Shown here piece by piece: positions 1-64,000 of a stretch of DNA of 64,000 bases; within the stretch, counting starts at the first letter, position 1; each line of letters begins with the position of its first letter. The notes under the pieces were generated by a model, which saw only the letters and a list, made by a program, of their open reading frames with translations, did not search any database and had not been told where the DNA came from. The translations under genes were made by a program, and so were the position numbers. Origin of the DNA: an uncultured delta proteobacterium (GTDB taxonomy: Bacteria; Myxococcota_A; Polyangia; Polyangiales; Polyangiaceae); NCBI GenBank assembly GCA_963850305.1, contig CAWKKR010000008.1, positions 864,001-928,000 on the forward strand. Direction: 5' to 3'.

Positions 1-190
1 CCGACTCGACGCGGGCAGCCTCGCAGAGCGGCTGCAGTGACGGCTTCACGCGCACCCCCATCAAGCACGTCGTCGTGATCGCGACCGCAGCGGCTCCCGC
101 GGGCTCGGCTGCGGACGCCAATGCTCGCGACGGCGAGACGCTCGACGCCGGCGAATCGCGACGCGTGCAGGGCGGGCCTTGCCCCGCGGC

Positions 191-787
191 TCCGCGACCG
201 CTCCCCCGCCGCCTTCGGCGCGCTCGTGTTCGCAAGGGGGTCTTGACCCCCGCGGCTTGCTTCGCAACCGCTCCCCCGCCGCCTTCGGCGCGCTCGTGCT
301 CGCAAGGGGGTCTTGACCCCCGCGGCTCGCTTCGCGACCGCTCCCCCGCCGCCTTCGGCGCGCTCGTGTTCGCAAGGGGGTCTTGACCCCCGCGGCTCGC
401 TTCGCGACCGCTCCCCCGCCGCCTTCGGCGCGCTCGTGTTCGCAAGGGGGTCTTGACCCCCGCGGCTCGCTTCGCGACCGCTCCCCCGCCGCCTTCGGCG
501 GGCTCGTGTTCGCAAGGGGGTCTTGACCCCCGCGGCTCGCTTCGCGACCGCTCCCCCGCCGCCTTCGGCGCGCTCGTGTTCGCAAGGGGGTCTTGACCCC
601 CGCGGCTTGCTTCGCAACCGCTCCCCCGCCGCCTTCGGCGCGCTCGTGTTCGCAAGGGGGTCTTGACCCCCGCGGCTTGCTTCGCAACCGCTCCCCCGCC
701 GCCTTCGGCGGGCTCGTGTTCGCAAGGGGGTCTTGACCCCCGCGGCTTGCTTCGCAACCGCTCCCCCGCCGCCTTCGGCGGGCTCGC
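191..787. repeat. 70-bp tandem array (8 full units + partial ends) of a REP-like multi-hairpin element
   Basis: Unit ctcccccgccgccttcggcgcgctcgtgttcgcaagggggtcttgacccccgcggctYgcttcgcRaccg starts at 201, 271, 341, 411, 481, 551, 621, 691, with a partial unit at 761. Hairpins: gggggtc-tt-gaccccc, cgcc-ttc-ggcg, gcggctYgc-ttc-gcRaccgc. No unique spacers. Confidence 0.95.
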
Positions 788-2097
788 TATGCTCGCGTAG
801 TGCCGCGGCTCTTTGATCCCTCGGGGACGACGCTGCTCGTCGATGCGGAACTACTAGGAAGCTCTACGCCGCATGAGGTTTGATCTCCGACTTCGCAGCC
901 GAGGTCGGTCAAGCGGCGGACGAGGCGTTTGATGGTCTTGCTCTGGTCGCGGCGGTCGAAGTGATGGGGTCCGAGGTCGCGGTAGGGAGTGCCGTCGCGG
1001 AGCATGTAGAAGGCGGCGGTGAGCATCGATGCGGCGACGGCCAAGATCGCCTTCTTTGCTCCACGGCGGGACTTGAGCCGGAGAAACTGGGCTCGAAGGT
1101 AGCTTTCCTTCGTGCGCACCGCGGCCCAGGCGGATGTGACGAGCGTCGTCTTGAGCCAGTTGGCGCTCTTGCGGACGCGCGTCGAGCGACGCTTGCCGGC
1201 GCTCTCGTCGTTGCGGGGGCAGAGGCCGGCCCAGGACACGAGGTGTCCCGCAGACGGGAAGCGCGACATGTCGACGCCGATCTCCGCCACGATCACGTTC
1301 GCGACGATGTCACTCACTCCCGGCATCGTCGTCAGGATCTCGGCGTGCGCCCGGATCGGCTCCAGCGCTTTTCCCGCAGCTGCATCGATCTCGGCCAGGG
1401 CCCCTTCGAGCGAGCCGATGACGCCGAGATGCAGCTTCAGCATGGCTCGGTGATGAGGGGTAACCCGCCCGCGCAGCGCTTCGATCAAGTCGGCCCTCTT
1501 CTTGCGCGCGGTACCGACCGCGAGATCGGCAAGGCGCTCGGGGTCATCTTCTCCGGCGATGAGAGCGGCGAGCATCGCCCGGCCGCTGGTCCCGAGCACG
1601 CTGGACAGGACGCTCGCGACCTTGATGTTCGAGTCCTCGAGCGTTTTCTGTATGCGCAGCGTGTGCTGGGCGATTTCTCGCACGAGCTGCGCGCGCGTTC
1701 GAGTGAGATCGCGCAGCTCCTGGATTCGCGCAGGAGGCACGAAACTGCTGCGGATCAGCCCGTGCGCGAGCAGATCGGCGATCCACGTCGCGTCGTTCAC
1801 GTCGGTCTTGCGCCCTGGCACGTTGCGAATGTGCTGGGCGTTCGCGAGCACGAGTTCGAAGCTCCCTTCGAGCATGTGCCAGACCGGCTTCCAGTACACG
1901 CCGGTGGCCTCCATCGCCACGTGGGTCACGCCGTGCTCCTCGAGCCATTCCGCCAGCTCGAAGAGGCTACGTGTGGTCGTGCCGAACGTTCGGACCTCGC
2001 GCCGCGTTGGTTCGCTGACGCAGCGCACGCAGGCAACGACGCTATCCTTGTGGACGTCGAGGCCCGCGCAACGGGGATACATGACTTCCATGACCAT
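787..2097 (-). CDS. IS110-family (DEDD) transposase/recombinase; probable +1 frameshift near 889, with the true C-terminus EIKPHAA* ending at 864
   Basis: GLDVHK, VAMEATGVYW, GRKTDVNDA (DEDD RuvC-like); SWAGLCPRNDESAG catalytic-Ser region; GGAGG RBS before ATG 2097. Confidence 0.95.
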   Translation of the reverse strand: MVMEVMYPRCAGLDVHKDSVVACVRCVSEPTRREVRTFGTTTRSLFELAEWLEEHGVTHVAMEATGVYWKPVWHMLEGSFELVLANAQHIRNVPGRKTDVNDATWIADLLAHGLIRSSFVPPARIQELRDLTRTRAQLVREIAQHTLRIQKTLEDSNIKVASVLSSVLGTSGRAMLAALIAGEDDPERLADLAVGTARKKRADLIEALRGRVTPHHRAMLKLHLGVIGSLEGALAEIDAAAGKALEPIRAHAEILTTMPGVSDIVANVIVAEIGVDMSRFPSAGHLVSWAGLCPRNDESAGKRRSTRVRKSANWLKTTLVTSAWAAVRTKESYLRAQFLRLKSRRGAKKAILAVAASMLTAAFYMLRDGTPYRDLGPHHFDRRDQSKTIKRLVRRLTDLGCEVGDQTSCGVELPSSSASTSSVVPEGSKSRGTTRA

Positions 2098-2350
2098 CTC
2101 CTCCTTTCGGCGCGTCGAGAGGAGCCCTCGTCATCGAAGTCTACTAGGCGTGCTCCCGGATCTTTCGACCCGCGGTCACAATTCGGGGTGCTCGCAGGGC
2201 TCCGGGTCCATCTACTGAACGGGTTCTTGGCACCAAGTCACGGCCGACCTCCTTCCCGACGCCGCGGCAGGATACACTCGACTCCACCGTCCACGCGACG
2301 ACCCGAGCTTCATGCTTCGGGGAAGGCGCTCTCGCCGATGGGCATCTACT
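851..2350 (-). mobile_element. IS110-family insertion sequence
   Basis: DEDD transposase plus ~250-bp structured upstream non-coding end; no terminal inverted repeats seen. CTACTA core at both inferred junctions (851-856, 2346-2351). Exact ends uncertain by a few bp. Confidence 0.8.
2105..2270 (-). ncRNA. Putative IS110 bridge RNA
   Basis: Minus-strand stems: ggagccct/agggctcc, ggtc/gacc with internal cttgg-tg-ccaag, and long-range ggcgtcgggaaggag/ctcctctcgacgcgcc. Loop segments TCAGTAG and CCTAGTAG match the left flank and right end of the element. Boundaries approximate. Confidence 0.65.
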
Positions 2351-2451
2351 ACTGACGCGGAACTGCTCCTCGCATCGGCGCGAGCGCGGGTGGCCTGAAT
2401 CTAAACCGGACCTTTACGAGCGTCCGGTCCGGATGCCATCGTTGGCGCGCT

Positions 2452-3358
2452 TTGTTCAAGAAGATCCTGCTCGGTATGGGCGCGCTGCTCTCGTTGCTCG
2501 TCGCGGGGGGCGGCGTATTCGTCTACGCCGAGACCTCGGCGTTCGATGCGAGCATGAGTCACGTCTACGACGTGCCGGTGCCGTCGATCTCCGCACTCGG
2601 TCGATCCCGCCGTGCTGGCCCGCGGCCAGCACCTGGTACGCGCCACCGCGGGTTGCGCGGACCACGACTGTCACGGTCCGGACCTCGGCGGCGGCCAGAG
2701 GCTCGACATGGGTCCCATCGGCACGCTCAGCGGGCCCAACATTTCGGAAGGAGGACTCGGCGCGGCCTACACCGACGGCGAGCTCGCGCGCCTCATCCGT
2801 CATGGCATCAAGAAAGACGGCACGTCGCTTCGCTTCATGCCCGCCGAGGAGTTCGACTGGCTACCGGACTCCGACATCCTGGCCGTCGTTTCGTACCTCC
2901 GCTCGGTGCCGCCGGCAGATCATCCCAACGGAACGATCCACCTCGGTGTTCTCGGAAAGGTGCTGGACCGTCTCGACAAGCTTCCGCTGGACGTCGCCCG
3001 GCGCATCGCGGCCGGGCCTCCCGAACTCGCGCCGCCTCCGACGCCCACCGCCGAGTACGGCAAGTTTCTCGCGCGCCTGTGCTCGGGCTGCCACGGCGAG
3101 GGCCTGAGCGGCGGGAAGATCCCGGGCGCGCCGTCGACCATGCCGATTCCGTTGAACCTCACTCCGGATCCGACGGGGCTCGCGGGCTGGACCTATCAGG
3201 ACTTCGATCGCCTACTCACCACCGGCATCCGGAAAAACGGCAAGCAGCTCAACCCATTCATGCCCATCGAGGCCTTCGGCAAGCTCGACGACATCGAGAA
3301 ACACGCCCTCTTCGCTTACCTCCAGACCCTCCCGCCACGGCGGTTCGGGGGCCGCTGA
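2452..3358 (+). CDS. Membrane-anchored di-heme cytochrome c (+1 frameshift near 2592 joins ORF 2452 N-terminus to ORF 2612)
   Basis: N-terminal hydrophobic anchor MFKKILLGMGALLSLLVAGGGVFVY; heme motifs CADHDCH and CSGCH; NI(S/T)/NLTP and MP axial-Met motifs in both halves. Confidence 0.85.
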
Positions 3359-3365
3359 GACGCGA

Positions 3366-3680
3366 ATGAAAGACCCTCGCGACGCCTCGCGACGCGAACT
3401 GCTCCGGTCGACGCTGCTCGGGCTCGGCACGATCGCGGGCCTCGCTGCTTGCAAGAAGCCTCGCGCCGTCGTGTGCGTGAACGGCGGGCTCACCCCGGCG
3501 GACCTCGCAGCGCGCCACAAGCTTGCATACACCGACACGTCGAGCGACCCGATCAAGACCTGCACCACGTGCCAGCAGTTCGTTCCACCAGCGTCGGACG
3601 ATCGATGCGGCCGTTGTAAGGTCCTGAAGGGCGAGATCCACCCGCTCGGGTATTGCAAAGGGTACACGCCGAGGGCGTGA
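3366..3680 (+). CDS. Tat-exported lipoprotein, high-potential iron-sulfur protein (HiPIP)-like
   Basis: SRRELL twin-arginine motif, LAAC lipobox, CTTCQQF...C..C.VLKGEIHPLGYC cysteine pattern. Confidence 0.8.
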   Translation: MKDPRDASRRELLRSTLLGLGTIAGLAACKKPRAVVCVNGGLTPADLAARHKLAYTDTSSDPIKTCTTCQQFVPPASDDRCGRCKVLKGEIHPLGYCKGYTPRA

Positions 3681-3754
3681 GGGTGCGTGCTAGCATGCGC
3701 GCGTTTTGAGCGGCGGGTCCCGTCGCGCGCAGCAAAGAGAGTCGCGAGGAGAAC

Positions 3755-4171
3755 ATGAGCCTACTCACGGAATTCAAAGAGTTTGCCATGAAGGGCAATG
3801 TCGTCGATCTCGCCGTGGGCGTGATCATCGGCGCGGCCTTCGGAAAGATCGTCTCGTCCCTGGTGGGGGACATCATCATGCCGGTCATCGGCATCGTCGT
3901 GGGAGGCGTCAACTTCAACAGCCTGGCCATCACGCTGAAGGAGGCGAAAGATGGGGCTCCAGCGGACATCCTGCACTACGGCGCGTTCCTTCAGAACTGC
4001 TTCGACTTTCTGATCGTCGCTTCGTCCGTCTTCATCATGGTCAAGGCGTTGAACAGCATGAAACGAAAGCACGACGCGCCGGCGTCTGTCCCAGCCAAAC
4101 CCGCCCCAACGCCCAGCGAAGAGCTTCTGGGCGAGATCCGCGATCTTCTCAAGGCCGCTCCGCACGCCTGA
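3755..4171 (+). CDS. mscL: Large-conductance mechanosensitive channel
   Basis: [48 protein letters not shown]-terminus; GAGGAG RBS. Confidence 0.97.
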
Positions 4172-4257
4172 ACGGCGAGTCGTACCCGCCCTCGCGCGGC
4201 AGCCCGGCGCTTTCGTGTTGCTGGTTGGGTCGCCTTGCGCTACCGAACTCTTGGACA

Positions 4258-4315
4258 GGCGGTGGAGTCCGCCTCGAAACGCCGCCGGCAGTCCGGCGAC
4301 CAATGACTCCTACGG
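4258..4315 (+). promoter_or_regulatory. Fluoride riboswitch (crcB motif)
   Basis: ggcggtggagtccgcc...aaac...aatgactcctac fits the GGCGAUGGAGUUCGCC...AAUGACUCCUAC consensus (ggag/ctcc pseudoknot); directly upstream of crcB. Confidence 0.9.
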
Positions 4316-4373
4316 CTGAACGGACGCCGTAGGACCCCCCGAGGAGTTCCCGGCGCTGCAAGGAGAGCACGGG

Positions 4374-4757
4374 ATGGATCGTTTTTTGTGGATCTGCTTG
4401 GGCGGTGGCCTGGGAACAGGCACCCGGTACCTCGTTGGGCTGTGGGCGGGACGGACGCTCGGAACCGCATTTCCTTACGGCACGTTGATGGTCAACGTCG
4501 CGGGATGCTTCTTGATCGCCGCCATCATGCAAGCGTCGATGACGACCGAGTTCGTGCCCCCGACGCTGCGGCTGACGCTGACCACGGGGTTCATGGGCGG
4601 CCTGACCACCTATTCGAGCTTCAACTACGAGACCACGCGCTTCCTGCAGGAACGCGCGTGGGGAACCGGTTTGCTCAATTACGCCGTGACGACCGCCGCG
4701 TGCTTCGCGGCCGGGCTGCTCGGGCTGGCACTGGCTCGCCGACTCCTCGGCGGGTGA
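4374..4757 (+). CDS. crcB: Fluoride efflux channel Fluc/CrcB
   Basis: GGGLGTGTRY, FPYGTLMVNVAGCF, TTGFMGGLTTYSSF. Confidence 0.95.
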   Translation: MDRFLWICLGGGLGTGTRYLVGLWAGRTLGTAFPYGTLMVNVAGCFLIAAIMQASMTTEFVPPTLRLTLTTGFMGGLTTYSSFNYETTRFLQERAWGTGLLNYAVTTAACFAAGLLGLALARRLLGG

Positions 4758-4775
4758 CGGAAGATAGGAGACATC

Positions 4776-5129
4776 ATGCGAGTTCTCGATGGTGAACGCA
4801 CGCTCGTGCGCATCTTCATAGGCGACGCGGACAAGTGGCACCACTCGCCGCTCGATCGCGCCCTCCTCGAACGGCTCCGGCGCGAAGGCTTCGCCGGAGC
4901 CACCGTTATCCACGGCGTCGCGGGATTCGGTGCACGAAGCATCGTTCATACGGCGCACCTCATCGATCTTTCGGGAGATCTTCCCGTCCTGATCGAAGTC
5001 GTGGAAGACGATGAGCACATCCAGAAGCTGATGCCGATCCTCGACGAAATGCTGCCCGGAGGCGCGCTCGTCACGATGGAGAAAGTCCGGGTGCTCAGGT
5101 ACGGACCGACCGTCGAATCGCCCAGCTGA
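4776..5129 (+). CDS. DUF190 (PII-like) protein
   Basis: RIFIGDADKW...GFAGATVIHGVAGFG...DLSGDLPVLIEVVE; usual crcB neighbour. Confidence 0.9.
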   Translation: MRVLDGERTLVRIFIGDADKWHHSPLDRALLERLRREGFAGATVIHGVAGFGARSIVHTAHLIDLSGDLPVLIEVVEDDEHIQKLMPILDEMLPGGALVTMEKVRVLRYGPTVESPS

Positions 5130-5240
5130 CGTGAGCGCGCCGGGCGCACGGCGATTGCCGACGGCGTTCCCGGCACCGTGCTACACGTCGGCCAAGTTCG
5201 CGGCCCTCCGAAGGCCTGCACACAAAGCGAGGGAAGTCCC

Positions 5241-6077
5241 ATGCTCAGCGCGAAAGACCTGGTCATCGAAGGCGTTCGCTGCGCCGTTCACGATACCGAC
5301 CCGAACGGGAACCCCGAAGCCGTCGTGTTCGTCCACGGCAATCCCGGGCCCATGGACGACTGGGACGTCCTCGCGCCCGCAGTCGCCAAATTCGCCCGCG
5401 TCGTCGCCATGGATCTGCCCGGCTACGGCCGCGCCGATCATCCGCGAAAGTTCGACTTCACCGTCTCCGGTTACGCGCGCTACCTCGGCGCGATCCTCGA
5501 GCGACAGGGCGTTCGCCGCGCGCACCTCGTGCTCCACGACTTCGGCGGCGCGTTCGGCCTCGCGTGGGCCATCGAGCACCCCGACGCATTCGCGAGCGTC
5601 ACGCTCATCAACACCGGCATCCTCGAAGGCTACAGGTGGCACAAGTTCGCGCGCGTCTGGCAGACCCCCGTTCTCGGCGAGCTCTTTCAGATGGTTGGCA
5701 ATCGCAAGCTCTTCAAGCTCGCGCTCGATCGCGACAACCCGAAACCCATGCCCGACGAATTCGTCGATCGCGTCCTCGAGTACGCCGATTGGAATCACAA
5801 GCTCGCCGTGCTCGCTCTCTACCGCGCCTCGCGCAACCCCGATGCCGCCTTCGGTGCCTTCGCGGCGCGCGCCCGCGGTCTCGATCGCCCCGCGTGCGTC
5901 ATCTGGGGCGCCGAAGACCCGTACCTCCCCGTGGAGTTCGCCAAGAAACAGAAGTCCGTGTTCCCCCAGGCGGAGATCCACATACTCCCCGGCCTCGGCC
6001 ACTGGCCGTTCATCGACGACCCCGAACTGGTTTCAGGGTTGGTCGTTGCATATTTGAAACGGCAGATCCACGCCTAG
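5241..6077 (+). CDS. Alpha/beta hydrolase, haloalkane dehalogenase/epoxide hydrolase-like
   Basis: HGNP, DLPGYG, nucleophile elbow HDFGG (Asp), IWGAED, catalytic GHW. Confidence 0.85.
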   Translation: MLSAKDLVIEGVRCAVHDTDPNGNPEAVVFVHGNPGPMDDWDVLAPAVAKFARVVAMDLPGYGRADHPRKFDFTVSGYARYLGAILERQGVRRAHLVLHDFGGAFGLAWAIEHPDAFASVTLINTGILEGYRWHKFARVWQTPVLGELFQMVGNRKLFKLALDRDNPKPMPDEFVDRVLEYADWNHKLAVLALYRASRNPDAAFGAFAARARGLDRPACVIWGAEDPYLPVEFAKKQKSVFPQAEIHILPGLGHWPFIDDPELVSGLVVAYLKRQIHA

Positions 6078-6112
6078 CGGCTCGTTGACGGCGCCGGAGG
6101 GGCGGAGGCGCC

Positions 6113-7393
6113 TCATGCCGCGTGATGCGCTTCTCGCCCGCCCGGCGAGTGCCTATCCCCGTCGGGGCCGAACGGACCGGCGCCGAGAGGCCCCTGCCGG
6201 AAGGTGTCCCGCGACGTTCTGGCACCCGGTTTCCATGCGAGCTCGAGCCAGCGAGCCACGTCACGGCGACGCAGCATTCCCACTAGCCTGCCGTTCGTGA
6301 CCACGGGCAACTGGTCGACGTTGCGTTGAGCGAGGCGCTCGAACGCCTTTGCCAGGGGCTCCTCCGGTGTCGCAACCGACAGCACGTCGACGGCGCGCAT
6401 GATCGAGCGAACTGGCGTGCGTTCCCATTGATCCGCAGGCACGCCCCGAACATCCTCGATGGCCACGAGGCCGAGCAGTCGCCCGTCCTCGACCACGGGG
6501 AGCGCGCGATCGTCTCCGGGGATCAGGTGCTCGTGGACGAGCAGGGCTACGGAGAGTTCCGGGGCCGCAATGGGACCGTCGCGATGCATGAGTTGCTCGA
6601 CCGTCATGCCGGCGAGCGCTTCATCCAGGGCGAGGCGCGTCGATGCCTGCGTGGCCGCACCGTGCAGGAACCAGCCAATGAAGGCGATCCAGATCCCGCC
6701 TACGAGCCCGGTGCCGAAGAACGGAATGCGCGTGCCAAAGGTCATCGCGATGCCGCACCCGATGAGAAACCAACCGACGCCCTGACCCGTCGCGGAAGCC
6801 CAGCGCGTCGCCTTGTGGAGATCTCCCGTGATGCTCCAGAGGATGGCCCGAAGAACGCGTCCCCCATCGAGTGGAAATCCCGGGACCATATTGAACAGCC
6901 CGATCAAGACGTTGATGGGGCCGAGCCAGACGAGCAGCGTGGTCAGCGGCCCGAGCTGGGCGAAGGCCTTCCAGTTGTCCTCGGGGACCATGATTGGAAC
7001 CGTCGTCACGAGAGACGCCAGGACCAGGAAGGCAATTCCCAGCGCGATGCTCGTGAGCGGCCCGACGATCGCCATGAGGAACTCGACTTTTGCCGACGGC
7101 GGTTCCTGCTCGATGTTCGAGACGCCTCCGAACAGAAATAGCGTGATGCTCCGGACTCGGATTCCGTAGTTCACCGCCACGGTGGAGTGCGCCAGCTCAT
7201 GGAGGAGCACGCAGCCGAAGAAGATGAGAGAAGCACTCGCGGCGACCACGAACGCCCCGAGCGGGGACCATTGCGGATGCCAGTGCGAGAAGACGGCCAC
7301 CAGGTTCCACGTGAGAAGTACGAAAATGAAGACCCAGCTCCAGTCGACCCGGACGTCGATCCCGAAAAGCCGTCCAAGACGAAAACCACGCAT
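6113..7393 (-). CDS. Site-2 protease (peptidase M50) with C-terminal CBS pair
   Basis: HELAH zinc motif, NMVPGFPLDGG, CBS motifs LPVVEDGRLLG / LPVVTNGRLVG. Confidence 0.93.
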   Translation of the reverse strand: MRGFRLGRLFGIDVRVDWSWVFIFVLLTWNLVAVFSHWHPQWSPLGAFVVAASASLIFFGCVLLHELAHSTVAVNYGIRVRSITLFLFGGVSNIEQEPPSAKVEFLMAIVGPLTSIALGIAFLVLASLVTTVPIMVPEDNWKAFAQLGPLTTLLVWLGPINVLIGLFNMVPGFPLDGGRVLRAILWSITGDLHKATRWASATGQGVGWFLIGCGIAMTFGTRIPFFGTGLVGGIWIAFIGWFLHGAATQASTRLALDEALAGMTVEQLMHRDGPIAAPELSVALLVHEHLIPGDDRALPVVEDGRLLGLVAIEDVRGVPADQWERTPVRSIMRAVDVLSVATPEEPLAKAFERLAQRNVDQLPVVTNGRLVGMLRRRDVARWLELAWKPGARTSRDTFRQGPLGAGPFGPDGDRHSPGGREAHHAA

Positions 7394-7459
7394 GATGATT
7401 GCCTCCGAAACGGGGAAAGTGAGTGCCGCGAAGCCGGGCGCCCCAAGCCCTCCAAACAG

Positions 7460-7475
7460 AGCAATTGCCGTACCG
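7460..7475 (-). promoter_or_regulatory. sigma54 (-24/-12) promoter
   Basis: Minus strand CGGTACGGCAATTGCT (GG-N10-GC) upstream of the S2P gene. Confidence 0.6.
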
Positions 7476-7625
7476 CATTTGCTTCCGGCGAGCGCGCGAG
7501 AGTGCCGGGACTCTGGCAGGACATGCGCAAAGCGTGCGGCGCCGGGCAAGAGGTGCGCTGACATAGAGCGGGCTGGAACCTCGCCTGTCGGGCCGAGGAC
7601 GCACGGAGGGGCACCTGGCGCTCCC

Positions 7626-8390
7626 TCAGCGTGCGAATGGGAGCGAGACGAGGAACGTCGAGGCGCTCACGAGGACGATCAGGGGGCCCGCCGGGAGACT
7701 GCCGAGACGAGACAGGGCAATTCCGACCAACGACGACGAGGCGCCGATGGCCATCGAACCGAGGGCGTACTGTCTCAGATTCTTGCTGACGTTTCGGGCC
7801 GCGGAAGGCGGGATCGCCACGAGAGCCGCGGTGAGGAGCCCCCCCACCATCCGGACTCCCAGCGCGACGATGACCGAGATCGCGAAGAGGTAAAAAAAAT
7901 TATACCGCTTCACGTCGATGCTTTCCGACGCGGCGAGATCCTCCGAGACGTTGATCAGGACCAGCTTCGGGTAGGCCCGGTTCACCCAAAAGACGAGCCC
8001 GAGAGACGCGATCACCGCGCCCACGGTGTCCCCGACGCGAGCCTTGGAAATGTCGCCGACGAGAGCCGCCTCCGCTCGATCGAGAGGCAGAAACAAGAAT
8101 GCAATCGCCACCCCGGTGGCAAAGACGATCGCCGTCAGGGCCTCCATCGGCAGCTTCGTGCGCATCTCGAGGATCCAGATCAGCAGGACGCCGAGCACGA
8201 CGAAGGGGAAGGCGCCCAGGGAAACGTCGAAGCCGAACATCAGGGCGAGAGCAACACCCGGCAACGTCAAGTGTCCCAATGGGCCGGCCACGAGCGCCAT
8301 CCTCCGGCCGAGCATCAACGACCCGAGATACCCAGCGGCGCCCCCGATGAAGATCCCGGCGACGAGGCCGGGGAGGAGCGACTCATCCAT
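7626..8390 (-). CDS. Zn/Mn-type metal ABC transporter permease (ZnuB-like)
   Basis: RRMALVAGPLGHLTLPGVAL, VRMVGGLLTAALVAIPPSAAR; highly hydrophobic. Confidence 0.88.
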   Translation of the reverse strand: MDESLLPGLVAGIFIGGAAGYLGSLMLGRRMALVAGPLGHLTLPGVALALMFGFDVSLGAFPFVVLGVLLIWILEMRTKLPMEALTAIVFATGVAIAFLFLPLDRAEAALVGDISKARVGDTVGAVIASLGLVFWVNRAYPKLVLINVSEDLAASESIDVKRYNFFYLFAISVIVALGVRMVGGLLTAALVAIPPSAARNVSKNLRQYALGSMAIGASSSLVGIALSRLGSLPAGPLIVLVSASTFLVSLPFAR

Positions 8391-9153
8391 GTGGGGGCCG
8401 CTCGTGCTGGTGCTGGTAGTACTTCACCTCGGTTCCGTAGATCTGCCGGAGACTCTCGGGCGTCAGCACGGTGATCGGCGAACCGTGGCAAAGTACCTCT
8501 CGGTTCAGGCACAGCACCGTCGACGACAGCTGATAGACCAGGGACAGATCGTGCGTGACGATGAGCATCGTCATGTTCCTCTCGCGATTCAGCCGGGTGA
8601 GCAGACCATAGACGGTCTCCTCGCCGCGAATGTCGACTCCCGTCGTCGGCTCGTCGAACAGCAGGACCCGAGGATCTCCGGAGAGAGCCCACGCAATCAG
8701 GATCCGCTGGAACTGCCCGGAGGACAGGTCGCCCATGCGATGGTTCGCCGTGCCCTCGTCCAGGCCCACGGCGCGCAGCATCTCGCCGACACGAACGCTG
8801 GCGTTCTGCTTCAGTGCGAAGAAGTCGACGACCCTCAGTGGAATGTCGCGGATGTACGGGAGGCGTTGCGGCACGTACCCGACGCGGAGCCCAGCCTCCC
8901 ACTCGATCGATCCGGCATGTGGAAGGACCCCGAGCAAAGCCCGTAGGAGCACCGTCTTACCCGCACCGTTGGGGCCGAGGATGGTGAGGATCTCCCCGCG
9001 CTTCACGGTGAACGACACGCGTTCGAGGACGGCCTGATTCTCGAGCGTCACGGAAAGGTCGGTGACGCGAAGGACCGCGCCGCCGCCGCCCGCCGTGGCT
9101 TCCGCGCTCGTCCCGGGAGTCGGTTGGAACGAGGATGATTCCGAGCTGGTCAT
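8383..9153 (-). CDS. Metal ABC transporter ATP-binding protein (ZnuC-like)
   Basis: GPNGAGKT, GYVPQ, LSSGQFQR, LFDEPT, His-rich tail; ATG overlaps mgtA stop (ATGA). Confidence 0.9.
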   Translation of the reverse strand: MTSSESSSFQPTPGTSAEATAGGGGAVLRVTDLSVTLENQAVLERVSFTVKRGEILTILGPNGAGKTVLLRALLGVLPHAGSIEWEAGLRVGYVPQRLPYIRDIPLRVVDFFALKQNASVRVGEMLRAVGLDEGTANHRMGDLSSGQFQRILIAWALSGDPRVLLFDEPTTGVDIRGEETVYGLLTRLNRERNMTMLIVTHDLSLVYQLSSTVLCLNREVLCHGSPITVLTPESLRQIYGTEVKYYQHQHERPPHG

Positions 9154-11714
9154 GTCGGCACGCGTTGCACCTCGTGTGTCAGCTCGGATGTCGGCCGGCG
9201 ACGATGGACCACCCGCTTCACGATCTCGACGAACCCGAGATAGGAGGCCGTGGCGACGCCGAGGAAGGCGAAAAACGGGGCCGGGAGCGGCGTGAAGCCA
9301 AGGCGCCCCGCGAAGCCCGTGAACGGCAGAGCCAACGCGATCCCGACGACGGCCACCGTCGCGGTCGAAAGGGCAGCGCTCGGCCGGAAGGAAAACGGGT
9401 TCTTTGCGGTTCGAATGACGAAGATCACGAGCGTCTGCGTGACGAGAGATTCGACGAACCACCCGGTATGGAACAGGGCTTCCGACGCATGAAATAGTTT
9501 GATGAGCACGTAGAAGGTCAAGAAATCGAACACCGAGCTCACGGGTCCGATCCAGAGCATGAATCGCCGAACTTCGTCGATGTCCCAGCGGCGAGGCTTT
9601 CGCACGAAGTCCGGGTCGACGGTGTCCGACGGAATCGTGATCTGCGCAAGGTCGTAGAGAAAATTGTTGAGGAGGATCTGCGTCGGGAGCATCGGCAGGA
9701 ACGGCAACAGGGCCGATGCTCCCGCCATGCTGAACACGTTCCCGAAGTTCGAGCTCGTCCCCATGAGCAGGTACTTCATGACGTTCCCGAACGCCTTGCG
9801 CCCCTCGACGATACCGGTGAAGAGAACCTTCAATCCCGGCTCGAGCAGAATGATGTCTGCAGCGTCCCTGGCGACGTCGACCGCGGTCGACACCGAGATG
9901 CCGACGTCGGCCGCATGTAACGACGGCGCGTCGTTGATTCCGTCGCCGAGGAACCCGACGACGTGCCCCCGCGTTCGGAGGGCACGCAGGATGCGACTCT
10001 TCTGCGCCGGGGAGACACGCGCAAAGACGTGAGCACGCTCCGCCGCATACCCGAGCGCCGGATCGCTCATCTTCTCGATATCGCTTCCGAGGAGAGCGTA
10101 CTGCGTCGGCAGCCCGACGCGTTCGGAGACGTGCAGCGCGACCAGCTCGCTGTCGCCTGTCAGCATCTTGACATCGACGCCGGCGGACCGAAGCGACGCG
10201 AGTGCTTCTCTCGCGTCATCTCGCGGAGGATCCGTGAAGGCCAGGTGGCCCGCAAGGACGAGGTCGTGTTCGTCGTTCTTGGTGTACGCGGAACGCGGTT
10301 CGAGCTTCGAGTACGCGACGGCGAGGACCCGGTACCCGTCCGAGCACGAGCGCTCGAACGCCTCGGTGAAGCGACGTCGTGTCTCGTCATCGAGAACGCG
10401 GACCTTGCCTCCGACTTCGCAGGTCGTGCAAACGGAAAGGACATGCTCCGGCGCGCCCTTGGTGACGAGGAGCGTTTCTCCGCCTCGTCTCGCCACGACG
10501 CTGACGCGGCGCCGTTCGAAGTCGAACGGTACTTCGTCCACCTTGCTGAACCCGGAGATGTCCGGGTGCTCGTGTTTGAGCACGGCCGAATCGAGGGGAT
10601 CGAGCCGAGCTCTGCGCAGGACCGCTTCGTCGACCGGATTGTCGACGCCGCTCTGGAAATAACTGTTCACGTAGCCGAGTAGCAGGGGACGTTCGGACGG
10701 TGCTCCGAGTGGATCGACCCACTGCTCGAGCGTCATCTCTGCGGTCGTGAGGGTGCCGGTCTTGTCCGCGCAGAGAAGATCCATGCTACCGAGATTCTGG
10801 ATGGCGGCGATGTTCTTCACGATGACGTTTTCGCGCGCCATGCGCTGCGCGCCCTTCGTCAAGGTCACGGTCGTGATCATCGGCAAGAATTCCGGAGTAA
10901 GACCCACGGCCAGGGCCACGCCGAACAGCAGCGATTGGAGCGGGTTTCGGTGGAGAGCCGCGTTCACCAGAAACACGAACAGAACGAGGAAGACGACCGT
11001 CTTCAACACGAAGACGCCGAATCGAACGATTCCGCGCTCGAACTCCGAAACGGGCGGGCGAGCGGCGAGCGCGCGGGCGATGCCTCCGAAAGCCGTGCGG
11101 GAGCCGGTGAGCGTCACGGTCGCCACCGCCCGACCGCTCACGACCGACGAACCCATCAGAACGCCGGCTCCGGACTCTTTCTCGACGGGGAGGGATTCAC
11201 CCGTCAGAGCCGCCTCGTTGAGATGCAGATCCCGGGCGTCGAGCACGGTTGCGTCCGCGGGAACCATGTCCCCCGCTTCGAGCCGGATCACGTCGCCCGG
11301 GACGATGAGCCGCCGCGGTAGTTCTTTCCACGCGCCGCTACGAAGCGCCGCGGCGGTCTGGGTCACGCGCGCTTTTAGCGCTTCCGCCGCCCGTTCGGAG
11401 CGCCGCGTCTGAGCAAACTCGACGGCCACGCTCAACGCCACGATGACGAACACGATCGTTGCGTTGGCGACGTCGCCCAGGGCCGCTGAAGCCCCGCTGG
11501 CGATGAGCAGGATGATGACCAGTGGGTTCGCGAAACGAGCGACCGCTTGCCGCAGGAGGGTGTTCTTCTTGGCGACGAAGGGCTCGTTCGGCCCGATGCG
11601 GTCGAGAAGCGCTGCGGCTTCGTCCTCGGTGAGGCCGCCCGACCCCCGCAGGCCGGGAGGCAGGCATGCATCGGCGCCACCTTCCTTCCAGGAGGCAGTC
11701 GTCGCGTTCGACAT
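9150..11714 (-). CDS. mgtA: Magnesium-translocating P-type ATPase (P3B)
   Basis: TGES, VGLTPEFLPMI, DKTGTLT, PFDFERRR, GDGINDAP, SSNFGNVFS, FHTGWFVESL. Confidence 0.92.
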   Translation of the reverse strand: MSNATTASWKEGGADACLPPGLRGSGGLTEDEAAALLDRIGPNEPFVAKKNTLLRQAVARFANPLVIILLIASGASAALGDVANATIVFVIVALSVAVEFAQTRRSERAAEALKARVTQTAAALRSGAWKELPRRLIVPGDVIRLEAGDMVPADATVLDARDLHLNEAALTGESLPVEKESGAGVLMGSSVVSGRAVATVTLTGSRTAFGGIARALAARPPVSEFERGIVRFGVFVLKTVVFLVLFVFLVNAALHRNPLQSLLFGVALAVGLTPEFLPMITTVTLTKGAQRMARENVIVKNIAAIQNLGSMDLLCADKTGTLTTAEMTLEQWVDPLGAPSERPLLLGYVNSYFQSGVDNPVDEAVLRRARLDPLDSAVLKHEHPDISGFSKVDEVPFDFERRRVSVVARRGGETLLVTKGAPEHVLSVCTTCEVGGKVRVLDDETRRRFTEAFERSCSDGYRVLAVAYSKLEPRSAYTKNDEHDLVLAGHLAFTDPPRDDAREALASLRSAGVDVKMLTGDSELVALHVSERVGLPTQYALLGSDIEKMSDPALGYAAERAHVFARVSPAQKSRILRALRTRGHVVGFLGDGINDAPSLHAADVGISVSTAVDVARDAADIILLEPGLKVLFTGIVEGRKAFGNVMKYLLMGTSSNFGNVFSMAGASALLPFLPMLPTQILLNNFLYDLAQITIPSDTVDPDFVRKPRRWDIDEVRRFMLWIGPVSSVFDFLTFYVLIKLFHASEALFHTGWFVESLVTQTLVIFVIRTAKNPFSFRPSAALSTATVAVVGIALALPFTGFAGRLGFTPLPAPFFAFLGVATASYLGFVEIVKRVVHRRRPTSELTHEVQRVPT

Positions 11715-11726
11715 CAGCCGGCAGAT

Positions 11727-11742
11727 AGCACCGGGCATGCCA
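11727..11742 (-). promoter_or_regulatory. sigma54 promoter
   Basis: Minus strand TGGCATGCCCGGTGCT, ~13 nt before ATG 11714. Confidence 0.65.
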
Positions 11743-11828
11743 CCCGCGCTTCTCGCGCTTCACCCTGGGTAAGAACCCGCGGCATGGACTGACCGGGAGA
11801 CGCGGAAGTCAGGACGCTTCGCAACGGT

Positions 11829-12230
11829 TCAACCGTCTTCCGGCGCCTGGATGGGACCCTCCGCGGCCTCCGCCTCCCCACTCGATGAAACGCCCATCGC
11901 GGCGGCCGAGTAGGCGCCGATCCGTGCGGGCGGGTGGACGAGGTTCGGCGCGCCGATGTCTCCGCCCGAAATGCCGAGCTCTGCGTCCAGGCGCCTGCGG
12001 GTGGCTTCTTCCTCTTCGTCGGTTCGCTGGAGAGCCAGCGCCCCGAGGGCGCCGACAGCGCCGCCCACGACGGCTCCGGCGACCATGCCCGGGGGCCCCG
12101 CGAGTGCGCCGGCAATTCCGCCGGCTGCGGCTCCCGCGACGGCGCCGATCGCCTCGTGCTCTCGGGTGCGTCTAGCCAGATCGTCCTGCGCCGTCTCCGT
12201 CGATCGCCTCGCGTTCTTCTTGCGTTTCAT
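11829..12230 (-). CDS. Small glycine-zipper hypothetical protein
   Basis: GGAGG RBS; GAVAGAAAGGIAGALAGPPGMVAGAVVGGAVGA. Confidence 0.75.
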   Translation of the reverse strand: MKRKKNARRSTETAQDDLARRTREHEAIGAVAGAAAGGIAGALAGPPGMVAGAVVGGAVGALGALALQRTDEEEEATRRRLDAELGISGGDIGAPNLVHPPARIGAYSAAAMGVSSSGEAEAAEGPIQAPEDG

Positions 12231-12278
12231 CGTTGCCTCCTGCGCGTCGTTGGTTTGGGACGCACAGGCAAGACAGAG

Positions 12279-12294
12279 AGCAACGATTGTGCCC
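12279..12294 (-). promoter_or_regulatory. sigma54 promoter
   Basis: Minus strand GGGCACAATCGTTGCT. Confidence 0.65.
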
Positions 12295-12466
12295 GGCGCG
12301 ACTCGTTGCCGAATCGGCAGGCTCGTCCCGATGGAGGCGCCGTCGCCGCCGGATGCCGCGGCGGCCGCGCATTGCGTCAGGGCCATAGACGAATGCCCGG
12401 CAGTGCAGCGTTTGCGGCGGTGCGCGTGTATTGCGCGATCCGCGAAGCCCTTGCATCGCACGTCGT

Positions 12467-14935
12467 TCATTGCTTTCCGGGGGGCCACAGGAGCGACTGG
12501 TGAACGCGCGCGAGGTGCCTCGCCTGGGGCGCGTGCTCGAGCTTTATCAGCCGATACACACCGATCTTCACTGCGCTGTTCAGCAACAGCCACAGAATGG
12601 CGTACGCCCAGACCGCGAGCGCGTACGTCCATCCGATGGGCGCCACGAACCAGCCGTACACCGCGGCGAGCGATCCGATGGCCTGCGTGGTCTCCGCAGC
12701 CACCACGAGCTTCCAGCTGGGCCAGGGCTTCTGCCACAAAGGTCCCGTGTTTCGCGTCAGGTAGATCGTCATGTGACCAGCGACGAGGAGCTTCAGGAAC
12801 ACGACGGTGCGCACCATGTCGCGCGGAAGATGGAGGTAGTCTCGCGCGAACCAGAAGGCGCCGAACGACGACACGACGCCGAGTACACCGAGCACGCTGC
12901 TCATGGTGAGGACGCGCTGCATGTCCCACCGCACCGGGCGCGGCGCGACGGGCGCGTTGTCGTACGCGATCATCATGATCGGAAAGTCGTTCAAGATCGC
13001 GAGCAGCACGATCATCACCGCGGTCACGGGATAAAAGTCGAAGACCAGGATCGACAGCGTCATGAAGAGGAGCACGCGGATCGTCTCCGCGATGCGGTAA
13101 ATCGCGTAGCTCGTCATGCGCTCGAAGATGCGGCGCGCTTCTTCGACCGCGCTCACGATGACCGACAGACCCGACGCCGTCAGTACGACGTCCGCCGCGG
13201 CCCGCGCCGCGTCGGTGGCGCCGCTCACGGCGACGCCGACGTCGGCTTGCTTGAGAGCTGGGGCGTCGTTCACGCCATCGCCCGTCATTCCGACGATGTG
13301 CCCCCGCTTCTGCAGCTCCGCCACGATCGCGAACTTGTGCTCGGGGAAGACCTGGGCAAACCCGTCGGCGCGTTCGATCGCCTCGGACGTTTTCGCCGCG
13401 TCGCGGCCGTCGAAGATGTCCTGCGCGACGGCGATGTTCGCGCCTAAGTGGAGCTGCTTCGCTGTCTCGCGGGCGATGGCGACGTGATCGCCGGTCACCA
13501 TGCGGATCTGGAGCCCGACCCGGCGGGCCGCGTCGATCATCGCCGCCGCGTCGTCTCGTGGCGGATCGAAGAGCGGTAACAGACCGAGCAACTCGTACCC
13601 TCGACCGCAATCGCGTGCGACGCCGAGTACCCGGTAACCCGATTCCGCGAACTCGTCCACGCGCGACGAGACGTGCGCGCGCAGGTCCCCGTCGGCCTGG
13701 ACCAGGTCGAGGATCTCCTGGGGTGCGCCCTTGCTGACCCGCCACCGCTCGTGGCCGCGCTCGACTTCAGCGTCGGCGCGCTTCCTCACCGGGTCGAACG
13801 GCTCGAAGTGAACGAGGTGGAACTCTGCGACCTCCGCCGGGTTCGCGCGGGCGCAAATCGCCGTGTCGATCGCGTCGCCGTCGTGCTCGGTGGAACCGAG
13901 GGCAGCCGCAAGGACGAGGTCCTCCGTGCTGCTCGCACCGAACAGCACCGGATCGCCGAGCGTGAGCAGATTTTTCGTGAGCGTGCCCGTCTTGTCGCTG
14001 CAGAGCACGTCCATGCCGGCCATCTCTTCGATGGAGACGAGGCGCGACACGATGGCCTTCATCTTCGCGAGCTTCGACGCGCCGGCGGCCATGGTGATCG
14101 ACAGGACCGCCGGGAGCGCGACGGGGATCGCTGCAACGGTCAGGATGAGCGCGAACAGGAGGGTCTCGACGAGCGGGGCATGGCGGAAGAGTGCGACCGA
14201 GAGAATGAGCAAGACGAGTGCGCCCGTTACCCCGATGAGGAAGTTGCCGATCCGGAGCACCGCCTTCTGGAAGTGCGATTGAGTCTCGGCGGTCTCGACG
14301 AGCTTCGCGGTCTTGCCGAAGTACGTATCCATACCGGTGCCCGTGACGAGTCCGTTCATCTCGCCCATTCGAACGACGGAACCGGAATAGACGTCGCCGC
14401 CTGCCTGCCGATCGACGGGCAGCGACTCACCCGTGAGCGCGGACTGGTCGACGCTGAGAAACCCGTTCCCGAAGAGCCGCATGTCCGCCGGGACGATGTT
14501 CCCGAGCCGCACCCGGACCACGTCTCCGGGGACAATCTCGGCGGCGTCAATGTCGTGCCATTCGCCGTCACGGAGCACGCAGGCACGCAAGGCGAGCCGC
14601 GCCTTGAGCGCAGAGATGGCCGTGTCGGCCTTGAACTCTTCCCAGAAGCCCACGCCCGCGTTGATGACGAGCATCGAGCCGATGATGATCAAGTCTTCCC
14701 AGTGACGCGCGAACGCGGACAGGACGGCGGCGCACTCGATCATCCAGGGAATGGGGCCCCAGAAGAACACGAACAACCGCCTGGCGATCGAGGTGTGCTC
14801 CTCGGCGAGCGCATTCGGACCGAACTTCTCGCGGCGCCGTCCGGCTTCTTCGGTGGAGAGTCCGGCGGCCGTATCGATTTCAGGAGGCGGCGGGCTCCGT
14901 GCTCCTTCCTGCGAGGGCTCGACGGCAGTCGTCAT
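12467..14935 (-). CDS. Plasma-membrane-type proton-efflux P-type ATPase (P3A)
   Basis: FWGPIPWMIE, IPVALPAVLSITMA, IEEMAGMDVLCSDKTGTLT, VFPEHKFAIV, ILNDF. Confidence 0.93.
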   Translation of the reverse strand: MTTAVEPSQEGARSPPPPEIDTAAGLSTEEAGRRREKFGPNALAEEHTSIARRLFVFFWGPIPWMIECAAVLSAFARHWEDLIIIGSMLVINAGVGFWEEFKADTAISALKARLALRACVLRDGEWHDIDAAEIVPGDVVRVRLGNIVPADMRLFGNGFLSVDQSALTGESLPVDRQAGGDVYSGSVVRMGEMNGLVTGTGMDTYFGKTAKLVETAETQSHFQKAVLRIGNFLIGVTGALVLLILSVALFRHAPLVETLLFALILTVAAIPVALPAVLSITMAAGASKLAKMKAIVSRLVSIEEMAGMDVLCSDKTGTLTKNLLTLGDPVLFGASSTEDLVLAAALGSTEHDGDAIDTAICARANPAEVAEFHLVHFEPFDPVRKRADAEVERGHERWRVSKGAPQEILDLVQADGDLRAHVSSRVDEFAESGYRVLGVARDCGRGYELLGLLPLFDPPRDDAAAMIDAARRVGLQIRMVTGDHVAIARETAKQLHLGANIAVAQDIFDGRDAAKTSEAIERADGFAQVFPEHKFAIVAELQKRGHIVGMTGDGVNDAPALKQADVGVAVSGATDAARAAADVVLTASGLSVIVSAVEEARRIFERMTSYAIYRIAETIRVLLFMTLSILVFDFYPVTAVMIVLLAILNDFPIMMIAYDNAPVAPRPVRWDMQRVLTMSSVLGVLGVVSSFGAFWFARDYLHLPRDMVRTVVFLKLLVAGHMTIYLTRNTGPLWQKPWPSWKLVVAAETTQAIGSLAAVYGWFVAPIGWTYALAVWAYAILWLLLNSAVKIGVYRLIKLEHAPQARHLARVHQSLLWPPGKQ

Positions 14936-15001
14936 GCGCCCTCTGGAAGTGGCGGATCTTTGGGGAGCAGAGCGGCCATCCGAGGTTCTCCGCTCCGGCT
15001 T

Positions 15002-16231
15002 TCACTCGTACCGGAGCGCGTCGATTGGATCGAGCCGCGCTGCCTTGCGCGCCGGGTACAGGCCGAACAGAATGCCCACCATCGCGCTGAACCCGAACGC
15101 GAGTAGTGCCGTCTCGGGCCGCGCCGAAAACTGCCAGCCAAACCGTGAGGCGACCACCTTGGCGGCCAGAAGCCCACTGCCGACGCCCAGTGCGCCGCCA
15201 GCCATCGACAAGGTCACGGCTTCGATCATGAACTGAGCGAGGACGTGCCACGGCTTCGCCCCCACGGCCATCCGGAGACCGATCTCGCGAGTGCGCTCGG
15301 TGACGCTCACGAGCATGATGTTCATGATTCCGATCCCACCCACGACGAGCGAGACGACGGCGATCGCGGCGAGAAGCCCGGTCAACGCGTTGGTGCCCTG
15401 CTGTTGCGCTCCCGCAATTTCCGTCAGATTGCGAACCGAAAAGTCGTCCTCCGTCGCTGACGCCAGGTGGTGCCGATCTCGGAGCACGCCGGCGATTTCC
15501 AGCTCGGCTCGCCTCGTGTCAGCGCTCGAAATCGCGCTCACCATGATGACGCCGGCAATGTAGTTTTGCAGACCACCCTGGATCTTCGTTTGAAACGACG
15601 AGATCGGAATCAATGCGGTGTCGTCGTAGTCGGTGCCCATCGGCGACTGTCCTTTTTGCTCGAGGACTCCGACCACCTGGAATGGTACCGAGCGGAGCCG
15701 CACCGTCCGTCCCACCGAATCGACACCGGGTCCGAAGAGCTTGTCCGAAGCCGTCTGGCCGAGCACGACAATCTTCGCGTTCGACGCGACGTCCTCGTCG
15801 GCAAAGAGCGCCCCTCGCGACACCTTCCAAGCGCGAACGTCGAAGTAGTCCCGGGTCGTACCGGCCACGTTCGTCGTCCAGTTCGCGTCGTCCCCCACGA
15901 TGGTGACTCGTGTGCTCATCACCGGCGCCGCGATATGGACCGCCGGTGCTTGAGTTTGAATCGCGTGCAGGTCGCCCCAGGTGAGCGTCGGCATCGAGCC
16001 GAACCCGCCCATCACGCCGCCCGACGACGTGGAGCCGGACAGCACGATGAGCATGTTCGTGCCCATCGCTGCAAAGACGCTCTCGACACGCTTCTTTGCT
16101 CCTTCGCCGACCGCGACCATCGAGATGACCGACGCGACGCCGATGACCACCCCGAGGGTGGTCAAGAGCGATCGGGTCTTATTCCGGAGCAGGGCCCGCG
16201 CCGCGAGCGGAATCGTCTGAACGATGTTCAC
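15002..16231 (-). CDS. MacB/FtsX-family ABC transporter permease
   Basis: RNKTRSLLTTLGVVIGVASV, GGIGIMNIMLVSVTERTREIGLRMAVGA, PIDALRYE; GTG start overlaps ATPase stop. Confidence 0.93.
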   Translation of the reverse strand: MNIVQTIPLAARALLRNKTRSLLTTLGVVIGVASVISMVAVGEGAKKRVESVFAAMGTNMLIVLSGSTSSGGVMGGFGSMPTLTWGDLHAIQTQAPAVHIAAPVMSTRVTIVGDDANWTTNVAGTTRDYFDVRAWKVSRGALFADEDVASNAKIVVLGQTASDKLFGPGVDSVGRTVRLRSVPFQVVGVLEQKGQSPMGTDYDDTALIPISSFQTKIQGGLQNYIAGVIMVSAISSADTRRAELEIAGVLRDRHHLASATEDDFSVRNLTEIAGAQQQGTNALTGLLAAIAVVSLVVGGIGIMNIMLVSVTERTREIGLRMAVGAKPWHVLAQFMIEAVTLSMAGGALGVGSGLLAAKVVASRFGWQFSARPETALLAFGFSAMVGILFGLYPARKAARLDPIDALRYE

Positions 16232-16956
16232 GCAGCCCTCGGCAGATCGTCCTGAGCCATTCGAGCCGTCTGAGGAAGATCGCTCAGAACGCGGCCGTCG
16301 CGCAGCACGACGACGCGCGAAGCGTACCGGGCCACGTCCGGCTCGTGGGTCACGAAGACGATGGTGAGCCCGGCCTTCCAGAGTTCCTGGAAGAGCGCCA
16401 TGACCTCCGCGCTCGTCCGAGAATCGAGATTCCCCGTCGGCTCGTCGGCAAGAAGGAGCTTGGGATCGTTCACGATGGCACGAGCGATCGCCACCCGTTG
16501 TTGCTGACCGCCCGAGAGCTGCGAAGGATGGTGCTCGAGCCGTCCGCCGAGGCCGACGCGACCGAGCGCGACCCGAGATCGACGCAAACGCTCCTTGCGC
16601 GGCACCCCCGCATACACGAGCGGCAGCTCGACATTCTCGACCGCGCTGGTCCTCGGTAGCAGATTGAAACTCTGAAACACGAACCCGAGCAGTCCGTTCC
16701 TGATCTCTGCGAGCTCGTTCCGGCTCATTCCCGACACCTCGCGTCCGTCGAGCAGGTAGCGACCGGTCGTCGGCCGATCGAGGCAACCGATGATGTTCAT
16801 CAGCGTGGACTTTCCCGAGCCGGACGACCCCATGACCGCGATGAACTCCCCGCGTCGAACGGAGAGGCTCACGTCGTCGAGGGCGCGTAATTCCTCTGCG
16901 CCGAACAGGTAACGCTTCACGAGATGTTCGGCCGTGATGACGGTATCTTGCGGCAT
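16228..16956 (-). CDS. MacB/LolD-type ABC ATP-binding protein
   Basis: GSSGSGKS, FVFQSFNLL, LSGGQQQR, LADEPTGNLD. Confidence 0.95.
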   Translation of the reverse strand: MPQDTVITAEHLVKRYLFGAEELRALDDVSLSVRRGEFIAVMGSSGSGKSTLMNIIGCLDRPTTGRYLLDGREVSGMSRNELAEIRNGLLGFVFQSFNLLPRTSAVENVELPLVYAGVPRKERLRRSRVALGRVGLGGRLEHHPSQLSGGQQQRVAIARAIVNDPKLLLADEPTGNLDSRTSAEVMALFQELWKAGLTIVFVTHEPDVARYASRVVVLRDGRVLSDLPQTARMAQDDLPRAA

Positions 16957-16965
16957 CGGTCGGTC

Positions 16966-18216
16966 TCACCTTTTGGCGGCGTCGACGCTGGCTTCGACGA
17001 TCGCGAGGTCGCCAGGACGCACCGCGCCGGTAACCAGCTCGGTCCACGTGCCGTCGCTGATCCCGACGTGCGACAGCACCGGGACGGCCCTTCCCGCGCG
17101 GAGTACCCAGATGACCCGTTCGTCCTGCGCCGACGGCGACGGCGGCGTTTCGGCGGTCATCGCTGCGAGGGTGGCGGCGTCGGGCCGAAATCGGAGAGCT
17201 CCGATGGGCACGCGCGTCACGTCCTGTCTTCGCGCGTGCACGAAGGTGACACTCGCGGTCATCCCGGGTTTCAAGAGTCGCTCTCCGTTGTCGACATCGA
17301 TGACGGCATCGTACGTGACGACGTTCTGAATCGACTGCGCGTTGTCGCGCACCTGGCGCACCGTCCCCGGAAACGCCTGTTGCGGGTAAGCGTCGACGGT
17401 GAAGAGTACGTGCATCCCCGCGCGGATCTTGCCGATGTCTGCTTCGGCCACGTTCGTGTCGACCTGCATGTGGGTAAGGTCTTGCGCGATCGTGAACAGC
17501 GTCGGGGCCTGGAGGGTTGCGGCGACAGTCTGGCCCACGTCGATATTCCTGGAAATCACGACGCCGTCGATGGGCGAGACGATCGTCGTGTACTTGAGGT
17601 TCAGGGTGGCTTGATCGAGCGTCGCACGCGACAGAGCCACGTTCGCATCCGCCGTGAAGAACCGCGAACGCGCTTCCCAGGCGGTTGCTTCCGCGGTGTC
17701 GAAGTCGGCCTCGGCGATGAGCTTCCGCTCTACGAGCGCCTTCGAGCGTTCGTACTGGCGTTCGGAGTTGTTCATGTCGGCCAGCGCGCCTTCTCGAGTC
17801 GCCTTCGCGGCTGCGAAGCTCGCGCGCGCTTGGGCGACGGCCGCACGGAAGAGCGACGGCTCGATCGTCGCGACGACTTGGCCGCGCTTCACCTGCGACT
17901 CGAAGTCGACGCCGATCGAGTCGATGCGACCTGAAACCTGGCTCCCGACACTCACGGTCACGAGAGCCGAAAGCGTTCCGCTCGCCGTCACCTTCGCGGC
18001 GATGGGGCCGTGGTCGACGACGGCGGTTTGATAGTGAACCGGGGGCGGCGTCCGGGACGTTTCCACGCGCCACGCGAGGGCGGAAGCTGCCGCCAGGACC
18101 ATGAAGCCGACGGCTCCAAGCATTCGCTTCAGCGACTTCGATGCCACCCTCGGCCCGGGTACCGCCGCGGATGGCGGGCCGACGACCGTGGACGTCGGAG
18201 GCATTGCTTGGACCAT
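16966..18216 (-). CDS. MacA-like periplasmic adaptor (membrane fusion protein)
   Basis: VGSQVSGRI, SPIDGVVISRNIDVGQTVAA, LLKPGMTA; start chosen from the upstream sigma54 site (alternative 18204). Confidence 0.9.
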   Translation of the reverse strand: MVQAMPPTSTVVGPPSAAVPGPRVASKSLKRMLGAVGFMVLAAASALAWRVETSRTPPPVHYQTAVVDHGPIAAKVTASGTLSALVTVSVGSQVSGRIDSIGVDFESQVKRGQVVATIEPSLFRAAVAQARASFAAAKATREGALADMNNSERQYERSKALVERKLIAEADFDTAEATAWEARSRFFTADANVALSRATLDQATLNLKYTTIVSPIDGVVISRNIDVGQTVAATLQAPTLFTIAQDLTHMQVDTNVAEADIGKIRAGMHVLFTVDAYPQQAFPGTVRQVRDNAQSIQNVVTYDAVIDVDNGERLLKPGMTASVTFVHARRQDVTRVPIGALRFRPDAATLAAMTAETPPSPSAQDERVIWVLRAGRAVPVLSHVGISDGTWTELVTGAVRPGDLAIVEASVDAAKR

Positions 18217-18228
18217 CGCGAGGAGCTC

Positions 18229-18244
18229 AGCAACTCTCACGCCA
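18229..18244 (-). promoter_or_regulatory. sigma54 promoter
   Basis: Minus strand TGGCGTGAGAGTTGCT. Confidence 0.6.
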
Positions 18245-18438
18245 TGTCGCAGAAGGCGCGTGGGCCCCGTCGAGCTCCGCTACGGAGTGCACGTCACCGC
18301 CAGGATGCTCGAAGCAGACGGTTCCAAACGACGCCCCGCCGGTGGCGAACACGTTCGCTCGGTCGCAAGTTTTGCACTTCGGCGCAATGACCGCATCCGA
18401 TCGTGATCGAATGGGGCGTATTTGCGTGACCGGATGGC

Positions 18439-18454
18439 TGGCATCCGGCGTGCT
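18439..18454 (+). promoter_or_regulatory. sigma54 promoter
   Basis: TGGCATCCGGCGTGCT upstream of the CBS genes, divergent from the 18229 site. Confidence 0.6.
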
Positions 18455-18468
18455 TGAGCAAATGTTCC

Positions 18469-18885
18469 ATGTGCAAGGTTGCCGAAATCATGACGCGCAA
18501 GGTGCTGACGGTTGCCGCCGAGGCGGATCTGGAGGACGCCGCCTGGGGGCTCACACTCAAACGGATTTCGGGTGCACCGGTCAAAGACAAGTGGGGCAAC
18601 GTGATCGGCGTGCTGTCGAAATCGGATCTGCTGGATCCAAACGAGCGCGATCTCCGTTCGGACGAGTCCCCGAAGGCTCGCGACGTCATGACGCCGGTGC
18701 TCTTTGCCGCGAGGGAGACGGACCCAGTCGGGTTCGCGGTTCGACGCATGGTTGAAACGGGAGTGCATCGCCTCGTGGTTCTCGACGAGCGGGGAATCCT
18801 GATCGGTGTCGTGACACCGATGGACGTTCTCCGTGGGCTCCTCGAAGGCAAGGTCGACGCGCGTGACTTCAACGGAACAGTCTGA
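18469..18885 (+). CDS. CBS-domain protein
   Basis: KVAEIMT, ISGAPV, GVHRLVV, IGVVTPMD. Confidence 0.9.
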   Translation: MCKVAEIMTRKVLTVAAEADLEDAAWGLTLKRISGAPVKDKWGNVIGVLSKSDLLDPNERDLRSDESPKARDVMTPVLFAARETDPVGFAVRRMVETGVHRLVVLDERGILIGVVTPMDVLRGLLEGKVDARDFNGTV

Positions 18886-18903
18886 ACGACTCAGGAAAAA
18901 AAC

Positions 18904-19314
18904 ATGAAAGCAAGTCCCGTAACCGCCTACATGTCCCGCAATCCACACTCGATCGGACGCCAGCAGACCATGGCGTCGGCCCACGCGATCATGAAGGAGC
19001 ATGGTATCCGGCACTTGCCGGTGCTCGAGGCTGGGCGCGTCGTCGGGCTAGTTTCCGATCGCGACTTGAACCTGATCGAAGCCTTGAAGGACGTCGATCC
19101 CACGAAGGTCTCGGTCGAGGAGGCCATGACCCAAGATCCGTACGTCGTCTCCTCGACGGAACCGCTCGGCGATATCGTCCGCGAAATGGCGACGCACAAG
19201 TACGGCTCGGCAATCGTGGTCGACGGTTCCAAGCTCGTCGGCATGTTCACCACCGTGGACGCATTGAGGGCGTTCGCGGACACGCAGACGTGGGAAGAGC
19301 GGCATTCCTCGTGA
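18904..19314 (+). CDS. CBS-domain protein
   Basis: GIRHLPV, VGLVSDRDL, VEEAMT, VGMFTTVDAL. Confidence 0.92.
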   Translation: MKASPVTAYMSRNPHSIGRQQTMASAHAIMKEHGIRHLPVLEAGRVVGLVSDRDLNLIEALKDVDPTKVSVEEAMTQDPYVVSSTEPLGDIVREMATHKYGSAIVVDGSKLVGMFTTVDALRAFADTQTWEERHSS

Positions 19315-19350
19315 GCTCCTCCGCGCCGGCCACCCAGACGATCTCCGGGG

Positions 19351-21312
19351 TCAGGACGAAGCGCCAATCAGGGTTTCCAGAGCCGCTTCGAGTTCGTCTA
19401 TCTGGACGGGTTTCGTCAGATAACGGTAAAAGCCGGCTTCTTCCCCGCGCTGCCGGTCGCGATCGGACGCCGCGGCCGTCAACGCAATGACGGGGATGGC
19501 GCGCGTTTCCGGAATGGAGCGCAGGGTGACGAGCGCGTCGAGGCCGCTCATCCCTGGCAGATTGATATCCATGATGATCACCGTCGGCACCTTCGCGCGC
19601 GCAAGCGCCACGCCGATCTCCGCAGTAGGCGCCGTCAGGAGCTCGATACCGTCGAAGTTGCCGAGCAGATCCTCCATGAACCGCACGTTGGCGGGATTGT
19701 CCTCGATGTAGAGGATCGAACGCTGGCCCACCGCGCGAAGGCGCGGTCCTTCGTTCGCTGGCGACGGAACCGCAGCGAGCGCTCCGTTCGTGAGCGCGTG
19801 GATCGGCATGTCCACCCAGAACTCCGAGCCCTCGCCCTCGATGCTTCGAAAGCCGACGGTCCCGTTCATGAGGCCGGCGAGCCGCTTCGTGATCACGAGA
19901 CCGATACCCGTGCCCTCGATCGAGCCTGTCTCCTGTCCGGCGCGCTGGAACGGCTGGAAAAGCTTCCCTTGTTTCTCCTCCGGGATGCCCATCCCCGTGT
20001 CGGTCACGGCGACGCGAACGAAGCCGTCGTTTGGCCTCGAGACGGCGAACGTCACGCAACCTCCCGGGCGGTTGTACTTGATGGCGTTCGAGCCGAAATT
20101 CATCAAGATCTGCGCGAAGCGGGTGCGATCGGCCGTGAGCATGGGCACCGGTTCTGCACCGATCTGGACGACGACCGAAAGCCCGCTGCGGGCTGCCATG
20201 GGCTCGAGCGTCGATTGAACGTGACGGAGAACGTCAGCGACGCTCACGGGTTCCGTCGAGAGCGAGACCGCTCCCGCCTCGATGCGCGAGAGATCCAGGA
20301 TGTCGTCGATGAGCCGGAGGAGGTGCTCGCCGCCTTTGAGGATCTGCGTGACGCGCCCCTGGTGTCGTTCCGACAGGGGCTCTCTCTTGTCTCGCCGCAG
20401 GAGCTGGGCGAATCCGAGGATGGCGTTCAGGGGCGTGCGAAGCTCGTGGCTCATCGAAGACAGGAAATCGCTTTTGGCTGCGCTGGCCGCTTCCGCGGCG
20501 GCCCGCGCGATGCTGAGCTCTTCGGCCACGCGCACGTCGTTGGTCAGATCCCAGATCATCCGAACCGTGCCACCCTCGATGGTGCGGCGATCCACGACGC
20601 GAAGGCTGCGACCGTCACGTGTTCGTACGTCGAACGTGCTCTGATGTTCGCGGAAGGTCGTGACGCGGTCTCTGCGGAAATCGGCCTGCTCTTCCGCGTT
20701 CGAAAATGCGAGATCGACGAGCCACGCGTCGAGGATCTCATCGTGCGACTTTCCGACGAGCGGGCCCGGAAGGGACTCGGCGACGAGTCTCCGAAAGACG
20801 CTGTTGCACAGGACGAGTTGGTCTTCCTTGTCGAAGAGCGCGAAAGCATCCTGGATGCTCTCGACGGCGCTCGAGAGGCGATCGGCCGCCAGCTTGGCCT
20901 TGGCTTCGGTGCGCTTCCGTTCCGAGATGTCGCGAAGCGCAGCCGACACGAGCGCGCCGTCTTTCGTGAAGACGGGGCTCAGGCTGACTTCGATCGCGAT
21001 TTCCTTGCCGTCTGCGCGGCGCCCGAAGAGCTCCAGCCCGGACCCCATGGGACGTGTGCCGGGGTCCGCGAAGAAGCGCGCCACGTGGCTGCGGTGATTT
21101 CGCCGGAGCCGCTCCGGAATGAGAGTCTCGAGCGTCAGCCCGAGGAGCTCGGAACGCGCATAGCCGAACAGGCGTTCCGTTTGCACGTTCACGTATTGGA
21201 TCTTCTCGTCGGGTCCCACGATGACCATCGCGTCCGGCGCGGTCTCGAGAACCTGCCGGAACCACTCTTCCCGGCTCTGATTCGAAACATCGTCGGTCGT
21301 CGGACTAGTCAT
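19351..21312 (-). CDS. PAS-PAS hybrid sensor histidine kinase with C-terminal receiver
   Basis: PAS (APDAMVIV...FGYAR), H-box [27 protein letters not shown], receiver IEDN...MDINLPG...KPV. Confidence 0.93.
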   Translation of the reverse strand: MTSPTTDDVSNQSREEWFRQVLETAPDAMVIVGPDEKIQYVNVQTERLFGYARSELLGLTLETLIPERLRRNHRSHVARFFADPGTRPMGSGLELFGRRADGKEIAIEVSLSPVFTKDGALVSAALRDISERKRTEAKAKLAADRLSSAVESIQDAFALFDKEDQLVLCNSVFRRLVAESLPGPLVGKSHDEILDAWLVDLAFSNAEEQADFRRDRVTTFREHQSTFDVRTRDGRSLRVVDRRTIEGGTVRMIWDLTNDVRVAEELSIARAAAEAASAAKSDFLSSMSHELRTPLNAILGFAQLLRRDKREPLSERHQGRVTQILKGGEHLLRLIDDILDLSRIEAGAVSLSTEPVSVADVLRHVQSTLEPMAARSGLSVVVQIGAEPVPMLTADRTRFAQILMNFGSNAIKYNRPGGCVTFAVSRPNDGFVRVAVTDTGMGIPEEKQGKLFQPFQRAGQETGSIEGTGIGLVITKRLAGLMNGTVGFRSIEGEGSEFWVDMPIHALTNGALAAVPSPANEGPRLRAVGQRSILYIEDNPANVRFMEDLLGNFDGIELLTAPTAEIGVALARAKVPTVIIMDINLPGMSGLDALVTLRSIPETRAIPVIALTAAASDRDRQRGEEAGFYRYLTKPVQIDELEAALETLIGASS

Positions 21313-22433
21313 GAGGGATCCTGATCTTGAAAATGGCGCCGGGGGCTCCGTCTTCGATCCAAGTTCGGCCGCCGTGCGCTTCGACGGCCAGTTTGCAAAA
21401 CGCGAGGCCGAGTCCACGCCCGCTCCTGGTGAGACGGCGATCGCCGCCGGGTTCTGCTTGAACGAAAGGGTCGAAGACGCGCTCGCGGAGCTCGCTCGGC
21501 ACACCCGAGCCAGAGTCGGTCACGGAAAGCTCGGTGCCGCCCTCCGCGGCGATGGCCCGGATCGAAACGACCGTTTCCGGCGGCGCGTGTCGGATCGCGT
21601 TTTCGACCAGATTCACGAGAATTCGTCGCAAGAGGTCCGCGTCGGCATGGATCCGGTCGACGCCGGCGAAGGATTCCAGCCGAATGCGGCGCGCCTGCGC
21701 CGTCGCGCCGAGCTCATCGGTGAGATCCGTGAAGAGTACGTGCACGTCCAGGCTCCCTGGCCTGGCGACGAGCTTGCCTTCGTCCCCTTTGCTGAGGTCG
21801 AGCAGGTTCAAGAATCATCCGGCCGAGCTGGCGTGCCTCGCTTCGAATCTGGGTCACCGAAGCGCGCGCGCTCTCCGAGAGACTTGGGTCGCGGAGCAAG
21901 ACCTGAGCGTGAAGATCCATCGAGTTCACCGGGTTCTTCAGATCGTGAACGAGAAATGCCGTCAGACGCTCCTTCTGAAGCTGGACTCGCAGGAGATCGT
22001 CGCGCTGGTGCTTGAGGAGCTCGTAGTGCTCCCGGAGCTCTCCTCGCATCTGGCGGAGCTTGAGCGCGATCTGAACGCGCGCAACGAGCTCCGCCGGGCG
22101 CACCGGCTTCGTGAGAAAGTCGTCTCCGCCGGCCATGAGCGCGCGGTCGAACGTGTCCACGTCCCGGAGCGCCGTCAGAAAGATGACGGGCGTCTCCGCG
22201 CCGCGGGGGAGCTCACGAATCCGCGCGCACGCCGTGAAGCCATCGATGTCCGGCATCCTCACGTCGAGCAGGACGCAGTCCGGCGCGTCGCGCGAAACTG
22301 CTTCGACAGCCGCGACGCCGCCCGTCGCAAGGACGACGTGGTAGCCCTCGTCTTCGAGGGTGCTCGCCGCGAGCGTGCGGTTCGCCTCGTTGTCGTCGAC
22401 CACGAGTATGCGGCTAGGGGGAGCGACCTCCAT
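21305..22433 (-). CDS. Receiver-histidine kinase hybrid (+1 frameshift near 21812)
   Basis: ILVVDDN, LLDVRMP, FLTKP, HDLKNP in one frame; NLLDLS, NAIRHA, DSGSGV, GRGLGL in the next. Confidence 0.85.
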
Positions 22434-22528
22434 GACTTTTGCGGGCCCGAACGTATCATTGTCGCGGGCACTACGAAGGGTCGCAGGAACAATTCGGCCG
22501 GGGCCCAGCGAAAAGCGGCCCCGATGCA

Positions 22529-23602
22529 TCACTTCGACGCGTCGTGCGGGCATAGAACGCGAAGAGCATTCCGGTTGAAGATACGCTCGACATCGTCGTG
22601 GCTCATCCCGGACGCGACGAGCGCGCGAGCGAGCACCGGGAAGCGCGCCGCGGTTTCGAGGCCATCCGGCGCGCGCACGCCCTCGTAACCCGAGCCGATC
22701 GCGACATGGTCGATGCCGGCCACTCGCGCCATGTACAGGATTTGGCGAAGGAGATCGTGCAGCGACGCCGCGTGGCCGCGCACGATCCGATGCTCGTCGA
22801 AGCTAACTGCTACTACCCCTCCGCTCGCGCCGACGGCACGCAGCTCGGAATCCGTCAGATTTCTCGCGTCGCCTGCTTCTCTCCAGGCATTCGAAGAGAT
22901 GCTGACCACCGGAGCCTTGAGCTCCCTGGCGATCTCGAGCACGTCCTGGCGAGTCATTGCGGAACCGGAACCGATGTCCACGATGCCTCCGGCTGCGTAG
23001 ATTCGCCGCACGACCTCGGCGCCACGAGAGCTCAGCCCGACGACCGGCCCCGGCGGCGGATCCTTCCACGACGTCGCGAGCTCGTTGTCCTCCGAGTCGA
23101 CGAGGCGGAACAGGCGAACCCCGCGCGTGACCCAAAGTCCAATCTTGGTCGGCTCGCGCGCAAGCTCCGACGCACCGTCGATCGCAAACCACGTGCGGAT
23201 CCCGTCCGACGGGCGCGAGCAGCCCGGCGAGCGGAACTCACCCGACTGGGAAAGCCAGCGCTCGACGTCGTGAAACACCGTGTCCGTCGTCATGTCGAGG
23301 GGAGCCCATGGCCTCGGCTCGTGCAACGGCAGAACGACACCTACGACATTGCCTTGCCGGAGTCGGAGGTCGGTCGCTTGCCCGCGTTCGCCGTCGAACG
23401 GCTGGGGACCGTTCAGTGAGCGCGGAGTGAGTTCCTCCGCGAGATCGACGACGGGAATCGCCGTGTCCTCGCTTTTCGCGTCGTGTGGAAGCAGAGCGAA
23501 CAGGCCGACGCCGAATGCGAGCAACTTCCTCGCGGCTCGCCCTCGTCGACCTCGTGCCCTCGACACATCCGGAGAGACGAGCGTCATCGGCGTCGGGTTC
23601 AC
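22529..23602 (-). CDS. Secreted membrane-dipeptidase (M19)-like protein, metal ligands apparently lost
   Basis: Signal peptide; GLSSRGAEVV, RNLTDSELRAV..SGGVV, GIDHVAIGS.YEG, N.LRV family motifs. Confidence 0.75.
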   Translation of the reverse strand: MNPTPMTLVSPDVSRARGRRGRAARKLLAFGVGLFALLPHDAKSEDTAIPVVDLAEELTPRSLNGPQPFDGERGQATDLRLRQGNVVGVVLPLHEPRPWAPLDMTTDTVFHDVERWLSQSGEFRSPGCSRPSDGIRTWFAIDGASELAREPTKIGLWVTRGVRLFRLVDSEDNELATSWKDPPPGPVVGLSSRGAEVVRRIYAAGGIVDIGSGSAMTRQDVLEIARELKAPVVSISSNAWREAGDARNLTDSELRAVGASGGVVAVSFDEHRIVRGHAASLHDLLRQILYMARVAGIDHVAIGSGYEGVRAPDGLETAARFPVLARALVASGMSHDDVERIFNRNALRVLCPHDASK

Positions 23603-24027
23603 GGCGCCCAGTAGGCGTCGAAGACGTGATCCTGGATGACCTCGAGGTCCGCTTCCGCGATGTCCTTCGGGACGGACGCGACGATGAGCGCGCGGGTCGC
23701 CTCGTCCAGCGCGGCGCGCAAGAGTCCCAGGAAGTGAGGCTCCGCGACCAGAATTATCCGTTCGACGGCGTGATCGGTCCGGCCTCGGCGAAGCTCCCCC
23801 GCGAGTTCCTTGGCAAAGTCATGGGCTGCGTGTTCGTGGGGTGAGGTGTTCTGCTGACGTCCTCTTGCATGGCTATCGAAGGTTCGATGCGAGCTTCCGC
23901 CTTCGATGCTTTCGTCGCGTCCTCGGCCCGAGGGGAATTCGATATTCTCCACCAGGCCGAGCCTTCGCCCATCCCGCGCGAAGATGCGCGCGCTCACGCG
24001 ATTCGCAACAAGAACCCATGTAGCCAT
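23599..24027 (-). CDS. Host-attachment family protein (baeRF12-like)
   Basis: TWVLVAN...ARIF, FAKELA..L, LVAEPHFLGLLR..L, KD. Confidence 0.85.
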   Translation of the reverse strand: MATWVLVANRVSARIFARDGRRLGLVENIEFPSGRGRDESIEGGSSHRTFDSHARGRQQNTSPHEHAAHDFAKELAGELRRGRTDHAVERIILVAEPHFLGLLRAALDEATRALIVASVPKDIAEADLEVIQDHVFDAYWAP

Positions 24028-24056
24028 TGGCCTCTCGCTTTCTCTGACCGAGAAAC

Positions 24057-24072
24057 AGCAAGCGGCATGCCG
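24057..24072 (-). promoter_or_regulatory. sigma54 promoter
   Basis: Minus strand CGGCATGCCGCTTGCT. Confidence 0.65.
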
Positions 24073-24198
24073 CCGGTCGGGACCGCGGCCTCGGGACGAT
24101 TTTCGTCCATTCGAGCTCGGCGAGACGCAGAACGTGCGCTGGAGCGCACAGCCTGCGAACGCCTGGCTTCGGGTGTCGGTTCGAGGCGCCAGCCACGG

Positions 24199-25458
24199 TT
24201 ATCTCCCGACTGCAGGACCGATCCTGGCCCTGCGGCGTGTTCGTCGAATGAGCGCGGCGTGGCAGGCGAACGCGAGTGCGCCGTTGATGAATAGCGCCCG
24301 GCGCACTCCCCAGTGCGAGGTGACCATTCCCGTGACCAGATTGCCGATGGGCGCCCCGCCGCGCAACGCCAGTGTGTACATGCTGGAGAGACGGCCACGG
24401 AGACGGCTGTCTATGGAGCCTTGAAGGATGGAGTTGGCGGCGGTGTTGCTCGCGACCATCGCAACGCCCACGATGAAGAGGAGCGCGAGTTCGAGAGCGA
24501 AGCTTCGACCCAGAGCCAGGGCCGCGACGACGACGCTCAGACAAACCGCGGCGAGGCTCGACAGAATCTGCCGGTGTCGATTCGTCTTGAGAGGTAAGAC
24601 GACCGAGGCGCCGACGAGTCCACCGAAACCGAACACGGAGAGTGCACCGCCGAATTCACGGCTTCCCAGATGAAAGGCGTCCCTGACGAGCACCGGCAAG
24701 AACGTGACCGTGGGCATGCACAGCAAGCTCGTCACCACGACCGTCAGGATTGCGCGCCGGAGCCGGTGCCTCCTTGCGATCGTCGTGGCGGCTTCCAGGA
24801 TGGATGCGCGAGCGAAAGTCGAGCCGTTTCGTGGGGAAGGTGCGGGAGCCGGGATGCGGAGCAGGTACAGCGCGAGGAGATAGGGCGCATAGGACGAGGC
24901 GTTGAGCACGAAACAGGCGATGGGACCGACGGCGGCCATCGCCACGCCGGCGAAGAAGGGTCCGAGCACTCGTGAGAGGTTGAGCTGCGCCGAGTTGAGC
25001 ACCACGGCGCTCGGAACTGCGTCCTCCGGCACCGACGAAGGGACGAGTGCGTTGATTGAAGGACCGGACAAAGCGTCCGTCACGCCGACCACGAGCGAGA
25101 GAGCGATGACCATCCAGACCCGGATGCGTCCCGTGAGGAGAAGCACGACCACGAGCACCGGGCAGATCACCTGGATGCCCTGAAAGAGCAGCGCGGTTCG
25201 GCGGCGGTCCGCGCGGTCGGCGATGACACCTCCCGCCAAAATGAGCGCCCAGATGGGCGCGTCCGTCATGAACGAATCGAGGCCGAGCAAGAACGCCGAG
25301 TTCGACAGCCGAAGGACGAGCCACGGCTCTGCGACCTGCTGCATCCAGGTGCCGGTGTTCGACAGCAAATTCCCGAGCCAGAGGATCGAGAAATTGCGTG
25401 ATCGCAAAGCCAGAAAGACGCTGGACTTCGAACCCGGAGGTCTTGCCGAGTCGGGCAC
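24199..25458 (-). CDS. MFS transporter (MFS_3/DUF894-like)
   Basis: SNTGTWMQQVA.PWLV, GGVIADRADRR, LRGRLSS; ~12 hydrophobic segments. Confidence 0.9.
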   Translation of the reverse strand: MPDSARPPGSKSSVFLALRSRNFSILWLGNLLSNTGTWMQQVAEPWLVLRLSNSAFLLGLDSFMTDAPIWALILAGGVIADRADRRRTALLFQGIQVICPVLVVVLLLTGRIRVWMVIALSLVVGVTDALSGPSINALVPSSVPEDAVPSAVVLNSAQLNLSRVLGPFFAGVAMAAVGPIACFVLNASSYAPYLLALYLLRIPAPAPSPRNGSTFARASILEAATTIARRHRLRRAILTVVVTSLLCMPTVTFLPVLVRDAFHLGSREFGGALSVFGFGGLVGASVVLPLKTNRHRQILSSLAAVCLSVVVAALALGRSFALELALLFIVGVAMVASNTAANSILQGSIDSRLRGRLSSMYTLALRGGAPIGNLVTGMVTSHWGVRRALFINGALAFACHAALIRRTRRRARIGPAVGR

Positions 25459-25491
25459 GCGAAACCAATCTACCGGGGAAGACGGCTCCGG

Positions 25492-26443
25492 TCAGGACGC
25501 CGCCTTCAGCGCGACGCCGCTTTCTCGACGTGCGTCTTCTTCTCGAAGGCGCCTCGAGAGCCGCGCATGTTCGGGAGTTCCTTCGAGGCTCGCGAGCACG
25601 CGCTCCGGCGTCCCCCAGTCCGACCATCCGCAAGGCGCGAGCCGCACGATCCCGAGCGCATCCGCGCGCTCGAGTACGTCGCGCGAGAAATCGGCGGCGC
25701 TCATGTCGTCGTAGCATTCGGAGAGCAGGCGCCGCTCCCACGGCCGTCCGATGGCGTGGCGGTACGAGTGAAGGCGCGCGCACTGCGCGGGCATGTTCTC
25801 GCTCCCCAGCTGCCAGAAGCGGTTGGCCGAGGCCGACCATCATGAATGTGTTCCACAGCGCGCCGCGCGCGAAAAGGTTCTCTGCCTTCTGTCGGGTCGG
25901 TTTTTCGAGAAACGCGGTCACTCGATTCGAGTCCGCGACGATCCATCCGTACTGAGTCTCGGGCGCCTCGGGAGTTGCACCGATGAGCACGACTCGATCG
26001 GTGTCTCTCGCCATGGTTTCGGCTTGCCTCACCGCGTCGAGCAGCGGCGCCTCGTCCCGGACGTGATGGTCCGAAGGCATCACGGCCACCATCGCCGACG
26101 GGTCGCGTGCGAGCACGTGCGATAGAGGGAGGAGCAACCCCGGGCCCGTTCCACGGTTCTTCGGCTGGACGACGATCTCGACGTCCCCGAAGTTCCGGAG
26201 CTGTTCGCGCGCGACCGACTCTTGCTCTTGCGCAACGACGACGACGGTGTGCTCCGGCTTGCTCCAGCGGGACGTTCTCGAAAGCGTCGCCTGGAGAAGC
26301 GATCGGCTCCCGACTATGCTCGCATATTGCTTCGGCACGTCCGCGCCGTGAATCGCTCGCGTGAGAGGGCGCAGGCGCGTTCCTTCACCGGCGGCGAGAA
26401 TGATGGTCCAGAGGTTTGCTCGAGGTCGGTTGTTCTGGGTCAT
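25492..26443 (-). CDS. Mannose-1-phosphate guanylyltransferase-like nucleotidyltransferase (+1 frameshift near 25830)
   Basis: ILAAGEGTRL.PL, PKQY, QPKNRGTGP, PSDH, YGWI, FLEKP, WNTF; then DFSRDVLE and GWSDWGTP in the next frame. Confidence 0.85.
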
Positions 26444-26457
26444 GTGACCCCTGCTTG

Positions 26458-26473
26458 TGCAAGGGGCTTGCCA
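26458..26473 (-). promoter_or_regulatory. sigma54 promoter
   Basis: Minus strand TGGCAAGCCCCTTGCA, ~15 nt before ATG 26443. Confidence 0.7.
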
Positions 26474-26646
26474 TGTTTCGCGTTGGAGTCATTCACCGTC
26501 TCGGTCTCGATGGCGCGTGCACCGATTGCGCCGGTCCGAAAACGGTGCGGCATTGAGGGAGATGCGGGGCTCGGGGGGAAGTTCGGGGCGCGCGCTCACC
26601 CACCGCATCGCCCACGCGAGGGCACTCGCCCAATCGAAACGCCCAC

Positions 26647-27075
26647 GCGCCAAGATCACGAACGATCACGCCAAGATCACGAACGATCACGCCGTGGTTC
26701 ACGACGATCTCGTCGAGGATGGACATGATCTCGTCGAGGACGGAGGCATCCGTGCCGAGGACGGAGGCGTCCGCGTCGAGGACGGAGGCGTCCGCGTCGA
26801 GGACGGAGGCGTCCGCGCCCAGGATGCAGGCGTCCGCGCCCAGGACGCAGGCGTCCGCGCCCAGGACGCAGGCGTCCGCGCCCAGGACGCAGGCGTCCGC
26901 GCCCAGGACGCAGGCGTCCGCGCCCAGGATGCAGGCGTCCGCGCCCAGGACGCAGGCGTCCGCGCCCAGGACGCAGGCGTCCGCGCCCAGGATGCAGGCG
27001 TCCGCGCCCAGGACGTGCATGGTCTCGTCGAGGACGCACGCGTCCGCGGTCCGGACATGGCCGTCCAGGGCGACG
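26647..27075. repeat. 21-bp-period tandem array (~20 units)
   Basis: 9x caggaYgcaggcgtccgcgcc, 4x gaggacggaggcRtccgYgYc, 2x gccaagatcacgaacgatcac, plus degenerate flanks; core units carry the hairpin ggacgc-ag-gcgtcc. Confidence 0.95.
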
Positions 27076-27116
27076 GAAGCATCCTCTGAGCGCTTCGAAG
27101 CTAGGGCTACTGGTCG

Positions 27117-30100
27117 TTAGCTCGGCGTGACCTGGATCACCTGCGCGGGTGCGGATGCCTTCTGGTCGGGCTGGTAGTAGAGGAAGGCCTGCCCGCCACC
27201 ATCGGACGCGGTGATCGGCATCGTTGCGACGAGGTGATAGGCGAACGCGGCCGTCGTGTTCGGAGCGATCGACGTGAGGTAGAGCGTGAGCTGTCGCTCG
27301 GTGAGCTCGTAGTAGCTCAGGGTGCCCCCCGCTTTGTAAGCGTCGAGATCCGCGGTGTTCACCGAGAAGCCAGGTGGAATGCCCACCGTGACGAGCACCA
27401 TGTTCTCCGTGCTCGCCGTCGTGTTCGCGACCGAGACGGTGGCTTGCACGGTGTCGTTCAGGCGGAGCGTCGTCTTGTCGTAGGCGACGCTGATGTCGAG
27501 CGGACCGGTGTTCGCGGGCACGTCGGTCCACGGCTCGTTGTACCGCTGCACGATCTCGTAGCCGGGCGCTCCCGAGCCCGAGAACCCGAGCGTCACGATG
27601 TGCGTTCCGCCGGAAGCGAGACTCGAGAGGTCGACGGTGGTGAGCAGATCTCCCTGGGCCTGACTCATCCCGACCGTCGTGAACGGAGCGCCGTCCAATC
27701 CCACGCTGACGGTGCCGGCGGCGATGGCCGCGCCCTTCGTCGCCGCGAGAACGAGCGCGCGGAGTGCCCACACCGTCGCCTGCGTCGAGCCGAAGTTTCC
27801 GTTCGGATTCTTCGATGCATCGAGGAATGAAAGCGCGCCGTTCACGTCGCTCGGGTAACCGCCCGCCGTCAGGAGCGCGTATGCCACGATGCCCGTCGTC
27901 GCGACCGTGGAGTCCTGTCCCGAGCCGTAGAAGTTCGTCTGCGTTCCGCCGGAGTCCCAGGAGACGTTCTGACCGTCGATCTTCTTCATGCCGTCGAGTT
28001 GCGACAGGACCTGGGTCAGGAACGGATCGCTCGGCGCAGCGGCAGCGAACGCGTTCGCGACGAGCCCGAGCGTGTAAGCGTCCTGCCCCGCGAGGGACGC
28101 CGTCTTGAGGTAGGCGATCCCGCGCGACAGCTCGGGCCCGGCGTCGCCCGCGCTCGCGAGGGCCCACACGACGAACGCGGTGTTCCGGAGCGCGCTCGCC
28201 TGCACCGTGAAAAACTCGGATCGGTCCGGCGCCCACGACCCATCCGATTGTTGCTGCGCGACGAGCCACGCCTTCGTGCGCGAGAGCATCGCCGCGTCCA
28301 CCGTGTGGACCTTGGACATGTCCGCGAACTCCATGACTCCGAGCGCCGTTACGCTGAGATAAGGGGAAGGATCTTGCGTGCCGAACCACGAGAAACCACC
28401 ACCCGGATGCTCGAACGTGAGGAGCCGCTGGTAGCCGGCGTTGATGTACGAATCAGCTTTGAGCTCCACATCGGGGGTCCCCTGCTTGGTCGCCTGCATG
28501 TAATCGAGCGCGAGCACGTCCGGCCACGTCGTGGACGTGGTCTGCTCGAAGCAGCCGTTCGGCACCTGGAGAATGCTGTCCATGCCCTGCACCACTTGCG
28601 ACAGATAGCCGGGGAACAGGTTCACGTAGAGTTGCGCGGATCCGGGCACTTCGTCCGCTGGAAAGGTGAAGGACTCGGTTACGCCGCTCGCGGGCACGGA
28701 GCCCGAGCGCGACACCGGCACGACCTGCCCGTTCGGCACGACCGTAACCGAGCGCGACACCGCATCCGACGCCTTGGTGCCGATGGCCTGGACCGTGAGC
28801 GATTGATGTCCGACCGCCGTGACCTGCACCGGGAACCTGACGCCCGTGACCTCACCTGGATCGAGCGGGACGTCCATGGCCGTCGCGCCCACCGGCGTGA
28901 ACCAGCTCGCGGACTGGAGCGTGAGATGGACGATCTGCGAGGTGGTCAGGTAGTTGTAGACGGTGATCGGAAACTCGACCTCGTCACCGAGCGTCAGCGA
29001 TGACGGAAGGCTCGCGTCCACGAAGAAGTCCTGGAACACGGTCATGCTGCCCTGGCCGCCGCCGAGCTTGCCCGTGCCGGTGTTCGCGAGCGCGGAGACC
29101 TTCCACTGGGTGATGCTGTCGGCGAGCGGGATCTGCACGCTGGCGGTGCCGTCCGCACCCGTGATGACCTCCGGGTTCACGTAGAGCGTCTCCGGAAAGC
29201 TCTGCCGCACGCGCGGAGCCGTGTCGCTCGCGCCCGTCCCCCCGCCGGAAGCGGCCTGGGTGCTCGCCGAACCACCCGCTCCAAGGGCCCCGCCCGGCGC
29301 TCCGAGGAAACCGCCGCCCCCGAAGGTGACATCGCTGACGAGGTTCGCGTTCAGATCCGTCGCGGCGATCGCGATCGTGACGTCGTCCGCGGTGCCCGGT
29401 CGCTCGTCGGGGCCCATCGAAACGAGATCGAGGAAGTCGACGCCGGTCGTGCTGACGGTGAAGGGATTGCCCCAGTAATCGACGGCCGAAATGTCCCGCG
29501 CGAGTCGCGACTGGAGCGCCGCGTAGTACGAGGTGCCGAGCGAGGAGCAGTAATAGCCGGATGCCGTGCACCCCTGGTTCTCGAGGAGCGCCGACTCCGC
29601 GGCGAGCAGCGAATTGACGACGGCGACCAGGCTCGCCTTCGTCGTGGCAAGGTAAGGTGCGAGCAGGGTGTCGACCGCGGTGACGACCGCCGGCCAGCTC
29701 CCGTCCTCGATGCCGGTGACCCCGGAGCCCCCGATCGCCGCGAACGTCGCGGCCGCTTCGGTTTGCGCGGCCTGACTCGCGGACGGATCCGTCGCCGCGG
29801 TGCCGGTGAAGAGCAGGTCCGGCAGCGAAGCCGGCGGCGCGTCGATCTGGTAAGTGGGCTGTGAGTAGCTGTCCTCGAGCTGGAAGAAGGTCTGCAAGAG
29901 CCCCGGCTGCGCATCCACGAGCCCGAACACGGCCGCGTCCACGACCTGGACACCGACCGCCGCGACCGCGGGTTTTCCGGAAGAGTCCTTCACGGCGAAG
30001 CTGAGCGTCGCGGTCTGTCCTGGGGTGTACGTGCTCTTGTCGGCCGTGATGGTGACGTCGAGGGACGCGTCGTCCCGGACGTAGAGGGTCTTGCCCGCGC

Positions 30101-32048
30101 GAACGACGTTGCCGCCATCGTCGACGATGTACGCATCGACGCGATTGTTGCCGAGGAGCGTCTGATCGAGCGGCATCGTGAAGGAGCCCGCGCCGTCGTT
30201 CAGATCGATCGTGCGCATGTCCACCGTCTGACCCTCGTTGATCCAGTCGACGTACGCATGGTTCTCCGACGTCGATGCCTCGACGTTCACGGTCGCGGTG
30301 CTGCCGACGGCGTAGACGCTCTCGTCCGTGCGCACCAGGACGTGCTCGGCGCCGGTCTGGGCGCCGAACGTCAGCGTGCGCGCGATCGGGGCGCCTCCAC
30401 TCGGGGTCACGGTGGCGAGCACCGTGAAGGTGTCCGGCGCCGCGTCCGGCGTGAAGTCCATCACGACCTGACCGAAGCCGTTCGTGACCCCCGTCAGCGT
30501 CGTCGTCCCACCGATGACGAGCGACACGGAGGCGTTCGGGATCGGGTTTCCCAGCGGGTCGGTTGCGAACACGTCGAGCTTGTTGTCGAGCCCGGGAACG
30601 ATCGTCGTCGATTCCGGCACGACGGTGAGCAGCACCGAGTTTTGCGCGACCGTCACCGGCACGGACTTCGTCACCACCTGTCCTGCCGTGTCGGTCACCG
30701 TGACCTGCAAGCTGACCGTCGCGTTGCCTTGCTCGAGGGGCAGCCCTGCGAGAGTCGACGGCAGCGTCATGCTGAAGGACATCTTCCCCGTCGCGTCCGT
30801 CTTGCCGACGACGCGCTGGAACGGGGTCGTGCCCACGTCGAGCGTGTCTCCCTCGATGACTACGTCCGCGGTGGCCACCGGCTTGCCGAAGAAATACGTC
30901 GCGTCGACGGTGCCGGTGACCGTCGCGCCCGCGGTGTACCAAGGCGCGTCGGTGCTCACGTCGAGCCCGAACTTCGGCAGCGTGTACGTGGACACGTTCA
31001 CGGTCTTCTGCGTCGTCGCGCCGGAGACCGACACGCTGGTCTTGAACGCGCCCTCGTTGACGATGGGTCCGATGACGAAGTCCGTCGATGCGACGCCATA
31101 GCCGTCCGTCGTGATCGATTTCTGGAAGACCTCGTTGCCATTGCCATCGTCCACCTCGAACACGGCGGCGGCGCCGGCGATCGGCGTATTTTGGGGCGGC
31201 GCGAGCGCGAGCGCGCGAAGGTGGATGGTCTGACCCGGCTGATAAATGGGTTTGTCCGTCGTCAGGAGCACCTGCTGCCCCGGCGCCGATACGGCCATCG
31301 GATCGGTGACAGTCTGGGTAGTGCCGCTCGCCGTCGCGCTCGCTTGCAGCGTGTAGGAGCCCACGTCCGCGTCAGCGAGGGTGAGCGGGAAGATGGCTTC
31401 TCCCGTCGCCGACGTGGTGCCGGTCAGCGTGCGCGACGGCTTCCCCGTCTCCGAGAGGACGAGTGTCACGGGAACACCGGCAACGGGCGCCTTCGTCACC
31501 GGCTGCTCGGCGCGGACGCGATACGACGCGGCCTTGCCACCGGCGACCGTCGAGGGCCCTTCGAGGCGCACCTCGTAGGGCCGGACGACACGAAGGAGTG
31601 AGCTCGTCACGAGCAGCGACGCCGCAGCTCCGTCGTCGATGACCACGATGTAGCGAGCCCAGTCGGCCTCGCCGTGAACGTCCGCGGGTACGGGGAAGGT
31701 GGCGTGCAGCGTCCTGCTCGCCCCGGTCGCGAGCGAATAGGCGAGAGCCGTGCTCTCGAGCGTGCGTGAGCCGTCCACGACGCGTATCGACGTGGCGAGC
31801 GTACCCGTCACGGCGCGCGTCGCGGAGATCGGCACGTCGAGCGACAGGGTCCCGCCGGAGACCGTCGCGACCATGCCCGCTTCGTCGATCGAGACGAGCC
31901 CGTTACTCGTCTTGTCCACTCCGCCCACGCTGGCGCTCGGCCGTCCGCCTTCCGAGCACGCGCCGCCCACGAGAACGGCAAGCAACACGCAAAGCCCCGC
32001 GCCGAGGCGCGGTCGTCGAAGGCTGGTTCGGATCCGGGAATGCGTCAT
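27117..32048 (-). CDS. Alpha-2-macroglobulin family lipoprotein with thioester motif
   Basis: GAGGAG RBS, lipobox GGAC, TDKPIYQPG, VRQSFPETLY, DSITQW, PNGCFEQ, GYQRLLTFE, STQATVWAL. Confidence 0.93.
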   Translation of the reverse strand: MTHSRIRTSLRRPRLGAGLCVLLAVLVGGACSEGGRPSASVGGVDKTSNGLVSIDEAGMVATVSGGTLSLDVPISATRAVTGTLATSIRVVDGSRTLESTALAYSLATGASRTLHATFPVPADVHGEADWARYIVVIDDGAAASLLVTSSLLRVVRPYEVRLEGPSTVAGGKAASYRVRAEQPVTKAPVAGVPVTLVLSETGKPSRTLTGTTSATGEAIFPLTLADADVGSYTLQASATASGTTQTVTDPMAVSAPGQQVLLTTDKPIYQPGQTIHLRALALAPPQNTPIAGAAAVFEVDDGNGNEVFQKSITTDGYGVASTDFVIGPIVNEGAFKTSVSVSGATTQKTVNVSTYTLPKFGLDVSTDAPWYTAGATVTGTVDATYFFGKPVATADVVIEGDTLDVGTTPFQRVVGKTDATGKMSFSMTLPSTLAGLPLEQGNATVSLQVTVTDTAGQVVTKSVPVTVAQNSVLLTVVPESTTIVPGLDNKLDVFATDPLGNPIPNASVSLVIGGTTTLTGVTNGFGQVVMDFTPDAAPDTFTVLATVTPSGGAPIARTLTFGAQTGAEHVLVRTDESVYAVGSTATVNVEASTSENHAYVDWINEGQTVDMRTIDLNDGAGSFTMPLDQTLLGNNRVDAYIVDDGGNVVRAGKTLYVRDDASLDVTITADKSTYTPGQTATLSFAVKDSSGKPAVAAVGVQVVDAAVFGLVDAQPGLLQTFFQLEDSYSQPTYQIDAPPASLPDLLFTGTAATDPSASQAAQTEAAATFAAIGGSGVTGIEDGSWPAVVTAVDTLLAPYLATTKASLVAVVNSLLAAESALLENQGCTASGYYCSSLGTSYYAALQSRLARDISAVDYWGNPFTVSTTGVDFLDLVSMGPDERPGTADDVTIAIAATDLNANLVSDVTFGGGGFLGAPGGALGAGGSASTQAASGGGTGASDTAPRVRQSFPETLYVNPEVITGADGTASVQIPLADSITQWKVSALANTGTGKLGGGQGSMTVFQDFFVDASLPSSLTLGDEVEFPITVYNYLTTSQIVHLTLQSASWFTPVGATAMDVPLDPGEVTGVRFPVQVTAVGHQSLTVQAIGTKASDAVSRSVTVVPNGQVVPVSRSGSVPASGVTESFTFPADEVPGSAQLYVNLFPGYLSQVVQGMDSILQVPNGCFEQTTSTTWPDVLALDYMQATKQGTPDVELKADSYINAGYQRLLTFEHPGGGFSWFGTQDPSPYLSVTALGVMEFADMSKVHTVDAAMLSRTKAWLVAQQQSDGSWAPDRSEFFTVQASALRNTAFVVWALASAGDAGPELSRGIAYLKTASLAGQDAYTLGLVANAFAAAAPSDPFLTQVLSQLDGMKKIDGQNVSWDSGGTQTNFYGSGQDSTVATTGIVAYALLTAGGYPSDVNGALSFLDASKNPNGNFGSTQATVWALRALVLAATKGAAIAAGTVSVGLDGAPFTTVGMSQAQGDLLTTVDLSSLASGGTHIVTLGFSGSGAPGYEIVQRYNEPWTDVPANTGPLDISVAYDKTTLRLNDTVQATVSVANTTASTENMVLVTVGIPPGFSVNTADLDAYKAGGTLSYYELTERQLTLYLTSIAPNTTAAFAYHLVATMPITASDGGGQAFLYYQPDQKASAPAQVIQVTPS

Positions 32049-32277
32049 CGAAGCTCCTCGTGGCAGTGGCACATCGGTGCCCTGGACCGCCCTGTGAAGC
32101 ATCAACCGCGCCAGGCGCTCATTCAGGGGAATTTCAGAGCCCGCAGCCGTTTGCGGCACAATCTGGCACACACCCCTATTCTCACCGGGTCCTGGCGTAT
32201 CCCGAAACCCTTCATGGCTTCGATGAAACGGGTAGCTCGCCGTCATCAGCGATGTGGCGTGCCGTACTCGAACCCAA

Positions 32278-32435
32278 CTACCCGCGCCGAGCTGCCTCGA
32301 TCTTCGCGACGTCGATCTTCCGCATCGTCATCATTGCCTGGAAGACTCGCTTTGCCTGTCCGTGGCAATCTGGAACGAGAAGGCTTCGCTGTGCTCGAAC
32401 TGCGAACCACCGTTGAGACCGAGGCGGGGGATGGG
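32278..32435 (-). pseudogene. Remnant of a VOC/PhnB-like (3-demethylubiquinone-9 methyltransferase-like) gene
   Basis: LGLNGGSQFEHSEAFSFQIATD fused out of frame to AKRVFQAMMTMRKIDVAKIEAARRG*; the middle is missing. Confidence 0.7.
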
Positions 32436-32738
32436 CAGGAGCCCCGCGAATAGGGTACGCGAAGGCCGGCTCGATGAAATGGTTTCCACACCGGTGACGT
32501 TAATGTTTCGCATGAACGCAGCGGGCGATCGTTGTCATCGAAACGAGACAATGAGCCGCTGCCAACGCTTGCGTGGGCAGGGGCGGCCCACCATAATGCC
32601 CCGGCCCTGAGCGTGGCAGGGAACGGCGCCGCGCTGGCATCGACGGCACGCGACACGCAAATCGACACGCGATCGACCACCCTGTTTGCCGCATGGGCGG
32701 TCGTCATCGAAAACTTAGAGAAGTTCCGGAGGGCCCGT

Positions 32739-34883
32739 ATGCAGTCCAAGGTCGTTATTCTCGCCCTCCTGGGGGGCGCTTTCGTGATGGTGAACTGTTC
32801 GGGGCAACAGCACAGATCGAGGACCGACGCGGACGCGCAAGACTCCGGCAAGGCGAACGGCGCCGGCGGGGGCGGCGGCGGCACCAGCCTCCTTCTGCCG
32901 ACGCCCGCGGCCAGCGCCACGAGCTCCGTCCAGACGGCGCTCCCGCCCCTACCTGAATTGACTAACGTCGTCGCGTATCAGCGAAGCGACTCGGTGGGCA
33001 TCGATTTCGATCCGGTCGACGGCGCTCAGGACTACCGCGTCTATCCGTTACCCGACGACTCGCAGATCACGAAGAACGCAGACGGCTCGATCACGATCCC
33101 GAACGCGATCTACCGGTGTTCCGGCGACCGGCAAACATACGCGGTCAACAGGACTGCCAGCCCCGGCAGCGCGAACGCAACCCTGTCGACGACCTTCGAC
33201 ACGGATCCGGCGAAGAACACGCTCGGCTATGTCTACCTCGAGGCGGGCGCGGGACTCCTCCCCGTCTACGCCCTCGGCGCCGTCAAGGACGAGGCGGAAG
33301 ACGACGAGGTCGGGTGGAAGGAGAGCCGGCTGAAGATCTACACCACGGATCCGGCGAAGCGAACGCAGCTGCTCGGCGAAAGCTGGCGCGACGACGGGAT
33401 CGTCTTCTACGTTCCGAGCAGCGCCAGTTCGTCGACCCAGACGGTCTACTCGTCCCAGCTCACGGAGATCGTCGCTGGTCAGGGCTGGACGCGGTATCAC
33501 CAGTATTACTACCTCGGAGCGGACAAGGCGGCGCACGCGAAGGACACGACCCCACCGGCGCCCGCGTTCCAGGTGCTGACGGCCTCCGCTCCAGGAACGG
33601 CCCCTCTCGGTGCCGTTATCTATTTCGGCAGGCACGAGCACGTCGAGCTCGCGGCTGGCTCCGAACGGTTCCAGCGCGCGGCGTATCAGGGCGACGGACC
33701 GCTATGGCATCTCGAGTGGTCGGGGCTCACCGCGAAGACGACCCTGGTCGTCGAGGCGCTGGACTCCGGCTGTCCTTTCCAGGGTCTGCTATCACCGCAG
33801 CACATCGACGCTTCCGCGACGCACCAGGCCTTCATGACGCTCGACGAGCTGCGCGCGGCATCGCCGACCGGCGAAGTGTTCATCAACGGCCAGCACGATC
33901 CGACCAGCAAGCCGAAGGCCATCGCTCGCTCGTTCATCTCCGTCGCACCTCAACCCATCCCCGCCGGCACGTGGGATTGGTACCAGGACTTCGAGGACGG
34001 TGCTGGCAGCGGTACGGAGGGCGGCGTCGGAACGGGTTTCGGACCCGTGACGGAGGTTCCCGGGTGCACGGACCTGAACTGCGGACGATGGCAAACGCCC
34101 GACCTCGACTTCAGCGTCTATCGGATGGACAAGGTTGGATCCCAGCTCATCTTCACGTACGGCCAGTTTCTCGGACAGCTCTGGGTCGCCTACGACGACT
34201 TCGGGAGCGACGTGACGGGCAAGGTTCGATTCACGGCGCGGCAGAAGGCGTCCGTGAACACCGATCCGTCGAAGTACCTGCACGCGACGATGTCCGTGGA
34301 CATCGTCGCCACCGACCGTAGATACCCGCAGCTGATCATCTCCGACCAGGACGCGCCGGTCCAGGAAGGGCTCTCGAACGCGGACAACAACACGCTCCTG
34401 ATCCAGCCGATCGAGGGACCGCCGATGAGGTTCGAGGTACAAGCAATTCATGGCCTCGTCGGGGGCAAAGCGTGGGACGTGAATAATCAGGCGCCGGAGC
34501 ACCGCCTGATCGACACGGAGGCGGCCCTGACCGAGCCCAGCGATTGGCCGTTCGAACATGCGGGCATGGACCGGTTGACGCAATTCGACGTCTACGTCTC
34601 CTCGAACCGGCTCTACGCTTTCATGGACGGCAAACCCGCGGGTTGCATGACGTACCCGACGGGCGGATTTGCGATTTCCGGACCCGTGACGGTCACCCTC
34701 GGAGACGTCCTGTACCACGAGGGCGCCGCCGACGAGCTGGTGTGCTCGCAGGCGACGCCGTACGATTTCCTGCATCTGCATCAATGCACCGAGACGAAGC
34801 GTCACTTCGACGGCTTCGGTTTCAAGAACGACTCGGACGGGCCAGTATGGGACGAGACCAAGTTCCCCTGCCAGGCGTACTGA
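32739..34883 (+). CDS. Uncharacterised secreted lipoprotein (714 aa)
   Basis: GGAGG RBS, signal with VNC lipobox-like site; segment IYTTD...GESWRDDGIVFYV resembles DUF5648 repeats; beta-rich C-terminus. Confidence 0.85.
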   Translation: MQSKVVILALLGGAFVMVNCSGQQHRSRTDADAQDSGKANGAGGGGGGTSLLLPTPAASATSSVQTALPPLPELTNVVAYQRSDSVGIDFDPVDGAQDYRVYPLPDDSQITKNADGSITIPNAIYRCSGDRQTYAVNRTASPGSANATLSTTFDTDPAKNTLGYVYLEAGAGLLPVYALGAVKDEAEDDEVGWKESRLKIYTTDPAKRTQLLGESWRDDGIVFYVPSSASSSTQTVYSSQLTEIVAGQGWTRYHQYYYLGADKAAHAKDTTPPAPAFQVLTASAPGTAPLGAVIYFGRHEHVELAAGSERFQRAAYQGDGPLWHLEWSGLTAKTTLVVEALDSGCPFQGLLSPQHIDASATHQAFMTLDELRAASPTGEVFINGQHDPTSKPKAIARSFISVAPQPIPAGTWDWYQDFEDGAGSGTEGGVGTGFGPVTEVPGCTDLNCGRWQTPDLDFSVYRMDKVGSQLIFTYGQFLGQLWVAYDDFGSDVTGKVRFTARQKASVNTDPSKYLHATMSVDIVATDRRYPQLIISDQDAPVQEGLSNADNNTLLIQPIEGPPMRFEVQAIHGLVGGKAWDVNNQAPEHRLIDTEAALTEPSDWPFEHAGMDRLTQFDVYVSSNRLYAFMDGKPAGCMTYPTGGFAISGPVTVTLGDVLYHEGAADELVCSQATPYDFLHLHQCTETKRHFDGFGFKNDSDGPVWDETKFPCQAY

Positions 34884-36316
34884 AGGGGCGCCTCATCGCC
34901 ACGAAGTGGGCGAGACTGGGAGCGTCTGGCCTCGCGCTGCTTCTGTCGGGGTGCATCGGCAAACACGCCGTCGCCTCCGCAGAGGGGGGCGTACCCGAGG
35001 ACGGTTCGACCCTGGACGCCGCACCGACGATCACCGGAGCAGAAGCGGCTGCACTCCAGGCGCTCGCCCCGCTATCGCTTCCGGGACCGATTGACGACCC
35101 GACGAACCGATTCGCGGACGACCCGAACGCCGCGGCGTTCGGCAAACAGCTCTTCTTCGATCCGTTCTTCGCAGGTCCGCTCCTCGACTCCGACAACGAC
35201 GGCACTCCGGGGAGCCTCGGTTCGCCGGGGGACACTGGTCGAGTTGCCTGCGCGAGCTGCCACGTTCCCGAAGGGGGCTTCTCCGACACGCGGTCCTTTC
35301 AGCTCCAGATATCGCTGGGCGCCGGGTGGGGTCGCAGGCGCGCCCCCTCGCTCTTCGACGTCGGACAGGCGCGGCTCATCATGTGGGACGGTCGTCGCGA
35401 CGCGCTCTACAACCAGATCTTCGGACCGCTCGAATCGGTCGTGGAGATGAACAGCTCCCGTCTCTACGCGGCAGAGCAGCTCTACGCGAAATACCGCTCG
35501 GAGTACGAAGCCCTGTTCGGACCCATGCCCTCGCTCGAGGACACGACCCAGTTTCCCGCGTTGAGCGCCAGCTTGACCGGATGCCAGCCCAAGAACCCGA
35601 CGGATCCTCAGCCGACGTGCGACGGAACGTTTCACGGGTCGCCGGGAGACGGGGCGGAATACGACGGCCTTTCGCCGGAGAACCAGGTTGCCGTGACGCG
35701 CGTGGTGGTCAACGCCGGTAAGGCCCTCGGCGCGTTCGAACGAACTCTGTCGTGCGGAACGGGCGCCTTCGATTCATGGGTGCACGGAGACCCCACGGCG
35801 ATTTCGTTCTCCGCGCAGCGAGGAGCGAAACTCTTCGTCGGAAAAGCAGGCTGCGTCACTTGCCACTCGGGACCCTTTTTCTCCGATCAGAAGTTCCACG
35901 ACGTCGGATTGAAGCCAGCCATCGTCCAGCAGGCGTTCATCGACTCCAACGACGAGGGCGCCGCGACCGGAATCGCCGCCGCGATCGCCGATCCGTTGAA
36001 CACGTCAGGTCAGTTCAGCGATGGGACCGACGGTCGCTTGCCGAGCGCGGTGGCGGCCTCGATGATGGGCGCCTTTCTGACGCCCATGCTCCGCTGCGTC
36101 AGCCGACGTCCGTCCTTCATGCACACAGGCCAGATCCGGACGCTCGCGAAGGTCGTTGCTTTCTTCGATGCAGGCGGCGATATCGACGGGTACCCAGGCA
36201 ACCGGGAGATCCGCCCGCTCGGCCTCACTGCGTCCGACGAGGCGGATCTCACCGCCTTCTTGCAGTCGCTCGATGGTTCGCACCCGACGGACGCAGGGGA
36301 TCCGGGAGCGCACTAG
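34880..36316 (+). CDS. Di-heme cytochrome c peroxidase/MauG-superfamily lipoprotein (start uncertain; CTG overlapping the upstream stop)
   Basis: LLSGC lipobox, GKQLFFD, CASCH, MWDGR, RGAKLF, CVTCH, FLTPMLR, FMHTG, LTAFLQSL. Confidence 0.9.
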   Translation: MKGRLIATKWARLGASGLALLLSGCIGKHAVASAEGGVPEDGSTLDAAPTITGAEAAALQALAPLSLPGPIDDPTNRFADDPNAAAFGKQLFFDPFFAGPLLDSDNDGTPGSLGSPGDTGRVACASCHVPEGGFSDTRSFQLQISLGAGWGRRRAPSLFDVGQARLIMWDGRRDALYNQIFGPLESVVEMNSSRLYAAEQLYAKYRSEYEALFGPMPSLEDTTQFPALSASLTGCQPKNPTDPQPTCDGTFHGSPGDGAEYDGLSPENQVAVTRVVVNAGKALGAFERTLSCGTGAFDSWVHGDPTAISFSAQRGAKLFVGKAGCVTCHSGPFFSDQKFHDVGLKPAIVQQAFIDSNDEGAATGIAAAIADPLNTSGQFSDGTDGRLPSAVAASMMGAFLTPMLRCVSRRPSFMHTGQIRTLAKVVAFFDAGGDIDGYPGNREIRPLGLTASDEADLTAFLQSLDGSHPTDAGDPGAH

Positions 36317-36367
36317 AAACACGCTCGCCCGGCACCTATGCTCGGCGCGTAGACCACGCCACGATCG

Positions 36368-37516
36368 ATGTCATCCCGAAATTCAGACGCCGGCAGTGCC
36401 AAGATGCGTCTGCACTTTCTCGACGGAATTCGAGGGCTGGCGAGCCTCTACGTAGTGCTCTTCCACGAAGCGACGGCCAAGGTCGTCGTGCCCCCGAAGC
36501 TCTCGCCGGTCCTGCACTTCGTCCATGCGTGGTGCGGGCTCGGCCACTTCTCGGTCGTCGTCTTCATCGTCCTGTCCGGCTTCAGCCTCATGCTACCCAT
36601 CAGCCGGTCAGGGGAAACGCGCCTCGTCGGTGGCTTCAGCCGTTACCTGCGCCGCCGCGCTCGACGCATTCTGCCTCCCTACTACGCAGCCCTCGTGCTT
36701 TCCGCTGGTCTCATCGTCGCCGCGAACGGGGCCTCCTCGAGGTTCGGAGGTAAGCGCATCGACGCTGCGGCGCTGAGCATGGGCTCGCTCGTATCGCACG
36801 TATTCCTCTTCCAAAACGCAAGGTTCGATTGGGTTTATCGCATCAACGGGCCCATGTGGAGCGTTTCAACGGAGTGGCAGCTCTACTTCGTGTTCGCGCT
36901 AGGGCTGCTACCACTTTTCAGATTCGCCGGACCGATCCCTACGGTGATCGTCGGGTGGATCGTCGGAAGCTTGCCGTTCTTCCTGTTGCCCCCAGATTCG
37001 AACTTCTTCTGGGCATGCCCTTGGTTCATGGGCGCGTTCGCACTCGGAATGCTCGGCGCATCACTTGGATTTTCTCCGGCTCGATCCGCCTTCCACACCA
37101 GCCCGAGTGCGCTCTGGGACTGGGTAACCGCCGGTACGGTCGCATTTCTGCTGATAGCCCTCGTCTCCCGACGCGCGGATACGTGGCCGCTGCCATTCAT
37201 CGATCTCATCGTAAGCCTCGCCACGTTCTCGGGCATCAACGCGTGCGTGGAGCGCTCTCTCCGTGGTGAAGCGCCGTCGAGTCCAGCGATCCGGCTGCTC
37301 GGATCGGCGCCGCTCCGGTCCCTCGCGGGCTTCTCGTACAGCCTCTATCTGATCCAGCACCCGCTCATCCGATTGTTCGAGCGCGTACTCGAGCGCCTGC
37401 ACATCGGTTCGAACGCCAGCTTTCTCCTCCTGCTCATGTGCGGCACCCCCATGGTGATGCTGGCGGCCTGGGTCTTTTCGCTCGGTTTCGAACGACCGTT
37501 CACGCGCAGTGCGTGA
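36368..37516 (+). CDS. Acyltransferase-3 family (OafA-like) O-acyltransferase
   Basis: LDGIRGLA...FH, FIVLSGF, RRARRILPPYY, WSVSTEWQLY, SYSLYL. Confidence 0.92.
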   Translation: MSSRNSDAGSAKMRLHFLDGIRGLASLYVVLFHEATAKVVVPPKLSPVLHFVHAWCGLGHFSVVVFIVLSGFSLMLPISRSGETRLVGGFSRYLRRRARRILPPYYAALVLSAGLIVAANGASSRFGGKRIDAAALSMGSLVSHVFLFQNARFDWVYRINGPMWSVSTEWQLYFVFALGLLPLFRFAGPIPTVIVGWIVGSLPFFLLPPDSNFFWACPWFMGAFALGMLGASLGFSPARSAFHTSPSALWDWVTAGTVAFLLIALVSRRADTWPLPFIDLIVSLATFSGINACVERSLRGEAPSSPAIRLLGSAPLRSLAGFSYSLYLIQHPLIRLFERVLERLHIGSNASFLLLLMCGTPMVMLAAWVFSLGFERPFTRSA

Positions 37517-37582
37517 GGGAGACGAGCCCAAGCGTCCCACGGCACTCCCCGACGTCAAGCGACCGGCGCCACCGCACGGAAC

Positions 37583-38494
37583 CTACGTGGTTCGCGACCT
37601 GTTATCGAGCGTCCGCTCCGTTCGGGCCTCGGGGTTCAGGAGGCTCGCCGCGTTCCCGTGGAAGCCGAGCGGTTCGGTGACCTGGTACACGTTGCCGCGG
37701 TGACGGAGCCGTCTCACGAACTGCTCCGGGAGGCCGCAGCTCAGCGCCGGATTTTCATCCCACCGCGTGGGCGGCGTCCGGAACACGTCGGACTCGAGGA
37801 TCTCGAGAAAAGAGCGGCCCACCAGGAAGGCCTGGAAATCGAACCACTGGGTGAGCCGGAGCCGCCCGCCGGGAACGTCCTTGCGGCGAAAGCGAATCCA
37901 TCGACCCTCTACCTCGTCGTCCTCGAAACAGACGAGGTAAAGGACGGCCTTTTTCGGATCCTCGATCGAGTCCCAGAGCGAACGCGCTTCGGCGATGAAG
38001 CGCGGCCCGAGGGTCACATCGTCTTCGATGAAGAGCGCCTGCTCCGGCTGGAGCACGCCGAGCGCGGCGAGCGCGGTTCCGTAGATGCGGTGCCGGTTCG
38101 TCTTCCCGCACCAGGTGGGTGACTCGTAGTACGCGAAGCGTCCTTCGTACGCCTGCTCCAGATACGAGAGCACGGGCGAGTAGTCCGCCGCGGACGTGTC
38201 CTCGACGATCAAGAGGAACGTGTCCTGGAGGAGGCCGGCGTCCTCGAGCGATCCGCGCAACGCTTCGACCAGCGCCCTGCATAGATCGACCCGGGCGTGA
38301 GTGACGAGGGTGATACAGAGCCTCGGCGGACCGCTCGCGAGGGCAGCGCCGCCCAGGACGTCGACGGACGTGCCTCTTGCCAGGAACTTCTGCCGGTCCA
38401 CGGGGTCCACGGGGCGGAGCCGGCGATTGAGTCGGCACTCGAGCTTCCACACGAGATCGGCGACGAGCCTCCGGCTACTCATGGGCTTTTTCAC
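37583..38494 (-). CDS. Hypothetical protein, GT-A glycosyltransferase-like
   Basis: ITLVTHAR, LIVED, LFIEDD motifs; immediately downstream of the flippase. Confidence 0.6.
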   Translation of the reverse strand: MKKPMSSRRLVADLVWKLECRLNRRLRPVDPVDRQKFLARGTSVDVLGGAALASGPPRLCITLVTHARVDLCRALVEALRGSLEDAGLLQDTFLLIVEDTSAADYSPVLSYLEQAYEGRFAYYESPTWCGKTNRHRIYGTALAALGVLQPEQALFIEDDVTLGPRFIAEARSLWDSIEDPKKAVLYLVCFEDDEVEGRWIRFRRKDVPGGRLRLTQWFDFQAFLVGRSFLEILESDVFRTPPTRWDENPALSCGLPEQFVRRLRHRGNVYQVTEPLGFHGNAASLLNPEARTERTLDNRSRTT

Positions 38495-38521
38495 TTCCCG
38501 TGACCACGCGTAGCCCGCCTT

Positions 38522-40072
38522 TTAACAGAGTTCGCGGTCCGGACGCGCCACCGACCGAGCGCCTCCAGGGCGCCCAGGGTTCAGATCGCGGAGGCGAATG
38601 CCGAGGACGGCCCGCAGATAAAGGGCGTAGGCGCCGAGGCCCACAGCAGCGTAGAGCGCGAGCCGCCCGGCCGCGCCGATGACGGACAGGTGCAGGAAGG
38701 ACAGCGCGGCGAGCGACGCGGCCATCGCTCCGAGCGCGCCCGCCACGGGGGCGATCTGCTTGACGATGGGCCAGACACGAATGCCGGCGATGCGCCGCGT
38801 CCAGTGCGCGAGGACGACGAGCAGGCTCGGATATGTCGCGAGCCATACCCCGACGACGACGAACAGACCCCACCGCTGCCCGAAGAAGTGCAGCGCGAGC
38901 GCGAAGCCCACTGCGAGCACGCCGAGGCTCAGGAGGGCGTCGTAGACCGCGTACTCCGCACGATTGATCGCGAAGAAGATCTGTGGGTAGAGCTCCGCGA
39001 ACCCCCGCAGCAGGGCCGCCCAGCCGAGCAATCGGGCCACCGGGACCGCGGCGAGCCAGCGTTCGTTCGCGATGACACGAATGGTGTCGGCGCTCTCGAA
39101 CCACAGGAAAACCACTGTTGGCCCCAGCAAGAGGAGCAGATACCGGAAAGACCGCGCGAACGCGCCCTCGAGTTCGTTCCGGTCGTGAGCGATGCGCGAG
39201 TAGACCGGGTATGTGACGCGGTTGACGACCGTGACGACGATCTCGAGCGGCGTCATCGCGAGGTCGAAAGCCACGCGATACACGCCAAGCGCCTCCACGC
39301 CGAGGAAGCGGCCGACGAAGAAATAGTCCGTATTCTTCTGGGCGAAGAGGATCGCCGTCGAGGTCGCGTTCCGGATTCCGAACGTCAGGAAGCGTCTGAC
39401 CTCCGCGAATCGAAGGTGTGCCTTCGGCCAGAAGGGGGCCAGCAGGTACACGAACAAGAGGGCGTAGACGCCGCGGGCTGCATTGGCGATGACCAGCGAC
39501 CATGCGCCGGCGTTGCACAGGAGCAGCACGATCTTCGTGCCCGCCTCGAGGGCCGACGCGCCCGTCTGCACGGCGCTTGCCTCCCGAAATTGCAGACGGC
39601 GAGCAAGGAGCTGGAGCGGCACGACCGCCACACCGACGAAGACCAGCTTCGACGCCGCGGTGACGAGCAACCATTTCAGCTCGGGCTCCCGGTAAAAGCC
39701 GGAGATCGCCGGCGAGACGACGACCATCGCCGCGGCGAGCACGCAGCCGACCAGCGTGCAAAACCAGAAGAGACTGTCGAGCTCGCGTCGCGAAACGTCC
39801 TTGGTCTGGACGAGCGCGCTCCCGACACCGAGACCCGAGAGGGCCTCCACGACGATGGCGACGCTCCAGGCGAGGGACGCGATGCCCATGTCCTCGCGGC
39901 TCAGCTTCCGGAGCAGGATGACCAGCCCGGCCACGTCGAGCAATCGCATCAACAGCGTGGCGGAGCCAAACCAGAGGAGCCCGCGCTTCAGCTCGCTCTC
40001 GGCGTCGATGCCGCCGTCCGGCCGCTCCTCAGCAGGTTCCGCCCGACTGTTCCCATCTGGAGGAGCGCTCAT
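38522..40072 (-). CDS. Oligosaccharide flippase (Wzx/PST family)
   Basis: GLGVGSALVQ, GAWSLVI, DYFFVGRFLGVEALGVYRVAF; multiple TM segments. Confidence 0.9.
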   Translation of the reverse strand: MSAPPDGNSRAEPAEERPDGGIDAESELKRGLLWFGSATLLMRLLDVAGLVILLRKLSREDMGIASLAWSVAIVVEALSGLGVGSALVQTKDVSRRELDSLFWFCTLVGCVLAAAMVVVSPAISGFYREPELKWLLVTAASKLVFVGVAVVPLQLLARRLQFREASAVQTGASALEAGTKIVLLLCNAGAWSLVIANAARGVYALLFVYLLAPFWPKAHLRFAEVRRFLTFGIRNATSTAILFAQKNTDYFFVGRFLGVEALGVYRVAFDLAMTPLEIVVTVVNRVTYPVYSRIAHDRNELEGAFARSFRYLLLLLGPTVVFLWFESADTIRVIANERWLAAVPVARLLGWAALLRGFAELYPQIFFAINRAEYAVYDALLSLGVLAVGFALALHFFGQRWGLFVVVGVWLATYPSLLVVLAHWTRRIAGIRVWPIVKQIAPVAGALGAMAASLAALSFLHLSVIGAAGRLALYAAVGLGAYALYLRAVLGIRLRDLNPGRPGGARSVARPDRELC

Positions 40073-40195
40073 GGACCCGGGCGACGCGGACTTCGGCTCC
40101 CAACGTCTCACGCGCTCGGTCGCCGGTCAATCCACGCGAAAACGCGCTCGCCCTGCGCTCGTCCACCACGATGGTCGATCGTCCCGAGCGGCGCC

Positions 40196-41377
40196 TCAGT
40201 TGCTCACGGGCGTCCGCGTGCAGGTCTGGCTGTGCCAGTCGATGCGGGCGCCACCGTCGATCATGTCGAAGTCGCTCGGCTTCAGCGCTCCGAGATCGGA
40301 GCCACCGATGGCGCCGGACGCCTCGGTGGTGGCCGAGACGTAAATGTTGCCGCCGTCGGCCAGGAACATGCCGTAGGTCTGCAGGGCCTTGGCCACGGCT
40401 CGCGCGGCGTCATTGGGAAGCGATGTGAGATCGTAATCGGCACGGAGGCGCAGGCGGGACCCATACGGCAGCGTGTCGGCGCCGCCACTGGGTCCACCGA
40501 TGTGCGTCGCGGGGTGCACGTACACGCCGGAGCGAATGCGGTCGTTCGAGATGGTGAACCGCAGGGCGTGCTTGACCTCCCCGGCGTTCAGCTCGTCGAG
40601 CGTGAGGAGCAGCGGCGCGATCGGCATGTCGCCGGCGTCGGCGCCATTGCAGCCGTCGCCGCGCCCGAAGTTCGGTGGCGCCGCGGGCTGCCAGTAGTCG
40701 CGCGTCAGGTCCCACACGACGAGGCAGCTCCCCGTGAACTGTCCGCCAGTGGCCATCCCGCCGGTCACGTCGGACTGGTACAGCTCGTAGAGGCGCGTGC
40801 CCTGGTAGACGAGCAGGTGACAGTCTCCGCCGCTGCATGCGTAGTCGCTGGACCCCTCCGTCTTCCCGCCGGCGGGCAGCGGGATCGGCGCCGTGTCGCA
40901 ATCGGGGAGCGCGCCGGCGGGCTGAGTGAAAGCGCGGCGCGGGACGCTCGGGTCGGCGACGTTGATCTCGAACGAGAAATCGACGCCGAGCGTCTGGCGC
41001 TTACCGGCGTCGCCCCAGCCGCTCGTCTCGAGCGCCGAAAGGACCGTCGCCGACTCCGCGTCCACGGCGGAACTGGAGATGTCTTGATAGAACACCGCGG
41101 AGGCCGCGAGCGCCGTCTGCGTCGTTCCCGTAGCACCGCCTGCGCTCGCGCCACCCGGGCTTCCGGCTCCGCCGCTCCCGCTGCCATCCGCGGTCCCACC
41201 GGCGCTCGTGCCGCCCGTCGCAATGCTCGAGGCACCCCCGGTGTTGCTCGCGCCACCGTTTGGATTGCCCCCATTCGAACCCGCGGTCCCGTGGTTATTC
41301 GACCCCGAGCTCCCACAGGAGACCGTGGCCAGAGCACATACGGAAAGCAGCCCCCAGTGTAACGAGAGTGTCCGCAT
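40196..41377 (-). CDS. Conserved hypothetical lipoprotein with Gly/Ser linker
   Basis: TVSC lipobox, GGAS-rich linker, globular domain GDCHLLV..LYELY..ADAG..P..HALRFT..P.G.RLRL..ALQTYGM.LAD.G. Confidence 0.8.
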   Translation of the reverse strand: MRTLSLHWGLLSVCALATVSCGSSGSNNHGTAGSNGGNPNGGASNTGGASSIATGGTSAGGTADGSGSGGAGSPGGASAGGATGTTQTALAASAVFYQDISSSAVDAESATVLSALETSGWGDAGKRQTLGVDFSFEINVADPSVPRRAFTQPAGALPDCDTAPIPLPAGGKTEGSSDYACSGGDCHLLVYQGTRLYELYQSDVTGGMATGGQFTGSCLVVWDLTRDYWQPAAPPNFGRGDGCNGADAGDMPIAPLLLTLDELNAGEVKHALRFTISNDRIRSGVYVHPATHIGGPSGGADTLPYGSRLRLRADYDLTSLPNDAARAVAKALQTYGMFLADGGNIYVSATTEASGAIGGSDLGALKPSDFDMIDGGARIDWHSQTCTRTPVSN

Positions 41378-41403
41378 GACCGAGCAGGATAAGCGCAAAG
41401 TGT

Positions 41404-42111
41404 TCACTGACAGAAGTAGTAGGTCGTGAGAAGGAGCCCCCGCGAGCATTTCGTGGTGCCCGGACACAGGTTCGGGCCGTTCGGATCGCAGAGGATGTAC
41501 TGCTCGAGCCCGGCGCACGTGGCCTGACACTGCATGCTCGAGACGTGCGAGGCGAAGCCGACGATGGTGACGTTCGCGCAGCAGGTGGTGTCCCCCGTGC
41601 AATCCGATTGGCTGTCGCACGTGATGGACGTGGCTTGACACGCCAAACCGTTGCAGCACGCGGCGCCTGTAGCGGCGCACTCCCAAGTGCTCCCGCTCAC
41701 GCAGCACTGTTGCTCCGCGGTGCACTGCGTGCCGGAGCAATCCACGCCGTTCGAGCCGGTCACGCCACCGGGGCCGCCGTCGCTGTCCAGGCCGATCTCG
41801 CCACCCGAGCCGACGGGGGAGCCGCCCGCGCCGGAGTCCGTCAGTGCGCCGCCGGCTCCGTCGCCACCCAGCCCGCCGCTGCCGAGGTCACCTCCGCTCC
41901 CGAAATCGACTCCGCCGAGCCCGGACCCGCCGCTCGACGATTCACCGCCGGCACCGCTCGTGTATCCCCCTCCCTGACCGCCCGAGCTGGTCGCACCGCC
42001 ACCTCCCGATGCCGCCGACGATCCGCCGAAGAGGTCTTGTTGCGAGGTGCCTCCGCAGGCGACGGCGAGGCCCGCGGAGAACGCGAGCATGAAGCGAGAG
42101 TCGACCCTCAT
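41404..42111 (-). CDS. Gly-rich/Cys-rich lipoprotein
   Basis: LAVAC lipobox, Gly linker, C-terminal CC-rich domain. Confidence 0.8.
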   Translation of the reverse strand: MRVDSRFMLAFSAGLAVACGGTSQQDLFGGSSAASGGGGATSSGGQGGGYTSGAGGESSSGGSGLGGVDFGSGGDLGSGGLGGDGAGGALTDSGAGGSPVGSGGEIGLDSDGGPGGVTGSNGVDCSGTQCTAEQQCCVSGSTWECAATGAACCNGLACQATSITCDSQSDCTGDTTCCANVTIVGFASHVSSMQCQATCAGLEQYILCDPNGPNLCPGTTKCSRGLLLTTYYFCQ

Positions 42112-42354
42112 GCGATGCCATGCATCCTAGACCCAAGGGAAGGAGTCCGCTATCCCGGTGCAGAACGGCCGGCACCCAATCCCACTGAGCACCGCGTCAT
42201 GCTCTCGTCTCCAGAGGGCCGAGACCGCTCAGCGCCGCGACGGCGAGCCCCCCGAGATCGGGCCCCGCCGGAGAGTCCCGCAATCGTACCTTGCACCTTG
42301 CACGGCTTGCGTGCGGAGCTCGGTTTCGGCTTGAATCTTACCGGTGTGGTTCCG

Positions 42355-44925
42355 ATGAATGCAGCGGGGCTCGATGAGGACAGAGCGTCCACTGCCCCCT
42401 TCGAGGGGTTGAGCCCGGCCGAAGTCGCGGAACGCCGCGAGCGCGACGGTTTCAACGAGCTCGGCGCATCGAAGTCGCGAAGCTTGCTGGCCGACGCCGT
42501 CGACTTGCTCCGCGAGCCGATGTCGTTGCTCTTGCTGATTTGCGGCGGCATTTATGCGGCCGTCGGCGACCGACAAGAAGCGTTCATGCTGCTCGGCTTC
42601 GTCGTCTTCATCATGGCCCTCACGCTGGGCCAAGAGCAAAAGACCGGGCGAGCGCTGGAAGCGCTTCGCGATCTGGCGAGTCCCCGAGCCCTCGTCATTC
42701 GAAAGGGCGAACGCGTTCGAGTCGCCGGACGCGAGCTCGTCCAAGACGATCTCATCGTACTGGCCGAGGGAGATCGTGTCCCCGCTGACGCCATCATCCT
42801 GCACGCGAGTCACGTTGCAGTCGACGAGTCTCTCGTGACGGGCGAGTCGGTACCGGTACGCAAGGGCGTCTGGGACGGTGTGCTCGCATTCGCTCGCCCG
42901 GGCGGAGAAGACTTGCCGTTCGTCTTTGCGGGAACGCTGGTGACGGGCGGCACCGGCATCGCGCGGGTGCACGCGACGGGACCGCGGACGGAGATCGGCC
43001 GTATTGGCGCGGCCATGCACGGCAAGGAGAAGGCGCAAGACACACCGCTGCAAGCCGAGGCCCGGCGCTTGGTCGTCAAACTGGCGTGGCTCGGCGGGCT
43101 ACTCTCGTTGATTGCGGCCCTCGGCTATGGCCTCGCCAAGCGCGACGCACTCGCTGGACTACTGGCCGGGCTGACACTGGCGATGGCGATCCTACCGAAC
43201 GAGTTCCCGGTCGTCGTCACGATGTTCCTCGCGTTCGGCGCCTGGCGGCTCGCAAAAAGGAAGGTGCTTGCTCGGCGCATCCCTGCCGTCGAGTCGCTCG
43301 GCGCGATCACCGTGCTGTGCGTGGACAAGACCGGAACGCTCACGGCAAACCGCATGGTGGTGAGCCGGATGACCGCCAACGGCGAAACCTTCGACCTCGA
43401 ACTACTGCGTACGGCGGCGCTGCCCGAGTCGATGCACCGGACGGTCGAGTTCAGTATCCTGGCCAGCCGTCGCGACCCGTTCGACCCGATGGAGCGTGCC
43501 TTCAAGGAGCTCGGGGAGCGTCAGCTCGCCGGGACCGAACACTTGCACGACGACTGGCTGCTCGTGCGCGAGTACCCGCTCACGCGCGAACGACTCGCCG
43601 TCGTACAGATCTGGCGCGAGCCCGGCCGAGCCTCGCTCGTCGTGGCCGCGAAGGGCGCCCCGGAGGCGATGGCGAAGCTGTGCAGATTGAGCGAAGGTGA
43701 GCGGACCAAGGTGGACGGCGACGTGCGCGCACTCGCGGGCGGGGGCCTACGGGTGCTCGCGGTCGCCCGCTGCGAAGTCCCGGAGACAGCCGTCCCCGAA
43801 GACGTCGCTTCGCTCCACTTTGGCTTCGTCGGACTCGTGGGGCTCGAGGATCCGGTCCGCGTAGACGTCCCGGCGGCGGTTGCGGAATGTCGCACGGCGG
43901 GCATTCGCGTCGTGATGATCACGGGCGACTACCCGGCGACGGCCGAAGCCATCGCGCGCCAGGCGGGGCTCGATGCAACGCGCGTCGTCACCGGTCCCGA
44001 GCTCGCCGCCATGGGCGAGGACGAACTCCGCAAGTGCGTCGCGGACACGAGCGTCTTCGCGCGTATGCTCCCCGAGCAGAAGCTCGGGTTGGTACGAGCG
44101 CTCGAGTCGAACGGCCAGATTGTCGGCATGACCGGTGACGGCGTCAACGACGCGCCCGCGCTCAAGGCTGCGCACGTCGGCATCGCCATGGGCGCCCGCG
44201 GTACCGACGTGGCGCGCGAGGCCGCCGCGGTCGTGCTGCTCGAAGACGACTTTGCGGCACTCGTTCACGGCATCCGCACGGGTCGGCGCATCGTCGACAA
44301 TCTGAGGAAGGCGCTCGCTTACATCCTGGCCGTGCACTTGCCGATTGTCGGATTGACCCTCGTGCCGATCGCCCTGGGTTGGCCGCTCGTGTTGATGCCC
44401 ATCCACATTGCGTTTCTGCATCTCGTGATCGACCCCGCATGCTCGGTCGTCTTCGAGGCCCAACCGGAAGAGGCCGACGTGATGAAAAGGCCTCCCCGCG
44501 CGCCTCGAGACCCGATGTTCGGGCGACGGGTAATCGCGATCAGCAGCGCGCAAGGCACCGCGGTGCTGGCGGTCGTTCTCGCCGTGTATGCGCTTGCTCT
44601 TCACCTGAGGCAGGTCGACGACGAAGCGCGCGCGCTCACGTTTGCGACCTTCCTCGTCGCGAACCTGGCGTTGATCTTCACGAACCGTTCCTGGACCGAG
44701 AGCATCGTATCGTCCTCGCTCAAAGAGGTGACGTTGTGGGCAGTCACCGCTGGCGCGCTCCTCTTCCTGGCCCTCGTCCTGTATGTGCCACTTCTAGCTC
44801 ACCTCTTTCGTTTCGCAGCGCCGAGGCCACTCGACCTCGTATTGTGTTTGGCTGGAGGGACGCTCAGCGTCGGGTGGTTCGAGCTGGTCAAGCGACGCGG
44901 TTCCCCTCGCCCGCGCTCATCGTGA
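42355..44925 (+). CDS. Cation-translocating P-type ATPase (P2-type)
   Basis: TGES, ILPNEFPVV, DKTGTLT, KGAPE, MITGD, TGDGVNDAPAL. Confidence 0.92.
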   Translation: MNAAGLDEDRASTAPFEGLSPAEVAERRERDGFNELGASKSRSLLADAVDLLREPMSLLLLICGGIYAAVGDRQEAFMLLGFVVFIMALTLGQEQKTGRALEALRDLASPRALVIRKGERVRVAGRELVQDDLIVLAEGDRVPADAIILHASHVAVDESLVTGESVPVRKGVWDGVLAFARPGGEDLPFVFAGTLVTGGTGIARVHATGPRTEIGRIGAAMHGKEKAQDTPLQAEARRLVVKLAWLGGLLSLIAALGYGLAKRDALAGLLAGLTLAMAILPNEFPVVVTMFLAFGAWRLAKRKVLARRIPAVESLGAITVLCVDKTGTLTANRMVVSRMTANGETFDLELLRTAALPESMHRTVEFSILASRRDPFDPMERAFKELGERQLAGTEHLHDDWLLVREYPLTRERLAVVQIWREPGRASLVVAAKGAPEAMAKLCRLSEGERTKVDGDVRALAGGGLRVLAVARCEVPETAVPEDVASLHFGFVGLVGLEDPVRVDVPAAVAECRTAGIRVVMITGDYPATAEAIARQAGLDATRVVTGPELAAMGEDELRKCVADTSVFARMLPEQKLGLVRALESNGQIVGMTGDGVNDAPALKAAHVGIAMGARGTDVAREAAAVVLLEDDFAALVHGIRTGRRIVDNLRKALAYILAVHLPIVGLTLVPIALGWPLVLMPIHIAFLHLVIDPACSVVFEAQPEEADVMKRPPRAPRDPMFGRRVIAISSAQGTAVLAVVLAVYALALHLRQVDDEARALTFATFLVANLALIFTNRSWTESIVSSSLKEVTLWAVTAGALLFLALVLYVPLLAHLFRFAAPRPLDLVLCLAGGTLSVGWFELVKRRGSPRPRSS

Positions 44926-47320
44926 CGCCGTGAACAGCTGTTCGAGCGCCGCGACGAACTCGTCCACGTTCACGGGTTTCGTCAGGTATCGGTAAAATCC
45001 TGCCTCGACGCCCCGTTTCTTGTCACGCTCGGAGGCGGCTGCCGTCAGCGCGATGACCGGGATCTCCTTCGTCTGGGGCACGACGCGCAGCGCATGGAGC
45101 GCGTCTATGCCGCTCATGCCCGGCAGGTTGATGTCCATGACGATGACGTCGGGGGTCTGCCCCCGGGCGAGCTCGACGCCCATCTCCGCCGTGGCCGCGG
45201 TGAGCAGATCGACGTCCTCGAAGGTGCTCACCAGGTCCCTCATGAACGTGACGTTGGCGGGGTTGTCCTCGACGTAGAGAACGAGGCGGCGCCGTTCTCC
45301 CGAGTCGAAGCGGGTTGCACCCGGCGGGCGTGCCGGCGGCGCGCTGCTTCGCGCCCGGCCAGCGTGCGACGGGAGCTCGACCCAGAACTCCGATCCCTCC
45401 CCGGAAACGCTTCGGAACCCAACTTCGCCATCCATGAGCTGCGCGAGGCGCTTGCTGATGACGAGACCGATTCCGGTTCCTTCGATCGGTCCGGTCTCCT
45501 GTCCGGCGCGCTGGAACGGTTGAAAGAGCGTGCTCTGCTTGTCCGCCGGGATACCCATCCCGGTGTCACGAACGGTCACGCGCACGCGCCCCGCGTCCGC
45601 GTTCGAAACCGTGAACGTGACGCTGCCCGCGGGGCGATTGTACTTCACCGCGTTCGAACCGAGGTTCATGAGGATCTGAGCAAAGCGGGTCCGGTCAGCG
45701 GCAACCGGAACGAGTTCCGACGGGAGCACATCCAGCTCGATGCGGATCCCGTGGCGAACCGCCATCGACTCGAGCGTTTTCATTACGTCGTCGAGCACGT
45801 CGGCCACGCTGACCGGTTCCGTCGAGATCGACACGGATCCGGCCTCGATGCGCGACAAATCCAGGATGTCGTCGATGAGACGCAAGAGGTGTTCGCCCCC
45901 CTTCAGGATCTGCTCGACGCGTTCCTTGTGCCGGTCGACGAGGGGGATCTTCTTGTCTCGCTGGAGGAGCTGCGCGAAACCGAGGATCGCGTTCATGCGG
46001 GGTCCGGAGCTCGTGACTCATCGACGACAGGAAATCGCTCTTGGCGGCGCTGCCTGCTTCGGCCGCTTCGCGCGCCTCGCGCAGCTCTGCCGCCCGCCGC
46101 TCGTCGTCCGTCAGATCCCAGATGGTCTTGACGAGACCGCCCTCCGCCGTTCGTCGATCCATGACGCGCAAACTACGACCGTCGCGCGTTCGGACGTCGA
46201 ACGTCGACGTTCGGTCGTGCGATCGCCGCGCCAGCCTCTCCGTGCGGAACCGATCACGGCCGGCGTCTTCGCCGAAGTCCAGATCCGTGAGCCAGGCGTC
46301 CAGGACCTCTTGGTAGAGTCTGCCGACGAGCGGTCCAGGGAGAACGTCTCCGATGAGGCGCCGGTAGACGCTGTTGCAGAGCACCAATCGGTCCTCCTGG
46401 TCGAAGAGCGCGAACGCCTCCTGGATGCTCTCGACGGCGCTCGATAGTCGCTCTGCGGCGAGCCTCGCTTCGGATTCGACTCTCTTGCGTTCGGTGATGT
46501 CTCGAATCGCCGCCGAGACGGTCACGCCACGGTCCGCGTGAAGCGGGCTGAGGCTCACCTCGATCGGGACCTCGGTCCCGTCTTTGCGCCTGCCGAAGAG
46601 CTCGAGGCCCGAACCCATCGTGCGTGCGCCGGGGCTCGCAAAGAAGCGGTTGACGTGGCTACCGTGGGCGCTCCGAAACCGCTCGGGAATGAGCATCTCC
46701 AGATTCTGGCCGACGAGCTCCGAGCGCGCGTAGCCGAACAGCCTCTCGGTCTGGACGTTGACGAGAGTGATGCTCCCGTCGTTGGCGACGACCACCATCG
46801 CGTCCGGTGCGGTATCGAGGAGCTGCGTGGACCATTCTCGTGACCGAGCGGACAGCTCTCGTATCGTCTGCTCCTGCTTCTCCTCTTGCTGCCTCGAGCG
46901 GACCATGTCCGTCACGTCTTCGACACGATGGATGATGTTGAGGAGCCGCCCGTCGTCTCCGAGGACGGGAGAATTGACGGGACTCCAGTATCTCTCCTCG
47001 AACCCCCCACCTTCCGACTCGGGGCGTCGAATGTCGTACTTCTGGACGGCCATCGTATCGGGCCGCAACCGCTCGCACACGCGACCGAGGGACGCGCGGA
47101 GGTTCGCGACGCCGGTCGCCTCCGGATCGCCCGGATTGTCGGGAAACACGTCGAAGAGCCCGCGACCGACGATCGCGCCTCTATCCGTCATGGTCGCCTG
47201 CAAATAGGCGTTGCTCACGGCGACGATGGTGAGGTCTGGAGCCAGAACCAGGTAGCAGCCCGGTGCCGCCTGAAACAGCCGCTGGAAATCGGGTTCGCTC
47301 AACGAGCGAGCTCTTACCAC
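44917..47320 (-). CDS. Multi-PAS hybrid histidine kinase (+1 frameshift at the H-box near 45997; start approximate)
   Basis: Three PAS-like domains, MSHELRTP then [11 protein letters not shown] in the next frame, NAVKY, GTGIGL, receiver. Confidence 0.85.
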
Positions 47321-47366
47321 AGTCTCGGAGCGACTCGAGCGTCTACCCTGCGGCGGACGGAGCTCG

Positions 47367-48851
47367 TCAGTGAATTGCGGGATTGCACACGCCGCCCACG
47401 CAGCTCTTCGAACAGCAGTCCGCGCTGGTGCTGCAGGACTGTCCATCCAGGAGACACGCGCTGGTCCCGCCGGCTCCACCCGTGCCGGGTCCCGCGTCCC
47501 CGACGCTCGATGCGCCACCCGCATTTCCGACACCACCCCCGCCGCCCGCACCGGATGATCCCGGTGCTTCGCACGCCAGGAGGAGTTGAATGCTCGCGTT
47601 CGAATCCGCCTCGACCTTGGTGCACGTGACGGGGCAGAGGTGGATCTTCGCCTGGCCGACGGTGCCGTCGTAATACCAGCCGCCACTCGTCGAGTCGCAC
47701 GCCGATGCCGAGCTGGCCCACGCGAGATCCACGGCCGCGGCGGTTCCCGACGTATACTCGACGGTTGCCCGCGTCAGATCGACCGCCTTGCCGTTCGGTG
47801 CTGGCGGCACATCGTAGTCGCACGCAACGTTGTTCGCGTTGCGGATGGCGTTCATCGCGTTCTCGAACTCGGTCTCCGTGTTCGCGCCCGTGTTGACGAT
47901 GAACGCCGATCCGGTGCCGCCGCTCTTGGCGATCTCGTTCACATTGGTGACGACGGTGCAGCTCTGATTGAGCCCATTCGGACAATCCGTCGAACCGAAT
48001 ACGCCGACGACGTACGTCTCGATGGGCGTCGCTCCACTGTCTCCCGTCTTCGCGATGGCGGCGGCGCCGGCGACGGTGCTGTTGCACCCGTTCGGCAACC
48101 CATCCGTCGCGAAGACCACGACCACCTTGTGAGTGGGATGCGCCTTCTGCCAGGTCTGGGCGTAATCGATGGCGCCCTGGAGGGCGGGCTCCGTAGGGGT
48201 GTCGCCGGACGGTGAGATGTTGCCGATGGCTTTGACGATTGCAGCCGCGTTGCCGTTCAGGTTGGCGATCGGCACGTCGGGAATCGCGTAGTCGGCAGCG
48301 TTACAGGAGTCGTTGCCGCCTCCGTTTCCTCCTCCGTGGCGACCGTGACCGCCTCCGGCGTCGGCCGCAGCGGGTGTCTCCACGGCGAAGAATCCGATGC
48401 CCGCGCCGATGCCCGCGGACTGCTTGTCGTTCACGAACTTGGTGAGGGCACCCGTGATCACGGTCCATTTGCTGGGCCCCGCGGCAGTCGCGTCGCCCAT
48501 CGAGCCGGAGCGATCCTGCATGATGAAGATATCGAGCGCCTCCGGCGTTGCCTTGTCCTTCTGGGACACGCACGCGTTCGTCGCGGTGACGGGCGTTACC
48601 GTCGTGACGACCAGCCCGCCGTCAGCGCTGGTACCAACCTCGTTGCCGCCCGCGCCCGATCCGCTCGTACCCGACCCGCCCGCCCCACCGCCCGAAACAT
48701 CGCCACCGTCACGCCCGGACGAGCCCGCGACGGAACCGTCCCGGCGATCCAGCCCGTTGCCCGTACCGTTCGTGTTACCCGAGCCGCTGCAACCCGAGGC
48801 GATCCCGCAACCGAGGAGAGCCGTAAGGCCAAACCTTAAATGATACTTCAT
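47367..48851 (-). CDS. vWA-domain lipoprotein with Gly linker and Cys-rich tail
   Basis: ASGC lipobox, MIDAS DRSGS, TPT, ATDG; GWYY...LCP.TC. Confidence 0.88.
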
Positions 48852-49017
48852 GGGAGCTCCCTCCGGCGAACCCCTCGTTGGTAAAATAGATAGTACGCGG
48901 CCTTACCCGCGCTCGCAAGCAGTGCACCTCGGCCGCGCGGCGACGTGTGGACGAGTGTCCACCGGAATGCGTCTTCCTGCGACCTCGGCTCACCTGCTTC
49001 GCGAAGGCGGCGTCGAC

Positions 49018-49227
49018 TATAAGAACCCGACCGACGGCACCGTCGCGATCGTCGTCATCAACGACAACCAGACCGACACAACCCTGTCGCTGTTCGTGTC
49101 CGGAGCTGCCCCATGCGCAATGACGCCCTGGGTTACTTCTGCGAGCGGCAACGTCGTCTCGAAGCGCTTGCTCGACGTTTCGAGCTCGAGCTTCAGCGCG
49201 ACGCTCGACGCCCAGAGCGTCACCACG
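49018..49227 (+). pseudogene. Orphan GH30-type C-terminal beta-sandwich fragment
   Basis: YKNPTDGTVAIVVIN...PWVTSASGN...FSATLDAQSVTT resembles the GH30 xylanase C-terminus; no catalytic domain present. Confidence 0.65.
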
Positions 49228-49318
49228 AACTCCGAAAGCGGGCCGAGCGCCGGAGCGCCAGGATGCCCGCCGGGGAGGTGCTCGATGGTCTCGACGCTCG
49301 TGGCTCCGCTCCTCGAGA

Positions 49319-50011
49319 TCAGGAGCCCGAATCGCAGGCCTTCCGGGCGCGGGCAGCGGTGGGCGACTGCGGCGCGAGACGAGCCAGCTCGGCGCGGCCT
49401 TCGCTCACACGTCCGAGCGAACAGAGCGCCTCAGCCTTCGCTGCGCGCCGCTCCTCGCTCAGAGCTCCACGTGGGAACCTGGATTGGTGCTCGTCGAGCG
49501 CCTTCAGTGCCTCCGCGGCGTGGCCCGCGCGCAGCGCGCTCGTCGCGCGCGACAGGAGCGCCACTTCTTCCGCGAGCCGATCGCGGCTGCGAGACGCCGA
49601 AGCAACGAGCGGAGGCGCAGCCACGGGTGCAGGAGTGCCATCGGGCGTCGCCACCGGTTCGGCGCGCGGAGCGACGGGGGGAGCCGGCGCTGCCGTCGCG
49701 ATCGATGCCACGGGCGGCCTCGACGTGGAGGTCTGCTGAACCGCCGGGCTCGGCCCTCGTCCCCTGCCCAGATAAACCGCGACCCCAACCAAGCCGACGC
49801 CGAGCACCGTGCCGGCCACGACCTTCCAGCCCGCGGCGGCAGCGATGGGAGACGGTGCGATACTCCCGTGCGGCGGCAGAGTGCCAGGACCCAGCTGCGC
49901 CCGGAGTGCCGTCGCGATCCGGTCGCGATCTGCGTCCGTCGGTCGAAGAGCAGTTCGACCGGCGTCGACAAGGGCGCGAGCTTTGGGTCCGAGAGTTGCC
50001 ATGATCGTCAC
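49319..50011 (-). CDS. Putative membrane anti-sigma factor with TPR-like C-terminus
   Basis: Coupled to the ECF gene; single TM, Pro/Ala linker, LAEEVALLSRA..ALRAG...ALKALDEH..RFPRGALSEER. Confidence 0.75.
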   Translation of the reverse strand: MTIMATLGPKARALVDAGRTALRPTDADRDRIATALRAQLGPGTLPPHGSIAPSPIAAAAGWKVVAGTVLGVGLVGVAVYLGRGRGPSPAVQQTSTSRPPVASIATAAPAPPVAPRAEPVATPDGTPAPVAAPPLVASASRSRDRLAEEVALLSRATSALRAGHAAEALKALDEHQSRFPRGALSEERRAAKAEALCSLGRVSEGRAELARLAPQSPTAARARKACDSGS

Positions 50012-50604
50012 GTTCCTTCGTTGCGCTTTTCAAGGCGCGCGAGCGCGGCCTCGAAGGCCTGTCTGGCCGCGCGAAGCCTGGAGTAGACGGTGTTGAGGGG
50101 GATCTCGAGGGCCTCGGCCACTTCCGGGACCGTGAACTCTTCGAGCTCGACCAGCGAGAACACCTCACGTTTCACGGGGTCGAGCGTTTCGAGTAACTGG
50201 GCGAGCCGCGCGAGCTCCGCGTTCGTCTCGGTTTGCTCGAAGGGCGACGGGGCTAGGGACTCGAGTTCGACGTCTTCGCCCACCGTGAGCTGGGCGGCTC
50301 GCGCGCGGCCGGCGCGGCGATGGGTACTCACGGTGCGCCGCACGATGCCGTACATCCAGCTCCGCAGCGCTTCAGGACGCTCCAGTGTGTGGAGCTTTCC
50401 GTGGACGACGATGAAGATCTCCTGGACGACGTCGTCCGTCGCTCCGGGGTCGACGCCGAGCCGACGCGTACACGACCAGACGAAGTCGAAGTACTCACGA
50501 TAGACCGCCTGGAACGAAGGCATTACCCGCGACACCGCGTGTGATTCCGGATCCTCCTCCCCGCTCGGGCAAGGGGCAATCGCTCGGGAGTCTCGGGCCG
50601 TCAT
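50008..50604 (-). CDS. ECF sigma-70 factor
   Basis: DDVVQEIF, RSWMYGI, EVAEALEIPLNTVYSRLRAAR. Confidence 0.93.
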   Translation of the reverse strand: MTARDSRAIAPCPSGEEDPESHAVSRVMPSFQAVYREYFDFVWSCTRRLGVDPGATDDVVQEIFIVVHGKLHTLERPEALRSWMYGIVRRTVSTHRRAGRARAAQLTVGEDVELESLAPSPFEQTETNAELARLAQLLETLDPVKREVFSLVELEEFTVPEVAEALEIPLNTVYSRLRAARQAFEAALARLEKRNEGT

Positions 50605-50644
50605 GCGGGTTCATTGCTGCAGTGGCACGCGGCGACGTGGTCCG

Positions 50645-51739
50645 TCACAAAATCCACTCCAGGCCGAGGGTTACCGTGAGCGAGCCTGGCCACATCTGCG
50701 CCAGAGTACCCACACCGTCGACCGCGAGGCGCGGTCGCGATCCCTCGACCTCTGCGCTCATCGCTCCGAAGAGTCCGACCCGCGAGAGGAAGCGCCATCG
50801 AGCTCGAACGCCGACGCCCGCGGCGGGCCACGTGATGCTCCCCGTCCGAGGGGCGACATGGTCTCCACTGCCGCGCGCGCGCAGGTGCTCGAGCCCGAAG
50901 GTCAAACAGGGAGCGACCTCGAAACGTTCTGACGAAAACGCCCAGCACCCCTCTAGCCCGGCGGCGACGCGCTGCACGTCCGCGCCGGTGCCGGGTTCGT
51001 CGCTCGCCGTAAGGTGCTGCGAATGCCAGACGCCGCCTTCCACGAGAACGCGAAGCCGCTCGAAGGATACGCCGGCTGCGGCGGCCAGCCCGAAACTCGG
51101 CTCGGGCAACGGACCGAGTGCGAAGACACCGAGCGGCGCCTGGAGCAGCCCGTGGAGTCGACGCGTCTCCGCGCGTTCGCCGCGCGACTCGCGATCCGGC
51201 ACAGCACTCTCCACCGCGTGCGTTGGCGAAGGTTCCGAAGTCCGCTGACCATTTCCTCTGGATGCCTCTGCCGTTGTCGAATCCTTCGTCTCGCTGCTCC
51301 CTGGGGACGGCGCGTCGCTCGCGCTGGGGCCTGCAAGGGTATCCTGTGGAGCCGAACCTCCGAGGAGCAGGGCCAGGGTTACCGCGGTCGCACCGGCGAG
51401 ATCCTTGCACGACCTGCCATCGATGTTGCGAGCCTCGACCAGATCACCGGCGTGCACGACGAGCGCGAGATGAAACCGACCGTCGTCGCCCTGGGTGACC
51501 GTCGCTTCCGCTCGCACGGGGGCATTCGTCGAGCGGGCGGAACCCGCAAGCTTCCGGGTTCGGTCCTGCACGTACCGTTCGCTCGGACACCCGGCGGGAG
51601 CTTCCCAGTGGAGCGCGAACGGCTCTGAGTATTGCGCGAGCGCCCGTGCCGGCGCGAGAAAAGCAATCAGCGCGCCGAGTATCGGCGCGCACCGCCCGTA
51701 CACACGACGGTCAGCGAGCAGCACTGATCGTGACGTCAT
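50645..51739 (-). CDS. Secreted hypothetical protein, possible outer-membrane beta-barrel C-terminus (start uncertain)
   Basis: Signal ending ALAQ, WEAPAGCP, CKDLA.A.A..LAL, Pro/Ser linker, alternating C-terminus LTVTLGLEWIL. Confidence 0.7.
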   Translation of the reverse strand: MTSRSVLLADRRVYGRCAPILGALIAFLAPARALAQYSEPFALHWEAPAGCPSERYVQDRTRKLAGSARSTNAPVRAEATVTQGDDGRFHLALVVHAGDLVEARNIDGRSCKDLAGATAVTLALLLGGSAPQDTLAGPSASDAPSPGSSETKDSTTAEASRGNGQRTSEPSPTHAVESAVPDRESRGERAETRRLHGLLQAPLGVFALGPLPEPSFGLAAAAGVSFERLRVLVEGGVWHSQHLTASDEPGTGADVQRVAAGLEGCWAFSSERFEVAPCLTFGLEHLRARGSGDHVAPRTGSITWPAAGVGVRARWRFLSRVGLFGAMSAEVEGSRPRLAVDGVGTLAQMWPGSLTVTLGLEWIL

Positions 51740-52520
51740 CGACGTAGAGCGTGGAGTTCGCGGGGCTCAAGCCGTTCGCGTAGTTTCCGACGTACCATTG
51801 GCCCCAGCTCGAGTCGTCCGTGACGATGTTCGTAGTCTGGACCACGAGGCGATCGTCCTGATAGAGCGCCACCGCACCCGTCGCATCAGCGGCGCGTGCG
51901 AGATAGAACTCCAGGTGAAACCAGGAACCGATGGGGACGGGTACGGGCGGCGCAGCATCGAGCGTGACCCCGTTCAGGAAGTCGTAGACGACGAGTTCGA
52001 GATCGCCGTTCGTCGCGTTGACGAGCGAGACGTCCCAGAGTCCGTGCTGCGCGGAAGGATCGCCGCCCTGGAAGTGCAGGAGGTTCCACACGGCCGAGTT
52101 CTCGGCGAGGGCCGGAACGAAGTACCAGGCCCCGTAGTACGCTGCCTGCGGCAATACGCCTTGTCGGACACACCGCGCCTGGTACGCCGTCGGATCTCCT
52201 GCGTTGACGGAGAAGGCGGCGGCGTGATGACCGGAATGAACCGGGGACGTGACCGTCTCGTAGATCGCAGGGGCTCCGTAACAGAACCCACCGGCCGCCG
52301 AGTAATCGCAGAACCCATTCTCGAAGCCCGTCGACCAGGGCACCGCGACTGGTGCCGTGCTGGGCGGAGCGGCGTCGGGCAGTCCAAGCAGCGAGCACTT
52401 CCACTCGCCCACGGTGACGGTTGGCTCGCAAGCGAGCAGCAGGCTCGGAACGATCACCACGAGGAGTCGCCACGCCGGACGGGCTGCCGACGGCGCGTGA
52501 AGCGGCTCCCTGACGGCCAT
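51711..52520 (-). CDS. Lipoprotein with polysaccharide-lyase/ConA-like beta-sandwich
   Basis: LLLAC lipobox, STGFE, PVHSG..A, YYGAWYFVP, G.WFHLEFY, LYVDDV. Confidence 0.7.
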   Translation of the reverse strand: MAVREPLHAPSAARPAWRLLVVIVPSLLLACEPTVTVGEWKCSLLGLPDAAPPSTAPVAVPWSTGFENGFCDYSAAGGFCYGAPAIYETVTSPVHSGHHAAAFSVNAGDPTAYQARCVRQGVLPQAAYYGAWYFVPALAENSAVWNLLHFQGGDPSAQHGLWDVSLVNATNGDLELVVYDFLNGVTLDAAPPVPVPIGSWFHLEFYLARAADATGAVALYQDDRLVVQTTNIVTDDSSWGQWYVGNYANGLSPANSTLYVDDVTISAAR

Positions 52521-52731
52521 GCGAGGCCGATTCTCGAAGGGAACCTCCGGCTTGTCACCTGTCGATAGGCACCGAGATTCGAACGTCACGACCCTCGAGG
52601 ACCCTACAGATTGAATGACGGAATCGCACTCGTGCCGACACTGCGCCGAGATGACGTCACGCGAAGTCGCGGGCCGCATTGACACCCTGAACCAAACTTT
52701 GCGCGACTGTCGCAACGCGTCCGCAGAGCCG

Positions 52732-53997
52732 ATGCCGACCCGCGGCCGTCCGCCTCGAGTCTGGCTGTTCGGGCTTGCTTTGCCTGGAGCGATTCTTCTC
52801 GGAGGGTGTGGTAGTGGGGCGAGCGCGCCGCCTGGCGAGGGTGCGGGAGGCACGTATCAAGGGAGCACGGGCGGCTACTCCGCGGGGGCCGGCCTCGGAA
52901 ATCAATCCGGCGGGGCCGCGAACAACTTCGCGGGCGGTGCGGATGGGACGGCGTTCGGCGGTGCGAGCGGAAGCGGCGGCTATCCCGCGGATACGGGCGG
53001 AACGAATGGGGCGGGCGGTGCGTCCGCTAGCAACGGCGGCGCGAGCGGAACGGGCGGCTCCACGGGCTCCGGCGGATCGACTGGCGGCGGCGCTGCAGGG
53101 AGCGGGGGCTCGCCGGGTACCGGTGGCTCGCCGCCCGCGAAGTTCTGCGGCAACATCACGACGAACGGGCAGGTCCGGTCGGACTTCATCACCTACTGGA
53201 ACCAGATCACCCCCGAGAACGAGGGCAAGTGGGGCAGCGTCGAGGCCGTCCGCGACCAGATGAACTGGACGGGCCTGGACGCCGTCCACGACTATGCGAA
53301 GCAGCACAGCATCCCGTTCAAGGAGCACAACTTCGTCTGGGGTTCCCAGCAACCCGGCTGGATCAGCGGACTTTCCCAGGCCGATCAGCGCTCGGAGGTC
53401 GAGGACTGGATCCGCCTGTTCTGCGAGCGCTATCCGGACACGCAGATGATCGACGTCGTGAATGAGCCGCCGCCGCACACGACGCCCCCGTACACGGCCG
53501 CGCTCGGGGGCGCCGGCGCGAGCGGCTACGACTGGATCGTCCAGGCATTCACTTGGGCGCACCAGTACTGCCCGAACTCGATCCTGATCATGAACGACTA
53601 CAACATCATCGAATACGCGAACGACAACTCCCACTTCATCGATATCGTGAAAAGCATCCAGGCCGCCGGCGCTCCCATCGACGCTATCGGCGCCCAGGCC
53701 CACGCCGCATACAACATCCCCACCGACACCGTGAAGGGCTACATCGACGACCTTACCTCTTCCACCGGGCTACCCGTGTACATCAGCGAGTACGACATCA
53801 ACGTGGCCGACGACAACCAGCAAGAGACCATCATGCAGAGCCAGTTCCCGATGTTCTGGACGGACCCCAACGTCCACGGCGTCACGCTGTGGGGATACAT
53901 CGAAGGCGCGACGTGGCTCCCGAACACCGGCCTCATGACGAGCACCGGCCAGATGCGCCCGGCGATGACCTGGCTCATGGGGTATTTGAATCGCTAG
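52732..53997 (+). CDS. GH10 endo-1,4-beta-xylanase lipoprotein
   Basis: LGGC lipobox, Gly linker, QITPENEGKW, DVVNE (acid/base), NDYN, IGAQAH, ISEYD (nucleophile). Confidence 0.95.
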   Translation: MPTRGRPPRVWLFGLALPGAILLGGCGSGASAPPGEGAGGTYQGSTGGYSAGAGLGNQSGGAANNFAGGADGTAFGGASGSGGYPADTGGTNGAGGASASNGGASGTGGSTGSGGSTGGGAAGSGGSPGTGGSPPAKFCGNITTNGQVRSDFITYWNQITPENEGKWGSVEAVRDQMNWTGLDAVHDYAKQHSIPFKEHNFVWGSQQPGWISGLSQADQRSEVEDWIRLFCERYPDTQMIDVVNEPPPHTTPPYTAALGGAGASGYDWIVQAFTWAHQYCPNSILIMNDYNIIEYANDNSHFIDIVKSIQAAGAPIDAIGAQAHAAYNIPTDTVKGYIDDLTSSTGLPVYISEYDINVADDNQQETIMQSQFPMFWTDPNVHGVTLWGYIEGATWLPNTGLMTSTGQMRPAMTWLMGYLNR

Positions 53998-54030
53998 GGA
54001 GCACGCTTGCTGCGCCAGAAGGAGCCCCTA

Positions 54031-54180
54031 TGAAGCGGTCCTCGCGTCTTGCGGACGCGTCGTCGTGCTGCGTGAAGCGGTTACCACGGCCGACGGACGC
54101 GTCGTCGTGCTGCGTGAAGCGAGTACCACGACGGACGGACGCGCCTTCGCGGCTTACGGACGCGTCCACGCGCCTTCGGA
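54031..54180. repeat. Intergenic 42-bp (2x21) tandem repeat
   Basis: tgaagcg at 54031/54073/54115; cggacgcg at 54052/54094/54136/54157. Confidence 0.85.
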
Positions 54181-54220
54181 TCGAGTCGACATCGTGAGCC
54201 CCGGCGTCCGCCCTCCTGCG

Positions 54221-56104
54221 TCAGCGTTCCGCGAAGGTCGAGACCCGCAGCTTTCGGAAGAGGCTTCGCTTCTTGTAGTGGTGCTGTTCCATCCTGCCGA
54301 GAATGTCGGACAGGACGCGCACGGCTTCGTCGATGAAGGGGCCCTTGTTGAGCATCACGCACTCGGCAGCGACACCGGTCGCGGCGTCGGTCACCTCGGC
54401 GCGCGAGGGCACGCCGGTCCGCGCGAGGGTATCGAGCACCTGCGTCGCCCAGATGGCCGGTACGTGGCTCGCCTCGCAGAGCCAGAGCATCTCCTCCTGC
54501 AGCTCCGCAAGCCGCTCGAACCCCACCTCGACCGCGAGATCCCCGCGCGCAATCATGACCCCGAGGGGCGGACGGCGTAGCCCCTCGAGGAGGAGCCGCG
54601 GAAGGTTCTCGAAGCCGGCGCGCGTCTCGATCTTGAGCACGACGCCGACGTCCGGTTTGCCGAGGCGGTCGAGCTCCTCGTGAAGAGCGCGGAGGTCCTC
54701 CGGGCGTCGCGCGAACGACAGGCTCACCGCATCGGCATGCAGCGCCACGAACGCGAGCGCCTGCCGGTCGTCGTCGGTCAGAGCGGGCACGTCGACGACG
54801 GTGTCCGGCAGGTTGATGCCCTTCTCGGCGTGCAGCTTGATCGTCGCCTTCTGCGTCCGGACGGCGCGCAAATGGAAGTCGCCGCGGGCGTCGACCTTCT
54901 CGACCACGGCTTCGACACGCCCGTCGTCGAAGAGCACGCGATGTCCGACCTGGAGATGATCGAGCGCGGAGGGCAGCGCGCAGGAGACCAGGCCCGGCTC
55001 GACGACGCGCCCGTCGCCGGTGCGCCGCGGAGCGCGTCCTTCCACGTCGCGCGGCGTGAGCACCAGCTCGTCCCCCGCGCGGATGTCGACGGCGGGACCT
55101 TCGCCGCCCCCCACCGTGAGCGTCACGGTTGCGACCTTGACGTCGGCACGGACCACACGGGCGCGCACCCGATCTTTCACGTAGGCGCGCCGGGTCGCGG
55201 AGAGGACGAGCTCGTCGTTGCCGGTCTCCCGGACCTCGAGGACGCGCTTCTTCCCGCGCGCGTCACGGAAGCGGAGTTCGTCTCCCGGGCGGACCTGCGC
55301 GAAGCTCTCGTCGTCGAGCAGCAGCTTCGGGGGAGAGCCCGTTTCGCACGGCAGCGACGCGCGGCGTACGATCACCCGGGCCGGCGTCACGGGGTTGCCG
55401 ATCTCGTCCCTCAGGGGCTTCCAGGTGATCACGTGCGGGGCGCCGGCGACGAGACCCGTCCGGAGCTTGGGCCCCGCGAGGTCCATGAGGATCCGGCACT
55501 CCTTGCCCGTTTCCCGCCGGGCCTCGCGGAGCGCTTCGATTGCGCCGAGCCACTCTTCCGGGCCTTCGTGAGCGCAGTTGATGCGAAGGACGTTCGCGCC
55601 GGCTGCGAGCATCTTGACCATCCACGCGCGGTCCGCCTCCTTCGCGGAGGGCACGGTTACCATGACGTAGATGTGCCGGTGCTCCGGACAGGGCCCGAGC
55701 AGGGCGCGCGTGTGCCGGTGAAGGCATGCCTGGGCCTTCTCCCACGACAGGGAACGGCCGCGCTCCTTCTCGAGGCGCTCGAGCTCGCTGCGTGCGCCCT
55801 CGTTTCCGCGAAAGACGAGTGCCTCATGCGCGCGGCGCGACACCTCGAGCAAGGTCTCGCGAACGAAGCTCTCGGAGCGCCCGAGCGACGAGAGCCCGAG
55901 CTCGGCGAGCGCGAGCTGCAACTCTCGAAGGTCTTCCTGCCGGAGCGCGACGTAATGCACCAGGTTTCGCGCGCTCTCACGGTGCTCTTCCGCGACGCCC
56001 GCGATCGCCTTGGCCATCTGGTGCTCCAGCTCGTCGAGGCGCCGCTCGACCCGCAGGAGCTCGCGCGCTACCGCGACGAACGAATGCTCGAACGCGTCAC
56101 TCAT
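54221..56104 (-). CDS. pyk: Pyruvate kinase, long atypical form
   Basis: RINCAH, MDLAGPKLRT, KGINLP, LKIET, MIARGDL, ATQVLD, PSRAEVTD, CVMLN. Confidence 0.9.
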   Translation of the reverse strand: MSDAFEHSFVAVARELLRVERRLDELEHQMAKAIAGVAEEHRESARNLVHYVALRQEDLRELQLALAELGLSSLGRSESFVRETLLEVSRRAHEALVFRGNEGARSELERLEKERGRSLSWEKAQACLHRHTRALLGPCPEHRHIYVMVTVPSAKEADRAWMVKMLAAGANVLRINCAHEGPEEWLGAIEALREARRETGKECRILMDLAGPKLRTGLVAGAPHVITWKPLRDEIGNPVTPARVIVRRASLPCETGSPPKLLLDDESFAQVRPGDELRFRDARGKKRVLEVRETGNDELVLSATRRAYVKDRVRARVVRADVKVATVTLTVGGGEGPAVDIRAGDELVLTPRDVEGRAPRRTGDGRVVEPGLVSCALPSALDHLQVGHRVLFDDGRVEAVVEKVDARGDFHLRAVRTQKATIKLHAEKGINLPDTVVDVPALTDDDRQALAFVALHADAVSLSFARRPEDLRALHEELDRLGKPDVGVVLKIETRAGFENLPRLLLEGLRRPPLGVMIARGDLAVEVGFERLAELQEEMLWLCEASHVPAIWATQVLDTLARTGVPSRAEVTDAATGVAAECVMLNKGPFIDEAVRVLSDILGRMEQHHYKKRSLFRKLRVSTFAER

Positions 56105-56288
56105 GGCAGTGCCCGCTGCAACGACCGTTCCTCGCCGATTCCCGTCGCTTCCGCGGCGCCGGCCGTCCGCGCGGCGCAAACCGTGCGCGCGAGGCGCACG
56201 CTGTCGGTCGTGCCAAACCTTGCCGGGCGCGACGAAACTGTCGGAGGCCGTCCGACCCCGCACCGACAACCGGCGTCCGTCCGCGCTC

Positions 56289-56963
56289 TCAGCTCGTGAA
56301 CATCTTCACCGGTCTTTCGAGGCTTGCGAGCACCGGCGCGTAGAGGACGCGCTTGATGGCGTGGAGGGTCGCGGCGCTCTTGCCGGCAAGCTCCTCGGCG
56401 CGCGCGACCGCTCGAGGGAGGACATCGATCTCGGGCACGGCTTCGGCGACGATCCCTCGGGCCGCCGCGTCCGTACCTCCGTAACGCTTGCCCGTCGTCG
56501 AGCACTCATGAAGGACGGGCTGCGGCAGCCGGGATGCGATGAGGGCCATCATCCCCTCGCTGAACGGGATGTCGATATCGACTTCGGGGAGGCAAAAGAA
56601 ACCGCGGTCCGAACGCATCACGGCGGAGTCGTGCGCGAGTACCAGCATGGCGCCCGCGGCGAAGGCGTGCCCGTTGATCGCCGCGACCGTTGGGCGCTTG
56701 AACGCCAGACACCGTGCGAGGAGGCGCTGCACGTCGCCGATGAACTCCGGGCGATCCGTGCAGGCGGGACTCACGATCCAGTCGAGGTCGAGACCGTTCG
56801 AGTAGTACTTTCCAGCGCCCGTCGTCACGAGCGCGGAGGGCGTAGCGGCCCGCTCCACCTCGTCGAGCGTGGCGTTGAAGTCCGCCACGAACCGCGCATT
56901 GAACCGGTTTTCGCCGTCCTCCATCCGGAGCACGAACACGTTGCCCTGTTTCGCCAGATCCAT
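56289..56963 (-). CDS. Enoyl-CoA hydratase/isomerase family protein
   Basis: YSNGLDL, PTVAAINGHAFAAG, LPEVDI. Confidence 0.92.
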   Translation of the reverse strand: MDLAKQGNVFVLRMEDGENRFNARFVADFNATLDEVERAATPSALVTTGAGKYYSNGLDLDWIVSPACTDRPEFIGDVQRLLARCLAFKRPTVAAINGHAFAAGAMLVLAHDSAVMRSDRGFFCLPEVDIDIPFSEGMMALIASRLPQPVLHECSTTGKRYGGTDAAARGIVAEAVPEIDVLPRAVARAEELAGKSAATLHAIKRVLYAPVLASLERPVKMFTS

Positions 56964-57018
56964 GCAGACGAACCTACCGTAGCGTCCGGCAGCGCGAAAC
57001 TGGTGTCCCGGGGCGCCC

Positions 57019-58194
57019 TCAGTTGCACGACCCGGTCACTAGCGACCGGGGCCGGACGGCAGTGTTTTTGATGCTCGCCGCGCTGTCCATCGCCACGTCC
57101 TTGCCCCACCCCATGAGAGTGCTTGCGCTGAACGTCCTGGTCATATCGAACTCCGAGCAGTCGGTGTTCCAGTACGTAGCGGGGTCGTTGTCGCCCCACG
57201 ACCACGCGAGCCAGCCGATGCCGAAGCGCGACGCTTCCTGGACGAGGGCGTCGTAGTTCAACGCGGGACCGCAGCCGGGCGGCTCCCTGTTCGCAAATTC
57301 GCCGACGATGAACGGAAGGTCGAGCGCGATAGACTGCTGGAACACGGAGACGAGCTGCGCGTCGCTGAGGGGATCGTAGAGGTGCGCCGAGAAGATCAGG
57401 TTGTGGTCCGGATCGGCTGCGAGCACGGCCGGCCCCTGTGAGAAGAGCACCCCGTAGTCTCGTCCGCAGTTCCCTCCGTCGATGACGAGGGGCGTGTGGA
57501 TCCCGGCGCCCCGCATCTCCCTCACGACCGACGAGTACTCGTTCGCGAACTCCGTGTCGCTGGGTGGGCTGGGCTCGTTTGCGATGTTGATGAGCAGGTT
57601 CGCTTCGTACTCGTGAATGAGCGCAAGTGCGTCCGGGGCCGTGTAGTACCGGACGATCGGATCGAGTTTCCACTGACACGTCGAATCGTGCATCTCGAGC
57701 ATCGGGATCATGCCGTTCGCGATCGCGCGGGCGATCACGGGCTTGGCGGCGGAGATGGGAACGCCGTTTTCCGCGTACCAGAAGATACGGACCACATTGG
57801 CGCCGGTCTTGGCGATCTCCGGCAGCGCGTCGCCGGGGCGGTCGACGTAGAGCGTGGGGTGGTTCACACCACGGAGGACCACCCGCTCGCCGCAGCGATC
57901 GTACAGATTTCGCCCGCGGACGTAGTATCCCGTCGCCGCCGGCTCGGGTGGTGCAGACGCGTCCGTCGCGCTCGCATCGCCCGCGCTACCCGTACCGGCG
58001 TCGACGTTGCGCGTGGCGCCCGGATACAGACCAGCGCCGGCGGCGCAGGAAACGGTGAGACCAGTGCAGCCGGCGGCGGAAAGGATGATCGCCGCCGCAC
58101 GTCGACGTCGCTCCGACGTGTGTTCCGATGTTCGCTCGTGTCTGGGAGAATTCACGCGGCGAGTCGAGCATCGCCTTCCACGGAGCGCTGTCAC
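57019..58194 (-). CDS. GH5 glycoside hydrolase (mannanase-like), secreted; start uncertain
   Basis: RGVNH, EMHD, NIANEP, IFSAHLY, IVGEF, WLAWSW. Confidence 0.9.
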   Translation of the reverse strand: MTALRGRRCSTRRVNSPRHERTSEHTSERRRRAAAIILSAAGCTGLTVSCAAGAGLYPGATRNVDAGTGSAGDASATDASAPPEPAATGYYVRGRNLYDRCGERVVLRGVNHPTLYVDRPGDALPEIAKTGANVVRIFWYAENGVPISAAKPVIARAIANGMIPMLEMHDSTCQWKLDPIVRYYTAPDALALIHEYEANLLINIANEPSPPSDTEFANEYSSVVREMRGAGIHTPLVIDGGNCGRDYGVLFSQGPAVLAADPDHNLIFSAHLYDPLSDAQLVSVFQQSIALDLPFIVGEFANREPPGCGPALNYDALVQEASRFGIGWLAWSWGDNDPATYWNTDCSEFDMTRTFSASTLMGWGKDVAMDSAASIKNTAVRPRSLVTGSCN

Positions 58195-58358
58195 TTCTCG
58201 AGGGTAGAACCGCGATTTGTGTCGCGTTTCCCGCCGACTCTGGACCCGGACGAGACTCGAGGCCTGCGCTGACCGGCTCGCACGAGCTCGGTAGGCGGAC
58301 GCGCTTGGCCGGCACCGGAGTGGACGCGCTCGGGCAGGATCATAGGTATCGTGATCCG

Positions 58359-59345
58359 ATGAAGACGACGAAGCTTGGCGCGCAAGGTCCGCTCGTATCG
58401 GCGATAGGTCTCGGTTGCATGAGCATGGGCAAGTCCGGGGCGTACGGCGCGGCGGGTGACGACGAGGGCATCCGCACGATCCACGAGGCGATCGACCGCG
58501 GCGTCACCTTGCTCGACACGGGCGACTTCTACGGGATGGGGGAAAACGAGATGTTGATCGGCCGCGCGCTCGCGGGCGGCCGGCGGCAGCGGGTCCTGGT
58601 CTCGGTGAAGTTCGGCGGGATGCGAGACCCGGGCGGGCAGTTCACGGGGCACGACACGCGGCCCGTCGCAGTGAAGAACTTCGCTGCGTACAGCCTCAAG
58701 CGCCTCGGAATCGAGGTGATCGACATCTACCGCCCCGCGCGGCTCGACCCGCACGTGCCCATCGAAGACACCGTCGGCGCGATCGCGGATCTGATCAAAG
58801 CCGGGTACGTCAGGTACGTGGGGCTCTCGGAGGTCGGAGTGGAGACAATCCGACGCGCACACGCCGTTCATCCGATCGTGGACCTGCAGATCGAGTACGC
58901 GCTCGCAAGCCGCAAGCCGGAAGAGAAAATCTTTCCAGTGCTCCACGAGCTCGGGATCGGCGCGACGCTTTACGGGGTGCTCTCGCGCGGTCTCCTGAGC
59001 GGCAGCAAGCCCCAGCGCCCCAAGGATTTCCGGTCGCACCTGCCACGCTTCGCCGGACAGGCGGGCAAGGACAACGAGGAGCTCGTCGAGAAGCTGCGCG
59101 GGTTCGCGGCGAAGGCGGGGCGCACGCCGGCGCTGGTGTGCATGGCGTGGGTGCTGGCGAAGGAGCCGGCGCTGGTGCCGATCATCGGCGCTCGGACGCC
59201 GACGCAGCTGGACGTCCTGGACGCCGTGGAGCGGCCGCTCGCGGCGGACGAGATGCGGGAGCTCGAGACGCTGATTCCGAGAGGGGCCTTCAAGGGCAGC
59301 CGGTACGCGGAGGCGCAAATGGCGCATCTCGACAGCGAGCGCTGA
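58359..59345 (+). CDS. Aldo/keto reductase
   Basis: IGLGCM, LDTGDFYG, SLKRL, GYVRYVGLSE, IIGART. Confidence 0.95.
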   Translation: MKTTKLGAQGPLVSAIGLGCMSMGKSGAYGAAGDDEGIRTIHEAIDRGVTLLDTGDFYGMGENEMLIGRALAGGRRQRVLVSVKFGGMRDPGGQFTGHDTRPVAVKNFAAYSLKRLGIEVIDIYRPARLDPHVPIEDTVGAIADLIKAGYVRYVGLSEVGVETIRRAHAVHPIVDLQIEYALASRKPEEKIFPVLHELGIGATLYGVLSRGLLSGSKPQRPKDFRSHLPRFAGQAGKDNEELVEKLRGFAAKAGRTPALVCMAWVLAKEPALVPIIGARTPTQLDVLDAVERPLAADEMRELETLIPRGAFKGSRYAEAQMAHLDSER

Positions 59346-59415
59346 CGCGAGGGTGGAGCGCCAAACTTTTCGAGATTCATGCGCGCCGGAGCTGGCAAGC
59401 GGCAACTACTCGAAG

Positions 59416-60426
59416 ATGAGCTCAAGGCGAATCTCCTTCTCCGGGTTCTCGTGCGGCGCTGTCCGCGCCGTCGCCTTCGCGTCGATCTGCGGCCTTACGG
59501 CTTGCGGCAACAAGAATGTGAGCGCGACGTCGACGGTCGACGGCGGTAATCGGAGCGGCGGCACGACGGGGACGAGCGACACCGGGGGAAGCCCCGGAGT
59601 CAGCACGACGGGCAGCGGTGGCTACACGAGCACTGGCGGCTCGATGGGCACTGGCGGCTCGATGGGCACTGGCGGCTCGATGGGCACCGGCGGCTCGACG
59701 GGCAGTGGCGGCTCGAGCAGCGCGGGGAACACGTGCCCTACCCCGTCGAGGTGTACCAACCCGACGTGCACTCAATCGAACGCCGTCTGCAATGTCTCCG
59801 AAGGCAACGGCTGGGACGTCTATGATAACCAGTGGAACTGCGGGAGCGGCAACTGCGGGGGCGGCAACTGCGGGGGCGGGAACTGCGGACCCGAGTCCGT
59901 GAACGTTTGCTCCGGAAGCAGCTGGTATGCCGTTTCGAATCAGGCGGCCGGCAACACGGCGGTATTGTCGTACGTGAGTTCCCAGGAAAATTTCAACAGC
60001 GTACCGCTCAGCTCGTTCAACGACATCACGAGCACGTTCAACGAGACGAGCCCGCACGTCGGCGACTACGAGGCCGCCTATGACGTGTTCTTCAACCCCG
60101 GCAACCAGTATGAAGTGATGGTCTGGGTGGACAACTACAACCAGACCCCGGGCGGAGGCTGGAACGCCGTCGCGAGCAACGTGACGGTCGGAGGGAGCAC
60201 GTACAACGTGTACATCAGCGGGAGCACCATCTACTACGTCGCCGTCACCAATTTCACCTGCGGCGACGTGGATCTCCTCGCGATCTTCAAGGACGCCACG
60301 AACCAGCGGCACTTTCTCCCCGCCAGCGTCGTTCTTCAGCAGATCCAGTTCGGGTGGGAGGTGTGCTCGACCAACGGTCAAGACGCGACGTTCTATCTCG
60401 ACGAGTTCTCTCTCATGCACGACTGA
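59416..60426 (+). CDS. GH12 glycoside hydrolase lipoprotein
   Basis: LTAC lipobox, Gly/Ser/Thr linker, NQWN, VLSY, AAYDVF, YEVMVW, QFGWEV. Confidence 0.87.
   Translation: MSSRRISFSGFSCGAVRAVAFASICGLTACGNKNVSATSTVDGGNRSGGTTGTSDTGGSPGVSTTGSGGYTSTGGSMGTGGSMGTGGSMGTGGSTGSGGSSSAGNTCPTPSRCTNPTCTQSNAVCNVSEGNGWDVYDNQWNCGSGNCGGGNCGGGNCGPESVNVCSGSSWYAVSNQAAGNTAVLSYVSSQENFNSVPLSSFNDITSTFNETSPHVGDYEAAYDVFFNPGNQYEVMVWVDNYNQTPGGGWNAVASNVTVGGSTYNVYISGSTIYYVAVTNFTCGDVDLLAIFKDATNQRHFLPASVVLQQIQFGWEVCSTNGQDATFYLDEFSLMHD
59632..59889 (+). repeat. In-frame coding tandem repeats in the GH12 gene
   Basis: 18-bp actggcggctcgatgggc x3-4 (TGGSMG) and 15-bp aactgcgggRgcggS x3.5 (NCGGG). Confidence 0.85.
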
Positions 60427-60461
60427 CGCGCCCAACCACCGGCCTTCTTCGCGGGCTCGGG

Positions 60462-61526
60462 TCATCTCGCGCCCTGGCTCTTCTTCAGCTCTTCCACCAG
60501 CGTTCGAACGAGCTCCGCGCCGGGCAGCGCGCGCGCCAGGGCAGCACCTTGTCCGGCGAATTGCGGCGCGTATCCCGCGGTGTTCGTGGCGCGGGCCGCC
60601 CGCGCCAGTGCCTTGGTTGCCGAGTAGGCGAGCGGAAAGTCGGGGACGATGTCTCCGGCGAGGTTCGCCACGAAGTCCGTGAGGTGGTTCGCAAGGGCGC
60701 GCGCGGGCCGGCCCGAGCAGGCGCGTGTCATCGAGGTGTGCACGCCGCTTGCGACGAGCGCTCGACGATGTTCGTCGCTGGCGGAAGACTCGGGGCACGC
60801 GATGAACGCGGTGCCGAGCTGCGCGGCGCCCGCGCCGAGCGCGAGAACGGTGGCGACGCCAGCACCGTCCATGATGCCCCCCGCGGGGATGACCGGAACG
60901 CCCGCGTGTTCGACGAGGAGTCGCGTGAGCGCGTGGGTCCCGAGGCGCTCATCGGACGCGTCCGCATCGAACACGCCGCGGTGACCACCGGCTTCGAAGC
61001 CCTGCGCGACAATCGCGTCCACGCCGGCGCGCGCCAGCGTTCGGGCCTCCTCGAGGTTCGTCGCGGTCGCGAAGAGAACGATATTCGAGGCCCGGAGCGC
61101 GTCGAGCGTCGTAACCGGAGGCACCCCGAAGTGGAAGCTGACGACGGGCGGCTTCTCCTCGAGCAGCATGGCGAGCATCGCGTCGTCGTCGAGAAAGCTC
61201 GCGTTCGGCGCGGTCAGCGTCTCGGGGGGTGGGGCGCCGAGTTCGGAGAACAGCGGCGCAAGTGCGGCGAGCCACCGGGCTTCGCGTTCCACATCGGGAC
61301 GAGGGGCTCGATGACAGAAGACGTTGACGTTGAACGCGCGACGCGTGAGCGCTCGAATGGCGCGGATCTGGCGCCGTGCTTCTGCGACCGCCGTCGCACC
61401 GATCCCGATCGAACCGAGGCCTCCCGCGTCGGACACGGCGGCGGCAAGCTCCGGCGTCGAGACGCCCGCCATCGGTGCCAGGACGATCGGCACGCGCATT
61501 TCGAGACGGTCGAAAACGGACGTCAT
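60462..61526 (-). CDS. Nitronate monooxygenase family protein
   Basis: PIVLAPMAG, GGLGSIG, FNVNVF, VSFHFG, QGFEAGGHRG, AGGIMDG, SGRPAR. Confidence 0.93.
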   Translation of the reverse strand: MTSVFDRLEMRVPIVLAPMAGVSTPELAAAVSDAGGLGSIGIGATAVAEARRQIRAIRALTRRAFNVNVFCHRAPRPDVEREARWLAALAPLFSELGAPPPETLTAPNASFLDDDAMLAMLLEEKPPVVSFHFGVPPVTTLDALRASNIVLFATATNLEEARTLARAGVDAIVAQGFEAGGHRGVFDADASDERLGTHALTRLLVEHAGVPVIPAGGIMDGAGVATVLALGAGAAQLGTAFIACPESSASDEHRRALVASGVHTSMTRACSGRPARALANHLTDFVANLAGDIVPDFPLAYSATKALARAARATNTAGYAPQFAGQGAALARALPGAELVRTLVEELKKSQGAR

Positions 61527-61704
61527 GGGCGTCAACATAGCGGCGAACGTTCTGGGCCGCAGGACGGGCGCCCCGCGCAGCGGTGTGTGTAGATTCCTGC
61601 GCACGTCGCGCGAAAGTCACACGGCGTGGTGAAACGGCAACGGCTCCCGTCCGTCGTTCAGGGCGGGCGAGGCCGTTGCCTGCTAATTTTCAAGCGCCTG
61701 ACCT

Positions 61705-61720
61705 GGGCACACCGGTTGCT
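61705..61720 (+). promoter_or_regulatory. sigma54 promoter
   Basis: GGGCACACCGGTTGCT, ~13 nt before ATG 61733. Confidence 0.6.
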
Positions 61721-61732
61721 AGAGGTCGCGGC

Positions 61733-62506
61733 ATGTCCTTGCGTCGCACACTCCTCGTGTTCTTCTCTCTCGCTCTGTGCGCGACAGCGCCGACGCGCGT
61801 CCACGCTGCAACGGACGTGGAAGGGGTCGCGTATGGCGGCGAGACCTCGGGAAACTGGGGCTGTGGGCCCGCGGCGCATGCCGTCTACGGCGGGGTCGGC
61901 GCGCGCGTTCGTGTTTCGGAGAGCTCGGGTCGATTCGGGGGCAGCGGTTACACGGCGGAAGTCGCAGGGGCGGCGGAACACGAGTCGACGTCGATCGAGC
62001 CGTGCGCGACCTGCGACGCGAGCGACGAGATCGCGCCACCGGACAAGGTGATGTTTGGCGCGCACGCACGCGCCGGGTACCAGTGGAAATACGTCGGCGT
62101 GGAAGCCGGGGGCACGGTGTATCAGGGGCTTAGCCACAACACGGACAGCGCGCCGAGCATCGGCTTCTCTCCGGACGCGGAGCTTCGCATCGGGCCGCGT
62201 GAGGTGTTGCGCGGGGTCATCGGAGTGGGGAGTCCGCTCGTGACGACCCTCCGGCGCCCCGGGTTTTACCTGGGTGGCGACGTTGCACTCGGCCCTGTCG
62301 ATCTCGAGGGCCGGCTCGGACAGTATCGATCGGGGCCGGCCATCAACGACTGGCTCGGTCTTCGCGACGTGAGAGGCATTCGCGGGGACCTGGTCGCGCT
62401 CGTTCCCGTCGTTCCACGGCTCGAGTTGCGCCTCGGTGCGAGCGCCAGCCACGACGATTCAGGGCCGGGCGGGGAGGGCAGCATCGGGCTGCAAGGGTCG
62501 CTCTAG
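61733..62506 (+). CDS. Secreted hypothetical protein, possible beta-barrel
   Basis: Signal peptide ending VHA; Gly-rich alternating strands. Confidence 0.7.
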   Translation: MSLRRTLLVFFSLALCATAPTRVHAATDVEGVAYGGETSGNWGCGPAAHAVYGGVGARVRVSESSGRFGGSGYTAEVAGAAEHESTSIEPCATCDASDEIAPPDKVMFGAHARAGYQWKYVGVEAGGTVYQGLSHNTDSAPSIGFSPDAELRIGPREVLRGVIGVGSPLVTTLRRPGFYLGGDVALGPVDLEGRLGQYRSGPAINDWLGLRDVRGIRGDLVALVPVVPRLELRLGASASHDDSGPGGEGSIGLQGSL

Positions 62507-62732
62507 CCGCCTCGAAAGCCGCGCCGACGATGGCGGCTCGGCTCTTCGAGGGCAGCTGGCCGCCCGCCGCTTGCATTCCGGTGACTTCGAAACTTTTCAA
62601 TCCCTCTGCGTGGATGCACCGCGGCGTGATCGCGGCACGCAACCAGGGTACACATTCAAGCATCGGGCGGCGCGCACTCGCTCGATCCTCGCTGGGACGA
62701 TCCAGTTCGATCTCCTATCTTCAAAGGTTCGA

Positions 62733-64000
62733 ATGAAGCTCATCAAATACTTTGCGGCGTTGGTCGGCGTGTCCTTCGCCTTCGGCCCGTGGGCCTGTTC
62801 ACCGAGCACGGGCTCGAACAAGCTGGGGCAGACCAGTGGCTCCGGCGCGAACGGCGCCGGTGCGAACGGCAGCGGCGCGAACGGCGCGGGCGCGAACGGC
62901 AGCGGTTCGACGAACGGGAGCGGAGCGAACAACGGCGCGGGCGCCGGGTTCATCGGCTTCGATACCGGCGGAGGGAGCGGCACACAATCGACGCCCGACG
63001 GCGCTTGCTACGGAACCGCGTCGCAACCCGAACAGATCTACATCGACGCAACCGTCACCGACACGATCACCACGTACAGCCCCGTCGCGGTGTTCATCAT
63101 GCTCGATCGCTCGGGAAGCATGGTCACGGGCTTTCCGACGGGCAGTGCCGCCAGCTGGGGCAACGTGACGAACGCGCTCACGTCGTTCGTGCACGATCCA
63201 TCGTCTCAGAGTCTCGACGTCGGACTCGGTTTTTTCCCGCCGCTGACAGGAGCCGGAAATTGCGACGGTTCGGATTGTGGCGTTCCAGCGGTCGACATCG
63301 GGCCGCTCTCGCAGACGGCTCCGGCCATTGTCTCCGCGATGAACAACGACGCTCCACAGCCCCTGAACTTCACGCCCACCGAGTGCGCGCTCCGGGGCAT
63401 GGAATCGGCGTGCGAGACGTACACCAAGAACTCGAACGGCGAGCAGTGCATCGCCGTGTTCATCACTGACGGCACGCCGGACCAGTGCGACGGCAACACG
63501 ACCAATCTCGCCAACATCGTCGCGGCCGGGCTGACGGCTGGAGTCAAGACGTTCACGCTGCAGCTCCCGGGTGTCACGGATCCGGCGTTCCTCGATCAGC
63601 TCGCGCAGGCCGGCGGCACGGGGCAATCCATCAATGCCTCCACGGGCTCGAACGCGGACATCACCAACGCCCTGATCACCGCGCTCGACACGATCCGCGC
63701 GAAGACCACGACGAGCGAAACGACGCACATCAAGAAGACGATCACGAAGCCGCTCGATTGCCAGTGGAAGATCCCCGCGGCGCCCGGCAGCAACACGTTC
63801 GATCCGCAGAAGGTCAACATGAGTTACATCGACGGCCCCACCAACATCACGACGCCGCTGGGTCATCTGACGCCGTCCGCGGGAGAGACCGCCGTGAACC
63901 CGGCCACGGACTGCAACATCCCTACCCCCCAGGGCGACTATGGCGTCTGGTACTACACGCCGAACGACACGGCACCGACGGAGATCCAGGTGTGCCCGAG
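62733..64000 (+). CDS. vWA-domain lipoprotein (runs off the window end; absent from the ORF track)
   Basis: Manual translation MKLIKYFAALVGVSFAFGPWAC, GANGSG repeats, MIDAS LDRSGSM, TPT, ITDG, WYY...CP. Confidence 0.88.
   Translation, partial: MKLIKYFAALVGVSFAFGPWACSPSTGSNKLGQTSGSGANGAGANGSGANGAGANGSGSTNGSGANNGAGAGFIGFDTGGGSGTQSTPDGACYGTASQPEQIYIDATVTDTITTYSPVAVFIMLDRSGSMVTGFPTGSAASWGNVTNALTSFVHDPSSQSLDVGLGFFPPLTGAGNCDGSDCGVPAVDIGPLSQTAPAIVSAMNNDAPQPLNFTPTECALRGMESACETYTKNSNGEQCIAVFITDGTPDQCDGNTTNLANIVAAGLTAGVKTFTLQLPGVTDPAFLDQLAQAGGTGQSINASTGSNADITNALITALDTIRAKTTTSETTHIKKTITKPLDCQWKIPAAPGSNTFDPQKVNMSYIDGPTNITTPLGHLTPSAGETAVNPATDCNIPTPQGDYGVWYYTPNDTAPTEIQVCP

Follow-up and report, generated by a model that had tools for sequence, protein, structure and literature searches.

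A long-transposase IS110 element with a predicted opposite-strand bridge RNA and a gene-less repeat probably moved by the same or a related recombinase

An IS110 element in eight genomic copies

The window analyzed here (the whole 64,000-nucleotide stretch) contains an IS110 element on the minus strand at positions 851-2347; an earlier note on this DNA had recognized the element but set its bounds at 842 and 2364. The genome carries eight near-identical copies, which differ at a handful of positions among ~1,493, and every one of them starts with AG-ATGCCC and ends with CTAGT-AG. Their left flanks differ and show no kinship apart from TCAGT, which lies directly 5' of the AG in seven of the eight, and seven copies read TCAGT-AG and then ATGCCC. 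The window copy is atypical in having three additional bases (TAG) at its left junction: the flank TCAGT plus AG (2349-2355, minus strand), which matches the target guide described below, is followed by the extra bases and then by the element start, with the left core dinucleotide AG at 2346-2347 forming the boundary. The eight copies fit conservative insertion at a common dinucleotide core without longer duplication, as do a filled and an empty site of a dispersed repeat (see below), which differ by the repeat plus one AG, and the circle junction predicted in the earlier note (right end, one AG, left end) is consistent with the boundaries of all eight. The DNA contigs of four public runs list no circle joint, which has no bearing on whether circles form.

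At the left end (2305-2345, minus strand), the first bases AT, the handshake partner of the predicted RNA, are followed by a small hairpin (2325-2336) and the motif GAAGCTC (2305-2311). This motif is inverted relative to GAGCTTC at 858-864 in the right end (851-864, minus strand), where it precedes the donor arm CTAGT (853-857) and the core AG (851-852); the 7-bp inverted motif lies 5 nt from the right core and 34 nt from the left core. Among homologues, the sub-terminal letters GAARY and YTTC are concordant in 80/82, a figure for which two clades may account in part.

Several junctions deserve mention in their own right. The left junction carries an extra TAG triplet both in the window copy (2346-2370) and in a homologue that shares its target guide (L247/L249); with the triplet present, the flank matches the donor guide at 4/5 positions, as a half-match of the donor loop would give, and the left flank in the window also has, just upstream, eight bases identical to the left end of the repeat. 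Head-to-tail arrays, in which a right end, one AG and the next left end follow each other, occur at L043, L045, L053, L061, L066, L070, L072, L221, L030 and L099, and some arrays combine two different elements. At L047, L051 and L058 and at L230 and L233, a copy sits within another copy of its own element, in the left end or the gene end. Upstream of the gene in L112 (~430-480), the stretch from the left junction to the target guide has apparently been lost relative to L109, leaving the two AG sites fused.

The recombinase gene (787-2097, minus strand; start at 2097 or 2091) was identified by its open reading frame and domain matches. Both IS110 domains are present (PF01548, E 8e-28; PF02371, E 2e-22), the match to NF033542 scores 283 bits against a cut-off of 140, and the sole PF01548 matches in the genome are the eight IS copies. 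One extra base near 887 in the window copy makes the frame run on to 787 (436 aa), past the natural stop, which in the other copies lies at 864-866; those seven copies encode 410 aa, and the extra base is absent from contigs of two of the four public DNA runs. Because seven natural copies are intact, one of them at G000 C8:787693-788901, the frameshift-repaired enzyme called for in the earlier note is unnecessary. By length the protein falls in the 395-455 aa IS110 subgroup. D12, E61, D97, D100 and S297-A-G are invariant in 14 aligned proteins and, by analogy, would be the catalytic residues of a DEDD RuvC-like domain and a Tnp domain with a catalytic serine, the domain pair of IS110 bridge recombinases. 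PDB matches were to IS621 and ISCro4 only, over residues 228-371. Beyond the element, on the plus strand of the window (2452-3358), the list of open reading frames holds a cytochrome-c-like frame apparently split into 2452-3369 and 2612-3358, with a possible single-base error or frameshift near 2590.

The predicted bridge RNA and its guides

Upstream of the gene, the non-coding end of the element is predicted to encode a bridge RNA of about 155 nt (2109-2263, minus strand), its ends being placed by an outer stem and a -10-like box. On the minus strand, every match reported in the earlier note lies where it was placed: TCAGTAG occupies 2349-2355 and 2212-2218, CCTAGTAG occupies 851-858 and 2141-2148, and the closing stem is formed by GGAGCCCT (2196-2203) and AGGGCTCC (2121-2128). 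The chance expectation in a 260-nt strand is 0.0014 for TCAGTAG and 0.0008 for CCTAGTAG, calculated from genome counts of 68 and 37 (6.26 Mb, both strands, the element's own copies included). The 3' side of loop 1 (2210-2218) holds the target guide TCAGT (2214-2218), the core AG (2212-2213) and the handshake bases AT (2210-2211), and its 5' side (2236-2243) holds a CT facing the AG core together with a weak, complementary right-flank guide for the top strand. Loop 2, the donor loop (2121-2203), is closed by the stem above, in which 6/7 pairs show compensatory changes, and bears the donor guide CTAGT plus AG on its 3' side (2141-2147).

In an alignment of 38 hand-picked sequences, the stems of the predicted RNA comprise 15 pairs, with 98% of cells paired and eight pairs changed on both sides. 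A single-sequence fold of 2095-2355 was no more stable than shuffles (z +1.03); the structural support is therefore that of the alignment. Rfam returned three matches, each below its gathering score, and no notable family. The -10-like box, TATCCT (2269-2274, minus strand), is predicted from homologues: a TA-nnn-T box occurs in 88/106 of them, with a peak 31-33 nt before loop 1, against an expectation of 21.9 (maximum 38) in 500 shuffles, and this suggests an internal promoter that would serve both the RNA and the transposase. A scan for sigma-70 consensus promoters and terminators returned 0 sites.

Homologues were collected from genome, metagenome and viral scans and from a search of 41 related genomes, giving 180 loci; nine of these came from viral contigs, which added little information. 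From 182 element starts extracted, 154 were parsed and 28 were dropped (19 without the loop pattern and nine below 55% identity); the left junction was located in 132 of the parsed elements, the right junction in 125, and the donor segment in 149. Junctions were found by motifs inside the element, independently of the guide, using patterns that demanded AG at both junctions; because parsing required AG, the homologue set cannot by itself prove an AG core.

The loop-1 segment matched left-flank positions -5 to -1 with an identity of 0.88-0.97, compared with 0.29-0.41 after shuffling (107 elements, 44 guide types), and there was no match excess at -6/-7 in the same 107 elements. The loop-2 segment matched the last five bases of the element with an identity of 0.78-0.98, compared with 0.29-0.73 (120 elements, 50 types). 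The cross controls were also above their null values (loop 1 versus right end, 0.47 versus 0.38; loop 2 versus left flank, 0.46 versus 0.34). In an unbiased scan of all RNA columns against all DNA positions, performed on 115 distinct RNAs, the top-ranked columns were 2214-2218 against the left flank, 2143-2147 against the right end, 2210-2211 against the first two bases of the element, and 2238 (as the complement) against the right flank. A tree-independent test, based on a protein tree of 109 sequences, counted differing positions in pairs without a common branch: the left flank follows its own loop-1 guide at 70/71 such positions and the right end its own loop-2 guide at 53/54. Covariation of the loop segments with target and donor, which the earlier note had proposed as a check, is thus present in the homologues. 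The tracked length in both loops is exactly 5 nt plus the AG core, and the two RNA bases after the core in loop 1, the handshake, track the first two bases of the element in 9/9 independent changes; comparison of a loop-2 handshake with the right flank gave no signal in the homologue set.

The TAG-type core suggested in the earlier note did not hold, since homologues with different guides differ in the base preceding AG; the core is AG, or AA in a few. A 5-base (AGTAG) or 3-base (TAG) core was ruled out, as a change of guide brings changes at positions -1 to -3. Right-hand guides, of which no clear ones had been noticed, are represented by a weak one on the 5' side of loop 1 and none in loop 2. 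In tree-independent pairs the right flank followed the loop-1 5' segment 36 versus 16 times (p 0.008), and the match of the segment to the flank is 0.40 versus 0.25, in one register only; the other registers were near even (24:19, 23:20, 28:22 and 26:20). The two bases of the 5' segment that face the core are CT in 57/94 types. A loop-2 5' guide covarying with the left end was not found in six registers; the best register (p 0.02) fell on a nearly invariant base and was not accepted. In the genome's repeat, 28 distinct right flanks agree with the predicted TCAC at a rate of 0.23, where 0.25 is expected, and six Alicyclobacillus right flanks are also heterogeneous. Sub-clades (L032, L033, L037, L038 and L174; L250, L252 and L254) have a conserved right flank with a matching 5' guide and apparently insert into other insertion sequences; an IS3-like annotation lies beside L252, and the target of the first group is probably IS3.

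The covarying segments and aligned stems support the bridge-RNA-like region of the earlier note, in which the target loop comes first and the donor loop second, and they bear on whether this is an ordinary IS621-type bridge RNA whose loops have been mis-assigned, the segments being left guides in their normal position. That reading would account for the upstream position and the order of the two loops, which are those of IS621 in the available text of PMC11208160, and it is helped by the inner hairpin of loop 2, which RNAalifold leaves unresolved. We nevertheless consider it very improbable. According to the compensatory stems, each of the two segments immediately precedes the 3' closing strand, which bears out the report of long matches on the 3' side of both loops, whereas the bottom-strand guide of IS621 is on the 5' side (PMC11208160); handshake bases after the core on the same segment are the mark of an IS621 3' guide in the parts of PMC13626964 and PMC11208158 available to us; and a complementary guide was found upstream of the target-guide segment.

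A gene-less repeat with the same ends

The right flank of the window copy, which the earlier note had not seen to be a second mobile element, is a non-autonomous, MITE-like repeat (170-850, minus strand; lower boundary approximate) consisting of an IS-like left end and about nine 70-bp units; this copy has no canonical right end. The dispersed repeat directly follows seven of the eight IS copies. An HMM search for its left end gave 75 entries, of which 70 could be anchored: seven behind the IS, seven in tandem and 56 free. The flanks of the free repeats (55 after removal of one duplicate) read T33 C29 A44 G49 T47 A53 G52, giving the consensus TCAGT-AG, and 49/55 are within two mismatches of it. 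The right ends are TTTC-CTAGT-AG or close variants (36 matches), which is the donor guide of the bridge RNA, and tandem repeats stand head to tail, joined by one AG (seven cases). As in MITEPpu9-type elements, the repeat has no gene, both ends resemble those of the partner IS, it is bounded by the core, and it occupies several genomic sites. The body consists of GC-rich 70-bp units in widely variable number, so that copies range from 95 to over 600 bp, and the first ~60 bases hold an inverted copy of the repeat's own left end. At G000:C8:1022309-1022620, repeats in tandem have an altered core (AC, AT), and the unit that comes after them, the third, has a left end resembling that of the IS rather than that of the repeat.

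Two of the eight IS copies carry an identical 130-bp repeat, placed precisely at the target guide's AG (the 2210-2218 site) with one AG added; the two insertions are probably one event. This filled and empty pair makes the guide DNA itself an insertion site, and the repeat appears, from its ends and flanks, to be moved by the IS recombinase. The repeat is also present in 5/6 genomes of the same genus, where its left end is the same and its flanks are similar; a close transposase was not found with this query in the repeat-bearing genomes, whose assemblies are fragmented, and the first bases of the repeat, TT, match the RNA handshake AT at one position only. Given this distribution and the TT/AT mismatch, an older relative may be responsible for much of the repeat's spread.

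A different origin would make the repeat a REP-like resident that this recombinase does not move and whose left edge the IS targets in the way that IS621 and ISPpu9 target REPs. Seven of the eight IS copies abut the repeat (p 4e-4 for a random choice from the 62 exact sites, of which 18 are repeat edges); pairing of the loop-1 5' guide is better with the first bases of the repeat than with 42/43 free sites; the IS-adjacent repeats vary in length, with a recognizable right end in just 3/7; and the repeat is older in the genus than this IS. Yet the repeat carries the element's own end architecture between two AGs at otherwise unrelated guide-matching sites, and it forms the seven head-to-tail tandems joined by one AG and inserts into the IS itself. 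Targeting of the repeat's edge by the IS is compatible with mobilization of the repeat, so that what we consider unlikely is only that the repeat is not moved by an IS110 element.

The adjacency of IS and repeat could mean that the two travel as one module, as in ISPpu9, or that the IS has inserted repeatedly at resident repeats. IS-adjacent repeats resemble one another more closely than do random sets from their subfamily (94.3% versus 89.5%, p 0.0007, 46 copies), which favors travelling together; 4/5 variant motifs examined are confined to them, and ISPpu9 is described as forming IS+MITE circles in the text available from PMC12288879. Against this, the IS copies differ at few of their ~1,493 positions, whereas the repeats beside them diverge by ~6%, with right ends that differ or are missing, and the same pattern would be yielded by gene conversion after independent insertions or by a recombinase-made left junction with a homology-resolved right side in a resident repeat. 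The recognizable right end in 3/7 and the pairing of the 5' guide with the first bases of the repeat favor targeting. We hold joint travel tentatively, at slightly less than an even chance.

Site polarity and comparison with known systems

Taken as a whole, this is very probably an active-looking, long-transposase (about 400-450 aa) IS110 element with an opposite-strand bridge RNA, the same or a related recombinase moving the repeat. An internal promoter would give rise to the ~155-nt two-loop RNA, which the recombinase would bind. Loop 1 would read the target chiefly through the 5 nt left of the AG core (TCAGT-AG), and weakly through bases on the right side, while loop 2 would read the element's own right end (CTAGT-AG); after strand exchange, the two loop-1 bases 3' of the core would pair with the first two bases of the element. 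Read on the other strand, the core is CT, the 5' guide ends in CT, and the 3' guide consists of 5 nt, the core and 2 handshake nt. Each loop has the IS621 geometry on the other strand, so that, relative to the RNA and the gene, the recombination sites have the inverted orientation, as in IS1111. Judged by its sequence, the element is IS621 loop geometry on the opposite strand, with an IS1111-type guide order and an IS110-type upstream RNA. By analogy, the non-coding strand would be exchanged first, and the left end would be read not by a loop-2 guide but by the handshake together with a sub-terminal repeat to which protein binds. Mobilization of the gene-less repeat, which copied both ends, would also be due to the recombinase or to a relative that has the same guides.

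The earlier note had suspected a distinct architecture. Both guides do lie on the 3' side of their loops, but the arrangement is clade-wide rather than peculiar to this element, and it is the order reported for IS1111. The layout is legible in plasmid homologues at 45-50% identity, ISArsp3 among them (of eight plasmid homologues, L216, L217, L218, L219 and L222 have both matches, L215 has the donor match only, and L220 has none readable), and in 4/4 examined homologues at 32-34% protein identity; some distant homologues have an AA core. A broader reading, whose parts we take jointly and to which we give an even chance, is that the long-transposase IS110 clade, from ISArsp3-like to probably ISPpu9-like elements in several phyla, would form an undescribed third architecture. 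Its members would have an upstream RNA with its own promoter, inverted sites, exchange of the non-coding strand first and ~5 strongly programmable bases per loop; the left end would be read by protein plus handshake, so nearly one-sided a recognition that any DNA with the two ends could be a passenger; and from this a genus-wide RNA-guided MITE family would have arisen, with the guide gene its own target and the MITE able to knock out its helper.

Guide order has hitherto been treated as a mark separating IS1111 from IS110, and all the solved or engineered bridge recombinases that we found belong to the short IS621 clade. If the IS1111 order is combined with an upstream RNA in a large IS110 clade, the position of the RNA and the polarity of the sites evolved separately; guide prediction by the IS621 rule would then mis-assign these elements, and the clade would offer recombinases whose target is short, one-sided and naturally re-programmed (44 guide types among 107 elements). 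In the searched text on IS110, bridge RNA and seekRNA, with subscription papers, figures and bioRxiv supplements outside the search, the IS1111 order is not stated for an upstream-encoded RNA (10.1101/2025.10.25.684509, 10.1101/2025.05.14.653916, PMC12045711, PMC13604230, 10.1101/2024.06.21.599552 and 10.64898/2026.10.21.760802 included), and PMC11208160's Extended Data Fig. 10c, as well as Fig. S12 or the 86 models of 10.64898/2026.10.21.760802, may already show it. No bridge recombinase with an AG core was found in the literature search, in which IS110 combined with an AG dinucleotide led to ISPpu9 papers only.

Like IS621 and ISCro4 (IS622), as presented in the text available to us, the element combines DEDD and Tnp domains with an RNA upstream of the gene that has a target and then a donor loop (PMC11208160), and it has a 2-nt core with 5 nt, core and 2 handshake nt on the 3' side of a loop (PMC11208158, PMC13626964), which is what the IS621 3' guide pairs with (PMC13626964, PMC11208158). 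It differs from IS621 in its coding-strand core (AG here, CT in IS621), in 3'-side guides that match left arms, in 5'-side guides that are weak or undetectable (8-9 nt in IS621), in the predicted internal promoter, and in protein length (410 aa versus 328 aa). The guide layout is not of the IS621 type, while the IS621-type handshake after the core on the 3'-side guide is found in loop 1. Half-match reactions have been reported for IS621 in the portions available of 10.64898/2026.08.31.748434 and 10.64898/2026.08.14.744561; one-sided recognition fits such reactions and need not be a new mechanism.

The available text of PMC11187229 gives the IS1111 order as top-strand match first, with the reverse in IS110 (one IS110 member, ISEc21). 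As in the IS1111 seekRNAs of ISEc11, ISPa11 and ISKpn4 (PMC11187229), a top-strand match, weak here, lies 5' of the bottom-strand match. IS1111 elements have their RNA downstream of the gene and transposases of 330-350 aa; here the RNA is upstream and the protein has 410 aa, and the element has neither their downstream non-coding region nor 7-17 bp sub-terminal repeats close to both ends.

The likeness to ISPpu9 of Pseudomonas putida KT2440, as set out in the text available from PMC12288879, includes AG at both ends and a native internal promoter (predicted here). ISPpu9 has a 43-bp left box with a palindrome and a right box made of a short motif, 5 nt and AG, as here (PMC12288879). The terms LTG, RTG and 'binding loop' have 0 occurrences in the text searched of PMC12288879, and the guide map given here could be used for ISPpu9/MITEPpu9 hitch-hiking and for half-match reactions on a natural 70-copy case. 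MITEPpu9, the precedent for the repeat here, lies behind 5/7 ISPpu9 copies and alone elsewhere and is able to circularize (PMC12288879). The REP that ISPpu9 targets is conserved, as is its right flank (PMC12288879), whereas the right flanks here are unconstrained; and MITEPpu9 has eight copies and carries an sRNA (PMC12288879), whereas the repeat described here has ~70 copies, is built of 70-bp arrays and has inserted into the guide.
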